This document shows positions 1 through 64,000 of a stretch of 64,000 nt of DNA, piece after piece (positions within the stretch are counted from its first letter, which is position 1; each line of letters opens with the position of its first letter). Location: positions 1 to 64,000 of IMG/VR virus record IMGVR_UViG_3300037245_004243. One strand, written 5' to 3'. Position numbers and translations under genes: made by a program. The DNA comes from an uncultured virus (IMG/VR IMGVR_UViG_3300037245_004243). Taxonomy: Duplodnaviria > Heunggongvirae > Uroviricota > Caudoviricetes. The notes beneath the pieces were generated by a model. The model ran no database searches. It was given only the letters and a program-made list of their open reading frames with translations, and was not told the DNA's origin.

Positions 1-15
1 TATAAATACCATGAT

Positions 16-2454
16 ATGTTTGGTAATCCGCTCCAGTGGAAAAAGTTTAAAAGCATCGACCTATACCGGAACTTCATGGATGAATATGATGAAATAGATT
101 TTTACGGTACCATCAAAGAGGATTTTCAATTCCTTGGCGAGCATTACCCTAATAAAATCGATTATGATTTGTCGATGATTCGGCCGTTTTTCATTGATAT
201 AGAAACCGAAATGCTTTCTGGTGATTGGGTTGAAGACCACACCGGGGCAATCACTTCGATATCATTAAAAGACCGCCGCAACAATAAATATTGGGTGATG
301 GCTTCGAAAAAATGGTCCGCTAAAGATTCGGAACTGGGTGATATGGTAGACCTGAAACGAGTCAATTTCAAATATTGCGAAAATGAAGAAGCAATTTTCA
401 AGCGTCTTCGGTATGTTCTGCACCGGGAAAAACCGGACATGCTTATCGGTTTCAATTCACAAATGTTCGATTTTCCGTATATTATCAAACGGGGAACATA
501 TGTGATGGGTAAAGAATTTATGAAAGGCCTCTCGCCCTGGAAACGTGTCACCTGCAAGAAAAAGGTTGACAATGTTACCGGGGAGATTTACGATTACTTT
601 AATGAAATCCAGGGTATTCCGCTGATGGATTATATGCGGATGTATAAGAAATTTATATTCGCACCGCGAGAGAGTTATGGCCTGGAATATTTAGCAGATG
701 AGGAGTTGGGCGAAACCAAATTAGACCATTCTGATTATGATAATCTGGATGACTTGTGGGAGAAAAACCCGCAGAAATATATCGACTACAATATAGTTGA
801 CGTTAAGCTAATGGATTCGATGGATGATAAATTAGGTCTCATCGACATCGTTTGTAATACAGCATATTACGCCAAGGTAAACTATACCGACACCCTCGGG
901 ACGATTGGAAAATGGGATTCAATCTTTTATAATAAACTGGCCGAAAAGAACGTGATGGTTCCACCGAAACATCATCAAGAAAAGGAAAAATATGCTGGCG
1001 CCTATGTTTTTGAGCCGGAAAAGAAAATCCATAACTGGATGATAGCCGTCGATTTAAAATCCCTGTATCCGCATATCCAACAGGAATGGAATATTTCACC
1101 GGAGAGTTTGGTAGCTGACCACCGGGATCGCCTCGACATCGATATTACAAAAGGCCTGGATGAGCGATACCTGAACCAACAAATACCGACGCCGGAGCAT
1201 AGCATTATGGCCATGAACGGGTGCTATTTCAGCAAAAAAGAGGGCATTATACCGGGCATATTGCGAGAGATATATGCAGACAGGGATATTGCCAAGCAGA
1301 AAATGCTTGATTGGGAGCAAAAGCTCCAGACCTGGAAAGAGGCCAAGGACATTGACAACAAAATGGAATTCAGCAAATATGACGGGCCGGACAGAGATGA
1401 ATGGGCCGCAATGAATAAGGAAATTTCTACTTACGATAATTACCAGATGGCTATGAAGATTCTGATGAATTCGGAATATGGTGCACTCGCAAATGTCCAC
1501 TTCCGGTATTACGATATCCGCTTTGCTTCGGCCATCACCCAATGTGCTCAAATGGCTCTCAAGCACGCCGCTAAAAAGCTGATGGAATCTCCCGCGCAGA
1601 AAAAGTATAAATTCCATATCGTATACGGAGACACGGATTCACTTTATATATCGGTCGAGAATGTGGTCAAACAAATCAAGATTCGCCGACCGGATATTAC
1701 CGATGTTGAAATAGTGAAACAGGTCAACGGATTCGAGAAAAAAATCATCCAGCCTATTCTGGACGCCGGGTATGACGAGCTGGCTAAATACGTGAACGCC
1801 AACGAAAACCGGATGTTCATGAACCATGAGAAAACGATCACTAATGGCCTCTGGACGGCAAAGAAAATGTATGCTCTCAACGTACTATGGGATGAGGGCG
1901 TCACTTACGCAAAGCCGAAACTAAAAGTCAAAGGGATCGCGCTCGTGCGCTCATCCACACCCAAGGTAATCCGCGCCGACCTGAAGGAAGCAGTCGGGAT
2001 ATTTTTGGGAGACGAGAGCCGCCTCGCCGATTTCGTGAAGGAAGTGAAAGCCAAATATAAAACGCATACACCGTTTGAAATAGCGAAAGCAGTCTCCGCC
2101 AATAATATTGACAAGTTTTTAATCAATAAATCAGACGGTAGCATGAGTTATGGCTTAAGGACGCCAATAGGGGTCCGCGCCGCAATAGTATATAATAACG
2201 CAATCAGAAACGATAAAAACTTCCCGGTAGCCAAAAGCGGAGAGAAATTAAAATTTGTATACCTGCGAAAACCGAACAATTATGATGAAAACGTGATCGG
2301 GTTTATCCGCCGCATACCAGAAGACGCCATCAAATATATCGACTGGGATTTGATGTTTGAAAAGTCATTTATGTCTGTCATCAATAATATCTATCAGAAA
2401 ATGGGCAAGCAATTTAAACCGTGCCGGGAAACGAATCTCCTGGATATATTTTAA
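16..2454 (+). CDS. 43: Family B DNA polymerase (T4 gp43-like); the true start probably lies upstream of the window
   Basis: Exo I DIETE, motif A DLKSLYP, motif B KxxxNSxYG, motif C YGDTDS, KKMY and KVKG motifs. The frame is open back to base 1. Confidence 0.97.
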   Translation: MFGNPLQWKKFKSIDLYRNFMDEYDEIDFYGTIKEDFQFLGEHYPNKIDYDLSMIRPFFIDIETEMLSGDWVEDHTGAITSISLKDRRNNKYWVMASKKWSAKDSELGDMVDLKRVNFKYCENEEAIFKRLRYVLHREKPDMLIGFNSQMFDFPYIIKRGTYVMGKEFMKGLSPWKRVTCKKKVDNVTGEIYDYFNEIQGIPLMDYMRMYKKFIFAPRESYGLEYLADEELGETKLDHSDYDNLDDLWEKNPQKYIDYNIVDVKLMDSMDDKLGLIDIVCNTAYYAKVNYTDTLGTIGKWDSIFYNKLAEKNVMVPPKHHQEKEKYAGAYVFEPEKKIHNWMIAVDLKSLYPHIQQEWNISPESLVADHRDRLDIDITKGLDERYLNQQIPTPEHSIMAMNGCYFSKKEGIIPGILREIYADRDIAKQKMLDWEQKLQTWKEAKDIDNKMEFSKYDGPDRDEWAAMNKEISTYDNYQMAMKILMNSEYGALANVHFRYYDIRFASAITQCAQMALKHAAKKLMESPAQKKYKFHIVYGDTDSLYISVENVVKQIKIRRPDITDVEIVKQVNGFEKKIIQPILDAGYDELAKYVNANENRMFMNHEKTITNGLWTAKKMYALNVLWDEGVTYAKPKLKVKGIALVRSSTPKVIRADLKEAVGIFLGDESRLADFVKEVKAKYKTHTPFEIAKAVSANNIDKFLINKSDGSMSYGLRTPIGVRAAIVYNNAIRNDKNFPVAKSGEKLKFVYLRKPNNYDENVIGFIRRIPEDAIKYIDWDLMFEKSFMSVINNIYQKMGKQFKPCRETNLLDIF

Positions 2455-2462
2455 CTTTTAAT

Positions 2463-2491
2463 TTGACAATAACCGTAAAAGGGTATAGTAT
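2463..2491 (+). promoter_or_regulatory. Sigma70-like promoter
   Basis: TTGACA-N17-TAGTAT immediately after the gp43 stop. Confidence 0.7.
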
Positions 2492-2593
2492 TAGTTAAAT
2501 GAATAAAACATATAATTCAATCCAAATGACTACCACTGAAAAGGGGGTTAAAAATGAAGATGTAAATGAAAGCCAACAGAATTCTAAAACATA

Positions 2594-2724
2594 TTTAAAT
2601 TGTCGGTAAAACCCAAGCCAAGGGACACAATTAGCGAAACGCACCGTTTCCTACCGGAATCGGAAAAACCATCGGACCGATAAAACCGAGACAACAATTA
2701 GCAAATCGCATCCGGCAATTTAAA
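2594..2724 (+). ncRNA. Candidate structured ncRNA
   Basis: 13-bp closing stem TTTAAATTGTCGG/CCGGCAATTTAAA (one G-U pair) enclosing several hairpins and a duplicated CAATTAGC motif. No ORF covers it. Confidence 0.5.
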
Positions 2725-2936
2725 ATTTTTATTAGGGCAAAGATAATGAGAGAATTTACAGTTAAAGTAACCGGCAGGGTTGAAGATCTTTTTGAAGAGG
2801 AAGATTTTCATGATGCATTATATTCATATTCAACGCATATGGGTTTGGGCTTTGACATCGATTTTGAAGCAAAGGAAAATGTATGTGACAAAACTCTTGA
2901 CAAAGTCGTATAATGATTCTAAGGGAGATGAAAATC

Positions 2937-3161
2937 ATGAAGAAAAACATAACCGGACATATGAAAAATTTGAACAAAGCAGAATGGCTGGAAGGGTGCG
3001 CATCATTTATCACCGAGGCCAAAGCACTTATTCGAAGATCAAGCCAACACAAACACTTTGGCCGGGGTTATTTACTCGAGAAAGCCGAGCAAAAATTGGA
3101 TCTTGCTGAAAAATGTGCTGATGCCGCCCAAATAGCAGAAGATGTTGACGATTTCTTTTAA
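2937..3161 (+). CDS. Hypothetical protein
   Basis: GGAG RBS and an upstream GTGACA..TATAAT promoter. Confidence 0.6.
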   Translation: MKKNITGHMKNLNKAEWLEGCASFITEAKALIRRSSQHKHFGRGYLLEKAEQKLDLAEKCADAAQIAEDVDDFF

Positions 3162-3235
3162 ACGAATTTTCTCCAGGTAGCTCAGAAAGCGTGATCGCGG
3201 ACAGCGTGATCGCAGACGAAGTTTACCGGGGAAAG

Positions 3236-3378
3236 GGAGATGCCTTGCCTGACGATAATTTCCCAGGATAGCCACAAGGACCAGGAAGCCGGGGCCGCAA
3301 GGGTCGCAAGGGCATGCGAACGTTAACGGGAATTGTGTTATCGCCCTGCCGGTAGGTTCGAATCCTACCATCTCCACC
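3236..3378 (+). ncRNA. tRNA-like / mini-tmRNA-like RNA
   Basis: Acceptor stem GGAGATG/CATCTCC followed by ACC; perfect T-arm GTAGG-TTCGAAT-CCTAC; no D stem; a long helix replaces the anticodon arm. Confidence 0.75.
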
Positions 3379-3388
3379 TTTTTATTAA

Positions 3389-3459
3389 TAAAACCCCCCT
3401 CAGCCGGGCCGTTATTAAGGCGAAAGCCTAAAAGGGCAGGGGCCAGGGGGTTTTTTTTT
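3389..3459 (+). terminator. Branched intrinsic terminator-like structure
   Basis: AAAACCCCC...GGGGGTTTT closing stem, internal GGC-GAAA-GCC hairpin, T9 tract. Confidence 0.65.
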
Positions 3460-3468
3460 AATAAATGA

Positions 3469-3516
3469 AAATAAAGCTCAAGTTCTCTTGACATGTGCCG
3501 ATATAAGTATTAGTAT
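3469..3516 (+). promoter_or_regulatory. Early promoter cassette, copy 1
   Basis: ATAAAGCTCAAGTT upstream element + TTGACA-N17-TAGTAT. Confidence 0.85.
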
Positions 3517-3663
3517 TAAGAATAACAACAAAAACAAGGGAATTAAACATGACCATCATTCAACTTAGCCAAAAAATCCGGTACCATCAAACCATGCTTA
3601 ATTTAATACCAATCCCAAATATCATCAAAATCGCGAATAATAACAAACAACCAGGAGAGAGAA

Positions 3664-4047
3664 ATGAATAAATCAGAATTTACCCACCGCGCAAAACTTG
3701 ACTTTAACGCCATCACAGAAGAAGAGTGGCTCGCCATTAATACGGTTTACACCTGGCACCCGATGATTTCCGATGTTAACGGCAAAAAAGAAATTGCCGC
3801 CCTTTATAACCGGGGAGGCATTGGCATCATAAAGAATATGCTGCTAACTGCCCTGGAGCTTGAAACCCATTACAGCAATCTCCAAGCATATTTGGTTGAG
3901 AGGGAAAACCTCCAGGAAGTACAAGCCGAAGAGAAAGAAAGAATGGAACGTCGGCATGCCAATGAAAAGCAAGATATCAGAATCAAAAACCTGAAATCAA
4001 ATGACCGCATCCGAGAGATCGAAAACTCCTTTAAATTGAGGGTATAA
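3664..4047 (+). CDS. Hypothetical early protein with C-terminal coiled coil
   Basis: AGGAG RBS; lies downstream of the early promoter. Confidence 0.7.
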   Translation: MNKSEFTHRAKLDFNAITEEEWLAINTVYTWHPMISDVNGKKEIAALYNRGGIGIIKNMLLTALELETHYSNLQAYLVERENLQEVQAEEKERMERRHANEKQDIRIKNLKSNDRIREIENSFKLRV

Positions 4048-4049
4048 TT

Positions 4050-4499
4050 ATGAAACAACTTTGGGATATTTGGCCGGAATTGACTGTTTACAATAAGGAC
4101 TCCAGAACGACCTTTATCCAGACGCCGGACGAAAAATGGGGAACTTATTTCTCTATCTGGCGCCGGGCCATGATTGAGGACAAGGAAACCGATTGTCCGT
4201 GTCCTATGCCGCAAGGTCACCTGATGTTTAAAGATATCAAAGCACCAACCTTAACCGATCAAAAACAATCATCATTACCATTTGGTAAATTATCTAATGG
4301 TAATCCTATACGCACAAAAGCCACATTATACGATACAAGAAAATTATCAGAATCAGAATTTAAAGATTTGTGTCTACAATATCCGGAGCAAGGTTTTAGA
4401 CGGGGTTATTATTTGACACAAAAACCCAATATAAAATATATGGAAAAAATGGTGCTGGAAAAATCGATAAAAGAAGGGGTAAAACATGGGAAAACCTAA
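4050..4499 (+). CDS. Hypothetical protein
   Basis: RBS, tightly packed in an operon. Confidence 0.65.
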   Translation: MKQLWDIWPELTVYNKDSRTTFIQTPDEKWGTYFSIWRRAMIEDKETDCPCPMPQGHLMFKDIKAPTLTDQKQSSLPFGKLSNGNPIRTKATLYDTRKLSESEFKDLCLQYPEQGFRRGYYLTQKPNIKYMEKMVLEKSIKEGVKHGKT

Positions 4500-4774
4500 C
4501 GGATTTACTGAAACTGAACTTCTGACCAAATTTGGCAAAAACGCCGGTTACCTGGGAGGCGGTTGTTATGCAGTAAACTTTTTTAATCGAGAATTATTCG
4601 ATACATGCACTCACGAACTTTTCAAGAAATACAAGGCTTGTTTTGTGAAACTGGACGGGAGGTTCTATTACAAATGAAGGATAAAATAGTAATCGCAATC
4701 GCCGTTATGGCCGCTTTCATCATTGCCTTTGTTGGGGAAACATACATCAATTCAATAATGGGGAATTAAATATC

Positions 4775-5062
4775 ATGAAAACTGAAATAATGGGTTGGGC
4801 AGATAATACGGTGTTATCTCTGGAAGAGGAAGATGGCACCGTGATGGTAGCGATTGAGCCGAAGGATGGACAGGCACGATTGTTTCTTGACGAGACCGGG
4901 CAGAAACGTTTGCTTGAATTTCTGTTTAAATCGCTCCCCTTGGAAGTCCTTGTGAAACAGCTATCCGACAGATTCTCAAAGGACTTTGTCAAAGGCCCGA
5001 GCGTTGTGATTCCACTTTATGCTGAGCCAGAGGTGGAAATGGGACCTCACTTTGAAGATTAA
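4775..5062 (+). CDS. Hypothetical protein
   Basis: GGGGA RBS and operon context. Confidence 0.6.
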   Translation: MKTEIMGWADNTVLSLEEEDGTVMVAIEPKDGQARLFLDETGQKRLLEFLFKSLPLEVLVKQLSDRFSKDFVKGPSVVIPLYAEPEVEMGPHFED

Positions 5063-5067
5063 TGAAA

Positions 5068-5145
5068 ATAAACCTCAAGTTTCCTTGACATAAGCCGATA
5101 ACAGTTATAGTATGAGAGAATAAACCAACGGCAACAAGGAGACTT
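5068..5145 (+). promoter_or_regulatory. Early promoter + RBS cassette, copy 2 (78 bp identical to 57655-57732)
   Basis: TTGACA(5085)-N17-TAGTAT(5108), AAGGAG RBS. Confidence 0.9.
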
Positions 5146-5289
5146 GAACATGGACGACGGGATAAAAATAGACTGGAACCTAAAAAATAGCGCACTTTAT
5201 ACCACGCTGACCCTGGCCGGATTTGCAATAGTAATAGGCTGGTTCAAACTTTCAGTGCTCTGGATGAGCCTCGCGAGGTAAAAATCATC

Positions 5290-5637
5290 ATGAAAATAAT
5301 CGGGATCTGCCGCCTTTTTAAATTGGATTTCAATCTCGCCAAGGGAGTTACAAAATATTGGATCGGGCATATGCCAGCAAGGCGCCAGCCGGTTTTAATA
5401 TTAGCATTCACCCTCACGGTTTTGGCTACCTTTATCAATTGTTATTTTATTGCCTGGGGAGTTGTGCGCCAGAGTGGTATGCCTTCCTGGTTAATTCGGC
5501 CATTATTTTCATATTTTAATAAGGGATATAAAGGGGACAACAGGGACATGGCCCTGGCCATAGCATCTAAAAATTATAAAAGAATGGTTAGCGAAAAAGT
5601 CAGATTAGTAAATATGGTGTATAAAAGCTCCATATAA
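5290..5637 (+). CDS. Hypothetical membrane protein
   Basis: One hydrophobic segment; GAGG RBS. Confidence 0.55.
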   Translation: MKIIGICRLFKLDFNLAKGVTKYWIGHMPARRQPVLILAFTLTVLATFINCYFIAWGVVRQSGMPSWLIRPLFSYFNKGYKGDNRDMALAIASKNYKRMVSEKVRLVNMVYKSSI

Positions 5638-5680
5638 CCGCCTTATGTATCATACCGAGACCGTCTAAAGGAAATAATAA

Positions 5681-7411
5681 ATGCTCAAACCGAAGGCCGA
5701 GATAGTGGCAAAAAGTCGCTATTTCATAAATGAAAAAGAAAACTGGGAAGGATTATCAAACCGTGTTGGCCGGGGTGCTGCCAGTGTTGAGGCAACTTAT
5801 GAGCTGCAAGAAGAATATGCCGCCAAGTTTGCCGATATGATATACAATATGCACTTCCTATCTGCTGGCCGCATCCTGCGCAACATGGGTCGACCACGGG
5901 GTACACTATTTAACTGTTATACCAAATCCATTGACGATACAATAGAAAGCATCGCCTATACCTGCGCCGATGCCACAGTTTTATGGTCCGATGGTGGAGG
6001 AGTTGGTTTCAACGCATCAAATATGCGACCGGAAGACGCACCGATTATATCAAAAGGTGGAGAGTCTTCGGGACCGGTTTCTTTTTTGACCGCTTACAAT
6101 GCCTTTGCCGAAACCATCAAAACAGGTGGTGAACGCCGGGCCGCTGCTCTTGCACTAATGAAAGTCTCCCATCCTGATATTTTCAAATTCATTAATTCCA
6201 AAACAGTAGACGGCCTCCTGAATAATTTTAACATCAGTGTCGCCGTGACCGAACAGTTTCTGGACGCCGTCGAAACCAACAGCAAATGGGATTTGCGGTT
6301 TAATCGTCAGAATTATCGGACGATTAAAGCCAGAGAGCTATGGAATTTAATAATGCATAATATGGTAAAACATGCCGAGCCAGGTCTGCTAAACTGGGAC
6401 AATCTCCGCAGCAATAATAGTTGGTATTTTGACAACATTGTCGCGACGAATCCTTGCGGGGAGGCGCCAATGCCAAATGATGGTTCCTGCTGCCTTGGGT
6501 CGCTCGTGTTGCCACGATTTATTACCGGGACGGTTAATACCAATTGGAAACTTTTAGAGCAAATAATCGAGCTATCCGTCAGATTTTTGGATAATATCAT
6601 TAATGTCAATAAATATCCCGACCATATTCCAGGGATTAAAATAAAAGCATTTGATAGCCGTCGAATCGGTCTCGGTGTTATGGGTTATGCCGAATATCTC
6701 TTTGCTAAAAAATTGCGGTATGGGTCGCCAGAGGCCATCGAAGAGACTGAAAAGTTAATGAAAAATATCCGCAATTTTACCTATAAAGCATCCATAAAGC
6801 TGTCCGCCGAAAAAGGATCGTTTCCGAAATATGACACGATGCCATACAGCAAAAGTCATTTTATCAAAACTTTACCCAATGCTCTCAAAATGGACATCAA
6901 AAAATATGGAATCCGGAACGTGACTTGTCAGGCAATTGCGCCCAACGGAACATTGCAACTCTTAGCGGAAGTTACCGGGTCCGCCGAGCCATTACCATTC
7001 AAGGCATATGTCCGGAACGATGAGATCGGCAAACGCGCATATATTCATTCAATATATAAAGATATTATTGAAAATGACAAAGAAACGCCATCTTGGTTTG
7101 TTGATACAAGCGATTTGAGGCCGGAAGACCATCTCGAGACGCAGGTAGCATGCCAGAAATATACCGATGGGGCCGTAAGTAAAACTCTTAATTTACCAAA
7201 GGGCACCAAGCCGGAAGAGCTGAGTCACCTTTTATTACAATATATTCGGGATCTAAAAGGCACAACCTGCTATGTGGATGGGAGCAGAGAAGGTCAAATT
7301 CTGGTGCCCATTGATCGAGAGCAAGCTGAGAAATATTTAGCCAAGGATCAGCACGATGCTGACGCCGATGTTGAAACAACTGAATGTGCCAAAGGAAAAT
7401 GTGACATATAA
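5681..7411 (+). CDS. nrdJ: Class II (adenosylcobalamin-dependent) ribonucleotide reductase
   Basis: AGRIL..NC, GGGVG, TNPCGE, RRIGLG and IAPNG motifs, C-terminal CxxxxC. No adjacent beta subunit gene. Confidence 0.9.
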   Translation: MLKPKAEIVAKSRYFINEKENWEGLSNRVGRGAASVEATYELQEEYAAKFADMIYNMHFLSAGRILRNMGRPRGTLFNCYTKSIDDTIESIAYTCADATVLWSDGGGVGFNASNMRPEDAPIISKGGESSGPVSFLTAYNAFAETIKTGGERRAAALALMKVSHPDIFKFINSKTVDGLLNNFNISVAVTEQFLDAVETNSKWDLRFNRQNYRTIKARELWNLIMHNMVKHAEPGLLNWDNLRSNNSWYFDNIVATNPCGEAPMPNDGSCCLGSLVLPRFITGTVNTNWKLLEQIIELSVRFLDNIINVNKYPDHIPGIKIKAFDSRRIGLGVMGYAEYLFAKKLRYGSPEAIEETEKLMKNIRNFTYKASIKLSAEKGSFPKYDTMPYSKSHFIKTLPNALKMDIKKYGIRNVTCQAIAPNGTLQLLAEVTGSAEPLPFKAYVRNDEIGKRAYIHSIYKDIIENDKETPSWFVDTSDLRPEDHLETQVACQKYTDGAVSKTLNLPKGTKPEELSHLLLQYIRDLKGTTCYVDGSREGQILVPIDREQAEKYLAKDQHDADADVETTECAKGKCDI

Positions 7412-7452
7412 CAAAAAAACCGTTATAATGAAATAAAAAGAGGGTAAATAAA

Positions 7453-7734
7453 ATGGATATATTTGAACATATTATCACTAAAAATACCGAACAATATATT
7501 GCCGGGAAACTCGATGAATATAAATCTGAATTTGTATGGGACTGGGAAGATGAATTCGATAATATTCATGAAGCATATGAGGAACAGGGCCGGGGCCAAG
7601 CCGAAAGCCAGATTTTACATCAAGTGATTGCCGCCGCCCTTCAGGCATTGGAACTGCCGTCGATTCTGCCGTTAAATGATTTTTGTGAATTATTCGATAA
7701 ACTCGCCGATCATTGGGGCATAACCGCAAATTAA
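7453..7734 (+). CDS. Hypothetical protein
   Basis: ORF with a plausible RBS. Confidence 0.6.
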   Translation: MDIFEHIITKNTEQYIAGKLDEYKSEFVWDWEDEFDNIHEAYEEQGRGQAESQILHQVIAAALQALELPSILPLNDFCELFDKLADHWGITAN

Positions 7735-7783
7735 TCATAATTTCGCTTGTACACGATTTGTGGACAAGACAATTTCCTGAACT

Positions 7784-7792
7784 GGTAAATAG
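7784..7792 (+). promoter_or_regulatory. Putative late promoter GGTAAATAG
   Basis: The same nonamer precedes gp18 and gp16 on the - strand. Confidence 0.6.
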
Positions 7793-7830
7793 TGTTATAA
7801 TGAAAATAAAATAACATAGGGAGTAAACTT

Positions 7831-8409
7831 ATGGAAGATTTTGCAGATTTTTATGCCAATGACAACATCATAGTCGTCGATGAGGACGCCCTTTCGGAAG
7901 CCATGTCAGATTTTATCATCGGTCTCGGTGATGAAATTCTTGATATATTATCCGAAGAGCAGACTGAAGAATTTGAAGAAATACTCGGTACTGCCGCCAG
8001 TGATGGCGATGAGGCTTTGGCCGAACAGGGCATCGAGTGCGATTACGCTTCGGGTATGAACAGCAAGCGGAAGAGAAAGAAATTTAAAAACCAGGCAGCA
8101 TATGAAAAATGGTTTGACAAAAATGAAGACGACATCGAGGTCTTTGCAACCCGCGATTTGGAAGAGGGCGACGATGGCGAATGGGTATTAGGCGAGGCCA
8201 TGCCAGCAAAGCGTGTGCGCCGGGACATCCAGCAAAAACGCAAGGCCTCCCGAGAGCATCGGAAGGTAAAGGCCAAAAAGAAAATCGAGGGCCGCATCAA
8301 ACGGAAGACCGCCTCATTCAAGCGGTACAAGAAAAAATCAAAGCGCCTGGGCAAAAGAGGCCTGACCTCAACCGGAGCACGCAAACGGACGTTTATCAAT
8401 AAGGGATAA
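7831..8409 (+). CDS. Prohead core-like protein (gp68-like)
   Basis: Acidic N-half with LxE sites and a very basic C-terminus after LGE-A; follows the late-type motif. Confidence 0.55.
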   Translation: MEDFADFYANDNIIVVDEDALSEAMSDFIIGLGDEILDILSEEQTEEFEEILGTAASDGDEALAEQGIECDYASGMNSKRKRKKFKNQAAYEKWFDKNEDDIEVFATRDLEEGDDGEWVLGEAMPAKRVRRDIQQKRKASREHRKVKAKKKIEGRIKRKTASFKRYKKKSKRLGKRGLTSTGARKRTFINKG

Positions 8410-8415
8410 AATTCA

Positions 8416-9204
8416 ATGGCAATATTAAGACGTGACAATTTTAGCTTTAAGGAAATGACCGAGAGCTTATTCGAAAATGGTGAAGTCAGCGATTACATCA
8501 AGAAGTTTGGGATGAAAATGCATGGCTCATCGATGGAGACCGCTAAGGGATGGGTTGATGGTATAGGCGGATGCAGCAGCGGCACTAAAGCAAAAATCCT
8601 GAAGGGCATCATATCAAAAGGAATGGTCAAGGAAAGTGAAAGTCTGGATGAAAAGGGCCTAACTGTCGCCGGGCTCAGTGATGAAAAACTGAAAAAATTA
8701 CATGGCCAGATGAAGGATGAACAACTCTCTGCCGCCGCCGCATCCCAATTCAGACTTATTGTTAAAGAATTGAAAAAACGCGGTGTGAAACTATCTGAGG
8801 CCAAGCTGAGCAAAAAAGGCCAGAAATATACCTGGGATCAGATAAATACGGCAATGACAGTAATTGGTTATGGCCCGAAGATAATCATTAAACTTTTATC
8901 TGCAATCAATAAAGTGGTAAGAGACAAAACGACGATTGTTAGTGATAAAGACAGTTTAACTCGTGTTAAATGGCAGAAATCCAGCACATGGGAAAGTGCT
9001 GAATGCCTCCCGCTTGAGGAAGGTTCGACCGAAGACGCTGCCGGGACTTTGAGGGCCATTTTGGGTATGTTCAAGGACCACCATGACAACGACATTTATA
9101 AAATGGGCAAGGGCATCCAGGACTATTACAAAAGGGAAGGATCATTTGCGCCGAAGCATGCCAAATGGATCTGGAAAACCAGTGTCGCCCTGTTCAAAAA
9201 TTAA
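8416..9204 (+). CDS. Putative head-internal polyprotein
   Basis: SFKEMTE-like N-terminus and repeated (L/V)xE sites separating short basic domains. Confidence 0.45.
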   Translation: MAILRRDNFSFKEMTESLFENGEVSDYIKKFGMKMHGSSMETAKGWVDGIGGCSSGTKAKILKGIISKGMVKESESLDEKGLTVAGLSDEKLKKLHGQMKDEQLSAAAASQFRLIVKELKKRGVKLSEAKLSKKGQKYTWDQINTAMTVIGYGPKIIIKLLSAINKVVRDKTTIVSDKDSLTRVKWQKSSTWESAECLPLEEGSTEDAAGTLRAILGMFKDHHDNDIYKMGKGIQDYYKREGSFAPKHAKWIWKTSVALFKN

Positions 9205-9660
9205 AAATTAAGGGGGAATTAATGTTAGAAAAAGTTTGCAATTTTAAACCAATACCACATAACAAAAAGCCGGTGTCAGGTGGACCGGGCGAGGCAGATA
9301 TGTATCCAACGGGATGGAACTGGCCGGTCCCCAAAGACGATGTGGGCCAAAGCGTTTCATGAGTAATAATGGCTTGACAACACCGAATACTGTGCTATAA
9401 TTGTAATCAACTTCAAACGTGAAAGGAAATAATATTATGTGCCCATTTTTTAAAGAAGATGATAACGATTATGGAATTTGCAAGGAACCACGAGGGTCCG
9501 GCACTTCACCATGTACCAAAGACCACTTGAATCATACCGATTGCATTTATTTTCAAGACGACGAAAATGCCATCGATGTCGAAAAGAATTAATGCGTGAT
9601 ACGCGATCTGCAAGGCCAGCAGAGAGAAACCGTTAACAAGGGAATACGCAACCCTAACTT

Positions 9661-9693
9661 AAAGGCACAATTTCATAGAGATTGTGCCTTTTT
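9661..9693 (+). terminator. Intrinsic terminator
   Basis: AAAGGCACAAT...ATTGTGCCTTTTT hairpin. Confidence 0.7.
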
Positions 9694-9739
9694 CTTGTGA
9701 CAAAACGTCGATTTTATAGTATAATTAGTTTAATTTGAA

Positions 9740-10099
9740 TTGGAGATTGATATGAAAGATATATATTTTAATGACTTTCCATGTGAAGAAAAGGCTTGTT
9801 CACTGTCTTGTAATGGGACCTGTACCGTGCCGCCACCGCCGATCACAATAGAAAAACTCCGTGAACGGATCACCTGTATTATGCCGGGGCCACTCCCCCT
9901 ATTTTACACTTCCAATATTATCGATCCCGATGACTGCTTCAAAATAGCGCCGGGGAAATTATTGCACTGGGCGTGTTATGAATCATTTAATTTTGACAAA
10001 AATATCGAAGAGGTGTATATTTGTGGAAAGAATGTTCGAGACTCCCTTATCAAAAAGGGTGTTGCCTTTCAAAACTATAATCCGGAGGATGAGAAATGA
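9740..10099 (+). CDS. Hypothetical Cys-rich protein
   Basis: Follows GTGACA-N17-TATAAT; probable start at the ATG at 9752. Confidence 0.6.
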   Translation: MEIDMKDIYFNDFPCEEKACSLSCNGTCTVPPPPITIEKLRERITCIMPGPLPLFYTSNIIDPDDCFKIAPGKLLHWACYESFNFDKNIEEVYICGKNVRDSLIKKGVAFQNYNPEDEK

Positions 10100-10317
10100 A
10101 AAAGCTAATCGTAGTTGCATGTGTTGATGGAATCGAATGTCCGAAAATTGAAATGGTCGAGGGATGCGCTTTGTGTCAAACGTATGACAGCCCGGCCAGC
10201 CAACAGCACCGTTTTGGCAAGAAAGATGCATGTGGCGTTATGCCGCGACCGGCAGAGACTGTCACGAAAACCAAAACTCGGGGTCAGGGCAAAACCAGAT
10301 CAGGGGGTAACAGATAG

Positions 10318-10800
10318 ATGGAAGAATTGTATGATTTTTATATTGCCGCGCCGCTGTTCACCGATGCCCAAAAGGATTATAATTTTGGTTTGTATACCGA
10401 TCTTATAAGCAAAGGATTTAAAGTATTTTTACCACAGCTAACATCAGGTAAGGATACTGATTATCTTTTCAAAAAGAATCTGGTAAACCTTATGTGGTCC
10501 AGAATGGTCATTGCAATTTGCGACGGGGCTGATATGGATTCCGGCACTTCCTGGGAGTGTGGTAAATTTCATGGTCACGGCAAAATGTATGCTCTTCGCA
10601 CAGATATTCGGAAGAGCGCCGATGACCCGGCAACTGGGATTAATCTTATGATAGGTAAAAGCGCCGACCGCATATTTACCAACAAAGCAGAACTGGTCTC
10701 CTGGATGGTTCAGACCATAAGACCTCACTCGAAAAAAGGGTTGGTCAGAGCGAATTGGACGGAAGCACAATACAAATTGAACGGGTTTGATCGGGGATAA
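10318..10800 (+). CDS. Nucleoside 2-deoxyribosyltransferase / N-glycosidase family protein
   Basis: YIAAPLF, VFLPQ, DG.D.DSGT.WE.G, RTD.R and NLMI motifs. Confidence 0.88.
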   Translation: MEELYDFYIAAPLFTDAQKDYNFGLYTDLISKGFKVFLPQLTSGKDTDYLFKKNLVNLMWSRMVIAICDGADMDSGTSWECGKFHGHGKMYALRTDIRKSADDPATGINLMIGKSADRIFTNKAELVSWMVQTIRPHSKKGLVRANWTEAQYKLNGFDRG

Positions 10801-11079
10801 AATGATAGAATATAAACCAACGCAAGGGCTTAAAGGCAAGGCAAGGGCGCAGAAATATTTGAAATTGCATAGTGATGATTACAATGATTTCAATGTGTTT
10901 TGCCCTTGCATTGGGGACGATTGCCGGGAAGAGTATTGTGCTTCTTGGGTAAAGGCTGAAGTCGTCTTATCAAATCCAGGTCGACATCCAGAAAATAGCA
11001 TTTACGATATTGTGCCGGGATATTGCCGAAACCCAATGATAACCGGGATAATTAAAACAACAACTTAGGGGAATGAATT

Positions 11080-11733
11080 ATGTTTATTACATTTGAAGGC
11101 GGGGAAGGGTCCGGCAAAACCACGCACATGGCCAAATTAGCAGAACGGTTGCGGGAGCAGGGATATTCTGTCCGCACCACGCAAGATCCAGGCGGCGCCG
11201 AAATTAGCATCCGACTTCGACCGCTATTGCTTGACATAAGCTATGAGATCAGCCGCGAGGCAGAATTTTTGTTATATCTCGCCGCTCGAGCTGAACTCGT
11301 CGACAAGATTATCAAGCCATGTATGAAAGAGGTACCTTTAGATTTCATTTTGTGTGACCGGTTTTATGATTCCACCGCCGTGTACCAGGGAGTCATTCGG
11401 GGATGGGATAAAGTAATTGCATGCGATCATTGCCAATCTAAAGGAATTGTTGAAGACATGCACCGGTTATTTTCCCATGATATCCAGCCGGATTATACCT
11501 TCCTTTTTGACGTTAATCCTGTCTTGGGACTGAATCGATCATTGGGTGAAGAAAAGGATGAGAGCCGATGGGAAGAGGAAGGCCTGGCCATCCATGCCAA
11601 AATCAACAATGCATTCATGGATTTGGCAGAAATGTATGAAGACCGCTTTTTGATTATCGATGCCAATGAAGAACTCGATGACGTCTATCGTGAACTGGAA
11701 GCAACTTTTAAACGGGAGATATTAAATGTCTGA
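11080..11733 (+). CDS. tmk: Thymidylate (dNMP) kinase
   Basis: FITFEGGEGSGKTT P-loop, CDRFYDST.VYQG and PD.T..FD motifs. Confidence 0.95.
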   Translation: MFITFEGGEGSGKTTHMAKLAERLREQGYSVRTTQDPGGAEISIRLRPLLLDISYEISREAEFLLYLAARAELVDKIIKPCMKEVPLDFILCDRFYDSTAVYQGVIRGWDKVIACDHCQSKGIVEDMHRLFSHDIQPDYTFLFDVNPVLGLNRSLGEEKDESRWEEEGLAIHAKINNAFMDLAEMYEDRFLIIDANEELDDVYRELEATFKREILNV

Positions 11734-12682
11734 AGAAAAAAGATGGTCAACACCAGATCCGGCAAGACCGGACGAGTCAAAATGGTCTGAGCAACCGACC
11801 AAGGCCGGGCAGACACATTCTATTGAAGCCGCGCCGATTGAAAAACACCTCGAAGGTGGTATAAAATCATCTGGCGAAAAGCGTGACTTCGGCACCGGGG
11901 CACATCGGGACAGCAATACCAAAATCAAAAAAGGCCGGATGGATTTAATTCCTGCCGTCGCCATGACCCGCTTTGCAAAGTTTCTTACTGAATCGGCACT
12001 TCCCTTAAGTAAGGGGAAAGTTCATTCACTTTCTTGCTATAACGACGCCATGCAAAGTATGTATGCCTGGCTTGAAGGCGACCGGATGCCATGTGATATG
12101 GCCGACGCGCCGAAATCGTATGACGTTGTTAATTTTGATCATCTTTCTTGTGTACTTTTAAACGTGCAGGATATGATGCATATAGACGAAGATTTGCCTT
12201 TATGGTACCCTGAACCATCACTTGGTTATGATGATCTTGGTCCGCGTTTTGACAAAATATCACCGCTATTTCTGAAACGTGTTTCAATCCATTATCAACT
12301 TGGCGGGATAAATTACGGAGACCGCAATTGGGAAAAGGGCATGCCAGCAATGGTTACCTGGGACTGCGCCGCCAGGCACCTCGCTAATTGGCTTGAAAAA
12401 GAAATGACTGAAGATCATCTGGCCGCGATTGGCTGGAATATTATGTGCACAATGCACACAATTGCAATGATCAATCGAGGGATATTGTCGCCAGAAATGT
12501 TCACGCCGCCGCTTTATATCGCCGCCCGTAAAATCGAATCATATGACCCGAAACCGGTCTGCGAATTTAATCAGTCTGATTTTGAATTTCAAATGGGTGA
12601 AGATGATTATGAAGGCGAGTCGAGTATCATTTTTGATGATGGAACTAACGTGCCCAACATCCACAAAAAGAAATTGAACTAA
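11726..12682 (+). CDS. dATP/dGTP diphosphohydrolase (DUF5664-like), apparently with a duplicated domain
   Basis: F.TGA.RD...KGR.DLIP, G..NYGDRNWEKGM and A.RHL..W...EDHLAA..WN motifs. Confidence 0.8.
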   Translation: MSEEKRWSTPDPARPDESKWSEQPTKAGQTHSIEAAPIEKHLEGGIKSSGEKRDFGTGAHRDSNTKIKKGRMDLIPAVAMTRFAKFLTESALPLSKGKVHSLSCYNDAMQSMYAWLEGDRMPCDMADAPKSYDVVNFDHLSCVLLNVQDMMHIDEDLPLWYPEPSLGYDDLGPRFDKISPLFLKRVSIHYQLGGINYGDRNWEKGMPAMVTWDCAARHLANWLEKEMTEDHLAAIGWNIMCTMHTIAMINRGILSPEMFTPPLYIAARKIESYDPKPVCEFNQSDFEFQMGEDDYEGESSIIFDDGTNVPNIHKKKLN

Positions 12683-12859
12683 AACACCGCTTAAAGGGGG
12701 ACCGATGAAAATCAAAGGAATCGAAAAGATGTCAGTGGAAGACCTGCAGAAAAAGGCCGCTTACCTGACCGCCACGGGCCGCGCCGGGGATCACATAATG
12801 AAATATATTAAATTTCATTTGAGGCGCCTGACCGGAATGAAATATATTAAAATATATTA

Positions 12860-12907
12860 AAATAAAGCTAAAGTTTTCTTGACAGATGCCGATAATAGTT
12901 ATAGTAT
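12860..12907 (+). promoter_or_regulatory. Early promoter cassette, copy 3
   Basis: ATAAAGCTAAAGTT + TTGACA(12879)-N17-TAGTAT. Confidence 0.85.
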
Positions 12908-13094
12908 TGGACAATAAACAAGGAGACTTGAATATGAAAAAAGGCGACAAAGTACAATATACCGGCAAAGGTTTTCTCAATTTCGATCCTGATAAAACCG
13001 AAATGACCGTGTTGGAAGTAAAAGCAAACGATGTAATGGTAGACTATATGGGCCGGGAAATGCTGGTCCGCAACTATGAGGTGAAATAAAAATT

Positions 13095-13382
13095 ATGGAA
13101 AAAGAATTAGCCGAAAAAATCGTCGAGTTAATGGAAGACGCCGGGAAAGAGACCAGAATGGTCTTCAACTATTCTGGCCGGGGTATGTACAAAAAATCAA
13201 CAGCCGGGGTAGTATGCGACAGCATCGCTGACCTGCTCGCGACAGTAATAAATAATGCCGATCAATTTTGCACGTCGCCCTGGGACGAGGGTGACGACTT
13301 CGACGACTTCGAACCAGAACCCCTTTTTAGTGCAGACAGGTTTAATATCGACAGCATGGGATTATCAACAATCGTATATTAG
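13095..13382 (+). CDS. Conserved phage hypothetical protein
   Basis: YSGRGMY...D.MG...IVY motif typical of small early phage proteins. Confidence 0.65.
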   Translation: MEKELAEKIVELMEDAGKETRMVFNYSGRGMYKKSTAGVVCDSIADLLATVINNADQFCTSPWDEGDDFDDFEPEPLFSADRFNIDSMGLSTIVY

Positions 13383-13393
13383 GAGAATTGAAA

Positions 13394-14833
13394 ATGCAAT
13401 ATTCGGGAAATATAAAAGTACCTGAAAAAATAAGAACTTTTCTGTCGCAGTTGGAACAGAATGGTCATGCCGCCTATATCGTCGGAGGCGCCGTCCGTGA
13501 TATGCTCATCGGTATAGAGCCGGAAGATTGGGATATCGCCACGTCCGCCGTGCCAGGCCAGATAAAAGCAACTTTCATGTACCTCATCAAATCGGTAAAA
13601 CAAATCGATGCCGCCTTTCCGGTTGTGCTTGTTGACGGGATCGAAATAGCAACATTCAGAGTTGATGCATATGAGAACGGGGAACAGGTTACGGTAGAAA
13701 CAGTCAAAACTATTGAAAAGGATCTCGCTCGCCGGGATTTGACCGTCAACGCAATGGCAATGGATAAAAACGGAAATATCTTCGATCCATATGGTGGACA
13801 CAGGGATTTGGTAAACGGCATTATTCGGTTTGTTGGAGATCCAGTAAAAAGAATATACGAGGACCCTTGTAGAATTATCCGCGCATGTCGTTTTCTGGCA
13901 TCAATTGATGGGCATTTTAGCGAGGGAACACACGTCGCGTTGTATAATTCTGTACATTATGGTCACCACGTTAAAATACCTTCGGAGCGCATTCGATTAG
14001 AAATTTTGAAGGCCATGAAATGTAAGAAGGCCAGTAAATTTTTCATCGCTCTGCATGGAATAGGTTTGCTGGCAGAAATACTCCCGAGCCTTGCCGCAAC
14101 ATTCGGTGCCGATCACGGCCAGTACCATTCCGAAAATATTTTTGATCATATGATGATTGCCGGGGATTTTGCCGGGAAGCATTTTCCAGCACACTGCTTG
14201 AGAAAGCCGATGTTCAGACTGGTTAATTATTTACACGATATCGGCAAGAGCACCCCAAATTATAAAGACGGTGACGTCCATTTTTATGATCATGAAGTCA
14301 AGGGCGCCGCGATGATCGAGACGGAATTAAAATCCTTGAAATTTACGACCGCCGAGATCAAATATGCCAAGAATCTGGTCCTCGTCCATATGAGGGGCCA
14401 TGTAAAAATGAGCCCTAAATCGACTCGGAAATGTATAAAAACCTTTCGGAAGCTGGATGTAAACTGGAAAGAGTGGCTGGCATTAAAATGTGCCGACCGA
14501 GCCGCCAACGTCAGCAGATCATCGCAACCGCTCAAGGTACAGAAAATTGCAAAAAAGTTTCTGCATGAGCTGGAAGATAAGCCGCACAAAAAGGGGCCGG
14601 GGGATCAGCACTTTTATGATTCAGCCAAACAACACCCGAAACCTTGCTTTGAAATAAAGCAATTAGCCATATCCGGCACGCGCATCCAGAAACTTTTAGG
14701 TATTGGGCCGAGTATGGTGATCGGGGTTATTTTAGAATTTCTGCTCACCCAGGTCATTAATAATCCCGATCTGAATACCAGGGAGCAGCTCGATGATTTG
14801 ATTATCGGCAAGCAAAAAGCGCGTACAATCTAA
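13394..14833 (+). CDS. cca: tRNA nucleotidyltransferase (CCA/A-adding, class II) with HD domain
   Basis: VGGAVRD, D.DIAT, DL.RRDLT.NA and EDP.RI.RA.RF motifs; HD domain H..LHDIGK..H..D. Confidence 0.93.
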   Translation: MQYSGNIKVPEKIRTFLSQLEQNGHAAYIVGGAVRDMLIGIEPEDWDIATSAVPGQIKATFMYLIKSVKQIDAAFPVVLVDGIEIATFRVDAYENGEQVTVETVKTIEKDLARRDLTVNAMAMDKNGNIFDPYGGHRDLVNGIIRFVGDPVKRIYEDPCRIIRACRFLASIDGHFSEGTHVALYNSVHYGHHVKIPSERIRLEILKAMKCKKASKFFIALHGIGLLAEILPSLAATFGADHGQYHSENIFDHMMIAGDFAGKHFPAHCLRKPMFRLVNYLHDIGKSTPNYKDGDVHFYDHEVKGAAMIETELKSLKFTTAEIKYAKNLVLVHMRGHVKMSPKSTRKCIKTFRKLDVNWKEWLALKCADRAANVSRSSQPLKVQKIAKKFLHELEDKPHKKGPGDQHFYDSAKQHPKPCFEIKQLAISGTRIQKLLGIGPSMVIGVILEFLLTQVINNPDLNTREQLDDLIIGKQKARTI

Positions 14834-15087
14834 GGTGAAGTTATGTATGTAAATCCAAAAAATCTACCCAAACAAAGTCAAAAACGCTTTTATGGGTTTT
14901 TAATGACAAGTATTTTGCCACGGGTATTCAAGACCTTCCATGAAATGGGAGGACCGCTCAAATATCTATGGGATAAACCGGGGCAAGTAAAAAAGTTTCA
15001 ATATCAAATTAAAATCGAAATGGAAAAGGGCAATTACATCAACGTCATTATTATGGCAACAATCGTATTATTTCAGAGGGAGAAATT

Positions 15088-15711
15088 ATGAAATTTGATT
15101 GGACATTCACCATCAAAAAACATGGCAAAACACTTTATTCGAAAACTTGGGTCGAACACAGATTATATTTCTGGAATCCCATTAGCTGGATTATGGATCG
15201 CTTCGCCTCGGCAAAAGCAGTGATAAAGGAATTTTGGGAACTGGCCACAGAAAAGATGGATTATGTCGATAAGTGGAGTATGGTACCACTCGCCGGGAGT
15301 CTTGCTATTTCCGCAGTATTTGTGGTCTTGGTATGGCCGTCGACCATATGGCTTATCGCCCTTATTCCGGTTGCCTTTATCCAAAATATGATGTTTACCT
15401 TGGTCAGCAGGAGCCGGAATTCTCAGGATACCGATTACCATCGATATTGTGCCTGGGGTAGCAACGGGGTCTGGTTCATTTGCCAGATCATGATCGTGAA
15501 AAATATCTGGACCGCGATCAACGCCGGGCAATGGTGGTATGCCATCCTTGCCGGGGTTGTTTATTCTCTGGCTACCACCGAGGGGTCCGTGCTTATGATG
15601 AAGCGCCTTATTAAATCGGAATCGGGCAAGCGCCGTGTCGGAGCAAACGATAAGATTGATGGCCTGGAAAGTCGCATCGCCGAATTGGAAAAATTTAGCC
15701 TTCGGTCTTGA
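15088..15711 (+). CDS. Multi-pass membrane protein
   Basis: Several hydrophobic helices; QN..FT.VSRSRN motif. Confidence 0.7.
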   Translation: MKFDWTFTIKKHGKTLYSKTWVEHRLYFWNPISWIMDRFASAKAVIKEFWELATEKMDYVDKWSMVPLAGSLAISAVFVVLVWPSTIWLIALIPVAFIQNMMFTLVSRSRNSQDTDYHRYCAWGSNGVWFICQIMIVKNIWTAINAGQWWYAILAGVVYSLATTEGSVLMMKRLIKSESGKRRVGANDKIDGLESRIAELEKFSLRS

Positions 15712-15792
15712 GACATTTGTGTCAAGTAAAACACATTTATGCTATAATGGATACAAAGATAAATAAACGGATAAACTAAGGAGATTGAAAGT

Positions 15793-16455
15793 ATGAAAAT
15801 TAGCCAAAACACGTTTGATATCATGAAAAACTTCACCACAGTCAACAATTCGATTTTAGTCAACGAGCCTTCGGTCTTGAAGACAATTTCTGTTGCCGAA
15901 AATATCATCGGCATCTATGATATCGAGGAGACCTTCCCTAACTGGCAATTGTATAATTCGGTGACCTTCATGTCAATGGTTTCCCTTTTCGGCCTGGACG
16001 CAATCGATTTTGATTTTCAGGAACTTTGTGTTGTTCTCAAATCACCTGGAGCCAGGGCCACTATCATGTATGACAGCACCGAACTGATCCCGAAACTTGG
16101 AGATCTGAAACCATCGAGCTCATATAAAAAATATGACAAATTCAATGCCACCTTTTCCTTGTCTTCCAACAAAATCGGTCAGATCCAGAAGGCCGCGAAT
16201 ATCCTGGGATTGCCGGATATGAAGATAAGAATGAAAGACGGCAAAGGGCTTATCACCATCAACGATGATGAAAACCCGGATTCAAATCTGCTGAAAATGG
16301 CCATAAGTGGAGAGGGCGATTGCGGAATCACTATGATGGTCAAAAACCTGCAAATTTTCGCCGGGGATTATAACGTTTCAGTCTCCTCGGATGTTTTATC
16401 GAAATTCCATCACGACAAGATGCCGCTGTTTTATGTGGTAGCCGCTAAAAAATAA
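15793..16455 (+). CDS. 45: Sliding clamp (gp45-like)
   Basis: MKIS..T..I.KNF..VNNSI, LKTIS, and NLQI..GDY.V C-terminus; 220 aa. Confidence 0.88.
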   Translation: MKISQNTFDIMKNFTTVNNSILVNEPSVLKTISVAENIIGIYDIEETFPNWQLYNSVTFMSMVSLFGLDAIDFDFQELCVVLKSPGARATIMYDSTELIPKLGDLKPSSSYKKYDKFNATFSLSSNKIGQIQKAANILGLPDMKIRMKDGKGLITINDDENPDSNLLKMAISGEGDCGITMMVKNLQIFAGDYNVSVSSDVLSKFHHDKMPLFYVVAAKK

Positions 16456-16464
16456 GGTTTCACA

Positions 16465-16531
16465 CCGAGATGCAGGAAAGGTCAGCATCCGGAACCCCAA
16501 GGGAAGGCGCAGTGTCGGCCTTCCCTTTTTT
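16465..16531 (+). terminator. Conserved stem motif followed by an intrinsic terminator
   Basis: CCGAGATGC...GCATCCGG stem, then GGGAAGGC/GCCTTCCC and a T tract. Confidence 0.7.
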
Positions 16532-16584
16532 ACTTGACAATACAATAAATATATAGTAGGATTTAGAATAAAAAGGGAGGACTT

Positions 16585-17700
16585 ATGGCTGATTTAAAAG
16601 TCGAAATTGTCAAAATCACCGAAATCAAAGAGCACCCAAATGCCGATAGAATGGAATTGGCATTTATCGGGGGTTGGCAGACCTGCGTGACTATCGATAA
16701 ATTTAAAGTCGGAGACCGGGTCGTTTATTTGCCGGTCGATTGCATTGTGCCACATGACGTGGAAAATATTCTTTTTCCGCCCGATGCATTAGTTAAATTA
16801 CATAGGTCAAGAATTCGGTCGATCAAATTGCGGAAAGCTATGTCCCAGGGCATGATCGAATTTCCTGAAACATTAGGGTTGAACCCGAATATCAAAGTCG
16901 GCACCGATGTCGCCAAAAAACTTGGGATTACCAAATATGAGCCACCGGTTAAAAGTATGCCGGGCATCATAAAAGTGAAACCGAAAAAACTCAAGAACTC
17001 GGATTTTAAAGTTTACACCGACATCAACCATTTCAAATATTACATTCAAGCAATGGAAGGAATGCGGATTTGGGGCACCGAAAAAGTCCACGGCACAAAC
17101 TTTCGTTCTGGTTGGGTCAAATATAACGCCTATAATTGGTGGAGAAAAATCGCCAAAAGGTTAGGGTTCAAAAATTTTCAGTGGGAATTTGCCTGGGGTT
17201 CACATCGGGTTGAGCTTACGCGAAAGGGCCGACGTTCGACGGGTTTTTATGGGAAGGACGTATATGGCATCATAGCGGAAAAATACAACCTGAAGCACCT
17301 CCTTAAGCCTGGGGAAGTAATCTATGCCGAGATCTATGGCCGGGGCATTCAGAAAAAGTATGATTACGGTCTGAAAGAAAATGATTTCAGGATGGTCGTC
17401 ATCGATGTGATGATAGACGGGAAATATATCGATGGACCGGACGCAAAGCAATTTTGTGACATGCTCGATCTACCTTATGCTCCCGTGCTTATCAGTGGCG
17501 ATATTTTCGACTATGAAAAATGCCTGGCCGCTGGCAATCCCAAAGGCAATAAATCGAAACTATGCAAGAAAATGCAAGCGCCGATGGAAGGTATTGTCAT
17601 CAAACCCATTACTGAAACCAAAGGTTACATGGGTCGAATGGTCTTCAAATTACTCAATGACGCCTATTGGTTAGCGAAAGGAAATTCAGATTGGCATTAA
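16585..17700 (+). CDS. ATP-dependent RNA ligase (Rnl2 / DRB0094 family)
   Basis: N-terminal HPNADR.E...GW OB-like module; TEKVHGTN, YAEIYG.GIQ, EGIVIKP and FK motifs. Confidence 0.9.
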   Translation: MADLKVEIVKITEIKEHPNADRMELAFIGGWQTCVTIDKFKVGDRVVYLPVDCIVPHDVENILFPPDALVKLHRSRIRSIKLRKAMSQGMIEFPETLGLNPNIKVGTDVAKKLGITKYEPPVKSMPGIIKVKPKKLKNSDFKVYTDINHFKYYIQAMEGMRIWGTEKVHGTNFRSGWVKYNAYNWWRKIAKRLGFKNFQWEFAWGSHRVELTRKGRRSTGFYGKDVYGIIAEKYNLKHLLKPGEVIYAEIYGRGIQKKYDYGLKENDFRMVVIDVMIDGKYIDGPDAKQFCDMLDLPYAPVLISGDIFDYEKCLAAGNPKGNKSKLCKKMQAPMEGIVIKPITETKGYMGRMVFKLLNDAYWLAKGNSDWH

Positions 17701-17820
17701 AAAAACCAGAATGGCCGGAAGGGCCGGAATTTCGTGACGATTTCCCGGAATGTGTACCTATCATTCCGGGGGCAATTATCCTTTTAGTTATGATAATCGT
17801 CTTATTGATTTGGGGGTAAA

Positions 17821-17994
17821 ATGGACGGACTGGAACTTCGAAAAAAAATTCAAAAACTCCGTGAAATAACCGGAGCTGGATTATTGGACTGTAAACGCGC
17901 CATTGAGCAATCTTCAAATATGAAAGATGCAATTAAATATATCAGAAACTTACATATGGGCGTTGACAAAAATATAATTCGGAGCTATTATTAG
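17821..17994 (+). CDS. Stand-alone EF-Ts N-terminal (UBA-like) domain, 57 aa
   Basis: Hand translation MDGLELRKKIQKLREITGAGLLDCKRAIEQSSNMKDAIKYIRNLHMGVDKNIIRSYY matches the EF-Ts signature LRxxTGAGxxDCKxA. GGGG RBS. Confidence 0.8.
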   Translation: MDGLELRKKIQKLREITGAGLLDCKRAIEQSSNMKDAIKYIRNLHMGVDKNIIRSYY

Positions 17995-18848
17995 TCAAGA
18001 TCAAGAAAGGGAGAGAATGTATATTTTAATTTTTGAGGATGGCAGCATAGGAAAAACGGAAAAAATATCTGAATCCGAGATAGAATCATGCAATGACGGG
18101 ATTCTCGATATCATAGACATCGAAAATATGACGACCTTAAATGGTGATGATTGGGTCGCCATAGAATCAGTTTAAATCAGTTTAAACCCAAACACAAGGA
18201 GAATTGAACATGAAAACTTTTGAAATGCTAACGGGGTATGAGGCCGAATACGAAACCATGCTGAAAACAGAACTGGATCGCCTGATCTCCAAAAAGAAAG
18301 GGACCGGGATTACCTTCAAAGAAGACAATATGATTTATCAGCTCTCGATCCACCTCGGCATCACGGTCGACCTGCTCAGCCAACGGGAAACCAAAACCGC
18401 CGCCGTCAAGGATATCGGAATCGAATCCTACAACTAACCTCCTGGTTGCGGGGCGTTGTCCATTTGGGCAACGCCCCAAAATTCTGCAAAAGAGGTATTA
18501 AAATGTTTTATATATTCGAAGTGCAAAACGCTAAAAAAGCGAGCTGGAAGAAAGAGGCAATAAAAATAAGTGAGAGTTTTGCCAGACCAGTAATCATCGA
18601 GGTAAAATCAATCGTCGTGCCTCCTAAAAAATCTCTTTTCGAGAGAATTAAAAATACTTTGAGGAAAAATTAAAAATTATGTACCGAGCAATTTTAAAAG
18701 ATAGTCATAGTCTGGATAAAGCAACCGTTTTCAAATGTGAATCGTGTGGCAATATCGAAATTAAGCCAACCATCTGTCCTACTTCGGGCATGAAAGCCGG
18801 GCATGGATTTGAGCACATTTGCTCAAAGTGCAGGGGCCTGTTAAAAAC

Positions 18849-19093
18849 AATTTTGACGACGAAAGGAGATTGAGATATAATGTGGTATAATGGATTAAAA
18901 CAAAGGAGAATTGAATTATGAAACTTTTTGAATTCACTCAAAAGAATGGACCTTCGGGCATCAACACCACAATTACCATCCCGCCGATAATGTGCGGCAT
19001 TATTATTTCGGTCACATTAATAATCGCATTCATTCTTTCTTAAGGGAGAGTGATATGGAAATTTTGACGACGAAAGGAGATTGAGATATAATG
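18849..19093 (+). repeat. 34-bp direct repeat (18849-18882 and 19060-19093), a combined promoter and RBS
   Basis: AATTTTGACGACGAAAGGAGATTGAGATATAATG occurs twice. Confidence 0.9.
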
Positions 19094-19347
19094 GTTGATA
19101 TAAAAAGGTTGGAAAAGTTGAAAAAATTCCGCGCAGAACTAAAAATCAAGGAAGTCGATGTCGATGCAAACAAGAACGCTGATATGAAGGTGGACGATTT
19201 GAGATGTGCCGGGTGTGGATTCCTTGATGATTATAAGGAGTTTAAACGCCGGGGGGAAATGACAATTTGTTCGCGATGCAACGGCAGCGAAATCTTTGAT
19301 TTTTACGGTTTGCCATACAACCATGACGACGCAAAGAGGAGAAAACG

Positions 19348-20304
19348 ATGAGCCTTGTTTCCAAACAATACGACGATTTCATTTGGGAGCTGAAATTCCG
19401 ACCGACAACACTTGACCAAATTATACTGCCAGACTCTTTGTTCAAGCAGATGCAATCAGTCAAGTCGTCGGGTAAACTTCCAAATATGCTGTTCTCGGGG
19501 CCACCGGGTACCGGCAAAACAACGACCGCCTTTGTGCTGGCCGACGATATGGATCTCTCTGCGATGTATATGAATATGTCGCTTGAGACTTCGATCAATG
19601 ATATCCGCAACAAACTGATGGGATTTGCTTCCAGTGTTAATATGGAAGGCAAGCAAAAATTATTCATCGGGGATGAATTCGATGAGTTGAGCACATCAGC
19701 GATGAAATCGTTAAAGGGTGTCATCGAGAAAATGTCGTCCAATTGCAAATTCATTTTTACCTCGAATCACAAAGGCAAAATCATTGAGCCTATCATTTCC
19801 CGTCTTCAGGAAGTCGACTTTATATTTTCAAAGGAAGACACCGGGGAAATGAAAAAGAAAATGTGGAAGGTCGCATGCCAGATTTGCCAAAAAGAAGAGG
19901 TTCCATTTCAAAAGGCGGCAGTGGCCGAGGTAGTCAAAATGCTTTTCCCTGATATGCGTAAAATCCTCAACCATCTGCAAATGTTATCGCTGCGGGGAGA
20001 AATTACAGTCGATGCCGTCAGTGCATGTGTCATCACTGATACCGAATCGTTTTTTCAATACCTGCGGGACAAGGATTGGCCGGGCATCCGACAGTATATC
20101 GTTGACCTGCCCATTGCCGAGAACGATTTCTATTCGGTACTTTATAACCATGTCGAACGGTATATGCGTGAAGATTTCGTCACCCAAGCCATCGTCTTGA
20201 TTGCAAAGTATCAGTCTGAAGGCGATCATGCGGTTGATGCGCAAATTCCTCTGGCCGCGCTCGCAATCGAGATGATGAATTTCGAGTTCAAAAAAGATTT
20301 TTAA
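19348..20304 (+). CDS. 44: Clamp loader large subunit (gp44-like AAA+)
   Basis: WELKFRP, GPPGTGKTT, DEFD and ISR motifs. Confidence 0.95.
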   Translation: MSLVSKQYDDFIWELKFRPTTLDQIILPDSLFKQMQSVKSSGKLPNMLFSGPPGTGKTTTAFVLADDMDLSAMYMNMSLETSINDIRNKLMGFASSVNMEGKQKLFIGDEFDELSTSAMKSLKGVIEKMSSNCKFIFTSNHKGKIIEPIISRLQEVDFIFSKEDTGEMKKKMWKVACQICQKEEVPFQKAAVAEVVKMLFPDMRKILNHLQMLSLRGEITVDAVSACVITDTESFFQYLRDKDWPGIRQYIVDLPIAENDFYSVLYNHVERYMREDFVTQAIVLIAKYQSEGDHAVDAQIPLAALAIEMMNFEFKKDF

Positions 20305-20703
20305 GGGGAGCAAAATGAAATCTTTTACAATACATGGCATCGATGCCGAGGGCAATATCATTTCTGAATATACATCAAAAACCGGTCACGGTATATCGGA
20401 AATCGAAGCGCAGTTTGACGATTTAAAAAAGAAATTGTATAATGAAGAAATAGACTCAATTCTTATTGGACGGGAGTAAAAATGAAAGAAACTAAAACCG
20501 CTGATCATAGTTTTCAAATCACGATTACTAACGAGCTTTATAAACGGATTAAGGGAGAGCATTCCTTTAAAGCAATAGGCCATCCGGTCGTTTCATATGC
20601 CGTCATCGGCAAATTGATTGAAATTATGGAAAAGCGCCTCCCATCCGTTACACTAACTTTAACCTCGTCAATTCACGCGAGATAGATAAAAGGAGATTGA
20701 AGT

Positions 20704-21138
20704 ATGGAAGATGTAAGAGAAACGGAAGTGAAGGACCTTCGGGTTTTTTATATGACGAATGGGCAAATTCTTTTTGCCGATTTGATCGATGTGAACGACG
20801 AAGACGACTATGTAGTTTGTGGTCCGGTACAGGTTCAGCTCGGTCAGGCACCAAAGCAGATAGGAATGTCAATGGCATTTCCCTTTTCTGATCAAACCTT
20901 GCCGATCAGACTCAATTGGAGACTGGTCACCACGCAAACTTCCCTGGACTGGAATCCTTCGCTGATTCGGGAATATGGCAATTTCTGGCTTGCTGTACAG
21001 AAAAAGGCAGATCATGAAGCATCAGGAATTGAAGTCGTGCCAGCCAATGCCGTGCCGCCGAATCTGAGACGGGGATTGGGTACCGAAAAGAAACCGATGG
21101 GGCCGCGACCGAACATGCCGCCTTTAAAAGCAGTATAA
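20704..21138 (+). CDS. Putative Sm-like fold protein typical of T4-like phages
   Basis: NGQIL.A, P..., PFS and Y...SGI pattern; strong RBS. Confidence 0.55.
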   Translation: MEDVRETEVKDLRVFYMTNGQILFADLIDVNDEDDYVVCGPVQVQLGQAPKQIGMSMAFPFSDQTLPIRLNWRLVTTQTSLDWNPSLIREYGNFWLAVQKKADHEASGIEVVPANAVPPNLRRGLGTEKKPMGPRPNMPPLKAV

Positions 21139-21540
21139 ATTTGACGCCTGGGTCGGATGATAAACCGAAACCCATTGTGTCGCCGCATGGAAGCATAACC
21201 CACCAATGCTTCCATGTGTTAAACTTTAAGGAGAAAAATTATGATCGCATGGAATAAAATCAAACATTCACTTTTTCATTGCCACACTTTCTGGCAGTGG
21301 AAACGCGCATATCAATGCCCTATATGCGGGAAAAAATACCGCTGTTATTGGGACGGCAATGATATCGATGATTGGGGCACTGACATTTGTAACAAATGTT
21401 ACAAGAAAATCGGCGCCGGGAAACTGGACCGTGCCGATTATCCCGCCGATCTGGACGCCCATAAAAAAAGAAATGGGAATGACAGAGTGGAAGTTTCCGA
21501 CCTCGACGCTTACGATGATACACCCTTGGAGGTTTAAAAA

Positions 21541-21906
21541 ATGTCATATCTTGAACACGAACCAGAAAAGGCCGGGGGATGCGGATGCCCATCCTGCGAT
21601 TTATATAACGTGTATCTCAAAGCAGACACCGAATTTAAATCCAGGAAGGCATACCGGACATTTGAATATTTGTTAGACGGCCTCGAACTCGAAGACAAAA
21701 TAAATGAGTTGCAAAAGGACGGGTATGAACTGGTCTATGTCATCCCTGGACCGAGCCCGGTTGTGGTTATGCGATCTGTGCCGCCAATGGCGCCATCCGC
21801 TGTTGATATCATTCAGGAAATTAAAAAACGTGAAGCCACCAAGGACAATGACAATGCTGCCGTCAAGAATCTCGAGGATTTCGAGCCAACGGGAACTCTT
21901 CACTAA
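21541..21906 (+). CDS. Hypothetical protein
   Basis: GGAGG RBS; INEL..DGYELV motif. Confidence 0.65.
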   Translation: MSYLEHEPEKAGGCGCPSCDLYNVYLKADTEFKSRKAYRTFEYLLDGLELEDKINELQKDGYELVYVIPGPSPVVVMRSVPPMAPSAVDIIQEIKKREATKDNDNAAVKNLEDFEPTGTLH

Positions 21907-21943
21907 AATGTGACAAAAGCCGGGCCGGGAGGTATAATAAGGC

Positions 21944-22363
21944 ATGGGAAAAATAGGATTATTTGAATTCACATCAAATTTTGTTGGCGATAAGGTCGAT
22001 CTTAGAAAGCATGCGATGTTTTGGGATTCATATCCAAAATTTATGGTCAACCGGGTGCTATCGATGTCGCCGAAAAGCTGTCATCTGGCCATGTTTATGA
22101 GCCAGCTCGATAATATACCGGATGAGCAACACTTTGCTTTTTTAAATATCGAGTTAGAAAAAGGCACTTATTTCAATTATTATAAACGCAGCGATGAAAT
22201 ACCACAGAAAACCATTGATTATATTCAGGAATATTATCAATGCTCAGAGAGTCGCTGCATCGAGTATATCAGAATGATGTCGAAAAAGCAGATCGACACT
22301 ATTCTCGAGCTTTATAAAAGGAGGGATGAAAGGCCGAAAATTAAGAAAGTGAAAAAGTCGTAA
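21944..22363 (+). CDS. 62: Clamp loader small subunit (gp62-like)
   Basis: Y..FMVNR.LS and I.EYY..S...C.EY motifs; directly upstream of regA. Confidence 0.85.
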   Translation: MGKIGLFEFTSNFVGDKVDLRKHAMFWDSYPKFMVNRVLSMSPKSCHLAMFMSQLDNIPDEQHFAFLNIELEKGTYFNYYKRSDEIPQKTIDYIQEYYQCSESRCIEYIRMMSKKQIDTILELYKRRDERPKIKKVKKS

Positions 22364-22405
22364 ATAACTGTGAATGAAAAATTAATTATCTGAAAGGGGA
22401 AAATT

Positions 22406-22798
22406 ATGTCTGACAAGAAATATGGCATTGAAGTTAAATTGCTTTCTGACTTCCTGGTCATAAAAGAAACTCTGGAACGAGTCGGAATCGCTAATCGGAA
22501 AACGTGTGTTATCACGCCGAGCGTTTATATCCTGCATAAGCAAGGCAAGTATTTTATTATTCATTTTAAAGAATTGCTTGCTATGGACGGATTCAAGCGG
22601 GAAATCAACGACACGGATATTTGTCGCCGGGACGCCATTGCTTCATTGTTGGTGAATTGGGACATGATTGAAATTGAAGAAGACGGCATATACCAAACGG
22701 AACTGGAAGAGCAAATTTTCGTGCTGCCTTATGCCGAAAAAAAGGATTACAAAATCAATCATAAATACCGAATATCGAGACGCAGAAATGGATCATGA
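22406..22798 (+). CDS. regA: Translational repressor RegA
   Basis: DFL.IKETL.R.GIA, ILHKQGKYFI.HFKEL..DG and RR..IA.LL..W motifs. Confidence 0.96.
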   Translation: MSDKKYGIEVKLLSDFLVIKETLERVGIANRKTCVITPSVYILHKQGKYFIIHFKELLAMDGFKREINDTDICRRDAIASLLVNWDMIEIEEDGIYQTELEEQIFVLPYAEKKDYKINHKYRISRRRNGS

Positions 22799-23223
22799 TC
22801 TCTATCTTGAATATCGGGAAATTTCTTCTGTCGCCGAGGGTGTAGAAATCGGTGAATCGAAACCGAGTCAGGAATATCATATCCTTGTGCGCCGGAAAAA
22901 GTTTATTCTCGTCACCCATTTTTTCTGGCAGAAATGTGAATTCTGCCGTTTGGAAGACGATCACGGAATTGTTAATTTGAAATAATGAAAGGGAAAACAT
23001 GAAAACGATTAAACGGACAACATCGACATTTTCACAAAAAGATCTCGAAGTATTGGCCACGCGCCATATGACCGGTGACGCCGAAATGATGAAAGATCAA
23101 CCTTTGATAATCAAATGGGATAAATTAAATCAAAATATATCCCTTGAGATTTCGACTGAGGTTGTAGTCGCCACAAAACCGGTCAAATCCAAGGTCGAAT
23201 TTCCGATTTTCAAATAACTTGTT

Positions 23224-23300
23224 GCGGGATTAACTCAGCCTGGTAGAGGTGCCGCCTTCCAAGCAGCACGCCGTTGGTTCGAATCCAACATCCCGCTCCA
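23224..23300 (+). tRNA. tRNA-Gly (TCC)
   Basis: Cloverleaf, anticodon loop CT-TCC-AA, T-loop TTCGAAT, encoded CCA. Confidence 0.9.
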
Positions 23301-23306
23301 TTTCAT

Positions 23307-23379
23307 TCCGAGATAGCTCAGATGGAAGAGCTCGAGGCCGTTAACCTCGTTGTCGCAGGTTCGAATCCTGCTCTCGGAG
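23307..23379 (+). tRNA. tRNA-Asn (GTT)
   Basis: Cloverleaf, CGAGG-CCGTTAA-CCTCG anticodon arm, G73; CCA not fully encoded. Confidence 0.9.
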
Positions 23380-23388
23380 CAATTTTTC

Positions 23389-23464
23389 GGGGGGGAAGGC
23401 AAAATGGTGCGCCGCATGGATGTGGCCCATGTGTTACGGAGTCCGAATCTCCGCCCTCCCTCCA
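23389..23464 (+). tRNA. tRNA-His (GTG), atypical
   Basis: G7/CCCTCCC acceptor, CATGG-ATGTGGC-CCATG anticodon arm, T-loop TCCGAAT, TCCA end. Confidence 0.75.
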
Positions 23465-23477
23465 ACAACATTTTTTT

Positions 23478-23566
23478 GCGGGGGTGCCCGAGTCTGGCTT
23501 AAGGGAAGGGATTGTAAATCCCTCGTCATTGCGACAACGGTGGTTCAAATCCATCCTCCCGCACCA
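23478..23566 (+). tRNA. tRNA-Tyr (GTA)
   Basis: AGGGA-TTGTAAA-TCCCT anticodon arm, long variable arm, ACCA end. Confidence 0.92.
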
Positions 23567-23614
23567 TAGTACCTTGTAATATTTACAAAAAATCGCAAAT
23601 AAGGCGGTACCCAA

Positions 23615-24148
23615 ATGTCACATCATGTAGAAAATGCTCGCCCTGGAAAAATAGAAGAATTTATTCAGGTTATTCGGTTTGGCAAGAAAATGAAAAAGCC
23701 GAAACATATTAAGAAGACCAAGAAAGACAATCCAGGAAATGCCTGGGGCCATAAAAAGCGACACTATGAATTTGAAACCAAACTGGGTGTAATATTCAGT
23801 CTCACTTTCCATCCTGGGGCCGAGGAAAATCCATCTTGTAGAATGAGATTGGAAATAATCGATCCGGAAGTACCCGAAGTGCCAGACCCTGCATATGATC
23901 CGGCACGTCCTAAAATGGTATTTAAAATGAGAGATATCAGGTTATGGACACCGGAAGAAATAATGCGTTTTATGATTGAATATTTGAAAGCGCCAGATCA
24001 GGAAAATTGGGATCAAATTTTTGGGCCGGAACCTGTTATCGCCAACAATATAGATTCTGATGGTAATTCCGAACGGGTATTGAAATCCGAATCTAAAACC
24101 GAGACCGATCTTACATCTGATGCCGTCAAAGATTTTTTTACTGCATAG
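23615..24148 (+). CDS. Hypothetical protein
   Basis: 177-aa ORF following the tRNA cluster. Confidence 0.6.
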   Translation: MSHHVENARPGKIEEFIQVIRFGKKMKKPKHIKKTKKDNPGNAWGHKKRHYEFETKLGVIFSLTFHPGAEENPSCRMRLEIIDPEVPEVPDPAYDPARPKMVFKMRDIRLWTPEEIMRFMIEYLKAPDQENWDQIFGPEPVIANNIDSDGNSERVLKSESKTETDLTSDAVKDFFTA

Positions 24149-24151
24149 CAT

Positions 24152-24198
24152 AATAAACCTCAAGTTTCCTTGACATAGGCCGAAGTATGGTTTAGTAT
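24152..24198 (+). promoter_or_regulatory. Early promoter cassette, copy 4
   Basis: ATAAACCTCAAGTT + TTGACA(24170)-N17-TAGTAT. Confidence 0.85.
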
Positions 24199-25249
24199 TA
24201 AGAATAAACCAACGCAAAGGAGACTTGAATATGACTAAAATTAAAATGGCCGTAAAAATAGCATCCGCCCTTTTGAACACCCAGGTCGACAAAACCAATT
24301 GGAAAGTAAACGACCTGATGCGCCGCACCAAAGCCGATCTCGCCAGCCATATGTATTTGGCTGACAAAATATTAACCGGGGATGACAAATGGAATTCGGG
24401 GTATTAAAATGAACCACACATCCTCAAATAGACGCCTAATGTCCGGCATCGCCTTGGCGCTAAATTATCCGACCGAGTTTGATCTTATCAGATATGATCC
24501 ATTCGGGAAAACACGCACTCCCATCGATGGAAAAGGCGTATATCACGTCCGATATCTCGAGAACATCCAGCCGGGTGGATTCAGCTTTGGATGGCGCCAA
24601 CTCGCCCTGGACGAGGCATTTGTACGCTCTTGCATGACCACATTAGGGCCGAAGGCCTGGATTGCACCAACTAAATATGAGGAGGTATTTATATAATGGC
24701 AAAATTTATGATCACCATTTTATTGATTTTTCACATGGGATTTGGATTCCTCGCAACCATATTTTTAATCGGATTGGCCATCGTCGCGGGAGTTATTGAT
24801 GAGGTATTTTCATGAAAATCAACTTCGAAAACATCAAAAAAACTCATATTGAAGTTGGAAATAAGCGATGGTATCCGAAAACTCTGTTCGCATCGTTCAT
24901 AAAAGAAGACACCCATGTTTATGTGGGGAATGGGCGATGGTATCTGAAGGCGCCGCCACCACCGCCGTTGAGAGTCCGCAAGGAGGATGTTAGCCCATCG
25001 GCATTTTTCGGTATATCCGCAGTTGTAATAATTTCTTTATGTAGCCTGGGTGCATTTATTTTTTCATTATTCTAAAGGAGAGACATGAAAACAGATCAAC
25101 GCCTGGAAGAGTTAAGTGATTTAGTTAGGCAGGGCACACCAATAAATTTTATGGACGCCTTTGCTGTTATAGAATATCAAACAAACCTACCGCCCAAACA
25201 AAAAACCGGGATAATAGCCTGGATGAAAAAATATTTTACGAATTTATTA

Positions 25250-25297
25250 AAATAAAGCTAAAGTTTCCTTGACACGTGCCGATAACAGTTATAGTAT
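25250..25297 (+). promoter_or_regulatory. Early promoter cassette, copy 5
   Basis: TTGACA(25269)-N17-TAGTAT with the GCCGATAACAGT spacer. Confidence 0.88.
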
Positions 25298-25331
25298 GAG
25301 AGAATAAACCGGCAAACAGGGAGAAATAAAC

Positions 25332-26576
25332 ATGATAGAAACACTCGACATTCAGGCTTATAACAAAGCCGATCTCGCCGACAAGATCGCCAAATTAAAC
25401 CGGAAAGCCATAAAAATCGGATGCCCTGAAATCACGCTGACCTTCGGGGACGATATAGTAACAAAATGGACCGATGAGTTTGGCCGGAAACACGTACAGG
25501 TATCAGTACCTGCCACCATCGATTACGAAATTCCTATTATAGACGGATGGAAACTGATAAGCACCTTCGATATTTATGCCGCACCAGAATCGGTAGCCAC
25601 CTCATCGGTAGTAACCACCTCAACCGTGCCGGGAGAAACGGTACCGACCGAATTCCTGAACAAAACCGAAATTCACTGCGACCATTGCGGCCACGACCGA
25701 CGCCGGAACCACAGCATGCTGATGCAAAACGTTGATACCGGGGAATATAAGGAAGTAGGCAGCACCTGCGTAAAAGACTTTTTCGGCCACGATCCGGTAG
25801 CATTTTTGAGATGGGCAAGCTGGACTTTCGAAGGCATCATCAACGAACTTCCTGAAGAAGAAGGGTTTGGGAAAGGCGGCGGATGCAATATTACCGACCT
25901 TAAAGAAACCCTGATTTACTCTTCCGCTACCATCCGCGACTTTGGCTGGATGAGCAAGGGCAAGGCATACGAGCGAGGCGAAAGCTGGAACACCGCCGAC
26001 GAGGTAGAAAACCAAATGTTCAACGCAAAATACCTCAACGCTGATCAAAAAGTAAAAATCATCGACCGGGACGCCGATGTAGCCGACGCCACAATCAAAT
26101 ACTTTTCTGAACTTACCGACGCCGACCTTACCAACGATTACATGGCCAATTGCCACAAAATGACCGTTCTCGGATATGTACCTAATAAACATATGGGATT
26201 GGTTGTAAGCATGGTACCGAGCGCTCAACGCGCCCTGGCCGAGAAAAAAGAAGCCGCCGCTGATACCTCTGAATTTGTAGGCAGCATCGGGGATAAACTG
26301 AAAGGCATCGAGGCCGAGGTAGTATTTTCTAAAGAATTATTTTCAGACTTCGGAGTCAAAATACTTTACATTTTCAAAGGCGCCGACGGAAACGCATACA
26401 AAACCTTTTATACCGGAAACAAATGGAATGCATATGAAGGCGACAAGGTAATCTTGAACGGTACCGTAAAGGCGCATGACGAGTATAAAGGCAAAAAAGC
26501 CACCATGCTTACCAGATGCTTTGCCAAGGTAACCAAGGACGGAGCGCCGGAAGCCATCGAAGCCAACGCCGCATAA
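25332..26576 (+). CDS. Conserved phage protein with Zn-finger and C-terminal OB-like fold
   Basis: CDHC...R.R...VGSTC..DF motif; C-terminal FVG.IG.K...GTVK.H.EY.G...T.L.R. Confidence 0.75.
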   Translation: MIETLDIQAYNKADLADKIAKLNRKAIKIGCPEITLTFGDDIVTKWTDEFGRKHVQVSVPATIDYEIPIIDGWKLISTFDIYAAPESVATSSVVTTSTVPGETVPTEFLNKTEIHCDHCGHDRRRNHSMLMQNVDTGEYKEVGSTCVKDFFGHDPVAFLRWASWTFEGIINELPEEEGFGKGGGCNITDLKETLIYSSATIRDFGWMSKGKAYERGESWNTADEVENQMFNAKYLNADQKVKIIDRDADVADATIKYFSELTDADLTNDYMANCHKMTVLGYVPNKHMGLVVSMVPSAQRALAEKKEAAADTSEFVGSIGDKLKGIEAEVVFSKELFSDFGVKILYIFKGADGNAYKTFYTGNKWNAYEGDKVILNGTVKAHDEYKGKKATMLTRCFAKVTKDGAPEAIEANAA

Positions 26577-27108
26577 CAATAACGGACGGGGGATGCCGCC
26601 GAAGGGCATCCCCAAAGGAATATTATAAAATGATTTCAGTAAAACCTAAACATAAACCGCCACCGGGAATACCAACGGAAACGCCCGATCCCGAGCCGAC
26701 TAAAAAATTCGGAGGGGGATGGGGTGCCGCCGCCCCTATAGATCATAACAAAGGAACAGGGACGGAAAACTATTGCAAGCCCGATATGATGTCGATGTGC
26801 ACAGCCGGGATTAAATGGAAAGATCATATCCGCTGCAAATACGCTTATAAATCCCAACATAATAATCGGTGCCAGCATTTTGTAATGCATTCAAACTGCG
26901 ATTCCCTGGAAGCGCAGAAAAACTCATAACAAGGAGAATTGAAAAATGTGGAAATTTATTAGAATAATAAAACGGATGAACAGCAAAGTGGTTATGATAT
27001 CAGAGGACGGCAAATCCTGGAGACCTCTGGAATCGGCTTATGGCCTGGAAGGGGATTTCGATATTCGGTTTGACCTGAAGAATATCCAGCCGACGACGAA
27101 ATAAATTA

Positions 27109-27156
27109 AAATAAAGCTCAAGTTTTCTTGACTTAGGCCGATAACAGTTATAGTAT
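27109..27156 (+). promoter_or_regulatory. Early promoter cassette, copy 6
   Basis: TTGACT(27128)-N17-TAGTAT with the conserved spacer. Confidence 0.85.
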
Positions 27157-27186
27157 TAGAGAATAAACCAACGGCAACAAGGAGAC

Positions 27187-27471
27187 TTGAATATGAGCGA
27201 CCTGAACGAAAACGAGCTAAAAGTACTAAAAAGCCTGGTAAACTCCAGCGCCTGTAACGGCCACGATTTTGGCTGGACCGACGAATATGAAGACTGCGGA
27301 TTGACCGCGCACCAGATGGCCGGGTACATTGGCCAGCTTTCAACAAAAGGGTACATCCGCTGCACCGACCTTTCCGATGACCCTGGGGTAGAATGCAATT
27401 CTGTAGAATTCGATTTCACCCTGAAGGCAGAGGCCATCCTTGACGACGTATATGTAGACCATAACCATTAA
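27187..27471 (+). CDS. Small winged-helix-like early protein
   Basis: L.E.E..VL...G.I..L..KGYI pattern; first gene after the promoter. Confidence 0.6.
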   Translation: MNMSDLNENELKVLKSLVNSSACNGHDFGWTDEYEDCGLTAHQMAGYIGQLSTKGYIRCTDLSDDPGVECNSVEFDFTLKAEAILDDVYVDHNH

Positions 27472-27532
27472 GAAAGACACCGGCCAGCCAGAGTCCACCC
27501 CGCGACCTTGGCTGGCCGGGAGGAGTTATAAA

Positions 27533-27865
27533 ATGAGAAATAAATATTCTGAAGAAGACCGGCTGATCGCCCTGGCAATGTATAGAAGCAAAAAGCTCGA
27601 AGTAGGACTTTTTAGCATCAAAAAAATTGCTGAACTGACCGGTCATAGCGCCGCCAGCTTTAGCATGAAAGTTGACCAATTCAAAGGCATCGCAGGGCGC
27701 CGCCGCAAAACCTATGTCGAGGGTCGCGATAATTGCAAGCCGGGCCTCAACGAATGGGCAGAGGAAGACGAGCGGATCTGGAGCGAATTTGCCGCCACCA
27801 ATAGCACCGATATTATCAATCTGGCCAAAATTATCCTCAATAATAAATTTCGGGAGACTAAATAA
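27533..27865 (+). CDS. Protein resembling the N-terminal domain of HNH restriction endonucleases, without the nuclease domain
   Basis: YS.E...IAL..Y, IA...G.S..S..MK...F and GL......D..IW.EF pattern. Confidence 0.5.
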   Translation: MRNKYSEEDRLIALAMYRSKKLEVGLFSIKKIAELTGHSAASFSMKVDQFKGIAGRRRKTYVEGRDNCKPGLNEWAEEDERIWSEFAATNSTDIINLAKIILNNKFRETK

Positions 27866-28366
27866 TGAATAAACTTACAATTCATCGAGAATCGGTTATC
27901 GAAACCGCCGTGAATACGAATTCGGTTAAATATTTAATCGAGGACGGGTATTTTGATTTAAAAAGTCATCCCAAAAACGAATATCATCGCGCATTAGAAA
28001 AACTTATATTCCAGTACGCTTGCTTTTTTGAACTGGATGTGGAACCATCTGCCGCCGCCGAGAAAGCCTGGGAATTAGCCTGTAGCAACGGGCATGATCT
28101 AATGGCGGTTTATGATTGGATGGAAGAACTGGCCGAAATTTTAAAGGCTATAAATGAAGAATTTATTCGGGTAAATTAGGGAGAAATAATGGACAAAATC
28201 ATTTTTGATATCGCAGCACTTCACGGAAGGGATGCCGCCAAGCTCGCCGCCAATATGATAATTGATGAATATAAGGAATCTGATCTGAAAGATCGCCGGG
28301 ATTATATTGGAAAACATCTCCAGACTAAAATGTCCCTTGAGGGTTATCAAATTCCGAAAGGAAATT

Positions 28367-29293
28367 ATGAATATAAATAAATTATTAAAACTTTTCTATA
28401 ATACCGGATTCCTGGACGGGGAAAAGTTGAAGCATCTGATGCCGGTAATCGATCAGGTTAAAAATACGATGGATATTTTATACAACCAGGGTCTTTGGGA
28501 TGTATTCCGGTTTTATACCGAATACAAAGGCAAGGAATTAAAAGCGCATATCTCCCGCATACATTTATGGGATGGTCTTTGGTTATGCCAGCACCACGCC
28601 GGGTCCGATGGATATGGTTTCAAAGTTTTGGCTGATATGATACGCGATTCAATCGCCGATAACACCGAAAACATCAAATATTTTTCTGCTTTCTATCAAC
28701 CGACCAAGCCGTTTCCTAACGCGATTTATGGGGACGTATACCGTGAAGTCAACGACGATAGCCTTATTACGGAAACGCCTTATGGGTATGCCTATTTAAA
28801 ACCAGTACCAGGCATCGGCCTCTCACAGCGCACCGTGATGACCGACCGTGAAGATACCAAACACTGGCCGGTATTAAAGCATTCGGTCAAGCAAATATTA
28901 TCCCACCTGGGTCCGATGGGCCTGGGCCGACAAACCTGGACCGAAGCCGGATTTACGAAACACCGGGAATTGAAAGCCGGATGGGACGCGAACGCCCAAA
29001 AAGATTTACAAAACCACCTTGACAATCCATACAAACCAACAATCGGGGCCGTGTACCATAATTATTCCGCGCCGGGTATTAACTTTTCATCGTATACCAA
29101 CAGCACCGTTTTGGAACTTCTAAAACCGGTCACGCTGTCTGATATTTCATCTCTTATCCGCGAGGACGTGCCGGTTATGTGGACGCCATTAAATTATTTG
29201 CTTGACGTCGAGCCTGAAAAGGTTTACCATTTCTGGAAGGCCAAAATTGATCGGCGCCTTTGGAAATATTTTTCTGCACTGGAAGGACTATAA
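28367..29293 (+). CDS. Putative GNAT-like protein
   Basis: F..TGF....K and HIS.......WL.QHHA motifs, recalled from deltaproteobacterial proteins. Confidence 0.45.
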   Translation: MNINKLLKLFYNTGFLDGEKLKHLMPVIDQVKNTMDILYNQGLWDVFRFYTEYKGKELKAHISRIHLWDGLWLCQHHAGSDGYGFKVLADMIRDSIADNTENIKYFSAFYQPTKPFPNAIYGDVYREVNDDSLITETPYGYAYLKPVPGIGLSQRTVMTDREDTKHWPVLKHSVKQILSHLGPMGLGRQTWTEAGFTKHRELKAGWDANAQKDLQNHLDNPYKPTIGAVYHNYSAPGINFSSYTNSTVLELLKPVTLSDISSLIREDVPVMWTPLNYLLDVEPEKVYHFWKAKIDRRLWKYFSALEGL

Positions 29294-30186
29294 AATTATG
29301 AGTCACTGGGTAAAATTATTAATCGTTTTCGCATTTATAATGTGCTTTATGTTCTATCTAAACAGCGCCAGCGCACAATCTGAAAAATGTATACCAGTCG
29401 CCGACAAATTGGGTATGAGTTTCAGAGAGGCCAAGGTAAAACGGATTATCGATGGCGTCCGCGATCCCGGTCAAATTATACCGTATAAAAAAGCCTGGGG
29501 TATTACCCAATGGACCGTGCCGATAAATGGCAATGAGCTTGTTCTCGAATTTGAGCCAAACAAGCCGAGTGATATGCGTAAAATATTGATTTCTATCAAC
29601 CAAATCTGCAACTGAAGGGATTATAGTAATGGCGCAACAATTACAACAATTATTTAGCTTAAATAATTTACGAAAGATGTCTATTCTTTCTGATTTCAGG
29701 GATGTATCTATTCCCTGCCAAGTTATCAACAGCAAATCACCATCACCTCGGTTAGGCCAGTATATCGGAAGTATATGTCTGGAAGGACAAGCCGGGCAAA
29801 AATGGGCAATTGTATTGATGAGCGGATGCTCGACTCCGGTATTATTCGATGAGACCGAGGTAGAAGTTCTGGAATTAAAATGGTCAAAAATCGAAAGTCT
29901 TAAATGATGATATTATCTATGCTGATATTATATATAATTTTAGGTATATTTTTTAACAGTTTATTGGGAGCAGTGGTATTATCATCATTGGATACCAAAG
30001 ATCAAAGGTACTATCAGTGGTATAATTCCTGTCCATTTCCGGGTATAGGCCATTTTATAATTTTATCTTTATGGCCGGTAGTTGCATATTTTATACAGAA
30101 AGAGAAAAATAAAGCTAAATTTTAGTTGACAAACGCCCTACCAGGGCTTATAATGAATTATAAACACTTAAAAAGGAGAAATAATT

Positions 30187-31551
30187 ATGGAAACCGTTTA
30201 TTCGATAGTAAAACACCTGGAAGCAACGCCGGGCAAGAACGACAAACTCGCCTATCTCAAGGCAAACGCCAACGACGATATTAAAGAGTTTTTCTACCTC
30301 GCCCTCGAGCCGACCATTCTTTTCTGGATCAAGAAAATCCCCGCTTACACGCCGGATACCTATTCCCACACAATGTCATTTTTTGAGGCCACATATGAAT
30401 TGGTCAATGTGATAGCATCCCGTAAGCGCACCGGAGACGCCGCGCGAAACTTTGTCGCCGACCTTTTAAGCCAACTTACAGAAAACGACGCCAAAATGCT
30501 CGAGCGCATCATTTTAAAAGACGCCTCGGTTGGGATGTCGGCCAAAACCATCAATAAGGTATGGAAAGGGCTTTGCACGGAAAAACTGTATGACCGCTGC
30601 GCCGCCTTCAACGAGAAAAACCTGGCCATCATAAAATATCGCGCTCTGGTACAGCTAAAAGCGGACGGACTTTTCATCAACGTCATCCGCAAATCCACCG
30701 GGACAACCTTTTTGAGCCGGAATATGAAACCGATGGAATTCCACGGATACCTTGAGGAAGAAATTGCAGCCTTTAATATCCCGGGAGACGTCGACATGGT
30801 AATCCACGGGGAAGGCCTGGTAATGAATAAAACCGGCACCGGATTCGAGGATCGCAAAACCGGCAACGGTATCATTTCGAAGGCCATCAAGGGTACCATC
30901 AGCAAGGAAGAAGCCAGCCGGGTACATTTGAAAGTATGGGATATCATGCCGCTTGCCGACTGGAAAGCCAAAAAATGCATTTTCCCTTACGAGCAGCGCC
31001 TCCGGACCTTAGAAGCCGCCCTGCCGGTCAACAGCAAGGTAAAAATCATCGCTACCAAAGCGGTCAACAACCTGGACGAGGCATACGAATTTTTCAACAA
31101 AATGCTGGATAACGGCCAGGAAGGTTGCATCCTGAAAAACCTGGACGGTATCTGGAGAAACTCATCCTCCGGTAACAAAGATTGCGTAAAAATGAAAAAG
31201 AAAGATCCCGCTGACCTGCTTTGTGTTGGTACCATTCCCTTTGCCAAGAAAACGGTTATGCGAGGTAGCCAGGAAATTGATACAAGCAATTGGATCGGCG
31301 CCCTGATACTTGAAAGCTCGGATGGCTTTATCAAATGCAACGCCGGGTCTGGCCTGAACGACGAAATGAGGGAGATGCCGCCTTCCCATTATATCGGAGG
31401 CATTTTCGAGATAGAATACAACGAAATCATTTCATCAAAAACCAAAGCTACCATGAGCCTCTTCCTGCCCATCATAAAGGAACGCCGGGTCGACAAGGAC
31501 GAGGCCGATTCATATGAGCTGATTGTCGAACGCGCCAAGGGTAGAAAATAA
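30187..31551 (+). CDS. 30: ATP-dependent DNA ligase (gp30-like)
   Basis: QLKADG, HGE, VWD, EG.ILK, K.K and GSG motifs; C-terminal SLFLP. Confidence 0.95.
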   Translation: METVYSIVKHLEATPGKNDKLAYLKANANDDIKEFFYLALEPTILFWIKKIPAYTPDTYSHTMSFFEATYELVNVIASRKRTGDAARNFVADLLSQLTENDAKMLERIILKDASVGMSAKTINKVWKGLCTEKLYDRCAAFNEKNLAIIKYRALVQLKADGLFINVIRKSTGTTFLSRNMKPMEFHGYLEEEIAAFNIPGDVDMVIHGEGLVMNKTGTGFEDRKTGNGIISKAIKGTISKEEASRVHLKVWDIMPLADWKAKKCIFPYEQRLRTLEAALPVNSKVKIIATKAVNNLDEAYEFFNKMLDNGQEGCILKNLDGIWRNSSSGNKDCVKMKKKDPADLLCVGTIPFAKKTVMRGSQEIDTSNWIGALILESSDGFIKCNAGSGLNDEMREMPPSHYIGGIFEIEYNEIISSKTKATMSLFLPIIKERRVDKDEADSYELIVERAKGRK

Positions 31552-31603
31552 CCGGACACAAATGCGGACAATAAACCGGACATAATGTCCGTAAGGAGAA
31601 TTC

Positions 31604-32323
31604 ATGAGCAAACACCCACTTACATTAGAAAAAGAATATCTGAAAGATCTGGCCTCACAAATAATCGATTTGAAATTGAAGATTCGGACGGGATCGATAT
31701 CAAAGTTGCCATGCCTCGCTCCCGTGATAATATGTTATAGGCCACCGCGAGTCCTCAGCACCTGGCAGCGAGACCTGGCCAGGTTAAAATCAGATTACCG
31801 GCATCGCCATATGGCATATTGCTTGACTCGTCATAGTATTGCAAACCGATTTGATAAGAATATAAATGGACAAATTCCATCCTATGGGTCAGTTTTTCGC
31901 AAGGGACCAATTATATCCTGCCGCTCAAAATGCAAAATGAATTACCGGAGAATCAATGTACATCGCGGGATTTTGCTCACCGCAATTGCCAAATTTCAAT
32001 CCAATCAAATCGACAATCTCATAAAAGAAAACAATGGACTCAAACCCTGCATCGCCATTTTTAAACCCGAGTTCGGTGAAGAAAAGAAACTTCGGATCAA
32101 GGATTTTACCCCATGCACTAACGGGGATTTCATATGGGATTGCAAAAAAAACGGGACCATTTATAACGACCATTCGGAATGGTTTGCTCATGCCGGGGAT
32201 ATAGTAACCCTCGACAGGAAAGAGTATAATAAGATGCCAGATGATTTGAAAATGCCCCATAAAAATCCGATGGACCCGGTACATCAGGATGCCACCGATT
32301 TTATGATGGATTTTGAATTTTAG
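31604..32323 (+). CDS. Hypothetical protein, possibly a fusion of two small ORFs
   Basis: AAGGAG RBS; YRHRHMAYC motif. Confidence 0.55.
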   Translation: MSKHPLTLEKEYLKDLASQIIDLKLKIRTGSISKLPCLAPVIICYRPPRVLSTWQRDLARLKSDYRHRHMAYCLTRHSIANRFDKNINGQIPSYGSVFRKGPIISCRSKCKMNYRRINVHRGILLTAIAKFQSNQIDNLIKENNGLKPCIAIFKPEFGEEKKLRIKDFTPCTNGDFIWDCKKNGTIYNDHSEWFAHAGDIVTLDRKEYNKMPDDLKMPHKNPMDPVHQDATDFMMDFEF

Positions 32324-32390
32324 TTTGACAATACCGTAAACCCGATATATAATACAATTTTAAACCACACTTAAACAAGGAGACCTGATT

Positions 32391-33308
32391 ATGGAAGTAT
32401 TAGCAAACGGATTTAAAGCAAACTTTTGGGTACCAGTCGAGGAAGAGCCGGATATCGACCGGTTTATTGATGAACAAATCATGATCGATATGGACCGCTT
32501 TATATTGATCGGTATTCTGGAAAAGGTGTCGACCTGCAAAAAGAAAAACGAGGAAAAAGAGTTCGAATATTTCAAACAGATCACCGTGCAGGTTACCAAT
32601 GTCTGCCTCGCATCCGACAAGAATTTCAATATCCAGATCCCAGGCAAAAAGGATGAATTCCTGTATGAAGTCAAATTCCGCTATGCAAACTGCAAAGCCG
32701 ATCTTGAGCCTGAGCCTGAAGAGATATTCGAGGGAGGCGCCGATGAGGTCGCTTTCGATGTCGTCGTCCCTGTCCCTGCACATTTGCTGCCGGATGATGA
32801 ATTATCACCGGAAGACGACTATGAGGAAGAAGATATCGATGATGACGACCTTGACCGTGAACCAGTCGGGCCGGAAGACGCCGACTATCTTGCCGAACAG
32901 AATGCCGCCAATGCCGCCTCCAAGAAATCTGTCGAAGACTTGACAAAGGAAATCGAAGTCCTAAAAGCGGCGCCGGGGGATTACGAAAAACAAATTGCAA
33001 CATATGAACGTGCCATCAAAACAATGGAAGCAATGGATGCAATTGCCGACGACGACGATATTTCAGAATTGGAAGAGCAGAAAGACGCCGCCGACACCGA
33101 CGCAGCAATTTCCGAAGATGAAGTTGCCGACTATGAAAAATCGACCGCCGATGGTGCACGCCGGGAAGCCGAAGGGGTGGAATTCGGATACAACGATGAA
33201 ACCACACCGGAAGATGAGCCAGAGCCAGAGCCGGAAGAGAATCCTGACGACGACGGAATCGACGAGCCGGAAGAGAATCCTGACGACGACGGAATCGACT
33301 GGGGATAA
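32391..33308 (+). CDS. Highly acidic protein
   Basis: Own TTGACA-N17-TATAAT promoter and AAGGAG RBS; D/E-rich C-half. Confidence 0.8.
   Translation: MEVLANGFKANFWVPVEEEPDIDRFIDEQIMIDMDRFILIGILEKVSTCKKKNEEKEFEYFKQITVQVTNVCLASDKNFNIQIPGKKDEFLYEVKFRYANCKADLEPEPEEIFEGGADEVAFDVVVPVPAHLLPDDELSPEDDYEEEDIDDDDLDREPVGPEDADYLAEQNAANAASKKSVEDLTKEIEVLKAAPGDYEKQIATYERAIKTMEAMDAIADDDDISELEEQKDAADTDAAISEDEVADYEKSTADGARREAEGVEFGYNDETTPEDEPEPEPEENPDDDGIDEPEENPDDDGIDWG
33228..33299 (+). repeat. 36-bp tandem repeat x2 (EPEENPDDDGID)
   Basis: Exact in-frame duplication. Confidence 0.95.
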
Positions 33309-33317
33309 TAAATACTT

Positions 33318-33365
33318 TTGACGGTTTTCCTGCAATGTGCTAATATCACCACATTGCAGGAAAAC
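33318..33365 (+). promoter_or_regulatory. Promoter overlapping a perfect 16-bp inverted repeat
   Basis: TTGACG-N17-TAATAT; inverted repeat arms at 33324-33339 and 33350-33365. Confidence 0.7.
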
Positions 33366-33388
33366 GAAATAAATAAAGAAAAGGAGAA

Positions 33389-33895
33389 TTGAAAATGGAA
33401 TCATCGAAATACAGAAATGCAGTAAGAGGCGGCGGCATCAAAGTCGCCCTGGAAGATTGGACAGAACTTATCACAGAATCGGGCATGAAAGCTTTCTGGC
33501 CTTCCTGGGCATATGGCCAGTATATCAAAGAGAGCAACATCGCCGCGCAAGCAAAACGCGCTCGCCTTGGTAACCGGAAGATCGCCGATATCAAGGAAAA
33601 GGTCATCAACCGGCATGGCAAAAATGTCCGCATCCTTTTTAACCGAAAGAACGGGGCCATCATCCCAACAAAGGGTTTGAGCACCGCCAACGCCGCCCGG
33701 CTCGATAAAAGGAATAAACGTGCTGCCAAGCAGTGCCTATATTTTGCCGAGCGAAACCACCTGGAGGCGATTACCACCGCCCTGAAAATGCCGCGCGATA
33801 TACGCCGGACGCTCTGCCGTAAACTCAGATTGGCTTGGGGAACACTGACTTCCGGAGGGTACCGGGAAGCCGAGGCCATGATTCGGGAAGGATAA
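33389..33895 (+). CDS. Basic hypothetical protein
   Basis: AAGGAG RBS; R/K rich. Confidence 0.7.
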   Translation: MKMESSKYRNAVRGGGIKVALEDWTELITESGMKAFWPSWAYGQYIKESNIAAQAKRARLGNRKIADIKEKVINRHGKNVRILFNRKNGAIIPTKGLSTANAARLDKRNKRAAKQCLYFAERNHLEAITTALKMPRDIRRTLCRKLRLAWGTLTSGGYREAEAMIREG

Positions 33896-33896
33896 A

Positions 33897-34127
33897 ATGA
33901 ACATATCTAAAGCGATATTTGCCAAAATGGAGTCTGGCCACGGGCTAATAGAAGTAATCTGCGATCTGGTCGAGGGATCGGACGAGATAGATTATGAAGA
34001 TGTGGCCGACGTCATAAAGGAAAACCCAACTATGATGGATCTCCTGGAACACGAATTTAAAACCAGGAAAATGATCAATCCCGACGCCGAGGACATAAAT
34101 TTAACAGAGATTTTCAAAGGATTATAA
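33897..34127 (+). CDS. 33: Late transcription co-activator (gp33-like)
   Basis: IE.I......IDYEDVA..I....L..E....MI pattern, size, and position upstream of gp59 and gp32. Confidence 0.65.
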   Translation: MNISKAIFAKMESGHGLIEVICDLVEGSDEIDYEDVADVIKENPTMMDLLEHEFKTRKMINPDAEDINLTEIFKGL

Positions 34128-34776
34128 TATGACACCAATACAAATCGAACAAATCGGTAGAATGGAGGCACTTAAAAATTGTGATATGTGCGCCAGAAAA
34201 TTAGCACATCTCCATTTTTATGTCGAGGGCAAAACCAAGAAATTTAAAACTTTCGAGGACTGCCTTGCCCATACCAAATCAGAAATGACTGATTGGGCCG
34301 AGACATGTGCCGATGGATTTCCACAAGAATTTCATTCTTTCAACGGAGGGAAATCCAAATCAGAATTTTTGGCAGAAGACGCTGTCCGCGCCGCCGCCGA
34401 AGGGGTATGGGAAAAAGACAGCTATCCTTTGGCCGCACAAACCGTCAGTTGCATTTCTTTAGATGATGACCATATCATCGAGCTATGCCGCGATGAAAAT
34501 TTCAAAGGATTTATAAAAACATGCCTAAAATAACAAAATCATATTGTGATATCTGCGGAGATGAGACCGATGGTTGCACAGAAATAGATATCCATGCCGG
34601 GGAAGCCAGCACCATCTCGGTCGAACATACCATCTCGATCAATTTAAAAGTGGAACGGCACGGGCCAGTTAATTCGATTTCTGAGCCAGTTGGTTTAATG
34701 CCAAGTGACGAAATCTGCATTAACTGCTATTATACCATATTATATAATCATATAAAAGGAAGAGCCGGATAGAAAA

Positions 34777-35463
34777 ATGAAAAAAATTCATGATTTCACA
34801 GGATTCCATGCATATTGGATTTATGTGACCGTCAAAAGTATCCATTTCGGTACTAAGAAATTTGATATCATGCACCAGCGCCTCCCAAAAAAGGAACGGT
34901 TTCTTAAAAGCTGGAACGAGGGCCGGAAAGACCGCGACGGGATGATGTTCCTTAAAGTTATGGAGCGCATACCGGCAAGGAAGATGGATTATATTCGATG
35001 TTTCGCCGCATACTATATGAAAAATCCTTCATTCCATGTAAGCGATATCATGAACGATGACTTCCAGACGCACAAAGGAAACGAACTGGAATTAAACGAT
35101 ATCCTGGCCACGGTAAAATCAGATTATTTGACTGCCCTCCTATACTGCAATGAAAAAGGTATCCAGCCAGAAGATATGTTTTATGGCCGGGACAACGGTT
35201 ATTTGATATATCCGGTTATTTATCGTCTATATGATATCGGCAAAGTAAGTGTCAATTCGATGATCGCCTTTCATGAGGTATTTAATATCGGAGCAAAAAT
35301 CTGTGTCAACCACGAGACCAATATAGTCGATCTCGAAAGAGCTAAAGAATACCGCCTCATTTTTGACAAATATTCTCCTATCGTGTATAATTACTTTGAA
35401 GGTATTGCATGGAAAAAGGAAATTCAAGATTACCACCATTACATAATGAAATACGGGAGATGA
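34777..35463 (+). CDS. 59: Helicase loader (gp59-like)
   Basis: TGF.AY..Y...K..HF....FD N-terminus; synteny with gp33 and gp32. Confidence 0.7.
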   Translation: MKKIHDFTGFHAYWIYVTVKSIHFGTKKFDIMHQRLPKKERFLKSWNEGRKDRDGMMFLKVMERIPARKMDYIRCFAAYYMKNPSFHVSDIMNDDFQTHKGNELELNDILATVKSDYLTALLYCNEKGIQPEDMFYGRDNGYLIYPVIYRLYDIGKVSVNSMIAFHEVFNIGAKICVNHETNIVDLERAKEYRLIFDKYSPIVYNYFEGIAWKKEIQDYHHYIMKYGR

Positions 35464-36337
35464 AAATGTCGGAGCGAAAAATAATGTCAAGTAAAGATCG
35501 AATTGATACCATTAAGGTGATATGGGCAACATATTGTGACGTTATACTGGACGGGTATGCCTGTCAAATCGATGAAATATTAGAGGAGCAGGGATGCAGC
35601 TCATGCGCCATCAAAACCATCACGGATAAAATGAGGGCTTTCCGGCACGAATTCTATGCTGAAAAATGCCCGGCCACTATCGCTCAGCGAGTAAGGAGAA
35701 TCCTGCAAGTAAGGAGAATCCATGCTGAAAGATATTAAAAATATATTACTTTCCGATGATGATATCGATAGAAAGGCCAAGCGGATAGAATTATTATTTA
35801 AAACTGTTTTAAGGCAGGAGAGGCTTAAAGCGGATTATTTAAAAATGAGATATGAGAAAGGATTGTGTAATTATGAAAGAACACTTTGAAAAACAATTAA
35901 CAATAGTGAAAACTTGTGATGGGGAAATGATAGATTCCCTGAAGGGCTGCTCGATCTATGGGGCATATGGGATTGGCGACAAAGTTCTTTTCTTTCTGGA
36001 GCAATCGGATATCGACGACTCCGGCTCGGACAAGCCTTCGATTAGCTTTTCCATGAAAACGGTTACTGAGCGAGAACTACCTGAGCTGGATAAAGAATAT
36101 GAATTTATCAGAATGGGAGGAACGACGCCAGGGAAAATACCAGTGCTCAAAAAGAAAGTGCTGCCATCGAAATGGTGGGATAATTTCTTCACAAATTTTT
36201 CTGGATTTTCCATTTTTCCGATGTGACAGAACGGTAAGTAATGTGGTATGATTGTTGCATACATTCGAAGAGGGACTATTTTGGTCCCGCGCAATTAGGC
36301 CGAAAGGCACACTAACCATTAAGAAGGAGATTATTGC

Positions 36338-37408
36338 ATGGATTTTAAAAGTTTCAAAAAAGGCAGAGGCAAATTAGAAAAATCGGTTTCAAAAATGAAG
36401 GACCAGAATCCGAAATTCAAAAAGGACGAACGTTTCTGGTTACCCACAAAGGATGATGCCGGTTCATCCAACGCACTTATCCGCCTCTTGCCGCAGCCCG
36501 ACATCGAGAAGCCGCCGACGATTTCATTTTTCCAGCACGGTTTCAAGCAAAAGGGCAAATGGTTCATTGACAACTGCCCATCAACTTTTGCCAATCCCTG
36601 CCCGGTATGTGAACACATTCAACCGTATTGGGATGAGGACACCGATGACAGCCACAATTATGCTCGCCGGTATTCCCGCACAAAGCAATTTATCGCCAAT
36701 ATTCTCGTCATCAACGACCTGAATAAACCGGCCAACAACGGCAAAGTCTTCCTTTTCAAATTCGGAATAAAGATTTACGAGAAAATTGAAGAGAAAATCT
36801 TCCCCGAAAGCGAGATTGATGAGCCGGTCCAGATTTTCGACCCTTGGGAAGGTTGCGCATTCAAACTCAAACTTCGGCAGAAATCAAAGCGCAACAATTA
36901 TGACAACTCAGAATTCGTCACCGACAAATGTGGCCCGGTTGCAGATGACAAAGGCCTGGAAGTTATTTTTAACCAGATGATCGATCTCGATGAATTCTTG
37001 GCCGATGACAAGTTTCCGAAGTATGAGAAAATGGCCAAAAAGTTTAATCGCATCATGAAAATCAAAGACGGGAATACCACCGCACCGCCTCCCGCCGATG
37101 ATAAAGGGGATGAACTCCTGGACGAATTTTCCGATGGACCGGAGAATGCCAGCCAGCAAAAAGAGGCCGATGAGAAAGCCGGGCAAAAGCCCAACGATGT
37201 CCCCGCATCTGATGCCAAAAATGAAGCCGCTGATGATGATTTCAGCTTTGAAGACGAGCCCGAGCCCGATGCATCCGCTGCACCTGCAGAAAAGCAGGAA
37301 GCCGCTGATGCCGCGCCGCCGCCCGAAACCAAATCAGAACCCACCAAGGATTCGGGTGATGATTTTAATTTCGATGACGATGATCCAGATTTTAACTTTG
37401 ATGATTAA
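36338..37408 (+). CDS. 32: Single-stranded DNA-binding protein (gp32)
   Basis: DERFW, IR.LP, HGF...GKWFI.NC......CPVC, FKFG.KI and NYD.SEF motifs; acidic tail. Confidence 0.96.
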   Translation: MDFKSFKKGRGKLEKSVSKMKDQNPKFKKDERFWLPTKDDAGSSNALIRLLPQPDIEKPPTISFFQHGFKQKGKWFIDNCPSTFANPCPVCEHIQPYWDEDTDDSHNYARRYSRTKQFIANILVINDLNKPANNGKVFLFKFGIKIYEKIEEKIFPESEIDEPVQIFDPWEGCAFKLKLRQKSKRNNYDNSEFVTDKCGPVADDKGLEVIFNQMIDLDEFLADDKFPKYEKMAKKFNRIMKIKDGNTTAPPPADDKGDELLDEFSDGPENASQQKEADEKAGQKPNDVPASDAKNEAADDDFSFEDEPEPDASAAPAEKQEAADAAPPPETKSEPTKDSGDDFNFDDDDPDFNFDD

Positions 37409-37452
37409 CCTTTTAACCTGCGGCATGACGGGTATGACCGCCGCAACGAAAT

Positions 37453-37567
37453 GGAGCTGATTGCCGGGTAATATTTAATGTATGGGTAGACTCAAGCTGG
37501 CCAAGCGCAAAGCCGTTAAACGTTCGATCCCAACGATGACGCTTCGAGTCACCCGGCATTCACCTCC
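37453..37567 (+). ncRNA. Candidate structured ncRNA with tRNA-like internal loops
   Basis: Long closing stem GGAGCTGATTGCCGGGT/ACCCGGCATTCACCTCC followed by a T tract; inner stem GACTCAAGC/GCTTCGAGTC. Confidence 0.55.
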
Positions 37568-37676
37568 TTTTTTCACCGAGGACGCACGATAGCGTTCAAC
37601 GTTCACGGAGTCACAGCCGAGATGAAACAGACCCTGCTTGACTTAAACAAGCAGGAATGGTTAGCATCCGGTTATA

Positions 37677-37708
37677 GGGGAGGAGGCAATTTCGCTCCTC
37701 CCTTTTTT
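37677..37708 (+). terminator. Intrinsic terminator
   Basis: GGGAGGAG/CTCCTCCC hairpin followed by T6. Confidence 0.8.
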
Positions 37709-37741
37709 AATTAACCAGGGGGAAATAAAGGATTTATTAGC

Positions 37742-38128
37742 ATGAAATTTTTAAAAGCATTAATTTTTATGATCGTTTTCTTTTTTGCCGCGACGAGTGT
37801 CTATGCCGTTGATTTGGCCTGGGATGTTAACTCGGATAATCCCATCGGATATACGCTTTATTTTAACGAAAAAGCTGATACCGACACGCCTTACAATCTT
37901 GACCCCATATTACATCCAACCGCGACGGCATCAATTCCTAATGATCGATTCGTGCCCGGCAAAGTTTATGTGTTTTGGGTCACCGCCTATAATGCAGAAG
38001 ACGAATCGGCGCCGTCAAATTTGGTCGAATGGACCGCGCCTCTTTTGTACTTGCCACCATCGGAAAATCTGCCGACGATCCATATACCTGCACCACCGGA
38101 AATTCCGTCATCGATGATGGCTATTTAA
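37742..38128 (+). CDS. Secreted fibronectin type III domain protein
   Basis: Sec signal peptide; LAWD....GY.LY and Y.F.VTAYN...ES.PSN motifs. Confidence 0.85.
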   Translation: MKFLKALIFMIVFFFAATSVYAVDLAWDVNSDNPIGYTLYFNEKADTDTPYNLDPILHPTATASIPNDRFVPGKVYVFWVTAYNAEDESAPSNLVEWTAPLLYLPPSENLPTIHIPAPPEIPSSMMAI

Positions 38129-38140
38129 AAACATAACGGA

Positions 38141-38176
38141 AAAAATGCACGATCCCATTCTTGATGGGATCGTGCA
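38141..38176 (-). terminator. Terminator for minus-strand (late) transcripts
   Basis: Perfect 13-bp stem TGCACGATCCCAT/ATGGGATCGTGCA with a T tract on the - strand. Confidence 0.65.
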
Positions 38177-38190
38177 GAAAGTATGTTATT

Positions 38191-38682
38191 ATGTCGCAAC
38201 AGAAACTAACTGAAAAATCCATCCAGAGCTTATTATTTGATTTTTATAATAAACTCGGTCATAAACTCATCGCGCCCAACATTTATTTGCATTATTCCGA
38301 AGCAGATTTAATCACCGTGCAGACCTCCGGTTATGTCAACGAAATAGAAATAAAAATAACTAAGGCCGATTTCAAAGGCGACTTCAAAAAGCGCAAACAC
38401 AAATATATGACCGAATCGCACAATGGTTATATGCGAAAAGTTAATTTCGATCTCCCCAATTATTTCTGGTTCGCATTCCCGCAGTCATTAATGTCTAAAA
38501 TTGATTTTGATATTCCGGATTATTATGGGCTGATTACTATCGAAGATCTCGGACTTGATTGCTATCTACCGTGCATTTATCGCCGGGCCAAGATGATGCA
38601 TAAGAAAAAGGTCACCAATAAACAGATCAGGCAGATTGCTCGCTCAATGATGTTTAAAATGTGGAGGGGATTAAAATGTTGA
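38191..38682 (+). CDS. PD-(D/E)xK nuclease (MmcB-like)
   Basis: EADL......EIEIKI.KADF..D..K and PNYFWF..P motifs. Confidence 0.75.
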   Translation: MSQQKLTEKSIQSLLFDFYNKLGHKLIAPNIYLHYSEADLITVQTSGYVNEIEIKITKADFKGDFKKRKHKYMTESHNGYMRKVNFDLPNYFWFAFPQSLMSKIDFDIPDYYGLITIEDLGLDCYLPCIYRRAKMMHKKKVTNKQIRQIARSMMFKMWRGLKC

Positions 38683-38818
38683 CTTGCCCAAATTGTAACA
38701 CTTATAGCGTGCCGGGGGATATGGTATGCATAAATTGCAATCAGAGATGGAAAATTTTAGAAGAGGAGCCGTTTTGGACAATATCTGCCTTCATTACTAC
38801 CAATTTTTGGTTATTCTA

Positions 38819-39109
38819 TTATGGCATCCTCGGGGCCGTAATCGGGGCAGTGTGCTTACTTTGAATCATGTCGGCAACCCGATTCAATGTGAAAAAGAAG
38901 CCGACACCGTAGAGAACAAGCGTAATGATTCCAATTATAAACGGTAGTTTGATCTTTTGCCATTTATCTATTGCATCCAGTCGGCCAATAACCTTTTTAA
39001 TATCAGAACTCACGGCCTCAATGTTTAAAGAGCGCCGCAATTCAGAAATCGCAGTGGTATTGGTATGGACCGCCTTGAGCAGCTCCATTAAAAATTGGTC
39101 AGTATCCAT
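38819..39109 (-). CDS. Coiled-coil + single TM protein (holin-like)
   Basis: Lies at the end of the late operon; hydrophobic segment LPFIIGIITLVLYGVGFFF. Confidence 0.5.
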   Translation of the reverse strand: MDTDQFLMELLKAVHTNTTAISELRRSLNIEAVSSDIKKVIGRLDAIDKWQKIKLPFIIGIITLVLYGVGFFFTLNRVADMIQSKHTAPITAPRMP

Positions 39110-39251
39110 TTAAACCTTTGAAGTAACGACGACGATGGTGGATGTCGTAATTCCCATTCTTATCTGTAGTTTTTTGATTTTTTCCATCTCATCCTTTTGA
39201 TCACTAATTATATTTTTCAAAAATTCCACAAAAGACGGACGGATATCAGTT

Positions 39252-39755
39252 TTAATCACTTGTTCCATCATTATTATTCTCTTTCGCAGCTTTTGCCGCC
39301 GCGACTACCTCAGAGACAGTAGTCTTGACCTTATCTTTTCGATCAGCCTCAGAACCTGATTCATCATCCCCACCATCGAGTGGAGTTTCTGCTGGCTTCC
39401 CAATCAGCTTGGTCGTTTTAAAATCCTTATGGATTTTTATTAAATCGCGATTATTTTCGGATATGACCTTGACCAGTTTGACACAAGCATCCGCCACCAG
39501 AGGATTCCGCTCATACAGCAAATTTCCCGCAATCATATTAAGAATTTTCTTGGATGCATGAACGCAAAAATGAGCATTGCGCCGCGCCGCTTTATAATCA
39601 TAGACCATATCGTTTTCACGATTATCTTCATCGAATGGAATGCTTGAATCATCCCAGTCGTCAAATAAATCTTGACTTTCGTCTATTTCCAATTTTTGCT
39701 CTATTCCGGGCTTTTGATCCCAGGGAGCTTTTTCAGGTTTTATTATATCAGCCAT
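39252..39755 (-). CDS. 16: Terminase small subunit (gp16-like)
   Basis: DY..AR.N.H...P......L.......LI.IHK pattern. Confidence 0.7.
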   Translation of the reverse strand: MADIIKPEKAPWDQKPGIEQKLEIDESQDLFDDWDDSSIPFDEDNRENDMVYDYKAARRNAHFCVHASKKILNMIAGNLLYERNPLVADACVKLVKVISENNRDLIKIHKDFKTTKLIGKPAETPLDGGDDESGSEADRKDKVKTTVSEVVAAAKAAKENNNDGTSD

Positions 39756-39768
39756 AGTTCTATTTACC

Positions 39769-42700
39769 TTATTTCCACCAGTGCACCGTGCCGGACACCA
39801 CGGTAAAATTTGTGAATCTTACGGTTGCTGTTGGTTGTGAATCAACATTTGCTACATGTAATGAAATTCGGCCATGTTTGTCATCAAAATCAGTGAATGT
39901 ATATGCGCCCTGTGTTACCCAACCGCTGCCGATATCATAATATTCTGTGATTATATTATTAACCTTTTTAATTCTATACTTTATCCCGGTCAATGTTGAA
40001 TCAGCATCGGTGTCCGTCGTTTTCCATGCTGTATCTTCAATAGCTAAAGATTGAAATTCATGTGCGCCGCCGCCATACCTGCGCCTGGCAATAACACCCG
40101 TGTCCCATAACGGATCATCGGGTTGTCCGATTTGATCTTGAAAAGTCAAAGACACGCACGCCATCCAAGAATTTGTGGCTGGACCTGCCGGAATATCTAA
40201 TTCAATTATTACTTCAAAATCTTCCGTGCTATCCAATTCGAAATTACTTAAAACGCCCTGGCGCTCGAGAGAAACATCACCCGAATCAACCGTGCATTGC
40301 AAATATCCACCGGTCTGTGTAACGTTTGCGGCCTGGCCGATTACTGTCCACCGGTCGGTATTTATTTCCGCGCCGGAAAAATCATCATCAGGTATAATAA
40401 CATCGTATGTCATTAAAGTATCGAACAAGGTATAATAAGTTGCTTTTAACCACGCCGCCGAACGATCGATATCAGAAAGCCTTATTTCCCCAAGTAGACC
40501 CACCATCCTTAAATCAGGAGTTGACCTTCCAGCAGCCGTAAGGGGCACATCAGTATTATCTATGTCGCCTGTATGAGCCGTCGGGCCACTTGCCAAATTC
40601 AATGCGCCGTCAACATATGTCCTAAGATCGATTTTATTGTATACACCAGCAACGTATTGCCAATCTGTGCCAATAATCGAATCGTTACTATGGCAGTTGT
40701 ATAAAGTGGTCGAAGTAAATACGCCAAATGTTATTCTGTCGTTAACACCATTTAAAAATAGATAGTAATTCCTGTTGCCGGGGTCTATATCCCGCGCCAT
40801 GTACATTGTACTGTTGGGAGCACCGGCATCACGTTTTCCAAGTGCCTCCAGGGTAAGTTTGCCAGTAATATCAAGGGAAACGTTATCACCGTAATTCATC
40901 CATTGGGTATTAAAATCCAGTGCCTTTGCACTTTTCACACCATCGACTAAGTCATTAGAAGCCATGCCGTCTTGTGGAGTTCCATCATTACCGAAAGATG
41001 TCGAATCAAGCATACAACCCGCGCCGCCTGAAGGGTCTTGCGCCATATGATGGACTGCTTTAAAATTGCTATCCCATACCGCTTGCGCCGGGGTGTCGCC
41101 GATATCACCGACATAAATATTATCGACAATACTTGCATCATAACGGAAATTAAGTATTGTATCTGATGCCGCCAGAATCGATGGTATTTTTACCCATAAC
41201 GATATTTGTTCATTAATCGAGTCAAAATTTTCAATTTCTATCTTGCATTGGGTACCATCGGCAGTCGTGACCGCTAACTTTTTTCTGTTTGGATGACCGT
41301 TTGGCCATTCAATAGAATCAGCAGTAACAAGCAAATCATCAACAAACCCATAATATGTCCCGGTCGTTTCCTGTTCAAAAAGTAGCTCAATAACAGCGTC
41401 TTCGGTATTGGAATCTTCTACTTCCAAACCGGCTGTCGAACCATTCCATTTCCAATCATCTGTATCCCAATAATAAACCTTGACACTTCCAGAAATCCGT
41501 GTTATTTTAAATTGCCCTATTGAATCATCCATATTGTCCCAAACGAAACCCGATTCAAGCCCATAAGCATAATAACCATTATTACCCGACTTACGGGATC
41601 GCGAAATAAACCCTATTGGTGCATCAGCCAGATTGCGGATTGCAAGCCGGGGCATGTAATGTTGTGCAGAAGTTGGGTCTGAGGACGCAATATTAAAATT
41701 CATTTGGACTTCAAAATCCCCGGAAAGAACAAATTTTGAATCGATAATTGTTTGACGATATCCTGAATTTTGATCAAAATTAAAATATAACGTATTATTT
41801 TGAATTTCTAACTCGCCAGACACGCCACTTATAAAAGTCCAAATTTCACCGTCTTCAACTAAATCACCATCAGCGCCGGTAAAATCGTCACCGGTCCATG
41901 CCAACGCATCAAATACTTCAGTTGTATTCCCGCTTGTAATACCTGAAGCCGTTGAAAGGTTGATCATAACCGGAAAGTCGGTAAGGTCTTCATCAATCTG
42001 TGAACTATCAATCGTAAGTTCAATTTGATTGGCAAAACCCTGGGTATAAGCCGCCGTATTAAAAGTCATCAGGGTATCAAAGCAAGTATGATAAGTTGCC
42101 TTTGCCCAAGCGGCAGACCGCTGTGCTTTTGAATACCGACATTCGAAAACCTTGCCGGTCATAAAATATTCTGATGAATGAAAGACTTGACCATGACCTA
42201 TCTTCAAATCATCTTCAGAATCATCAATACCATTTAAACAGGGTGTTGCAGCGTCAACTCTTGACCAGTCGGTCGGATTTGTATCATTCCAAAAGATATC
42301 AACATCGCTACCATCGCCAGGATAATAAAACCCGAAATAATTTTTTGCATCCACCGCATAATCAGGAACATCTTTTTTATAGTAAGTATAAATACTTAAT
42401 GATTGTTTAAATCCGAAAAGTGGTTCACCACTTCCGTTAACCTGGAATCCCCATCCATTTATATTAGCATCCATCTTATTAAAAATATTTTGATTACTTG
42501 ATGGGGTACCAGTCAATTTAAATACTGTTTCAACTGAAAAATCAGTAAGTAAACTCAAAGCGGCATTATCGACTATATATGCCTTTTCATTTGACCCACC
42601 AAAATTATATGCTATTCCATCTTCATCAATGACCAAGTCGCTGGACTCCATATTAACCACAGTCATATCATGATCATAGGAAGTCGAATCTTTTAATGTT

Positions 42701-45700
42701 CCTAAACTTGGGTCTTGGGCCATGTGGTAAACTGCAACAAAGTCGTCATCCCATACCGCTTGCGCAGAGGCCTCGCCGGTATCACCAACATTAGGATTGT
42801 CGGCATGATCGGAGTCAAAATATAGAAATAATTTAGTGTCGGTCCCCGCCAGAATTTCAGGCACCTTTACCCACAATTCAGCTTTTTCATTTGCATTATC
42901 CCAATGGATGATTTCCACCGGGCATTCACTTAAACCATCAGCACGGGTAACCGCTATCTTTTTACGGTTTGGATGTGTGCCTGGTGCCCATATAAGCGTG
43001 CCGGAATTTACAACAAAATTGTCGATAGTGCCCTGAACGTCTTCACCGCTTTCTTGTTCCCAATAAAACCTAAAATAAACGTCTTCCGTTGAACCCGGTC
43101 CATTATTTGCGACAATTATTCCCGCCGTATTCCCGTCCCATTCCCATTGACCGCCAGCAGTATCAGTCCAATAAAATGATCGTATCACACCGCTAATCCG
43201 AGTTAAACGTAATTTTCCGAAAGCATCAGCAGGGCCTTTATAAGCGCCCCCTTCATTTAAACCATATGCACGGTACTGATTAAGCGACGCACTTCGCACC
43301 CTTGCAATTTGGGCAATATTAACGTCATCGGAAACACGCATAGCTTGAAAAGATGGACAATAATGCGTGCCAGGTGGTTGTGTAAACTGATCGGCGGTAA
43401 AGTCCACGGATACATCGAAATCGCCCGTTGCCTGAAATTTGCCTATAATACGCGCTATTATTTGTGGACTTGCAATAGCCGACGCATCAAATTCGAATTT
43501 ATTATTCTGAATAGAAGTGACAGAATCGTCGTCTTCCACATCCCACAAATCAGTATCCGGTGACGCGCCGTCTTCACCGGTAAAATCGTCACCGGTATAT
43601 GCCAACGCATCAAATACTTCCGTTATATCGCCGTTTCCAATAGCTGAATCAGAAAGATTTATCATAACCGGAAAGTCGGTCAAGTCTTCATCAATATTTG
43701 ACTTATCGATTACAAGTTCAATCCTATTTGCGTAATCGAGAGCGCTGAGCGCATATGTTATCAGCGTATCAAAAAATGTATGATAAGTTGCTTTTAACCA
43801 CGCCGCCGAACGAATCATTTTTGATATTCTTATTTCACCGATTAGACCGTCAAATTCCCTATCACCACCATCCCTAATGCCTATTTTTGTGGTCGCTGGA
43901 GCATCAGAATCCCAAGTGCCAGAAGGTGCGGTCGATTCAACTTGATTACTGCCATCACCATTAAGATAAACTATTGGGTCATTATTAATTGAACTTTTAT
44001 CATGGGTAAACGCGCCATGATACCAGGTGTTTCCATCGGTTATTAATGCATCAGAATTATACCATTGACCGACGCCGCCGCTTGAATCCCTAACAACAAC
44101 AAGGCCGCTTGAATGTACAAGAAATGACCAACCATTGTTTGGTGAAACTGTTTTGTCTACAATTCGCCCGGAATTGTTTTGACCAAGATTATCAGCTTTA
44201 AATACCGATTCAACAGTCATTAAAGCTATATCATCAAGAATGGCGCCACTTCCAGCACTGAAGTATTCATCTGATCCGCTTAAATTCACCGCTTTTATAC
44301 TTTTTAGGCCATCAACTAAGTCTGGAGTGCCTGTGGCATCTGCATCCTGATTGTTGCCAGTACTTTCAGGAATTAAAATTGCATCTGTCATATGGTAAAC
44401 AGTAACAAAGTCAGAATCCCATACCGCTTGCGCCGGGGTGTCGCCGATATCACCAATATAATCTGTATTGTCCGCTTTGGTCGAATCATACAATAAATTT
44501 AAAACTGTATCGGATGCCGCCAATACAGATGGAATTTTTGCATGTAAAGAAGCCGTTTTGGTTGCCGCATTCCAATTGGCTATTTCAACATTATATTCGG
44601 TGTTCCTGCTCGAATTTTGAACCGAAATCTTTTTGCGGTTTGGGTCGGTTGCTGCTGGCCAAATTACATTACCCACCACAACCGCAAAATTGCTTAATTC
44701 AAAAGTCACGTTCACGGCATTCTGCTTACTAATCATGAAATTGACGTGACCATCTTCATTATCGAAATCGGTAAATGAATAGGTTTGTGATAACACCCAA
44801 CCGGACCCGGCATCATAATAGCAACTTATATCATTTCCTATTTTTACCTGTCTAAGTTTACCGGACATGGTCGTATTGACATCGGTATCGGTCGTTTTAA
44901 ATGAACCATCTTCAGCCGCTAATGATTGCCAAACATGACCACCATTACCTGAATTATAACTCCTTCGACTAAAAACTAATGTATCCCAAGCGCCGCCATA
45001 AGGGTCACCGGTTTGTTCTTTAAAATTTACCAACATATCAGCATAAAATGCATTTGTAGAAGGGGCAGTCATGGTAAAATCAACCGTTATTTCATAATCT
45101 TGACTTTGATCAAGTCGAAATTTACTATAACAACCATGTATTTCATTATCTGCACCGCCCGATAGCGCCCTGACCGTTAAGACATTATCTGATACAAACA
45201 CATTGCTGGCAATCCCAAATTTTGTCCAATTATCTAAATTAGAAAAATCATCGCCGGTCCATGCCAGGTCATCAAATAGCGCCGTTAAATCAGCATCATT
45301 AATTCCTGAAGCCGCTGAAAGGTTGATCATAACCGGGAAGTCGGTCAAGTCTTCATCAATCTGTGAACTATCAATCGTTAAAATAATTGGGTTATTAACA
45401 CTTTCAAAAACACTAATGCCCTTGTCAATAGCACTGGTTGCAGCGGTTACTATCGATGGTGAAGACACAAATTCAATTTCTTCTTGGGTACCAATATCAC
45501 TGATCGTGCCGGATACTATCGATGCGCTCGAGCCAAATTCCCTTTGTGCATTAGCATCAGATGAAATATCGGTCCCGATGGAAGGCGAAGATACAAAATA
45601 GGAAGATATTTCAATTATCGCCGTTATATCCGAAACGATATCAGCCTGGGCCGCAAAAGCCCAACCATAGTCAATTGTGCTACTTAAATATCCGGTCTGT

Positions 45701-46416
45701 ATATCAGCCTGGGATGCAAAAATGCGCTCAGCGAGCCCAACGCTAATGATCGAAGTTTGAATGGCCGGGGAAGATGTGGTCCCAACATAATATTCTATAT
45801 TTGGATCGGTAATATCCGAAACGATATCGGCACCGGATGCAAAACGTCCACCGAATATCACATCGCCGGTAATCGAGAATGTAATTGAAGGAGCAGAGAT
45901 AAAATGATATTGGCGCTCAAAATCCGAGCTTATATCCGAGCTAATCGAAGCCGCTGAAACGAAAAGATTTATTTTATAGATATCACCATCGATATCGGAG
46001 GAGATATCGGCCTGTGCCGCCAGCTCGCGCCGCGCATCAGCATCAGAAACAATCGCCGCGCGAATCACAGGTGAAGACACAAATAATTTTTCAGCTCGAA
46101 CGGTAATTTCAGCAATTGTTGAAACTATTGAAGCCGCTGAAACGAAAAGATTTGATTTATAAATATCGGTGTCGGCGCCGGACCCAATAATAGCACTCGA
46201 AGCAAAGTGTCGTTCAGCATTACCCTTGCCAACAATTCCCGTCACGATATTAGGCCGGGAATGAAAGTCTGGAGTTCCCAAACGACTGCTCGAGTTGTCC
46301 CAGGTTATCCTGGCCAAAACCAGAAAGGTACCGGGGCCACACCAGGAAGTTAAATCCTCGGTGATTTCAGTCTCTATGGCATCCCGTTTATAGCTGTTTT
46401 CAGGTATTATTCGCAT
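39769..46416 (-). CDS. 2215-aa modular virion fibre/adhesin with three DUF2341 + LamG-like modules
   Basis: Three IDEDLTDFPVMINLS...AQAVWD...RSAAW.KATY modules and N-terminal ~20-aa repeats. Confidence 0.8.
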   Translation of the reverse strand: MRIIPENSYKRDAIETEITEDLTSWCGPGTFLVLARITWDNSSSRLGTPDFHSRPNIVTGIVGKGNAERHFASSAIIGSGADTDIYKSNLFVSAASIVSTIAEITVRAEKLFVSSPVIRAAIVSDADARRELAAQADISSDIDGDIYKINLFVSAASISSDISSDFERQYHFISAPSITFSITGDVIFGGRFASGADIVSDITDPNIEYYVGTTSSPAIQTSIISVGLAERIFASQADIQTGYLSSTIDYGWAFAAQADIVSDITAIIEISSYFVSSPSIGTDISSDANAQREFGSSASIVSGTISDIGTQEEIEFVSSPSIVTAATSAIDKGISVFESVNNPIILTIDSSQIDEDLTDFPVMINLSAASGINDADLTALFDDLAWTGDDFSNLDNWTKFGIASNVFVSDNVLTVRALSGGADNEIHGCYSKFRLDQSQDYEITVDFTMTAPSTNAFYADMLVNFKEQTGDPYGGAWDTLVFSRRSYNSGNGGHVWQSLAAEDGSFKTTDTDVNTTMSGKLRQVKIGNDISCYYDAGSGWVLSQTYSFTDFDNEDGHVNFMISKQNAVNVTFELSNFAVVVGNVIWPAATDPNRKKISVQNSSRNTEYNVEIANWNAATKTASLHAKIPSVLAASDTVLNLLYDSTKADNTDYIGDIGDTPAQAVWDSDFVTVYHMTDAILIPESTGNNQDADATGTPDLVDGLKSIKAVNLSGSDEYFSAGSGAILDDIALMTVESVFKADNLGQNNSGRIVDKTVSPNNGWSFLVHSSGLVVVRDSSGGVGQWYNSDALITDGNTWYHGAFTHDKSSINNDPIVYLNGDGSNQVESTAPSGTWDSDAPATTKIGIRDGGDREFDGLIGEIRISKMIRSAAWLKATYHTFFDTLITYALSALDYANRIELVIDKSNIDEDLTDFPVMINLSDSAIGNGDITEVFDALAYTGDDFTGEDGASPDTDLWDVEDDDSVTSIQNNKFEFDASAIASPQIIARIIGKFQATGDFDVSVDFTADQFTQPPGTHYCPSFQAMRVSDDVNIAQIARVRSASLNQYRAYGLNEGGAYKGPADAFGKLRLTRISGVIRSFYWTDTAGGQWEWDGNTAGIIVANNGPGSTEDVYFRFYWEQESGEDVQGTIDNFVVNSGTLIWAPGTHPNRKKIAVTRADGLSECPVEIIHWDNANEKAELWVKVPEILAGTDTKLFLYFDSDHADNPNVGDTGEASAQAVWDDDFVAVYHMAQDPSLGTLKDSTSYDHDMTVVNMESSDLVIDEDGIAYNFGGSNEKAYIVDNAALSLLTDFSVETVFKLTGTPSSNQNIFNKMDANINGWGFQVNGSGEPLFGFKQSLSIYTYYKKDVPDYAVDAKNYFGFYYPGDGSDVDIFWNDTNPTDWSRVDAATPCLNGIDDSEDDLKIGHGQVFHSSEYFMTGKVFECRYSKAQRSAAWAKATYHTCFDTLMTFNTAAYTQGFANQIELTIDSSQIDEDLTDFPVMINLSTASGITSGNTTEVFDALAWTGDDFTGADGDLVEDGEIWTFISGVSGELEIQNNTLYFNFDQNSGYRQTIIDSKFVLSGDFEVQMNFNIASSDPTSAQHYMPRLAIRNLADAPIGFISRSRKSGNNGYYAYGLESGFVWDNMDDSIGQFKITRISGSVKVYYWDTDDWKWNGSTAGLEVEDSNTEDAVIELLFEQETTGTYYGFVDDLLVTADSIEWPNGHPNRKKLAVTTADGTQCKIEIENFDSINEQISLWVKIPSILAASDTILNFRYDASIVDNIYVGDIGDTPAQAVWDSNFKAVHHMAQDPSGGAGCMLDSTSFGNDGTPQDGMASNDLVDGVKSAKALDFNTQWMNYGDNVSLDITGKLTLEALGKRDAGAPNSTMYMARDIDPGNRNYYLFLNGVNDRITFGVFTSTTLYNCHSNDSIIGTDWQYVAGVYNKIDLRTYVDGALNLASGPTAHTGDIDNTDVPLTAAGRSTPDLRMVGLLGEIRLSDIDRSAAWLKATYYTLFDTLMTYDVIIPDDDFSGAEINTDRWTVIGQAANVTQTGGYLQCTVDSGDVSLERQGVLSNFELDSTEDFEVIIELDIPAGPATNSWMACVSLTFQDQIGQPDDPLWDTGVIARRRYGGGAHEFQSLAIEDTAWKTTDTDADSTLTGIKYRIKKVNNIITEYYDIGSGWVTQGAYTFTDFDDKHGRISLHVANVDSQPTATVRFTNFTVVSGTVHWWK

Positions 46417-46421
46417 ACTGT

Positions 46422-46610
46422 CTAACCCTGGTTAATGTCACCAATAATTGTTGTTTGGACCCTGGCAAGAATCCTGAAATCACCCCATTCACATAGCGAA
46501 ATGCAATCAGGGAGTTCAGTTATTTCGGTATCGATGGAATTCCATAGATAATCATCTTCATTTTCGGGCTCGGGGACGATTTCTGTCCATGGGAAAATTT
46601 TTGTTGCCAT
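46422..46610 (-). CDS. Small protein paralogous to the N-terminus of the fibre
   Basis: I(D/E)TEITE....C..G.F..LAR is shared with the fibre N-terminus. Confidence 0.6.
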   Translation of the reverse strand: MATKIFPWTEIVPEPENEDDYLWNSIDTEITELPDCISLCEWGDFRILARVQTTIIGDINQG

Positions 46611-46612
46611 TA

Positions 46613-46759
46613 TTACCTTTGGATATCGGTTTTGATACCGGTCTGAATATCGGCCTGAACTGAAAATTTTCTAAGCCCGGTCGAAAATGTAATGCCTTTA
46701 CCACCGCCAGAATCAACGGGACGCGATTTAAACGAATTTAAAATTTTTATAGATGCCAT
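46613..46759 (-). CDS. 48-aa ORF carrying one fibre-type repeat
   Basis: Hand translation ends RKFSVQADIQTGIKTDIQR; TAATG overlap with the gp15 stop. Confidence 0.55.
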   Translation of the reverse strand: MASIKILNSFKSRPVDSGGGKGITFSTGLRKFSVQADIQTGIKTDIQR

Positions 46760-47529
46760 TAATTCTCCGTATTGGTCGTTATAACAACATTTACTGACAT
46801 CGCACCATCCGCCTCTCTTTCAAGAGCAGTTATTTCGTTGAAAGTATGATTAATATTTGCAATATCCAGGCACCGGTTGCTGTCATCAGTAAAACGAATA
46901 TTGATAATTTTGATAATGCTCTCGTCTTTGATCGGCGGATAAAGATAACCTTTTATCGTGAAATCAATATCGGCCATAACTGTGCGATCTTCTTCAGGGC
47001 CGAATTCATTTGTAATATCCAGGTTCATCTGGTTCAAAACTATGGATATGTTTCGACGGATTCCTAACTCAGGAATCTCCTCCACAATTAAGGTATAATC
47101 TGGTTTGAAAAAGGTACCGACCTGCTCGATGATTTGCATCATATCATCTGTGTATTCGGTCCAGATAGAAAACTGCACCGAGAAATTATACGGCACCGGG
47201 GTATACATGAAAATTTCCCGGTCACCATCCATTTCAATCGGTATCTCATTTAGCTGTGGCTCTTTCCGGCTCACGTCTGGAGCAAGCGCAGTAATCAGAA
47301 AACTCATCCGAGGCAGTGTCGTGCTGATATGACGGCTTGATGTTCCAGATTCATTTTGCAGCAAATAAAACATTTTCGATTTGCCGACATATGAACACGG
47401 GACGACAATATCCTTGATTATTTTATTGTCTTTATCCCGCCGCAATACATGAACATCTTCAAAAATATGATGGAATGCCACGACATATTTTTTGATCATT
47501 TCCCAATAAAAGTGTTTTTGTGATAACAT
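46759..47529 (-). CDS. 15: Tail sheath stabilizer / completion protein (gp15-like)
   Basis: HFY...IKKYVVAF...F, LPRMSF, D..RK, PVPYN, QI.EQ...F.P and F..KGYLYPP motifs. Confidence 0.9.
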   Translation of the reverse strand: MLSQKHFYWEMIKKYVVAFHHIFEDVHVLRRDKDNKIIKDIVVPCSYVGKSKMFYLLQNESGTSSRHISTTLPRMSFLITALAPDVSRKEPQLNEIPIEMDGDREIFMYTPVPYNFSVQFSIWTEYTDDMMQIIEQVGTFFKPDYTLIVEEIPELGIRRNISIVLNQMNLDITNEFGPEEDRTVMADIDFTIKGYLYPPIKDESIIKIINIRFTDDSNRCLDIANINHTFNEITALEREADGAMSVNVVITTNTEN

Positions 47530-47789
47530 TACATCTCCATTTTGCCGTCAATAAATCGCTTCGGCTTTATCATTCCCGTGATTTTTGGATCATTTAAGGT
47601 GACAATCCATTCGCCGTCTTTGCTGTACATAAAAACCGGTTTGCCTGGATTCTCCTTGCTGAGTTTGATGCTCTTATCCTCTGCGGCGCCCAATGATTTT
47701 TTCTGTCCAATATCACGTTTTTTTGATTTTTTGGTATGCCGCATTGATAGCGCCGAAGCCTCTATTAAAATATCCCTGTAAGTTTTCAT
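47529..47789 (-). CDS. Putative internal head protein
   Basis: N-terminal MKTYRDILIE-A resembles the T4 capsid-targeting sequence MKTYQEFIAE; basic body. Confidence 0.6.
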   Translation of the reverse strand: MKTYRDILIEASALSMRHTKKSKKRDIGQKKSLGAAEDKSIKLSKENPGKPVFMYSKDGEWIVTLNDPKITGMIKPKRFIDGKMEM

Positions 47790-49352
47790 TTAACTCCCCG
47801 ACGCGCCGCTTGATCGTTGAAGGCCGAGAGCGTCATCGTTCTCAGTTTGTCTATCAAGGGGTGTTGCCACTGTATTACTTTGATTTATTTGCATCATATC
47901 ACCCGCCGATTGCTGCTTTTTAAAATCGCGCAATGCCTCTTCATTAGCAATTCTCTGTTTGATACCTTCCTGGCCAACCGCCGAGACTCCTTTTCGCATT
48001 GCCGCGAGATTAACATTTCCTGATTTTATTCGCTCAGCTCGAGCATTTTCATCTGAAATTCTGCCGGCAGATTCTTTCCCCCAATCGAATACTTTACTGA
48101 AAAATCCACCGATTGCGTCCATAGAATTTTTGAATTTATCAATTTCTTGAGTTTTCAAATTCTCCATTTCTGCATCAGTCAAGTCCCAAGTTGCTAACTT
48201 TTTTACCATATCGATTGCGGATACTTCCGATATATCTCCCTTCGCAGCCGCCTCTGATTTTACTTGTTCTTCCTGTGCCAACCTGTCCCTAACCGATCTC
48301 AGCTTTTTTATGATTAAGCCCACGGGATCTTGAAAAAGCATAATGGTATTATCAATGAATTCATCTATTCCTGCGTAAAAATCCTGAACAGCTAAATTTA
48401 AATCAAACCCTAAAGTATTCGTTAAAAGGCCCTGTATACTGGCATTAAATTTTTCTAAAAGGGTGTTGGTTTTCCCGCGCAGACTCTCGATATCTTCCGG
48501 ACTCAGCATACCCATTGTTAAATTACTGAGGGTCTCGTCGATTTTTCCTGCGAGGCCATTTGTTGAGTCATTCCAGATTTCAGAGAAAGAATCCCACGCC
48601 TTACCAATTGCCACCTCAATTTTATCCATTGCACCAACGAGAAATTCCTTGGATATTAAACCGAATGTTAGAGTCGAGGCCATCTTACCAATGCCACTTT
48701 TAAATTTATCAATTACGGATGCGTCTTCACCGGCCTCTTTCCAGCCCTTCATAAAATGGAATCCAGCAAGCCCAACCAGTGCCGGGAAAAATATACCTTT
48801 CGCCAACCCTTTAACGCCGCCCAGGAGACCCTTTATTCCTTTGCCAGCCATCAAGCCGCCAAATAGACCTCCCATGCCTCCGCCAAAAAAGCTCCTCGAT
48901 GATTTCGAATCGGCCTTTGCCAAAGCAGCAGAATCATCCTCTTTATCAACGAGGTCTTCAAGAAGGGTATTCGTGCGCTTATTGATATTTAAGTCGGCCT
49001 CGCGCTCGGATTCCTTTAGAAATTCATTATGCTCATCTTTGGCAGCAAATCGATTGTTCATTTTTAATTCATCGACAACATCATCAATTGCTGATACTTG
49101 GTCATCAGAGTGATCTTGCATTTGACCAAATGCCGATTTAATCGAGTCACCGGTTGCTTTGATAGAATTTTTTAATTGTGTATTAACCATACTCGAGAAA
49201 TTGCCCATAATTTCCTGGACATTTTTATTTAGTGCCGCCGTCTCACTTGGGGAGAGGTGATCAGATAGACCTTTCTCGCCGCCGCCATCATCCATATGGG
49301 CAAGGTGCCGGTTAATATCTTTTAAAATTCTTGTTTCTGTTGAATCAGCCAT
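47790..49352 (-). CDS. Tape-measure / baseplate hub (gp29-like)
   Basis: Helical with Gly-rich hydrophobic segments; lies downstream of gp26/gp51. Confidence 0.55.
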   Translation of the reverse strand: MADSTETRILKDINRHLAHMDDGGGEKGLSDHLSPSETAALNKNVQEIMGNFSSMVNTQLKNSIKATGDSIKSAFGQMQDHSDDQVSAIDDVVDELKMNNRFAAKDEHNEFLKESEREADLNINKRTNTLLEDLVDKEDDSAALAKADSKSSRSFFGGGMGGLFGGLMAGKGIKGLLGGVKGLAKGIFFPALVGLAGFHFMKGWKEAGEDASVIDKFKSGIGKMASTLTFGLISKEFLVGAMDKIEVAIGKAWDSFSEIWNDSTNGLAGKIDETLSNLTMGMLSPEDIESLRGKTNTLLEKFNASIQGLLTNTLGFDLNLAVQDFYAGIDEFIDNTIMLFQDPVGLIIKKLRSVRDRLAQEEQVKSEAAAKGDISEVSAIDMVKKLATWDLTDAEMENLKTQEIDKFKNSMDAIGGFFSKVFDWGKESAGRISDENARAERIKSGNVNLAAMRKGVSAVGQEGIKQRIANEEALRDFKKQQSAGDMMQINQSNTVATPLDRQTENDDALGLQRSSGASGS

Positions 49353-49524
49353 TTTTATCCCGCTGTTGTTTTTCTTCTTCCATTGCTTGCAGTGTTAATG
49401 CCGTAAAAATTTCCATTTCATATGGTAATAACTTCATTAATTCGGCATGCTTATAATTGCCATACCGGGTCATATTAAAGACTTCTTTATAATAATTTAC
49501 TATAGTTTTATATTTCCCAATCAA
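49345..49524 (-). CDS. 51: gp51-like baseplate hub assembly protein (missing from the ORF track)
   Basis: Hand translation ...IVNYYKEVFNMTRYGNYKHAELMKLLPYEMEIFTALTLQAMEEEKQQRDKNG, in the -1 frame of gp26. Confidence 0.75.
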   Translation of the reverse strand: MIGKYKTIVNYYKEVFNMTRYGNYKHAELMKLLPYEMEIFTALTLQAMEEEKQQRDKNG

Positions 49525-50246
49525 TTTAAGTATTTTAAAAAGTCACGTATAATATACTGTTCCTTATTCCCGCATCCAATTTGCTGACCTTCATTGGCTT
49601 TCTTTTCGCATTCGATATCCAATTTCAATGTCATTTTGACCAAGGTAGCCGACACCGCAAATATCTTTTTAAGAATCGGGAAGGTCAAACTGATTTTTTT
49701 CTTGAGGGTCTCCGGAGTGAATTCGGTATAGATATCATCTTTCCAGAAAACTTTATTAATCGAATGTACCGCCGTCTCAAGCATCAAATCGGTTTCGGTT
49801 TTGATGTCCTCAACTTTATACAAAAACCCCATTTTTACCGGGACAATTTCGAACGATAAATTATCATCAATTTTGCAGATCGCTTTTACATTTTCTGCAT
49901 TATCGGTGACTATTTTATCCTCTATATTGACGGATAATTCTATCGGGTTTTCACACTTTTTACATTTGGTTGTGATATCGAGGATCTCACCTTTAGATTT
50001 GCTCCGCAGGTTAACCGCGATAAATATGAATTCCATTGCGGTAAGTTTATCAAAATCGACGCTGTCTCCGCAGACCCCAATCAATTTTATATAATTGTTG
50101 ACAATTGCTGAGACGTCGTTTGAATCAAGTGCCGTTAAAATACTACGCTCCTGATCGACGGTGTATGGCACAAATTTGAATTCAGTATTTTGAACAGGTA
50201 AAACGATTGTGTGAACAGGTAAAACATTAATCTCGGGTAAATCCAT
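49521..50246 (-). CDS. 26: Baseplate hub assembly protein (gp26-like)
   Basis: LP, F.PY.V..E..IL.A, LRSKSKGE and CxxC motifs; C-terminal C..C.....DF. Confidence 0.88.
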   Translation of the reverse strand: MDLPEINVLPVHTIVLPVQNTEFKFVPYTVDQERSILTALDSNDVSAIVNNYIKLIGVCGDSVDFDKLTAMEFIFIAVNLRSKSKGEILDITTKCKKCENPIELSVNIEDKIVTDNAENVKAICKIDDNLSFEIVPVKMGFLYKVEDIKTETDLMLETAVHSINKVFWKDDIYTEFTPETLKKKISLTFPILKKIFAVSATLVKMTLKLDIECEKKANEGQQIGCGNKEQYIIRDFLKYLN

Positions 50247-50272
50247 CTCATTCTCCTTTCAAATAATTAAAA

Positions 50273-51052
50273 TTAAAATGGGCTCCAGCTTTTAAAAGCC
50301 GGATTGGCCACACCGGTCCCGCCTTGGCCATTGGCAAAAATCTTTTTACTATTAGCGGCAAGTGCCTCCTCACTTTCTGCAAATGATGATCCGCCACTTC
50401 CACCGAAAACGGTTTTTATACTGGAAGCAGGGATTTTATTAGATAAGGTTTCAATACCTTCTTTTAGAGCATCGATCCCTGTCCCGATGGTACCCTGGGC
50501 GAGATCAAAAGCAACATCTTTTACATCCGCGACGCTAATTCCTTCATCAAACTCATAAATAATATCATCGTATCGGAAAGAGGTCGAGAGGGTCATAAGT
50601 TGATCGTTTGCATCCGCCGCCAATGCGATATTCTCTATGTTGACCGGGAATGCATCTAAGATGGTACACTTTACCCGCATTAACTGCTTTCGATTCCATA
50701 GTTCAATCTCGATATTGCCGGAATATTCATCCTTATAATTGAAGGTACGCGAGCCATCATTCATTACCAGTTTTCGCCAGTCATTAAAAAACTTGATGAC
50801 TTTTAGGCCATCATCAACGAAAAATTCGAACGCTATTGGATCATAATCAACAGAACTTACATAATGCCGGGGCAGGTTGTTATATTGTACAGAAGTGGTG
50901 TTATAGGTCATAAACGGGAAAGTTGCGGATCTGGTTAAAAACCCGAACTCTTTTGCCCCAAAAAGGTGACCAGTGAAAGTTACTTGATAGAGATTTGGCC
51001 TAAGAAAATCTGAAAACGATGCTTTCAGATTTTCCAGAAACATGGTAGCCAT
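50273..51052 (-). CDS. 54: Tail tube initiator (gp54-like; tube fold)
   Basis: RPNLY.V.F, FF..W...., YKDEY and AFP.NI motifs. Confidence 0.75.
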   Translation of the reverse strand: MATMFLENLKASFSDFLRPNLYQVTFTGHLFGAKEFGFLTRSATFPFMTYNTTSVQYNNLPRHYVSSVDYDPIAFEFFVDDGLKVIKFFNDWRKLVMNDGSRTFNYKDEYSGNIEIELWNRKQLMRVKCTILDAFPVNIENIALAADANDQLMTLSTSFRYDDIIYEFDEGISVADVKDVAFDLAQGTIGTGIDALKEGIETLSNKIPASSIKTVFGGSGGSSFAESEEALAANSKKIFANGQGGTGVANPAFKSWSPF

Positions 51053-51064
51053 AAATTACCTCTT

Positions 51065-51559
51065 TTAGAAAATGCGTGTCCAATAATCGAAACTGAAAGT
51101 AATTACATATTCGGCCAGGGTGTCATTGGTCTCATAGGATAAATCGACCGGGGCGATAGATGATGGCCACATACCAATGAAATTATATTCAGCGATTTCA
51201 TTATCGTTGGTGTCCAATGCAATGATCGTGCCAATGCGTTTATAAAGTGCTGAATCCAGGCCGATAGCTGCTTCATTTGCTTTGATGGTCTGCATCCACT
51301 CTTCGATGGCCGTGCGGACTGCAAAATCGGTATCCATAATGGCGGTCACCGACAGGTCTTCATAGGTCACATCACCGGCAAGTTTGGCTTTCATGCCAAG
51401 ATATGGCGCCTCAACGATGCCGATATTTTTTCCTGGGAGCTGAGCCGCTTTGCACAAGAAAACGAACTTTTCAGGCAATCCCATCACTTCCATTTTATAT
51501 AGGTTTGGCCGGTAACCAGCTTTCAATGCGGCCTTAAAATCTTCAATCCTGATTCCCAT
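51065..51559 (-). CDS. 19: Tail tube protein (gp19)
   Basis: RPNL, CKAA.LPG, AGD.TY, WPS.I..V.LS and F..DYW motifs. Confidence 0.93.
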   Translation of the reverse strand: MGIRIEDFKAALKAGYRPNLYKMEVMGLPEKFVFLCKAAQLPGKNIGIVEAPYLGMKAKLAGDVTYEDLSVTAIMDTDFAVRTAIEEWMQTIKANEAAIGLDSALYKRIGTIIALDTNDNEIAEYNFIGMWPSSIAPVDLSYETNDTLAEYVITFSFDYWTRIF

Positions 51560-51616
51560 TTGAATCTCCTTATATTAATTTACCAGTCAGGGATTTTGGC
51601 CCTGACTGGAATTTGC

Positions 51617-53281
51617 TTATGCTGATTTGCTGATTGTTTCCGAGAACTCAACACCCGATTTCACGTTGATGAATTCGAGAACGATATACTCAGCAGATAC
51701 TTCTGGCTGGATGAAAATCCGCGCCCTGAATTCAGTTCTTGCCTTAACTGCGGCAGTGTTTACATTCGGGCCGACTTGGACTTCAAAATTTTCAATGCCC
51801 TCTTTACCCTGGACATCCCGCAGGAATGGAGTAACCAAACCCTTGAATTGTCGCTGAGTAAATGCGGTATTTTTCTCAAACATAAAATATTTGGAAGCAG
51901 TCGCGATAGCCTTTTCCAATACGATGAACAACCATCTGATATCCAGTCGGTCAAAGTAGGAAGGCCGGGTCAGCAACGTTTTCTGGCCAAGCAACACCGG
52001 ACCATCAGCGCTATCAACCAAAAGCGGATTGATGCCGTCTTTATACAGTAAATCCCGGTAAGGTTTGCCAGGATTGATGGCAAATTTGATGGTGTTTTTA
52101 ATAATACCGCGATTATAGCCAGCGCCAGCGATCCAAAGTTCTCGGACCTGCCCGGTATTGGCCATGACACCCGCACAGTCGGCAGACACTGGGAGCCAGC
52201 GAAACACACCATTGTAAGTGTCTTCCTGATATTTCCAGTTGCCAAAAAGCCCTGCATAGGAAGTGCTTCGGCTCAATTCATTTTTGCGGTAATCGACGAT
52301 ATCGGCAACCGCTGCTGAAAGGGACGTTTTGCCGACGATATCGGCCTGGGGAGGCGTAAAATAACCGACCATATCTTTCCGGACTTCCAAAAGATTGTCG
52401 ATTAAGTATTGCTGAATGGTGCTATTGGTCCAGGCGCCGTCGATAATCATATTGACATCCACTTCCTCTGCATTTTCGAATAAATCGAATCCTGCCTGGA
52501 TCTCGCTGTTGCCGGGTGTACCATTCACACCGCCGCTCATCAAATGTGCCTCGAAAGATGCAACATCGATTGCATTGCCGACATCATTATATCCCAGGAT
52601 GTAAGCTGAATTCTGGAATAAATAATCATTGATGTACGTGTTTACGCCATCAACTTTGTTGCCGGGAGTTGTCGAAACAATCCAGCGCTCCACGATTTCA
52701 TAATCGCCATTTTTATCCAGGGCCAGAACACAAATGGCCACCTCATTGGCAATTGGGATAAATTCAAATTGATCAACAAATTTGATGCCAGTATCGACCA
52801 GTGCGGTAGCGAAATCGCTGTCATTGGCAACGGCCACTTTGAGTGTATTGCCGAACACACCGGGGTATTTTGCCAGAAGGTGAATTTTATCTGTTCCACC
52901 GGCAAAACTTGGTGTATGCTGCTCATAAGCATCGTCGTTCAAAAGCAATGTCACATTTTCGATAGGATCAACTTCATTATCGGTATCTTGCAACATATAT
53001 CCTGCGTTTTTCGAAGTGGCCTCATCAAGCACTCGGACCATCAGCAACGCACTGGAGTATTGCAGATAATTGAATGCCGAAAACCAACTCAAATAATTGA
53101 CATCATTTGGGACGCCGAAAATATCAAAAAGCTCGGTGTCATTGGTCATCGTAATGCGCTGATTACAAGCGCCCCATTCAAATTCTCCAACCATACCGCA
53201 TATCGTGCTTGAAACCGCAGGGATCGTCAGGGTCAAATCTTTCTCCACAATGGACTGACTTGGTGATAAACTGAATCCCAT
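51617..53281 (-). CDS. 18: Tail sheath protein (gp18)
   Basis: LSP.....E.DLT, G.F.WG, AKYPG..GN, AG.NRG, G.KT and FE.N..FT motifs. Confidence 0.96.
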   Translation of the reverse strand: MGFSLSPSQSIVEKDLTLTIPAVSSTICGMVGEFEWGACNQRITMTNDTELFDIFGVPNDVNYLSWFSAFNYLQYSSALLMVRVLDEATSKNAGYMLQDTDNEVDPIENVTLLLNDDAYEQHTPSFAGGTDKIHLLAKYPGVFGNTLKVAVANDSDFATALVDTGIKFVDQFEFIPIANEVAICVLALDKNGDYEIVERWIVSTTPGNKVDGVNTYINDYLFQNSAYILGYNDVGNAIDVASFEAHLMSGGVNGTPGNSEIQAGFDLFENAEEVDVNMIIDGAWTNSTIQQYLIDNLLEVRKDMVGYFTPPQADIVGKTSLSAAVADIVDYRKNELSRSTSYAGLFGNWKYQEDTYNGVFRWLPVSADCAGVMANTGQVRELWIAGAGYNRGIIKNTIKFAINPGKPYRDLLYKDGINPLLVDSADGPVLLGQKTLLTRPSYFDRLDIRWLFIVLEKAIATASKYFMFEKNTAFTQRQFKGLVTPFLRDVQGKEGIENFEVQVGPNVNTAAVKARTEFRARIFIQPEVSAEYIVLEFINVKSGVEFSETISKSA

Positions 53282-53325
53282 AATTTTTCTCCTTTATTAT
53301 TAGTGCAAATTTTACCTGTTGTTAA

Positions 53326-53334
53326 TCTATTTAC
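53326..53334 (-). promoter_or_regulatory. Putative late promoter GGTAAATAG
   Basis: Intergenic, upstream of gp18. Confidence 0.65.
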
Positions 53335-53338
53335 CGTT

Positions 53339-54961
53339 TTAGAAAGATGATCCAACCCAATCTTCATCACCAATACTATCTTCATCAAAGGAAGTGATAT
53401 CAATACCGTTATCTACATAACCAGCCGGGAGCAAATCCTCTTCTATTCTATTAATTTTATTTTTATCCATTAAACGTTTTTGATCGATCCAATTTTCTGT
53501 CCAGGTCCGATTTTGCATGAAATACGAAAATAAAATCAAAGGCGTCACTAAATCGTCGTGATCGGAGTCTTCTTCAGCTTGATAACTATCACGGACCTTA
53601 ATAAATGTACTAAATTGAGTGATTGTACTTTGATCTTGAACGATCATATTGCCGTCTTCGATATTTTGTTTTAACCGCATGCAACCGCGCAGTTTAGAGC
53701 CTTTAGTCATTTTTATACCGAAAGAATCGTTATCGCCATAAAAAATATTTTCATACTCGAGATCATAATTCAGATCATCCAAGATGCCTATGCCGATATT
53801 ATTCGTTTCGCCAATGACGAGTCCCTGATTATAAAATTCACCGATCCTTTCTATAATATATGGCATTTCCGAGGGAGCAATCATGTTGTCCTCATATACC
53901 GCCACCTCGCGCCACGGCACGCCGCCCGTGATATCCATTACCTGAATTGTATTGTAATCTAATCCAACGCCCTCCCCGAAATCACATATCAAAATATATT
54001 GGTGATCATTTTTGGGCTCCTTTTCGTCGCGCACCGGCATTTCAAAAATCCGGAAGTGATCGTCAAATCTAATTTCTTCAGGGTCCTCCATAACCAGTGT
54101 ATTTTGCAGATGATATGAGGATATCAATGTCCCGGCAGAGCCTAAGAAATTGCACTCATATTCCTGCATCCATTTCTGTATACCAAGTTCTGCGATTGTG
54201 GCTTCTTTGAAGCCCTTTACCGCATAGGCCGGGACATCCATGTAACCGATCTCGAAATGCGCAAATACGTTTTTCTTGTTTTCTGCATCATGCCAGAATT
54301 TGTAAAAATGATTCATACCACGGGGAGTTGAAACCATGATAATTTTCGACTTTCTGGACGATGAAACAGTCGGATAAATCGAAGAGTAAAACTCATCCCA
54401 TATATTTTTAGGTATCCAGGCACACTCATCAATGACAAGGGTATTAATGGAATCCGATCTGGTACCGGAGGCGGATGTTGCAGATGCCTCGATATAACTG
54501 CCGTTTTCTAATTCAATCGATAATTTTGACCATCCTGTGATGCCCTGTTGCAACCAATATGGGAGGGTCTTATATAAAAGTTTCACTTTTTTGAGAATAT
54601 TCTTGGCAGATTTCTCTTTATTTGCTAAGATAGAACAAGAATGATAATCATTAAAAACGCACTCCCATACCAAAAATGCAGCAACAATGGCTGATTTTCC
54701 GGACTGCCGGGGCAATTTAAAAATGGCTCGAGTATTCGCAGCCATTATTTCCAGCATAGTGTCTTGATATGGCCGGGTATTAAATAGTTGCTTTCCGTCA
54801 TCCAATGTGATAATATGACAATATGTGTTTATAAAATAATGGGGATCTCCCGCGCACCTTATAATTTCCTGGAGCTGCCAAGGGCTCAAATGCATCTCGT
54901 GCCCTGCATTTCGAAGGCCGCGCCTCCCATTAAAAAATTCTTGGATTTTCCTTTTTATCAT
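53339..54961 (-). CDS. 17: Terminase large subunit (gp17)
   Basis: RQSGKS Walker A, IDECA, STP.G.NHF, QEYEC.F.GS and HDDLV motifs. Confidence 0.97.
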   Translation of the reverse strand: MIKRKIQEFFNGRRGLRNAGHEMHLSPWQLQEIIRCAGDPHYFINTYCHIITLDDGKQLFNTRPYQDTMLEIMAANTRAIFKLPRQSGKSAIVAAFLVWECVFNDYHSCSILANKEKSAKNILKKVKLLYKTLPYWLQQGITGWSKLSIELENGSYIEASATSASGTRSDSINTLVIDECAWIPKNIWDEFYSSIYPTVSSSRKSKIIMVSTPRGMNHFYKFWHDAENKKNVFAHFEIGYMDVPAYAVKGFKEATIAELGIQKWMQEYECNFLGSAGTLISSYHLQNTLVMEDPEEIRFDDHFRIFEMPVRDEKEPKNDHQYILICDFGEGVGLDYNTIQVMDITGGVPWREVAVYEDNMIAPSEMPYIIERIGEFYNQGLVIGETNNIGIGILDDLNYDLEYENIFYGDNDSFGIKMTKGSKLRGCMRLKQNIEDGNMIVQDQSTITQFSTFIKVRDSYQAEEDSDHDDLVTPLILFSYFMQNRTWTENWIDQKRLMDKNKINRIEEDLLPAGYVDNGIDITSFDEDSIGDEDWVGSSF

Positions 54962-55335
54962 TAAAAATAATTCCTTTTATGTATTTACTTGTTGACAAAA
55001 AATTGGGTATTGTGGTATGTTTAAACAATAAAACGAAAAGGAGAAATAAACATGAGTGATCAAAGCGCCTGGCCCTGGAGAAACCAAAATATGGTAATGA
55101 TTTTAAACCGCTTTTGCCTAATCAAATGTGCTCGAGACGGTCAGCTTTTAACAAAAATCAGAATAGGCGATATTCAACCCCGATTTAAAATTGCTGCCGC
55201 TTGTGCCGACGTCGTCATTATAAAGGATGGCAAAAAATTTGCCGTTTTAAAGCACAACCATATGATGAACGTTATTGGTTACGATTATCCTGTATCAACC
55301 CTGAAAAATATTATGTTTGCCCGATAGGAGAATTT

Positions 55336-56685
55336 ATGACGGACTACCAGGAAACAATTGAAGAAGAAGCCGAGCGTCTTACTGGCGATGACGCCGACGA
55401 AGGCGCCGACTGGACGAAAGACGCGCCGGAAATAACGCTTACGGTAGAACAACAGGCTGTTTGTGATGCCCTGATGGGTTGGGTTAAGAAGTATTACACT
55501 CGTCCCGACTACCATTTTACAACGATGGCCGGACTCGCCGGGACCGGGAAAACTACCCTTTTAGGATTCATGGCAAACGCCCTCCGAGAAAGAATGAGCC
55601 ATCTCCGAATAGGTTTTATAACTTATACCGGAAAGGCATCCATTGTATTAGCCTCGAAACTGATCGATATGGGGCCGGAAGATTATGTCGGTACAATCCA
55701 CTCCCTGATATACTTTCCGATTGTTGATGAAAAAACCGGGAAGGTCGAAGGATGGTCGCGTAAGGATGAGCTGGACGTCGATTTTATTTTTGTGGACGAG
55801 GCCAGTATGGTCGGAAAAGAAATATGGGAAGACCTGCTGAATTATAATATACCCATTATTGCCATCGGGGACCACGGCCAACTACCTCCGGTTGGCGCCG
55901 ATAGTTTCAATTTGATGGCCAAGCCAGACCATATTTTAACGGAAATCCACCGTCAAGCCAAGGACAATCCCATTATCAAACTTTCGATGATCGCCCGAGA
56001 GGAAGGATATGTCGAATGTGGGATGTACGGTACCGCGATTGCAAAGTTACACTGGTCCGATCCACGATGCAAAAAAATCCTTTCTGCATATGATAAAGAT
56101 TCTGATCTGATCGCCCTCTGCGGTATGAATGCCACCAGGGTGCAGATAAATAAAATCGTTCGCAGCAAATACGGTTTCAAAGGAACGCCCAAGGTCAGTG
56201 AACGCCTGATTTGCCTTAAAAATAACAAAAAGATCAACGCTATGAACGGGCAGATAGGTACACTCATCGCTATTGAATCAGTCGGGCCGAAATTTTTTGA
56301 AATACAAATACGGATGGACGGCAGCAAATTTGATGTCTGGAGTTTTTGCTTAAAATCTGGATTTGGTAAGGTATTTTCAAAAGACGCATATTCAGAAAGT
56401 AATATGCGAGAAACAAGGGATGATCTCGCCGATGCGGTCCAGGAAAAAATGCGCAAAGCGAATCCAAATTATTTCATGACCTCGGATGAACGCCGCTTTT
56501 GCAAGGTCGACCTTTTTGATTTCGGCTATTGCGTCTCGGTCCATAAAAGCCAAGGATCAGAGTGGAGCAGAGTCATCCTGATTGACGAAAGAAACCAATA
56601 TCAAACCGATGACGATTATACCCGATGGTTGTATACCGGGATAACCCGCGCAAAAGATAAACTTATTATGATTGAGGACTTTTAA
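55336..56685 (+). CDS. SF1B helicase (Dda/RecD-like)
   Basis: GLAGTGKT, TIHSLIY, DEASM, GD.GQLPPV, HRQ, HKSQGSEW and YTGITRA motifs. Start set at the ATG after AGGAG. Confidence 0.93.
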   Translation: MTDYQETIEEEAERLTGDDADEGADWTKDAPEITLTVEQQAVCDALMGWVKKYYTRPDYHFTTMAGLAGTGKTTLLGFMANALRERMSHLRIGFITYTGKASIVLASKLIDMGPEDYVGTIHSLIYFPIVDEKTGKVEGWSRKDELDVDFIFVDEASMVGKEIWEDLLNYNIPIIAIGDHGQLPPVGADSFNLMAKPDHILTEIHRQAKDNPIIKLSMIAREEGYVECGMYGTAIAKLHWSDPRCKKILSAYDKDSDLIALCGMNATRVQINKIVRSKYGFKGTPKVSERLICLKNNKKINAMNGQIGTLIAIESVGPKFFEIQIRMDGSKFDVWSFCLKSGFGKVFSKDAYSESNMRETRDDLADAVQEKMRKANPNYFMTSDERRFCKVDLFDFGYCVSVHKSQGSEWSRVILIDERNQYQTDDDYTRWLYTGITRAKDKLIMIEDF

Positions 56686-57127
56686 AATGGAATTAGAACT
56701 GACCGACGACAACATCGACAAACTTGCTGAAGAAGCAAGGCAGAAAAAGATCTTGGACAGGAAAAACAAAAAACTCGCTCAACTCGCTTTTGGGCACAAC
56801 GGCCTCGTAATCGACGGCCAGGACAATTGTTCCGAAGATCTGGAAAGATTGGAACGATTGAAAGGGGAGACTTATTCCTAATGATAAAAAAGCAATTTTT
56901 ATACCAAACGGAAAAAATTATGTCCCGAAGAATTGCTGAACCAGATAAGAAAGCATATCTTAAAAGGATGATACCTATCCATTTGGCCGAGGCACGCCTG
57001 GAAATCGAGAACGGCAATATCTATGGAGCCGAAACACACATCGCAATTGCCGAAGAAATGATTGATGAAACTTGGTTTCTGCCCGGCCTTGGTCGGTTTC
57101 TAAACAATTAAAAAGGGAGACTTTAAA

Positions 57128-57658
57128 ATGAAAGTAAAAATTGACATCTGGACAATCGAATTGACACTTTTACTTTACCGGGAAATCATGAAACGCTTTG
57201 GCCCACATCGTCTTTGGGGACCGGCCAGTTTTCCTGCCGTTTCCCCAGGTGCATATGATGATTTCTGTGAAGATTTTGCCAGGGCTCATGGCGCCAAAAG
57301 CTCCGACGCTGTCAAAATGCAAGTCGGATGGGCAATTGGCCATCAGCCCATGATCAAAAATTTGCACAATATGAGAAACTTTTTTCGGAATAAACTGGTT
57401 GCCTGGGACGTCGATTTTATTGACAGTAACTTATTTCCGGCATGGTCAATGAATTGGTACCGGGACGTCTCGGATCATATTAAGAATGTGACGCGCTCGA
57501 TGATGGAGACCCATGTTTATGGGGAATCTGTAAAAATAAACGATTTCATAGAAGATGAGGAAGAGGCGCCGGAAGAAAAAGGTCTCTCCTCTTCCTTTCC
57601 GTCTGGCGGTTTTATGGCAGGGTGCCGACAAACATTATTTATTTTAAATCGAAGATAA
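57128..57658 (+). CDS. Hypothetical protein
   Basis: GGGAG RBS. Confidence 0.65.
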   Translation: MKVKIDIWTIELTLLLYREIMKRFGPHRLWGPASFPAVSPGAYDDFCEDFARAHGAKSSDAVKMQVGWAIGHQPMIKNLHNMRNFFRNKLVAWDVDFIDSNLFPAWSMNWYRDVSDHIKNVTRSMMETHVYGESVKINDFIEDEEEAPEEKGLSSSFPSGGFMAGCRQTLFILNRR

Positions 57659-57732
57659 ACCTCAAGTTTCCTTGACATAAGCCGATAACAGTTATAGTAT
57701 GAGAGAATAAACCAACGGCAACAAGGAGACTT
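57655..57732 (+). promoter_or_regulatory. Early promoter + RBS cassette, copy 7
   Basis: Identical to 5068-5145. Confidence 0.9.
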
Positions 57733-57907
57733 AAACATGTACAAAATCAAAAGAAACGGAAAAACCTTAAAAGCGCAATTTGGGTCAGAAAAAACAGCAA
57801 CTCAATTTGCTCAAATCATGGCTGATAATGAATTAAAAGCTGGCATTTCCTTTGATATTTTCAAAGTCAAATATATCGGTGACGCACACAAAGCCTAAAA
57901 AGGAGAC

Positions 57908-58267
57908 TTGAATATGACCTTCCCGGCAAAAGAAAACCTAATATATTTTGAGACCCTGAAGAAAAAACAAGATGACGACGATTTCGGAATCGAGATAACT
58001 CTTCGCGCAGGAGTAAAAAATGCCGCCAGGGAAAACTTGATTGAGCTGATGGCCAATTACGCATATACCCTGATCCGCAACGACGACCGCAGCAGCAGCG
58101 TAACAACCCTTTTCATTCCCTTCGAATTTGACGAGGGAGCATATGTAGGGGTCGAGCTAAAAGTAAAATTTAACAAAATAAATAATCGCGAATTTCTTTT
58201 GACCGAAATCAAACGCGCACGCCGGACCCACGCCGAAATAGAAGGCAAACTTTTTAAAATAAAGTAA
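57908..58267 (+). CDS. Hypothetical early protein
   Basis: AGGAGACTTGAATATG start context shared with other early genes. Confidence 0.7.
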   Translation: MNMTFPAKENLIYFETLKKKQDDDDFGIEITLRAGVKNAARENLIELMANYAYTLIRNDDRSSSVTTLFIPFEFDEGAYVGVELKVKFNKINNREFLLTEIKRARRTHAEIEGKLFKIK

Positions 58268-58315
58268 AAATAAAGCTCAAGTTTTGTTTGGAAACGCCGA
58301 TAACAGTTATAGTAA
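58268..58315 (+). promoter_or_regulatory. Early promoter cassette, degenerate copy 8
   Basis: Upstream element and GCCGATAACAGTTATAGT are kept; the -35 is altered. Confidence 0.65.
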
Positions 58316-60012
58316 CGCGGAATCAACCCAAACAAGGAGACCGACATGAACGACGACCATCTTCACAGTAATTGCTACAAAGGAATTTGCTCAGACCTTA
58401 ATTGTAAAGAAGCAGTAAAACAAAACCTGGTCACTGGAAATTGGTTCATTACGATGGGACATGCCGGATTCAATACCGCCACAAATAACCGGAATGGGTA
58501 TGTGAGCGAAAAACGCGCACGAAGCGCCCACATGAATTATACCAAATAAGCGAGAAATGCTAAAAATTATATTCATCGACGCTTAATATAGGAGGTTTAA
58601 AAATGGATTTCGAGAAAATGACAAAGGCGCAAATTATCAGGTCTCTAAATGACAAAACCATTTTAACTACCATCACCGATAATTTTGAGCGCATTTCTTT
58701 CGGCCATATTCAAATGGTAGAAAATATCGGTAAAGCTCTCCTTACTAATCCGAGTCGCTCATTTGAGAAAATCATTAACTCTGCCCTGGACGAATCCGGC
58801 AATCTCGTTATCACCATACCTAAACTTTAGCCGCCACATAACATTAAGCGAGAAATTATGCTAAAAATTATATTCATCGATGCTTTAATCGCATACCTTT
58901 TAATAAACTTTTTGGATTTGACAGGGCTCGCTGCCACCGCCCTTTACTTTGTCTTAACAGCCGGATTCGCCCTGGACGTATACTGCCACATTAGCCGCCA
59001 CATTAGCCGAAATTATTATTGGTATTAACATATTGCCGCCGATAGGCCCACATCCAGGCCACACTCCAAAGGTGTGAAAGCCTGGGGCCATCGGCAAACA
59101 GGAATCCGATGCATAAGCATAAATGGGAAGATAAAAATCCGGCGCCGGGCACAAAGTGGTTCAAGTATTTTGGTTGCTATGATCTGCGCGAATGTCAAAA
59201 GTGTGGTATAATACAGGAAAAGCACTCGGAAACTGATTGGGGCCGGGTAACCGGTTATAGATGGTTTCCATTAGCCGGGAGATGCAAAGGGAGACGAAAT
59301 GATACCTAAAAATTTAAACGATAAATTCATTTGACAAAGGTAGCATCCTGATATATAATGTATTTAATTGGTTAGGAGACTTCATTATGAAAAATAGAGA
59401 GCCGGAAATACATGCCGAGTTAAAGGTACCTTATAGCCCATTTTCTCAAATATACCCATTGCCGGTAGGCACGAAATGTATTATTACAAGTGAAGAGGCC
59501 GACAGATACGCCGTCAAATTTCCTGATGTGATCGGTTATTCAGGCACATTCCACGTCAAAAAATATCAGATTACAGCCCAAAAGTAAACAATTGTGGGAC
59601 TTATGGCCAGATAATTTAAAATAGGGAGATTAAATATCATGAAATGCACATTATGTTTTACAGAAATTGCCGGGATTAATGAAGCAATCGATGCCGATTG
59701 GATTCCTAATTTCTTTGTTGGGGCAACCGAGCATGGCCCGGTTTGTCCATCTTGCCAGCAAAAGTATCTTTGGTTAGATTCAATCGATGGCGAGTTTGAT
59801 TTGTCAACTGAATTTGTGAACATCTTTTTAAAATCAGCATCTTATATGGATTCCGGTTTTAAGGGCAAATCATATATCGGATTTTGTGGGGACATCGAAG
59901 TTTCGGAAAAATGCGAGATATGCACGCCGCAATGTGAAAAAAATGGAATGAAACCGCTTGATGGATATGTAAACACTGCACCGGATTATTCAATTTAAGG
60001 GAGATAAATATC

Positions 60013-60891
60013 ATGGGTAAAATAGGGACATTAGAACAAATTTATGCCAGGAAACAGGCTAAGAAAAGCAAGGAAGCCATTCGGTTGGCGCAAACCATAT
60101 TAGACTCAACCCACAAACACTGCACCGAATTATTGGAAGCAGGGGTAATACCCGACGCAACGCGCCATTATAAGATCGGTGACCGGGTCCGATATGGCGC
60201 CTGGGATTGGAGTGCCGTCCTCGCCGTTTACGAAAACGGGAAATATTATAAGCTGGTCACACAAACTCGCCACATCGGTCGCAATATTCCGGACTCTTCC
60301 GAACTAAGAATTCATTATCTACCTTGGTTTAATTTCGTTTCTTACCAGAGCCCTGAAGAGATTTTTGAAATCGATTCCCTTATCGAGGGCGATGATATAT
60401 TTTTCAGTTATTCCCAACGGGATTTGAGTTCCTTAATAAATATGTATTTCAACAAGCATGGGATTGATTTCGAGCCGGAATATCAACGAGGTAATGTCTG
60501 GTCGCTTGAAAAAAAGGTCGAGCTAATAGATTCTATCTTTAAAAATGTGGATATAGGAAAATTTGCCGTCATCAGCAGACCCTGGGGACCGGACGGCAAC
60601 AAGCCACTCACACCCAAATTGTGGGAGATGCTCGACGGGAAGCAGCGCCTAACGGCCATCATCGATTTTTTTACTAACCAGTTTTCCTATAAAGGTAAAT
60701 ATTACGATGACTTGTCACCGCACGATAGATACCATTTCAAACATTATTCAGCGGCGATTGCCGAAACAGAGAATTTGACCAAGGCACAAAAGTACCGTTA
60801 CTTTTTAAAATTGAATACAACCGGCACACCCCAAGATCCCGAACATATGAAAAAGGTCACCGATATGCTTGCCAAGGAGATGAAAAAATGA
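60013..60891 (+). CDS. DUF262 (ParB/GmrSD N-terminal) domain protein
   Basis: PEYQRG.VW, LIDSI, DGKQRL and F.KLN..G motifs. Confidence 0.88.
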   Translation: MGKIGTLEQIYARKQAKKSKEAIRLAQTILDSTHKHCTELLEAGVIPDATRHYKIGDRVRYGAWDWSAVLAVYENGKYYKLVTQTRHIGRNIPDSSELRIHYLPWFNFVSYQSPEEIFEIDSLIEGDDIFFSYSQRDLSSLINMYFNKHGIDFEPEYQRGNVWSLEKKVELIDSIFKNVDIGKFAVISRPWGPDGNKPLTPKLWEMLDGKQRLTAIIDFFTNQFSYKGKYYDDLSPHDRYHFKHYSAAIAETENLTKAQKYRYFLKLNTTGTPQDPEHMKKVTDMLAKEMKK

Positions 60892-61070
60892 GTGAAGACT
60901 TAGGATTATTTCAAGTAGTATGCCCGGTTTGCTCGCGAGCCTTTGACCTGGATGAAACGGTTATTCAGAAAGTATGGTCTCAATCATTTAAGGAAGGTTT
61001 AAAAGTTATCTGCCCGGCCTGTGGGTGTCAACGATGCTCAGATTTGCCGGATGACGAAGAGGAATAAAAA

Positions 61071-61271
61071 ATGGAAAGACGATCATTTATAAAAATCATT
61101 GCTGGAATTGCAGTCGCGCCATTAAGTTTTTTGAAAGTCGCCGCCGCTTCCACGGTCCCGGTATCAGTTGTTAAGGTCAGAGCTAAACCCCGGTTATTAA
61201 AATGTCGATGGACATTGGAATGTCAAAGGGATTTGGAAGTAATGGGATTGGAGGAAAAAATATGCTGCTGA
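61071..61271 (+). CDS. Tat-signal miniprotein with a gp23-like motif
   Basis: MERRSFIK signal; V.AK.R.LK..WT.E...DL...GL motif. Confidence 0.65.
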   Translation: MERRSFIKIIAGIAVAPLSFLKVAAASTVPVSVVKVRAKPRLLKCRWTLECQRDLEVMGLEEKICC

Positions 61272-61534
61272 AAAGACGATCATTTCTAAAATTTCTCGGT
61301 ATAGTTGCCACTGCTCCCCTGAGTTTAATTCCAACCGCCGCAAAAGAGGCCAGTCGGTTAGGGTTAGATCGGTTAGATCGGTTAATCTATATGCCTGATA
61401 TTAATGGATATGTTTATTGTCCCTATATTCCTTTGACGGTTACTAAAACATACAGGATGGGAAAAACATACAGCATGGGAAGCACCTGGACTGAAGAATT
61501 GGATAAAGATTTACCCAAAATATTTGGAGTTTAA
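61262..61534 (+). CDS. Tat-signal miniprotein with gp23-like motifs
   Basis: KRRSFLK signal; GYVYCPYIPL and WTEEL.KDL motifs; GGAGG RBS. Confidence 0.65.
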   Translation: MLLKRRSFLKFLGIVATAPLSLIPTAAKEASRLGLDRLDRLIYMPDINGYVYCPYIPLTVTKTYRMGKTYSMGSTWTEELDKDLPKIFGV

Positions 61535-61741
61535 ATTGGAAAAATTTATTAGAGAAAACGGGCTGCAGAAACGGAATGGATTAGACGAGTGGTATAGCCG
61601 CGACGGGAAGACCCGGCTTGTTAAATTGGGCGCCCGGTATCGCCTGGATGTCAAAATCAAAAATTGGTCCGCATTTCATTCCGATTATATTATCGGTCAC
61701 CGGGAGCGTGAATTCAAAAGCGTTGTCGGTCGACAACGCTA

Positions 61742-63139
61742 TTAGAATTTTATTTCGGTCCAGGGCTTGATCGTTGTTTTTTCTCTGATGTTTGCGCCAC
61801 CTGTTCGAACGATTTCTTTAAAGAATGCCCGTGTCCATTCGCCAAGCTGACCAACCCGGCCAGCAACCCATTTTCTAAATGCTTCGGCAAATGCCTCAGC
61901 CGGATTTGTATTTCCGTAATCGGTAATAAATTCTAATGTGACACGTTCACCAGAATGTTGCTTTTGCATCCAACCCGTGTATATCGCTAATTTTTTCATA
62001 AACCCGCGCTCGCTATCTTGATTATAATCGTATGAAGCATATTTATCTTGCACACTCCAGATAGGGGTCCGGTCGGCTAAATTTATGAAAACGGTTTTTA
62101 GTGTCGGGTCATCAATATTCGCCCTGGCATCAGCAAGAATGTCTTTCCGCTTCTTGAAATGGCCATATTTAGTATCGAAATATCGATCACAAAATTTCTG
62201 GATCATCTCGTCATTCATATCGATCATGCCGCTATTGATTTTATCTTCCCATGCTTTTTGTGCGCGATTGGGTACCCGCCTGAACCAATATCGATGGCCG
62301 ATTTCATGGACGAGCGTACTGTCATTTAAATTATCGCTCATGCCCAACGGAAAAATATAAAGGGTGTCATCTTCTTTGCGATATGCGCCACCGATCATCC
62401 CGCCGCTTATTCCAGAAACCGTGCTTGGTTTGAAATTGATTTCAACGGTAAAATCTGTTAACGCACTTTTAAGACCGGCCTTTTTTATCGCTCTGACGGC
62501 AACCGGCAAAGATTTTAAAAACTTTTTTATCCATTTTGTGGCGTAATCCGCATGATTAACGTTTTTTACTAAAACATTAACGCCGTGAACATTGACCTGA
62601 TGATCCGGAATGATTTCGCTTATTTTATCCGCTTCATAAACGATTAGCTCATCAATGGCATCGAATGCCGCCTTAAATGCCCTGGTGTATCGGGCAATGT
62701 TTGTTTTTCTTGGATCTGATCCTATGTTGGTGTCTAAAGCCCACGGCGCCCAAAGGTGCTTATCGGTTTTATAATCATAATCCATAGGGAAAAGTGACAT
62801 AATCGAAGTATGTGCCGCCCAACCCTTTTCTCGGACCTTGACCTGATAAATGTTTTCGCCACCTTTTCGGTCGTCGTCATAAGGAAGGTGACTTCGGTCT
62901 AATAATTCATTAAAAACCCACCGCTCCCAATTTGTATTGAATAATTGCCAGGCATTCTTTACCTTCATGAACACCTTCAACGCCCTGTCTGAATCATCAG
63001 TTTTCAGGGACCGATAAAGCTTTGTCATTCGACGCAGATCTTTTTTCCACTGTGTCGCCTTTTTTCTAAAATCGGCAACACGTTTTTCGTAACCCGCGCC
63101 TTCAACTATTTCGGTCCAGGACTTAATCATCGGTATCAT
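61742..63139 (-). CDS. Zincin-like metallopeptidase, probably head-internal
   Basis: LVHEIGH and Y...N..EAFAEAF motifs; N-terminal MIKSWTEIVE leader. Confidence 0.7.
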   Translation of the reverse strand: MIPMIKSWTEIVEGAGYEKRVADFRKKATQWKKDLRRMTKLYRSLKTDDSDRALKVFMKVKNAWQLFNTNWERWVFNELLDRSHLPYDDDRKGGENIYQVKVREKGWAAHTSIMSLFPMDYDYKTDKHLWAPWALDTNIGSDPRKTNIARYTRAFKAAFDAIDELIVYEADKISEIIPDHQVNVHGVNVLVKNVNHADYATKWIKKFLKSLPVAVRAIKKAGLKSALTDFTVEINFKPSTVSGISGGMIGGAYRKEDDTLYIFPLGMSDNLNDSTLVHEIGHRYWFRRVPNRAQKAWEDKINSGMIDMNDEMIQKFCDRYFDTKYGHFKKRKDILADARANIDDPTLKTVFINLADRTPIWSVQDKYASYDYNQDSERGFMKKLAIYTGWMQKQHSGERVTLEFITDYGNTNPAEAFAEAFRKWVAGRVGQLGEWTRAFFKEIVRTGGANIREKTTIKPWTEIKF

Positions 63140-63437
63140 CGTCCTTTGCGTCCTTTGTGACCGCCCCTATATTGGGAACAGAAATGTAATCGGACATTAT
63201 CCGGGGTCCGAATATTTCAATTTTCTTCTTTATCATTCGATATCTTGATTGATCTTCCATACCTTGCCAGTCCCAACTTTCATCATTCCAGCAAAAATCT
63301 TTTGTAAACTTGGTTTTCTGTGAAATATCACGCATTTGCCGGGTTTTGCACTTTGGGCATTTTAATTGAGCCTCTGCCGGTCTTAACAGAGGCTCGAATT
63401 TAGTTTTACATTTCGGACAACCAAATTTATAAGACAC
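63123..63437 (-). CDS. FmdB-like zinc-ribbon protein
   Basis: Y.F.CPKC...FE......CPKC. Confidence 0.6.
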   Translation of the reverse strand: MSYKFGCPKCKTKFEPLLRPAEAQLKCPKCKTRQMRDISQKTKFTKDFCWNDESWDWQGMEDQSRYRMIKKKIEIFGPRIMSDYISVPNIGAVTKDAKDDDTDD

Positions 63438-63453
63438 CCGGCAAACTTTCTGA

Positions 63454-64000
63454 TTAGATGAGGTTCCATTCTTTTTTCAGTTCAAGACGCATGCTTTTCA
63501 GACTTTTTCGACGATCCAATTTAACGCCAAGCTCCTCGGCATAAGCATCAAGTTTTTTCTTGCTTGTAAAACTTTCGATGGCTTTAAGCAGGTCGATCTT
63601 GACTTCTTCAGGGATGGCAGTGGCTTCATCGTCATTGTCGATCTTGACTTCTTCAGGGATGGCAGTGGCTTCATCGTCAATATCTGCCAATTTGGCGTCC
63701 AGCTCGGCAGGGACCGATGAAAATTCGATGTCACCATCGGGATCAAATTCATCATTTTCGGCCTTCGCCATTTCAATAACTTCATCAACGATATCGTCAT
63801 CAACCATCTTGACACCGGGGTCAGGTTCATATCTCGCTGCTGTGGCCTCATATTCAATAGCATGTTCTTTAGCCGGTTCGATGTCAGCGTCAGCGTCTAA
63901 CTCTTCAGCTTCGGGCAATGGCGCCGCCTCCTCGCGAATAATCTTGAAGGTCGACGGGTATTTATCCGCGATCTCCTTGTCAAGCCAAACTGGGACATTC
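63454..64000 (-). CDS. Acidic protein with Inh-like C-terminal motif; 5' end lies beyond the window
   Basis: KKKLDAYAEELGVKLDRRKS resembles the T4 Inh segment; the frame is open to the window end. Confidence 0.55.
   Translation of the reverse strand, partial: NVPVWLDKEIADKYPSTFKIIREEAAPLPEAEELDADADIEPAKEHAIEYEATAARYEPDPGVKMVDDDIVDEVIEMAKAENDEFDPDGDIEFSSVPAELDAKLADIDDEATAIPEEVKIDNDDEATAIPEEVKIDLLKAIESFTSKKKLDAYAEELGVKLDRRKSLKSMRLELKKEWNLI
63592..63679. repeat. 43-bp repeat x2, period 45 (DDEATAIPEEVKID)
   Basis: Exact in-frame duplication. Confidence 0.93.

Follow-up and report, generated by a model that had tools for sequence, protein, structure and literature searches.

Genomic context and local sequence signals

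The window, by which we mean the whole 64-kb stretch of DNA analysed here, is the start of a 129.5 kb IMG/VR virus record that is estimated to be 74% complete. The gene under study encodes a mini-protein of 57 amino acids and is surrounded by a T4-type replication and RNA-repair module, all of it on the + strand (Table 1). The RNA ligase of this module also matches the PHA02142 OB domain. No deposited phage has a clamp loader more than 36% identical to the one found here, so that the source appears, by sequence, to be a distant T4-like phage; a blastn comparison of positions 16585-18500 with deposited phages gave no match.

Table 1. Positions of the mini-protein gene, its sequence signals and the neighbouring genes in the window.
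Feature	Position	Strand	Basis or remark
CCA-adding tRNA nucleotidyltransferase	13388-14833	+	
gp45-type sliding clamp	15793-16455	+	
Sigma-70-type promoter-like site before the RNA ligase	16534..16562	+	consensus scan, 10/12
RNA ligase, 120 nt upstream of the mini-protein ORF	16585..17700	+	Pfam RNA_ligase 1.7e-13, PHROG 968 1.6e-45
Run of small ORFs between the RNA ligase and the clamp loader		+	includes the mini-protein ORF
Shine-Dalgarno-like G-rich run, 4-9 nt before the ATG	17812..17816	+	sequence reading
Mini-protein gene	17821..17994	+	ORF list; ATG start, 57 aa, stop codon included
EF-Ts N-terminal (TS-N) domain: helix 1, TGAG turn, helix 2, helix 3	17842..17949	+	TIGR00116, Foldseek
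Sigma-70-type promoter-like site in the 3' end of the gene: TTGACA, 17 nt, TATTAT	17963..17991	+	consensus scan, 11/12
gp44-type clamp loader	19348-20304	+	

An earlier reading of this DNA from its letters (hereafter, the sequence-only reading) had placed a 57-aa ORF at 17821-17994, downstream of the RNA ligase, and both the ORF and its position, 120 nt beyond the ligase, are borne out. The motif quoted in that reading is present in the ORF translation (K12-LREITGAGLLDCKRAI-E29 ... A37-I-K-Y-I-R42), although its dot spacing between S and AI errs by one or two residues. There is an in-frame stop 12 nt before the ATG at 17821; this ATG is thus the first possible start, and a longer ORF is ruled out. 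The G-rich run before this ATG presumably serves as a Shine-Dalgarno site, and is weaker than the AGGAG-like sites of the neighbouring small ORFs.

Sigma-70-type promoter-like sites are about twice as frequent as expected in the consensus scan (14 found vs. 7.5 +/- 2.3 in shuffles). This density fits an early region, and the mini-protein gene is real and probably expressed early. The site at the 3' end of the gene, a consensus match only, faces the next small ORF (18017..18175) and overlaps the codons of residues 48-57, which are absent from the nearest relatives of the mini-protein, P0099 and P0005 (see below). On the + strand, a scan of 17700-17821 found no terminator-like site separating the two genes, so that the ligase and the mini-protein are probably carried on one transcript from the 16534-16562 site. 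A 10-bp hairpin does occur between the ligase and the ORF, but the stretch folds no better than shuffled sequence (z -0.15; 80 of 200 shuffles fold equally well), and a terminator or structured RNA at this place was rejected on both counts.

Sequence identity of the 57-aa protein

The N-terminal domain of EF-Ts comprises residues 1-54 in E. coli, as given in PMC9529903. Comparison of the 57-aa protein with the NCBIfam tsf model (TIGR00116) yields a match at E 7.4e-7, in which residues 8-43 align to profile positions 7-43 of 293, with 28.6 bits against a cut-off of 104.05 that is set for the whole protein. Two Pfam models give the same score, each under its cut-off: EF-Ts_N (PF25025), whose model is built on mitochondrial EF-Ts, with 16.7 bits (cut-off 33.2), and Ribosomal_L12 (PF00542), with 16.7 bits (cut-off 25.9) over 23 residues (positions 16-38 of 67). 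The tie is understandable because the C-terminal domain of L7/L12 is reported in PMC5770553 to dock on helix D of EF-Tu, with an interface that is homologous to the EF-Ts one. The UBA/TS-N model PF00627 had no match to the protein at E <= 1, and, for L7/L12, TIGR00855 reached only E 0.16.

Searches against PDB chains separate the candidates. With phmmer, the first six rows are all EF-Ts chains (1aip_C, E 0.001; 1efu_B, 0.0046), and the best-placed L7/L12 chain appears only at 0.66. A profile of the family, built from an alignment of 14 stand-alone relatives (alignment A2), finds E. coli EF-Ts (1efu_B) at 4.8e-13, 7vmx_A at 1.4e-11 and 1aip_C at 7e-11, vs. 0.031 for the best L7/L12 chain and 0.023 for the best UBA-like chain, with UBA domains at 0.02-0.04. 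When the members were scanned singly, EF-Ts_N (PF25025) was matched at E <= 0.01 by 14/14, Ribosomal_L12 by 7/14, UBA_8 by 5/14 and UBA by 4/14. The PHROGs collection holds no family for the mini-protein (best E 0.14).

We conclude that the 57-aa protein is a stand-alone EF-Ts N-terminal (TS-N, UBA-like) three-helix domain, as the sequence-only reading had proposed. That reading had called for an HMM search for the EF-Ts N domain, which the tsf match answers while the Pfam EF-Ts_N score stays below its cut-off, and had named a better match to an L7/L12-like or UBA family as an outcome that would speak against it; both of these score worse than EF-Ts. Membership in the L7/L12 C-terminal domain family was rejected on the partial match below the cut-off, the profile E of 0.031 and the lack of any L12 among the Foldseek rows listed; membership in a generic UBA family was rejected as UBA chains rank below all EF-Ts chains, with profile E-values of 0.02-0.04.

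Fold and missing modules

AlphaFold2, run without an alignment, predicts a three-helix bundle (helices 3-17, 21-30 and 34-46) with a mean pLDDT of 81, which is about 90 for residues 1-40 and low across the final 10-15 residues. In a Foldseek search of the PDB with this model, the 14 rows listed within ranks 1-15 are EF-Ts chains with 27-40% identity, superposing at 0.7-1.7 A over 37-41 columns and mostly at 0.7-1.0 A (closest chains 34-40% identical), apart from one NMR model at 3.3 A over 46 columns. The accompanying E-values are weak (0.1-0.7), as is to be expected for about 38 residues. Generic UBA domains follow from rank 16, and L7/L12 is absent among the rows listed.

These UBA rows, together with the UBA and UBA_8 matches of single members, bear on an alternative reading, in which the protein is a UBA-like three-helix adaptor that derives from EF-Ts, now binds some other phage or host partner and has nothing to do with EF-Tu. 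UBA-like folds are versatile, which would suit such an adaptor, but the family profile favours EF-Ts over any UBA chain by about eleven orders of magnitude.

The rest of EF-Ts is missing. In the whole 129.5 kb record there is no second tsf match (the sole match covers positions 7-43, at E 8.3e-7), and a three-frame reading downstream of the ORF shows nothing EF-Ts-like. The 57-aa protein is thus without the EF-Ts core, dimerisation or C-terminal module, in agreement with the earlier statement that the core subdomains are absent.

Stand-alone relatives in phages and their conservation

A homologue search at near lengths returned only the mini-protein itself, and a search for related loci in viral contigs returned none; relatives surfaced only through exhaustive HMMER and profile searches. 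Exhaustive HMMER of 1.84 billion representatives identified 60 proteins at E <= 0.001, of which 43 were inspected and fell into five groups. The first consists of stand-alone domains that end just past helix 3 (P0005, P0014, P0031, P0022, P0062, P0056 and P0039), and the second of domains with an extension (P0055 and P0059); the other three are truncated or frameshifted tsf calls, proteins with repeats of an L12-like unit, and full-length EF-Ts. The profile search, restricted to proteins of 26-116 aa, gave 783 at E <= 0.001 among 2694 candidates. Inspection of 27 of these 783, by the criterion of whether the usual EF-Ts continuation comes after helix 3, classed 17 as stand-alone by eye and 10 as broken tsf (truncated or frameshifted). 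The stand-alone relatives are 48-80 aa long and form several clades. As leads only, the ESM Atlas offers 30 feature matches, mostly unnamed clusters of 49-66 aa, some of them recorded as viral.

The clade of the window comprises the mini-protein, P0099 (79 aa as called, 79% identical) and P0005 (48 aa, 70-74% identical), with 25 invariant columns. The last ten residues of the mini-protein are not conserved, since P0099 and P0005 stop directly behind helix 3. All 14 stand-alone sequences have R14, T17, G18, G20, C24 and Y40 in common, with K or R at position 25; the mini-protein itself carries the T17-G18-A19-G20 turn, R14 and K25.

A further clade, of 53-aa proteins, occurs on nine IMG/VR contigs of 4.6-122 kb (one copy is truncated at a contig end), where the genes lie in tight same-strand arrays of small ORFs, in one case (L010) with a CpeT-like cyanophage gene nearby. 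The 53-aa gene retains 98-99.5% DNA identity across three local gene orders, with shared flanking blocks at 91-97%. Calculation of dN/dS for this clade was attempted on eight loci, which contain four distinct DNAs with 1-2 base differences, all non-synonymous and too little divergence for an estimate. We sought the clamp loader in four related virus records and found a weak match in one of the four (E 1.3e-4), so that the 53-aa-clade phages are not close kin of the T4-like source phage.

The domain also occurs in other arrangements. In a 288 kb viral contig (L016) and in the 485 kb uncultured phage LR745208 it is joined to a coiled-coil-like segment, and in Psxphi15 an L12-like variant is fused to an RF-1 fragment, fusions that would suit an adaptor module. 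Pseudomonas phage ventosus encodes an 86-aa hypothetical protein that has the motif and no Pfam match. Ralstonia phage RSP15 (RefSeq) has, between regA and gp32, an unannotated ORF of about 70 aa that is a diverged copy and has lost the TGAG turn; family members therefore need not all keep the same partner, a further point in favour of an adaptor. Against it, the EF-Ts-specific signature (R14, T17-G18-x-G20, C24, K/R25), which includes both published EF-Tu contacts, is kept across clades. Additional clades (P0014, P0022, P0102, P0131) are present on Logan/ENA contigs of 58-135 kb. Nor is there a PHROGs family for the 53-aa proteins or for the L016 protein.

Some of the stand-alone relatives are phage genes. 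In these other phages no RNA ligase neighbours the gene, and the neighbouring genes vary from phage to phage and offer no functional hint; since the neighbours differ in this way, the RNA ligase next door in the window is context only and not a conserved partner. Most tblastn matches to deposited phages were complete tsf genes of bacteria, in records that are unverified or contaminated, and were dropped (H2 and H4 on inspection; H5, H33 and H34 are annotated as tsf; H3, H6 and H27-H30 lay outside the inspection). The sole metagenome locus for the nearest clade (L018) was a false lead, its match lying within a 237-aa protein that does not have the TGAG motif.

The same searches bear on whether the gene has a function at all, as it could be a decayed remnant of a captured host tsf or an unexpressed ORF. 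In favour of this, the ORF is small and has a weaker Shine-Dalgarno-like site than its neighbours, its last ten codons are unconserved and overlap a promoter-like site, 10 of the 27 small EF-Ts-like proteins inspected are truncated or frameshifted tsf calls, and dN/dS, with its 1-2 base differences, is uninformative. However, there is no trace of an EF-Ts core in any downstream frame or elsewhere in the record, the domain-only architecture recurs in several clades with an invariant core motif, the 53-aa clade has been retained through mosaic reshuffling, and the protein is predicted to fold confidently on its own (pLDDT 81). We therefore consider a functionless remnant very unlikely. Pseudogene-like decay, which the sequence-only reading had named as evidence against itself, was not seen, and relatives of equally short length are conserved.

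What is new here is that a known domain occurs in a stand-alone, phage-encoded form, and does so repeatedly across phage lineages. Because equally short copies recur in lineages unrelated to each other, the strategy seems to be a general one, not the peculiarity of a single genome. In the literature, we found no description of a stand-alone EF-Ts N domain in phages, the only phage EF-Ts fragment being gp247 of Caulobacter phage Colossus, and no phage-encoded binder of the EF-Tu G domain; this search covered main texts, and the supplements of PMC13581612 might list further EF-Tu interactions.

Predicted docking on EF-Tu

In the M. tuberculosis EF-Tu/EF-Ts complex, as described in PMC9529903, two basic residues of the EF-Ts N domain touch EF-Tu: R13 in helix 1 contacts P114/E155, and K24 in helix 2 contacts D144/D145. 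Alignment to 7vmx_A places R13 at R14 and K24 at K25 of the phage protein, both of which are conserved in the family. We co-folded residues 1-205 (the G domain) of EFTU1_ECOLI with the mini-protein, for which alignment A2 was supplied, in three runs, E. coli EF-Tu serving as a stand-in for the protein of the phage's own host; the G domain alone offers no other docking sites. The predicted complex has an ipSAE of 0.71 (runs 0.69-0.72), compared to 0.01 for the best of three controls. Among solved complexes, 58 of 80 reach the mark applied to ipSAE, and among mismatched pairs 2 of 110 do; these counts are approximate here, since alignment A2 was our own. The runs share at least 90% of their contacts, with a partner pLDDT of at least 77. 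In the predicted interface, EF-Tu residues 108-113 and 140-153 meet residues 3, 6-7, 10-11, 20-23 and 25 of the mini-protein; K25 adjoins EF-Tu residues 143 and 146, and the pose is EF-Ts-like, on the helix D face.

The co-fold with EF-Tu, which the sequence-only reading had proposed as a check, thus comes out in its favour for the E. coli G domain as stand-in, and EF-Tu binding as claimed there gains from the kept contact residues and the control comparison, while the evidence is in silico and similar complexes have been solved. The pass may accordingly show likeness to the solved EF-Tu/EF-Ts complexes (1EFU, 1AIP and 7VMX) and not binding, and may be memory of the model, because such complexes already exist in solved form. 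The affinity for EF-Tu could be low, since the N domain by itself makes up just part of the interface of EF-Ts. Weighing the kept contacts and the predicted complex, we lean towards the mini-protein docking on EF-Tu. The co-fold sets the conserved face of the protein on EF-Tu, with controls at 0.01, which counts against an adaptor that has left EF-Tu behind; we judge that adaptor unlikely.

Docking on EF-Tu, if it takes place, would reveal how phages adjust or safeguard translation elongation and would make the mini-protein a natural probe of the helix D site common to EF-Ts and L7/L12. Several anti-phage systems and toxins have EF-Tu as their target or cofactor, and the mini-protein, a naturally occurring minimal version of the EF-Ts docking domain, is small, predicted to fold by itself, open to clear point mutants and easily testable. 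Classic work by Kawashima in 1996 and Kothe in 2004 reportedly covers, respectively, the EF-Tu/EF-Ts structure and helix D with L7/L12.

Proposed action and comparison with known systems

In the proposed mechanism, helix 1 and the G20-K25 turn of the mini-protein would dock on the G domain of EF-Tu at its helix D face, a surface that is used by full-length EF-Ts and reportedly also by the L7/L12 C-terminal domain. In full-length EF-Ts, GDP release is described as the work of core subdomain N, which pushes switch II, and of the C-terminal helix, which displaces switch I (PMC8807479). As the mini-protein is missing core subdomain N and the C-terminal helix, which displace switch II, switch I and Mg2+, it would not catalyse GDP release and would act as a non-catalytic occupant of the helix D site. 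Such an occupant would take up a fraction of EF-Tu in competition with EF-Ts and/or with recruitment by the ribosomal stalk; alternatively, it would mask EF-Tu from some host factor acting on it in the course of infection. Competition or masking seems to us the most likely consequence, a view held with lower confidence than the docking itself.

If it were a minimal exchange factor, or an activator making EF-Tu recycling faster, as has been suggested for the truncated EF-Ts of Colossus, the mini-protein would give the phage the benefit of faster translation that PMC3556154 proposes for gp247. However, the two modules that release requires in the account of PMC8807479 are both missing here, and the Colossus paper stresses F81 of subdomain N (PMC3556154), whereas the mini-protein matches only profile positions 7-43 of 293; since it has neither core subdomain N nor the C-terminal helix, we do not take it for an exchange factor, and consider this role extremely improbable.

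For the non-catalytic occupant, the abundance of EF-Tu, given as 6-10% of the E. coli proteome in PMC13581612, makes wholesale titration doubtful, and inhibition and a local or protective role are equally plausible. The same source describes Lit and type IV Thoeris as cleaving EF-Tu, and Avs7 as using EF-Tu via domains II-III (PMC13581612). The sequence-only reading had suggested that the mini-protein modulates elongation or shields EF-Tu from Lit/Doc-type toxins; in the window and the neighbourhoods of the relatives we found nothing that singles out either, and no link to Thoeris or Avs7. We raise only tentatively, as a possibility less probable than not, that the stand-alone domains are a widespread class of early phage mini-proteins, acquired more than once, that plug helix D of EF-Tu and thereby retune translation or shield EF-Tu from defences that cleave or co-opt it. 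Such a class would be a new kind of counter-defence or takeover factor against the most abundant translation GTPase.

Comparison with known proteins shows that the mini-protein is not EF-Ts proper, not L7/L12 and not a generic UBA domain, and is a member of the EF-Ts N-domain fold family. With the EF-Ts N domain (1EFU, 1AIP, 7VMX) it shares the three-helix fold, the helix-TGAG-helix signature, the basic contact residues and, by prediction, the EF-Tu surface. Unlike EF-Ts (about 196-293 aa), it is a stand-alone, phage-encoded protein of 57 aa that has no catalytic apparatus, and it differs from EF-Ts in general by two features of the phage mini-proteins as a set, the loop that follows helix 2 and the invariant Y40. 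The L7/L12 C-terminal domain shares a helix-turn-helix motif and is reported to dock at the EF-Tu site predicted for the mini-protein, whereas the sequence match to it is limited to 23 residues and its profile E is 0.031, vs. 4.8e-13 for EF-Ts.

Two phage systems are comparable. Colossus gp247, described in PMC3556154 as a 98-aa truncated EF-Ts that is proposed to act on host translation, is likewise a phage-encoded EF-Ts fragment; going by that description, gp247 keeps core subdomain N with an F81 equivalent, whereas the mini-protein is the N-terminal docking domain. The Q-beta replicase (3MMP, 4R71, 3AGP) is another case of phage exploitation of the EF-Tu/EF-Ts pair, but Q-beta borrows the whole proteins of its host as polymerase subunits, whereas the DNA phage studied here encodes a copy of one EF-Ts domain. 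Q-beta replicase entries occur among both the sequence and the fold matches of the mini-protein, via their EF-Ts part.

Architectures of related domains and proteins

Relatives of the mini-protein, the 57-aa stand-alone EF-Ts N-terminal domain, were also found in longer architectures. Two very large phage records encode an EF-Ts N-like domain fused to a segment that is heptad-like and probably forms a coiled coil; the domain comes first in the viral contig L016, and the heptad-like segment comes first in LR745208. These architectures hint at oligomeric or tethered forms of the domain. An unannotated ORF of Ralstonia phage RSP15, flanked by ORF136 and the gp32 gene, encodes a diverged version of the EF-Ts N-like domain: other residues stand in place of the TGAG turn between helices 1 and 2, and the product of the ORF ends in a Cys-x-x-Cys motif.

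Among the database proteins matched by the mini-protein, eight of 195-318 aa (P0009, P0011, P0016, P0017, P0018, P0026, P0044 and P0048) each contain three to six tandem L12-CTD-like / EF-Ts-like units, and several of them also have a hydrophobic stretch or a terminus that resembles a zinc ribbon. This looks like an EF-Tu-docking motif in a repeat architecture that has not been described before. In another match, P0023 (148 aa), the N-terminal half resembles the start of EF-Ts and the C-terminal half resembles the L7/L12 C-terminal domain, so that this protein would be either a real fusion of two binders of EF-Tu helix D or else an assembly chimera. The hypothetical protein WVS24628.1 of Pseudomonas phage Psxphi15 is an unusual chimera of parts from translation factors: it combines part of the RF-1/GGQ domain of release factors (36.2 bits vs. 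a cut-off of 35) with a helix-turn-helix that is L7/L12-CTD-like / EF-Ts-like (Ribosomal_L12, 26.3 bits vs. a cut-off of 25.9) and with a Cys-rich tail.

Gene neighbourhood of the mini-protein

The gap between the RNA ligase gene and the mini-protein gene is occupied by a 50-aa ORF, the TTG start codon of which is located within the 3' end of the RNA ligase gene; the ATG of the mini-protein begins 1 nt past its stop. The C-terminal half of the ORF product is strongly hydrophobic, making a membrane mini-protein possible. The ORF may, however, not be a gene, because its product had no Pfam match and no obvious ribosome-binding site precedes it. The same stretch includes a 10-bp hairpin.

Three near-consensus promoter-like sites each face the start of a small ORF, the last of them lying directly before the ATG of its ORF, which suggests that the interval from the RNA ligase to the clamp loader is an array of early genes, each with its own promoter. 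Together with the CCA-adding enzyme (13388-14833) and the RNA ligase (16585-17700), the three tRNAs called by ARAGORN give this phage a kit for supplying and repairing tRNAs close to the mini-protein gene. No tRNA-His was called by ARAGORN; the tRNA stretch includes a 97-nt gap (23381-23477).

Coordinates of features in the window and in phage and viral records
Feature	Record	Position	Strand	Remark
EF-Ts N-like domain + heptad-like segment	L016, 288 kb	5914-6237		
EF-Ts N-like domain + heptad-like segment	LR745208 (L005), 485 kb	2300-2617		
Unannotated ORF, about 70 aa	RSP15 (L019)	2947-3159		NC_030948.1, about 110783-110995
WVS24628.1, 140 aa	Psxphi15 (L006)	2276-2698		
50-aa ORF	window	17667-17819	+	
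Sigma-70-type promoter-like site, 11/12	window	17963-17991	+	faces ORF start at 18017
Sigma-70-type promoter-like site, 11/12	window	18853-18881	+	faces ORF start at 18918
Sigma-70-type promoter-like site, 11/12	window	19064-19092	+	faces ORF start at 19091
tRNA-Gly(TCC), tRNA-Asn(GTT), tRNA-Tyr(GTA)	window	within 23224-23566	+	ARAGORN

Follow-up and report, generated by a model that had tools for sequence, protein, structure and literature searches.

Tandem miniproteins joining Tat-type signals to major-capsid-protein motifs in an operon of an uncultured T4-like phage

The genome of an uncultured T4-like phage (IMG/VR IMGVR_UViG_3300037245_004243) contains two genes, here mini1 and mini2, that are tandem duplicates and encode miniproteins in which a Tat-type signal is followed by short stretches (motifs A and B) homologous to segments of gp23, the major capsid protein of the same phage. 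With ~44 small relatives (62-104 aa) from metagenomes and viral contigs they make up a family that had not been described before; neither miniproteins with capsid motifs nor capsid mimics with Tat signals came up in a search of the literature (main texts), which is not proof of absence. Both genes are probably expressed early, as the promoter heading their operon suggests, and we put at roughly 30% the probability that their products act as early, Tat-targeted mimics of unassembled capsid protein and serve as decoys for a capsid-sensing host defence.

The source record (G000) is a linear genome of 129.5 kb and ~74% completeness, of which the window, the whole stretch analysed here, is the first 64 kb. 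PHROG scans assign the phage to the T4-type myoviruses. In the window the plus strand carries genes for DNA polymerase, ribonucleotide reductase, clamp and clamp loader, RegA and ligase, together with a gp32-type SSB, a gp59-type loader and a Dda-like helicase, and the minus strand carries both terminase subunits, the sheath, two tube paralogues, a hub protein and a sheath stabiliser. The tube paralogues (164 and 259 aa; 50273-51559, minus strand) lie side by side and both match PHROG 45. A 2215-aa ORF (39769-46416, minus strand) adjoins the small terminase gene and has no PHROG match at E <= 1e-5. The phage's gp23 gene is located outside the window (G000:92004-93365, minus strand) and its product is only ~34% identical to those of the nearest cultured phages, which are T4-like cyanophages; four short IMG/VR contigs encode gp23 proteins 69-80% identical to it. 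The T4 late promoter sequence, TATAAATA, is not enriched (5 sites against 4.9 expected).

The miniprotein genes are part of a tightly packed plus-strand operon (Table 1). The promoter at its head is of the sigma-70 type. The one sequencing run listed as containing the locus is of DNA, none of RNA being listed. Homologues of the four upstream genes occur in identical order in a viral contig, L008, syntenic with window 59.6-64 kb. In L008 the place of the two miniproteins is taken by one, P0007, which is followed on its 3′ side by a homologue of the operon's last gene. The GmrSD_N/DUF262-type protein lacks the nuclease half and is kept in L008. The convergent 465-aa gene beyond the terminator-like hairpin (61742-63139, minus strand) contains an HExxH motif (LVHEIGHRYW), its product has only a weak match to a PHROG peptidase (E 0.0068), and no relative of it was found in the viral contigs searched.

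Table 1. Features of the miniprotein operon and of a third capsid-motif ORF. Positions are those of the window except where G000 is named.
Feature	Position	Strand	Basis or remark
Promoter, sigma-70-type, TTGACA-17-TATAAT, 12/12	59331..59359	+	Consensus match only; heads miniprotein operon
66-aa ORF, upstream in operon	59387-59587	+	
119-aa Cys-rich ORF, upstream in operon	59639-59998	+	
292-aa GmrSD_N/DUF262-type protein, upstream in operon	60013-60891	+	Pfam E 7e-17
59-aa zinc-ribbon ORF, upstream in operon	60888-61067	+	ATGA overlap at 60888
mini1, 66 aa, Tat-type signal then capsid motif A	61071..61271	+	ORF; called as gene by two sources
mini1 signal, aa 1-26: ME-RRSFIK, 13 uncharged residues IIAGIAVAPLSFL, K-VAAA then S	61071..61148	+	Pfam TAT_signal, motif statistics
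mini1 motif A, aa 31-57, VSVVKVRAKPRLLKCRWTLECQRDLEV	61161..61241	+	Aligns to own gp23 230-254
mini2, 90 aa, Tat-type signal then motifs B and A joined by a repeat linker	61262..61534	+	Start overlaps mini1 end
mini2 signal, aa 1-27: MLLK-RRSFLK, 17 uncharged residues FLGIVATAPLSLIPTAA, K (then EAS)	61262..61342	+	Pfam TAT_signal
mini2 second in-frame repeat, 9-bp	61362-61384	+	
mini2 motif B, GYVYCPYIPLTVTKTY	61406..61453	+	Aligns to own gp23 401-416
mini2 18-bp in-frame tandem repeat KTYRMG/KTYSMG, linker between motifs B and A	61445..61481	+	
mini2 motif A, KTYSMGSTWTEELDKDLPKI	61463..61522	+	Aligns to own gp23 238-257
Operon's last gene, ~70 aa, TTG start after GGAG	61536..61745	+	Homologue 3′ of miniprotein in L008
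Palindromic hairpin + T-run, terminator-like on both strands	61719..61773	.	Between operon and convergent 465-aa gene
mini3, 56 aa, outside window	G000:C1:122952-123122	+	Best non-self gp23 match in genome

Mini1 reads MERRSFIKIIAGIAVAPLSFLKVAAAS...VRAKPRLLKCRWTLECQRDLEVMGLEEKICC; mini2 opens with MLLKRRSFLKFLGIVATAPLSLIPTAAKEAS, holds GYVYCPYIPL and closes with WTEELDKDLPKIFGV. The best start of mini2 is the ATG at 61262, which is preceded by a GGAGGA Shine-Dalgarno sequence and resembles the starts of its relatives. In mini2 motif B precedes motif A, the reverse of gp23, where B is in the C-terminal part and A in the middle. An earlier note on this DNA, made from the letters alone, had placed the pair at 61071-61534, described their N-termini as paralogous and Tat-like, and set them on the early strand far from the head genes. 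All of this holds: the N-termini share RRSFIK and RRSFLK, mini1 and mini2 match one another by BLASTP (E 4e-7), and the operon is on the strand of the replication genes, 31 kb from gp23. Since L008 carries the single P0007 (signal, B, A), the pair would have arisen by local duplication, with motif B lost from mini1.

Tat signals have an uncharged h-region of ~12-20 residues and a c-region of small residues (AxA), often with a basic residue. In the six frames of the 129.5-kb record mini1 and mini2 are the only two ORFs that fit a regular expression for Tat-like N-termini. Their E-RRSFIK and K-RRSFLK conform to the pattern Z-R-R-x-Phi-Phi, and the uncharged runs and the residues after them have the lengths and composition of h- and c-regions (13 residues then K-VAAA-S in mini1, 17 then K-EAS in mini2). 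The Pfam profile TAT_signal (PF10518) matches mini1 (E 0.001, 19.3 bits) and mini2 (E 0.023, 15.1 bits), both below its cut-off of 22.7; TIGR01409 has no match to mini2 at E <= 0.1, and neither protein reaches the curated PF10518 or TIGR01409 cut-offs. No TatA gene was found in G000. The miniproteins resemble bacterial Tat substrates in the R-R-S-F-L-K consensus, the uncharged run and the usually basic first charged residue after it, and differ from them in being phage-encoded and having tiny passengers without a cofactor domain or confident fold. From these features both are predicted to be exported by the Tat pathway. MKRRSFLK/MNRRGFLS-type signals also occur ahead of unrelated passengers in other contigs (L009 1064-1240, L010 3246-3500, and L105 and L106 from 5001), and small Tat-signal proteins may be a broader phage theme.

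The stretches called motifs A and B are homologous to gp23 segments. In the Smith-Waterman ranking of 2327 stop-to-stop frames of at least 30 aa from the 129.5-kb genome against gp23, the top three non-self scores are those of mini3 (69), mini1 (57) and mini2 (52), and the observed scores were reached by 0/2000, 0/2000 and 2/2000 shuffles for mini3, mini1 and mini2; the chance that both Tat-like ORFs fall by accident in the top three of 2326 frames is ~1e-6 by arithmetic. A tblastn search of the same genome with gp23 has mini3 as its best non-self match (122958-123011, E 0.007), with mini1 at 61161-61235 (E 0.18) and mini2 at 61463-61522 (E 0.70) and 61406-61453 (E 0.92, tied with two other matches). 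The Pfam profile Gp23 (PF07068) matches mini1 at profile positions 133-164 (E 0.015, 15.2 bits) and mini2 at 316-331 (E 0.5, 10.1 bits), both below the cut-off of 24.4, and the two matches taken in order are collinear with the 376-position profile. PHROG 138 (major head protein) also matches mini1 (E 0.026). Between profiles, hhalign of 12 motif-A miniproteins against 23 capsid proteins gives a probability of 95.8% (E 7.9e-9) over 37 columns. In a control, six-frame Gp23 searches of five reference genomes (T4, HTVC008M, Syn19, KVP40 and P-SSM2) matched only full-size gp23/gp24, and none of the five has a short secondary match at E <= 1. The earlier note had recognised gp23 motifs of the AKxRxLKxxWTxExxxDL and GYxYxPYIPL kinds in the two proteins, and alignment bears this out both for the phage's own gp23 (Smith-Waterman ranks 2 and 3; tblastn) and for profiles (hhalign; Pfam below its cut-off).

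Identical residues in the aligned segments share identical codons in only 4/11, 4/10 and 2/9 cases; since the codons are mostly different, the likeness is kept at the protein level and does not reflect a recent DNA copy. Residues W246, E249, D253, L254, G401, Y404, P406, Y407, I408 and P409 of gp23 are invariant in 23 capsid proteins, and the miniproteins have motifs A and B of the gp23 P domain with these invariant residues in common with T4-type gp23. They are unlike gp23 (~450-520 aa) in being 62-104 aa long, in having a Tat signal, in their early operon and in motifs that can be reordered. Mini1 and mini2 are fragments and not members of the Gp23 family (PF07068), lacking its whole-protein score and fold coverage; because only 16-32 of the 376 profile positions are present, the miniproteins cannot have an HK97 fold. 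Because the capsid proteins behind the HMM used to map motifs across the family had been selected for having motif B in its Cys form, that HMM overscores motif B by construction; Pfam and hhalign are free of that bias. The Cys that replaces Ala in both motifs raised the idea of a periplasmic disulfide staple, which was dropped, a Cys in motif B being normal for many full-length capsid proteins: capsid genes account for ~60 of 70 IMG/VR loci with GY[IVM]YCPYIP, and the gp23 of a 79%-identical relative has this form too. An origin of the N-terminal RR region from the RRV.P..L motif of gp23 was rejected too, the capsid HMM aligning nothing there.

A search for the same architecture in other phages recovered the wider family. 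With mini2 as query, phmmer against 1.84 billion representatives gave five matches at E <= 0.001, namely mini2 itself, two long repeat proteins and the miniproteins P0006 (88 aa) and P0007 (76 aa), the two small homologues having E values of 2e-7 and 1e-4. A four-sequence profile extended these to 20 small proteins, and a 20-sequence profile to 46 among 752 candidates (E <= 0.01), from which P0048 and P0049 were set aside as ends or fragments of true capsid genes. Among the first 20 members, matches at E <= 0.1 were found to Pfam Gp23 in 15 (best 6.8e-9), TAT_signal in 11 (best 2.2e-5) and TIGR01409 in four; PHROG 138 matches nine of the 20, and PHROG 13936, a 43-position family of unknown function, five. 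The ESM Atlas neighbours nearest to mini2 are two hypothetical-protein clusters (0.92, recorded as viral, and 0.90), followed by Tat-signal proteins (0.84-0.89).

Signals were tabulated for 50 sequences (48 database proteins, one from contig L082 and mini3), and the Tat regular expression is fitted by 40 of them; without the capsid-gene fragments P0048 and P0049 the tally is 40 of 48. The ten that do not fit are P0014, P0017, P0024, P0033, P0044, P0048, P0049, P0051, P0052 and mini3; P0024 and P0051 appear N-terminally cut. The 40 fitting sequences have F at +3 in 39 cases and K at +5 in 31, neither being demanded by the regular expression, and an uncharged run with a median of 14 residues, after which the first charged residue is basic in 28. 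Their consensus, (M)(K/N)-R-R-S-F-L-K, agrees with the published Tat consensus S/T-R-R-x-F-L-K, as given in PMC13673990.

By alignment, the passengers are mosaics in which all pieces come from gp23 P-domain elements. Some consist of B alone, often with a preceding GYKG, and others of A alone (mini1, P0011, P0012, P0024, P0042); the two are combined as B then A (mini2, P0007, P0014, P0017, P0033) or as A then B (P0029, P0051 and the member in contig L104). Motif B is followed by the spine helix in P0035 and P0045, by the P loop and next strand in P0027, P0032, P0037, P0041 and P0046, and by a Gol-region motif in P0019. Linkers vary among members, those in the window containing in-frame tandem repeats. 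Outside the capsid-invariant residues, which are what the passengers conserve, members are only 26-45% identical.

This conservation bears on the idea that the miniproteins have a periplasmic or membrane function unrelated to the capsid, such as superinfection exclusion or lysis timing, with the gp23-like stretches being captured raw material that is retained because it forms beta-strands or helices in a general way. T4-type phages commonly encode small proteins with signals, and the miniproteins of L009, L010, L105 and L106 have the MKRRSFLK-type signal with passengers of other kinds, as this idea would allow. However, what is conserved in the family's passengers is the set of capsid-invariant residues, and the motifs recur in various orders and fusions, as if they themselves were under selection. 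Mini1 and mini2 have no Pfam or PHROG match at E <= 1 to lysis or exclusion proteins, T4 RI-type antiholin, Imm and Sp-like families included. We consider a capsid-unrelated function unlikely.

Family members occupy five different insertion contexts in T4-like genomes. Besides the L008 orthologue, one member lies between SbcD- and SbcC-like genes and adjoins a membrane protein (L103), another ~1.2 kb downstream of the gene for the head maturation protease, flanked by a dehydrogenase and a GTP-binding-like gene (L104, with the same neighbours in L081), and another beside a MazG-type hydrolase and a thymidylate-synthase-like gene (L082, a 137-kb contig). Taken together, these contexts show the pattern of an accessory gene that is mobile among T4-like genomes. 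Among cultured phages none was found to carry a family member: tblastn against 50,697 cultured phage records gave no match to mini1 and four to mini2, at chance level, and the L082 member matches only the capsid genes of 1229 records, through motif B. A word search with mini2 returned nothing beyond itself, and searches of viral contigs with mini1 and the operon neighbours returned only themselves. A narrow DNA pattern for signal plus motif B is present at two loci in metagenome contigs and at none in 185,579 species genomes.

The third capsid-motif ORF of this genome, mini3, matches Pfam Gp23 (E 0.1); its opening, MRYFGPTNLDSGMYYAPYPP, shares 61% identity with gp23 392-409 across 18 residues. 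It has a hydrophobic C-terminal tail and no Tat signal, and its start overlaps the stop of an upstream 179-aa gene (ATGA). Small ORFs without a Tat signal and with a single gp23 motif are also found in the large IMG/VR contigs G004 (4724-4888, 5400-5549, 156733-156831), G003 (589-732, 47168-47245) and G002 (1031-1102); the motif in these is the Gol region, A or B, with Pfam Gp23 E values down to 7.6e-15. Capsid-motif mini-ORFs thus seem to be a wider set than the Tat branch.

Such signal-less ORFs, and the bias of HMM detection towards conserved columns, are what would be expected if the miniproteins were decaying, functionless remnants of a second gp23/gp24 copy that is now visible only at the motifs. 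Yet mini1 and mini2 have intact frames, Shine-Dalgarno sites and operon packing; both carry the conserved Tat motif, which is absent from gp23; motif order is reversed in mini2; and there are ~44 relatives of like design, with an orthologue at the same place in L008. The collinear order, broken frames and lack of added functional parts that mark pseudogenes are not seen in the pair, and decay of this kind is very improbable.

Alignment places motif A at T4 gp23 258-287, which is the basic P-domain strand and the start of the spine helix, and motif B at 437-457 (447-462 for the mini2 segment), a strand of the P-domain sheet that leads into the P loop; the Gol-type motif corresponds to ~93-128. 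In PMC9546572, the head-length mutations A268V, A275T, D285V, D287V/N, T457A, R460C and G461S cluster at the quasi-threefold axes, where P loops link the capsomers, as do charge contacts that pair a short acidic P-domain helix with a basic P-domain strand; the portal whisker is bound by H282 and M284 together with M98; and changes in gp23 bypass the gp31 co-chaperonin. Motif A includes the head-length sites A268, A275, D285 and D287 and the portal-whisker ligands H282 and M284, and motif B includes the gp31-bypass site A455 and runs into T457, R460 and G461. On this mapping, what the miniproteins copy is the gp23 region whose folding is assisted by chaperonin and which makes the inter-capsomer anchor contacts. 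AlphaFold models built with family alignments have low confidence (mean pLDDT 61.9 in mini2, 69.7 in the relative P0014), with helices at 75-88 in mini2 and at 36-49 and 54-81 in P0014, unpaired strands and no compact fold; the first helix in both begins at the W-T of motif A. These models fit peptides that fold on a partner, and prove nothing.

The earlier note had proposed decoys for capsid sensors or modulators of membrane-associated prohead assembly, and the quasi-threefold P-domain mapping fits a decoy and a modulator of assembly alike. As an assembly modulator or tether, the peptides would bind capsomer edges, portal or scaffold, so that early assembly is held at the membrane near the Tat receptor, or capsomers are capped, with head assembly or head length tuned or delayed. 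Several observations would suit such a role, among them the inter-capsomer, head-length, gp31-bypass and portal-whisker residues to which motifs A and B map, the start of T4 prohead assembly at a membrane-bound portal (PMC9546572), the position of the L104 member near the head maturation protease gene, and a search of G000 (74% complete) for a Cpn10/gp31-type co-chaperonin, which found none. However, the operon has a host-type early promoter on the replication-gene strand, far from gp23, and the family is absent from 5/5 reference T4-like phages; a core assembly factor would not be expected to have such a promoter or so patchy and mosaic a distribution. The architecture is also too variable for a core morphogenetic factor, some members having only A and some only B, and a Tat passenger normally leaves the cytoplasm. 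On balance a role in assembly is rather unlikely.

The decoy reading is ranked first because of the early timing suggested by the promoter, the accessory and mosaic evolution, and the retention of only invariant residues. Each miniprotein would consist of a Tat signal peptide and a short, largely unstructured peptide that is a cut-down gp23 P domain. This peptide would mimic the edge of an unassembled capsid subunit, its invariant residues engaging whatever recognises that surface, and the likeliest partner would be a host defence protein that senses capsid protein. Made early, the mimic would occupy the sensor before gp23 appears, and, through the Tat signal, the complex would stay at the membrane or leave the cytoplasm. 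An arms-race pattern of accessory genes is consistent with a decoy, with five insertion contexts, absence from the five references and in-frame linker repeats, as is the evidence that these are real genes (tight operon, Shine-Dalgarno sites, overlapping stops and starts, 12/12 promoter, terminator hairpin and independent gene calls).

A precedent for a short, highly conserved gp23 piece that has its own activity and is a target of host immunity (PMC3014915) is the Gol peptide, a 29-residue internal segment of T4 gp23 that binds EF-Tu and activates the Lit protease. The Gol region itself is carried by P0019 and by signal-less ORFs in G002-G004. Unlike Gol, the miniproteins are separate genes, and mini1 and mini2 carry motifs A and B and not the Gol region; moreover, Gol triggers defence whereas a miniprotein decoy would block it. 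The proposal also resembles phage mimics and decoys against defence such as Ocr, a DNA mimic, and DSAD1, which acts against DSR2, these being small early proteins for which occupation of a host sensor has been proposed or shown. The known phage decoys are, to our knowledge, not pieces of the phage's own structural protein and have no export signal.

The main difficulty for the decoy reading is that a Tat signal should take the mimic to the periplasm, away from cytoplasmic sensors, and the predicted export therefore argues against a simple cytoplasmic decoy. In addition, a peptide that contains a trigger epitope might activate a sensor instead of blocking it; no capsid-sensing system is known for the host of this phage; the motifs are core P-domain elements, partly buried, which a sensor of folded gp23 need not see; and mini1 and mini2 are below the Pfam cut-offs for both TAT_signal and Gp23. 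The difficulty of direction would be resolved if the mimic exploited the capacity, unique to the Tat pathway, for moving folded complexes: it would bind a cytoplasmic protein that recognises unassembled gp23, whether a host sensor or a rival phage's capsid subunit, and drag it as a hitchhiker to the translocon, to jam there or be expelled. Expulsion would also explain why a Tat and not a Sec signal is conserved beside the capsid motifs. Hitchhiker co-export is referenced in PMC13673990; for the miniproteins we regard it as quite improbable.

The same pieces could instead be aimed at other phages, as early dominant-negative capsid fragments that poison folding or capsomer joining in a co- or superinfecting T4-like competitor; alternatively, competitor subunits would be carried to the Tat translocon. 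In either case export would clear the peptides ahead of the late synthesis of gp23 by the phage itself. The miniproteins retain nothing but residues that do not vary among T4-like capsid proteins, the promoter suggests early timing, and the gene is mobile and patchily distributed, all of which would suit a weapon between phages. The phage's own gp23 shares those invariant residues, however, so that timing alone would have to prevent self-poisoning. We know of no precedent for a capsid piece used in this way, and such a weapon is an unlikely explanation.

Whatever their function, the miniproteins form a family of ~44 members in T4-like phages of environmental samples, with a clear and searchable design. 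If the decoy reading is true, the parts of the capsid protein that vary least serve phages as a source of small proteins, made early and directed to the membrane or periplasm, and these self-derived mimics would form a class of their own, new to science. It would then become possible to test the conserved gp23 motifs as surfaces for immunity, chaperones and capsomer joining, and to study natural peptides aimed at the assembly or the sensing of capsids. The Tat pathway would be tied to phage-host or phage-phage conflict.
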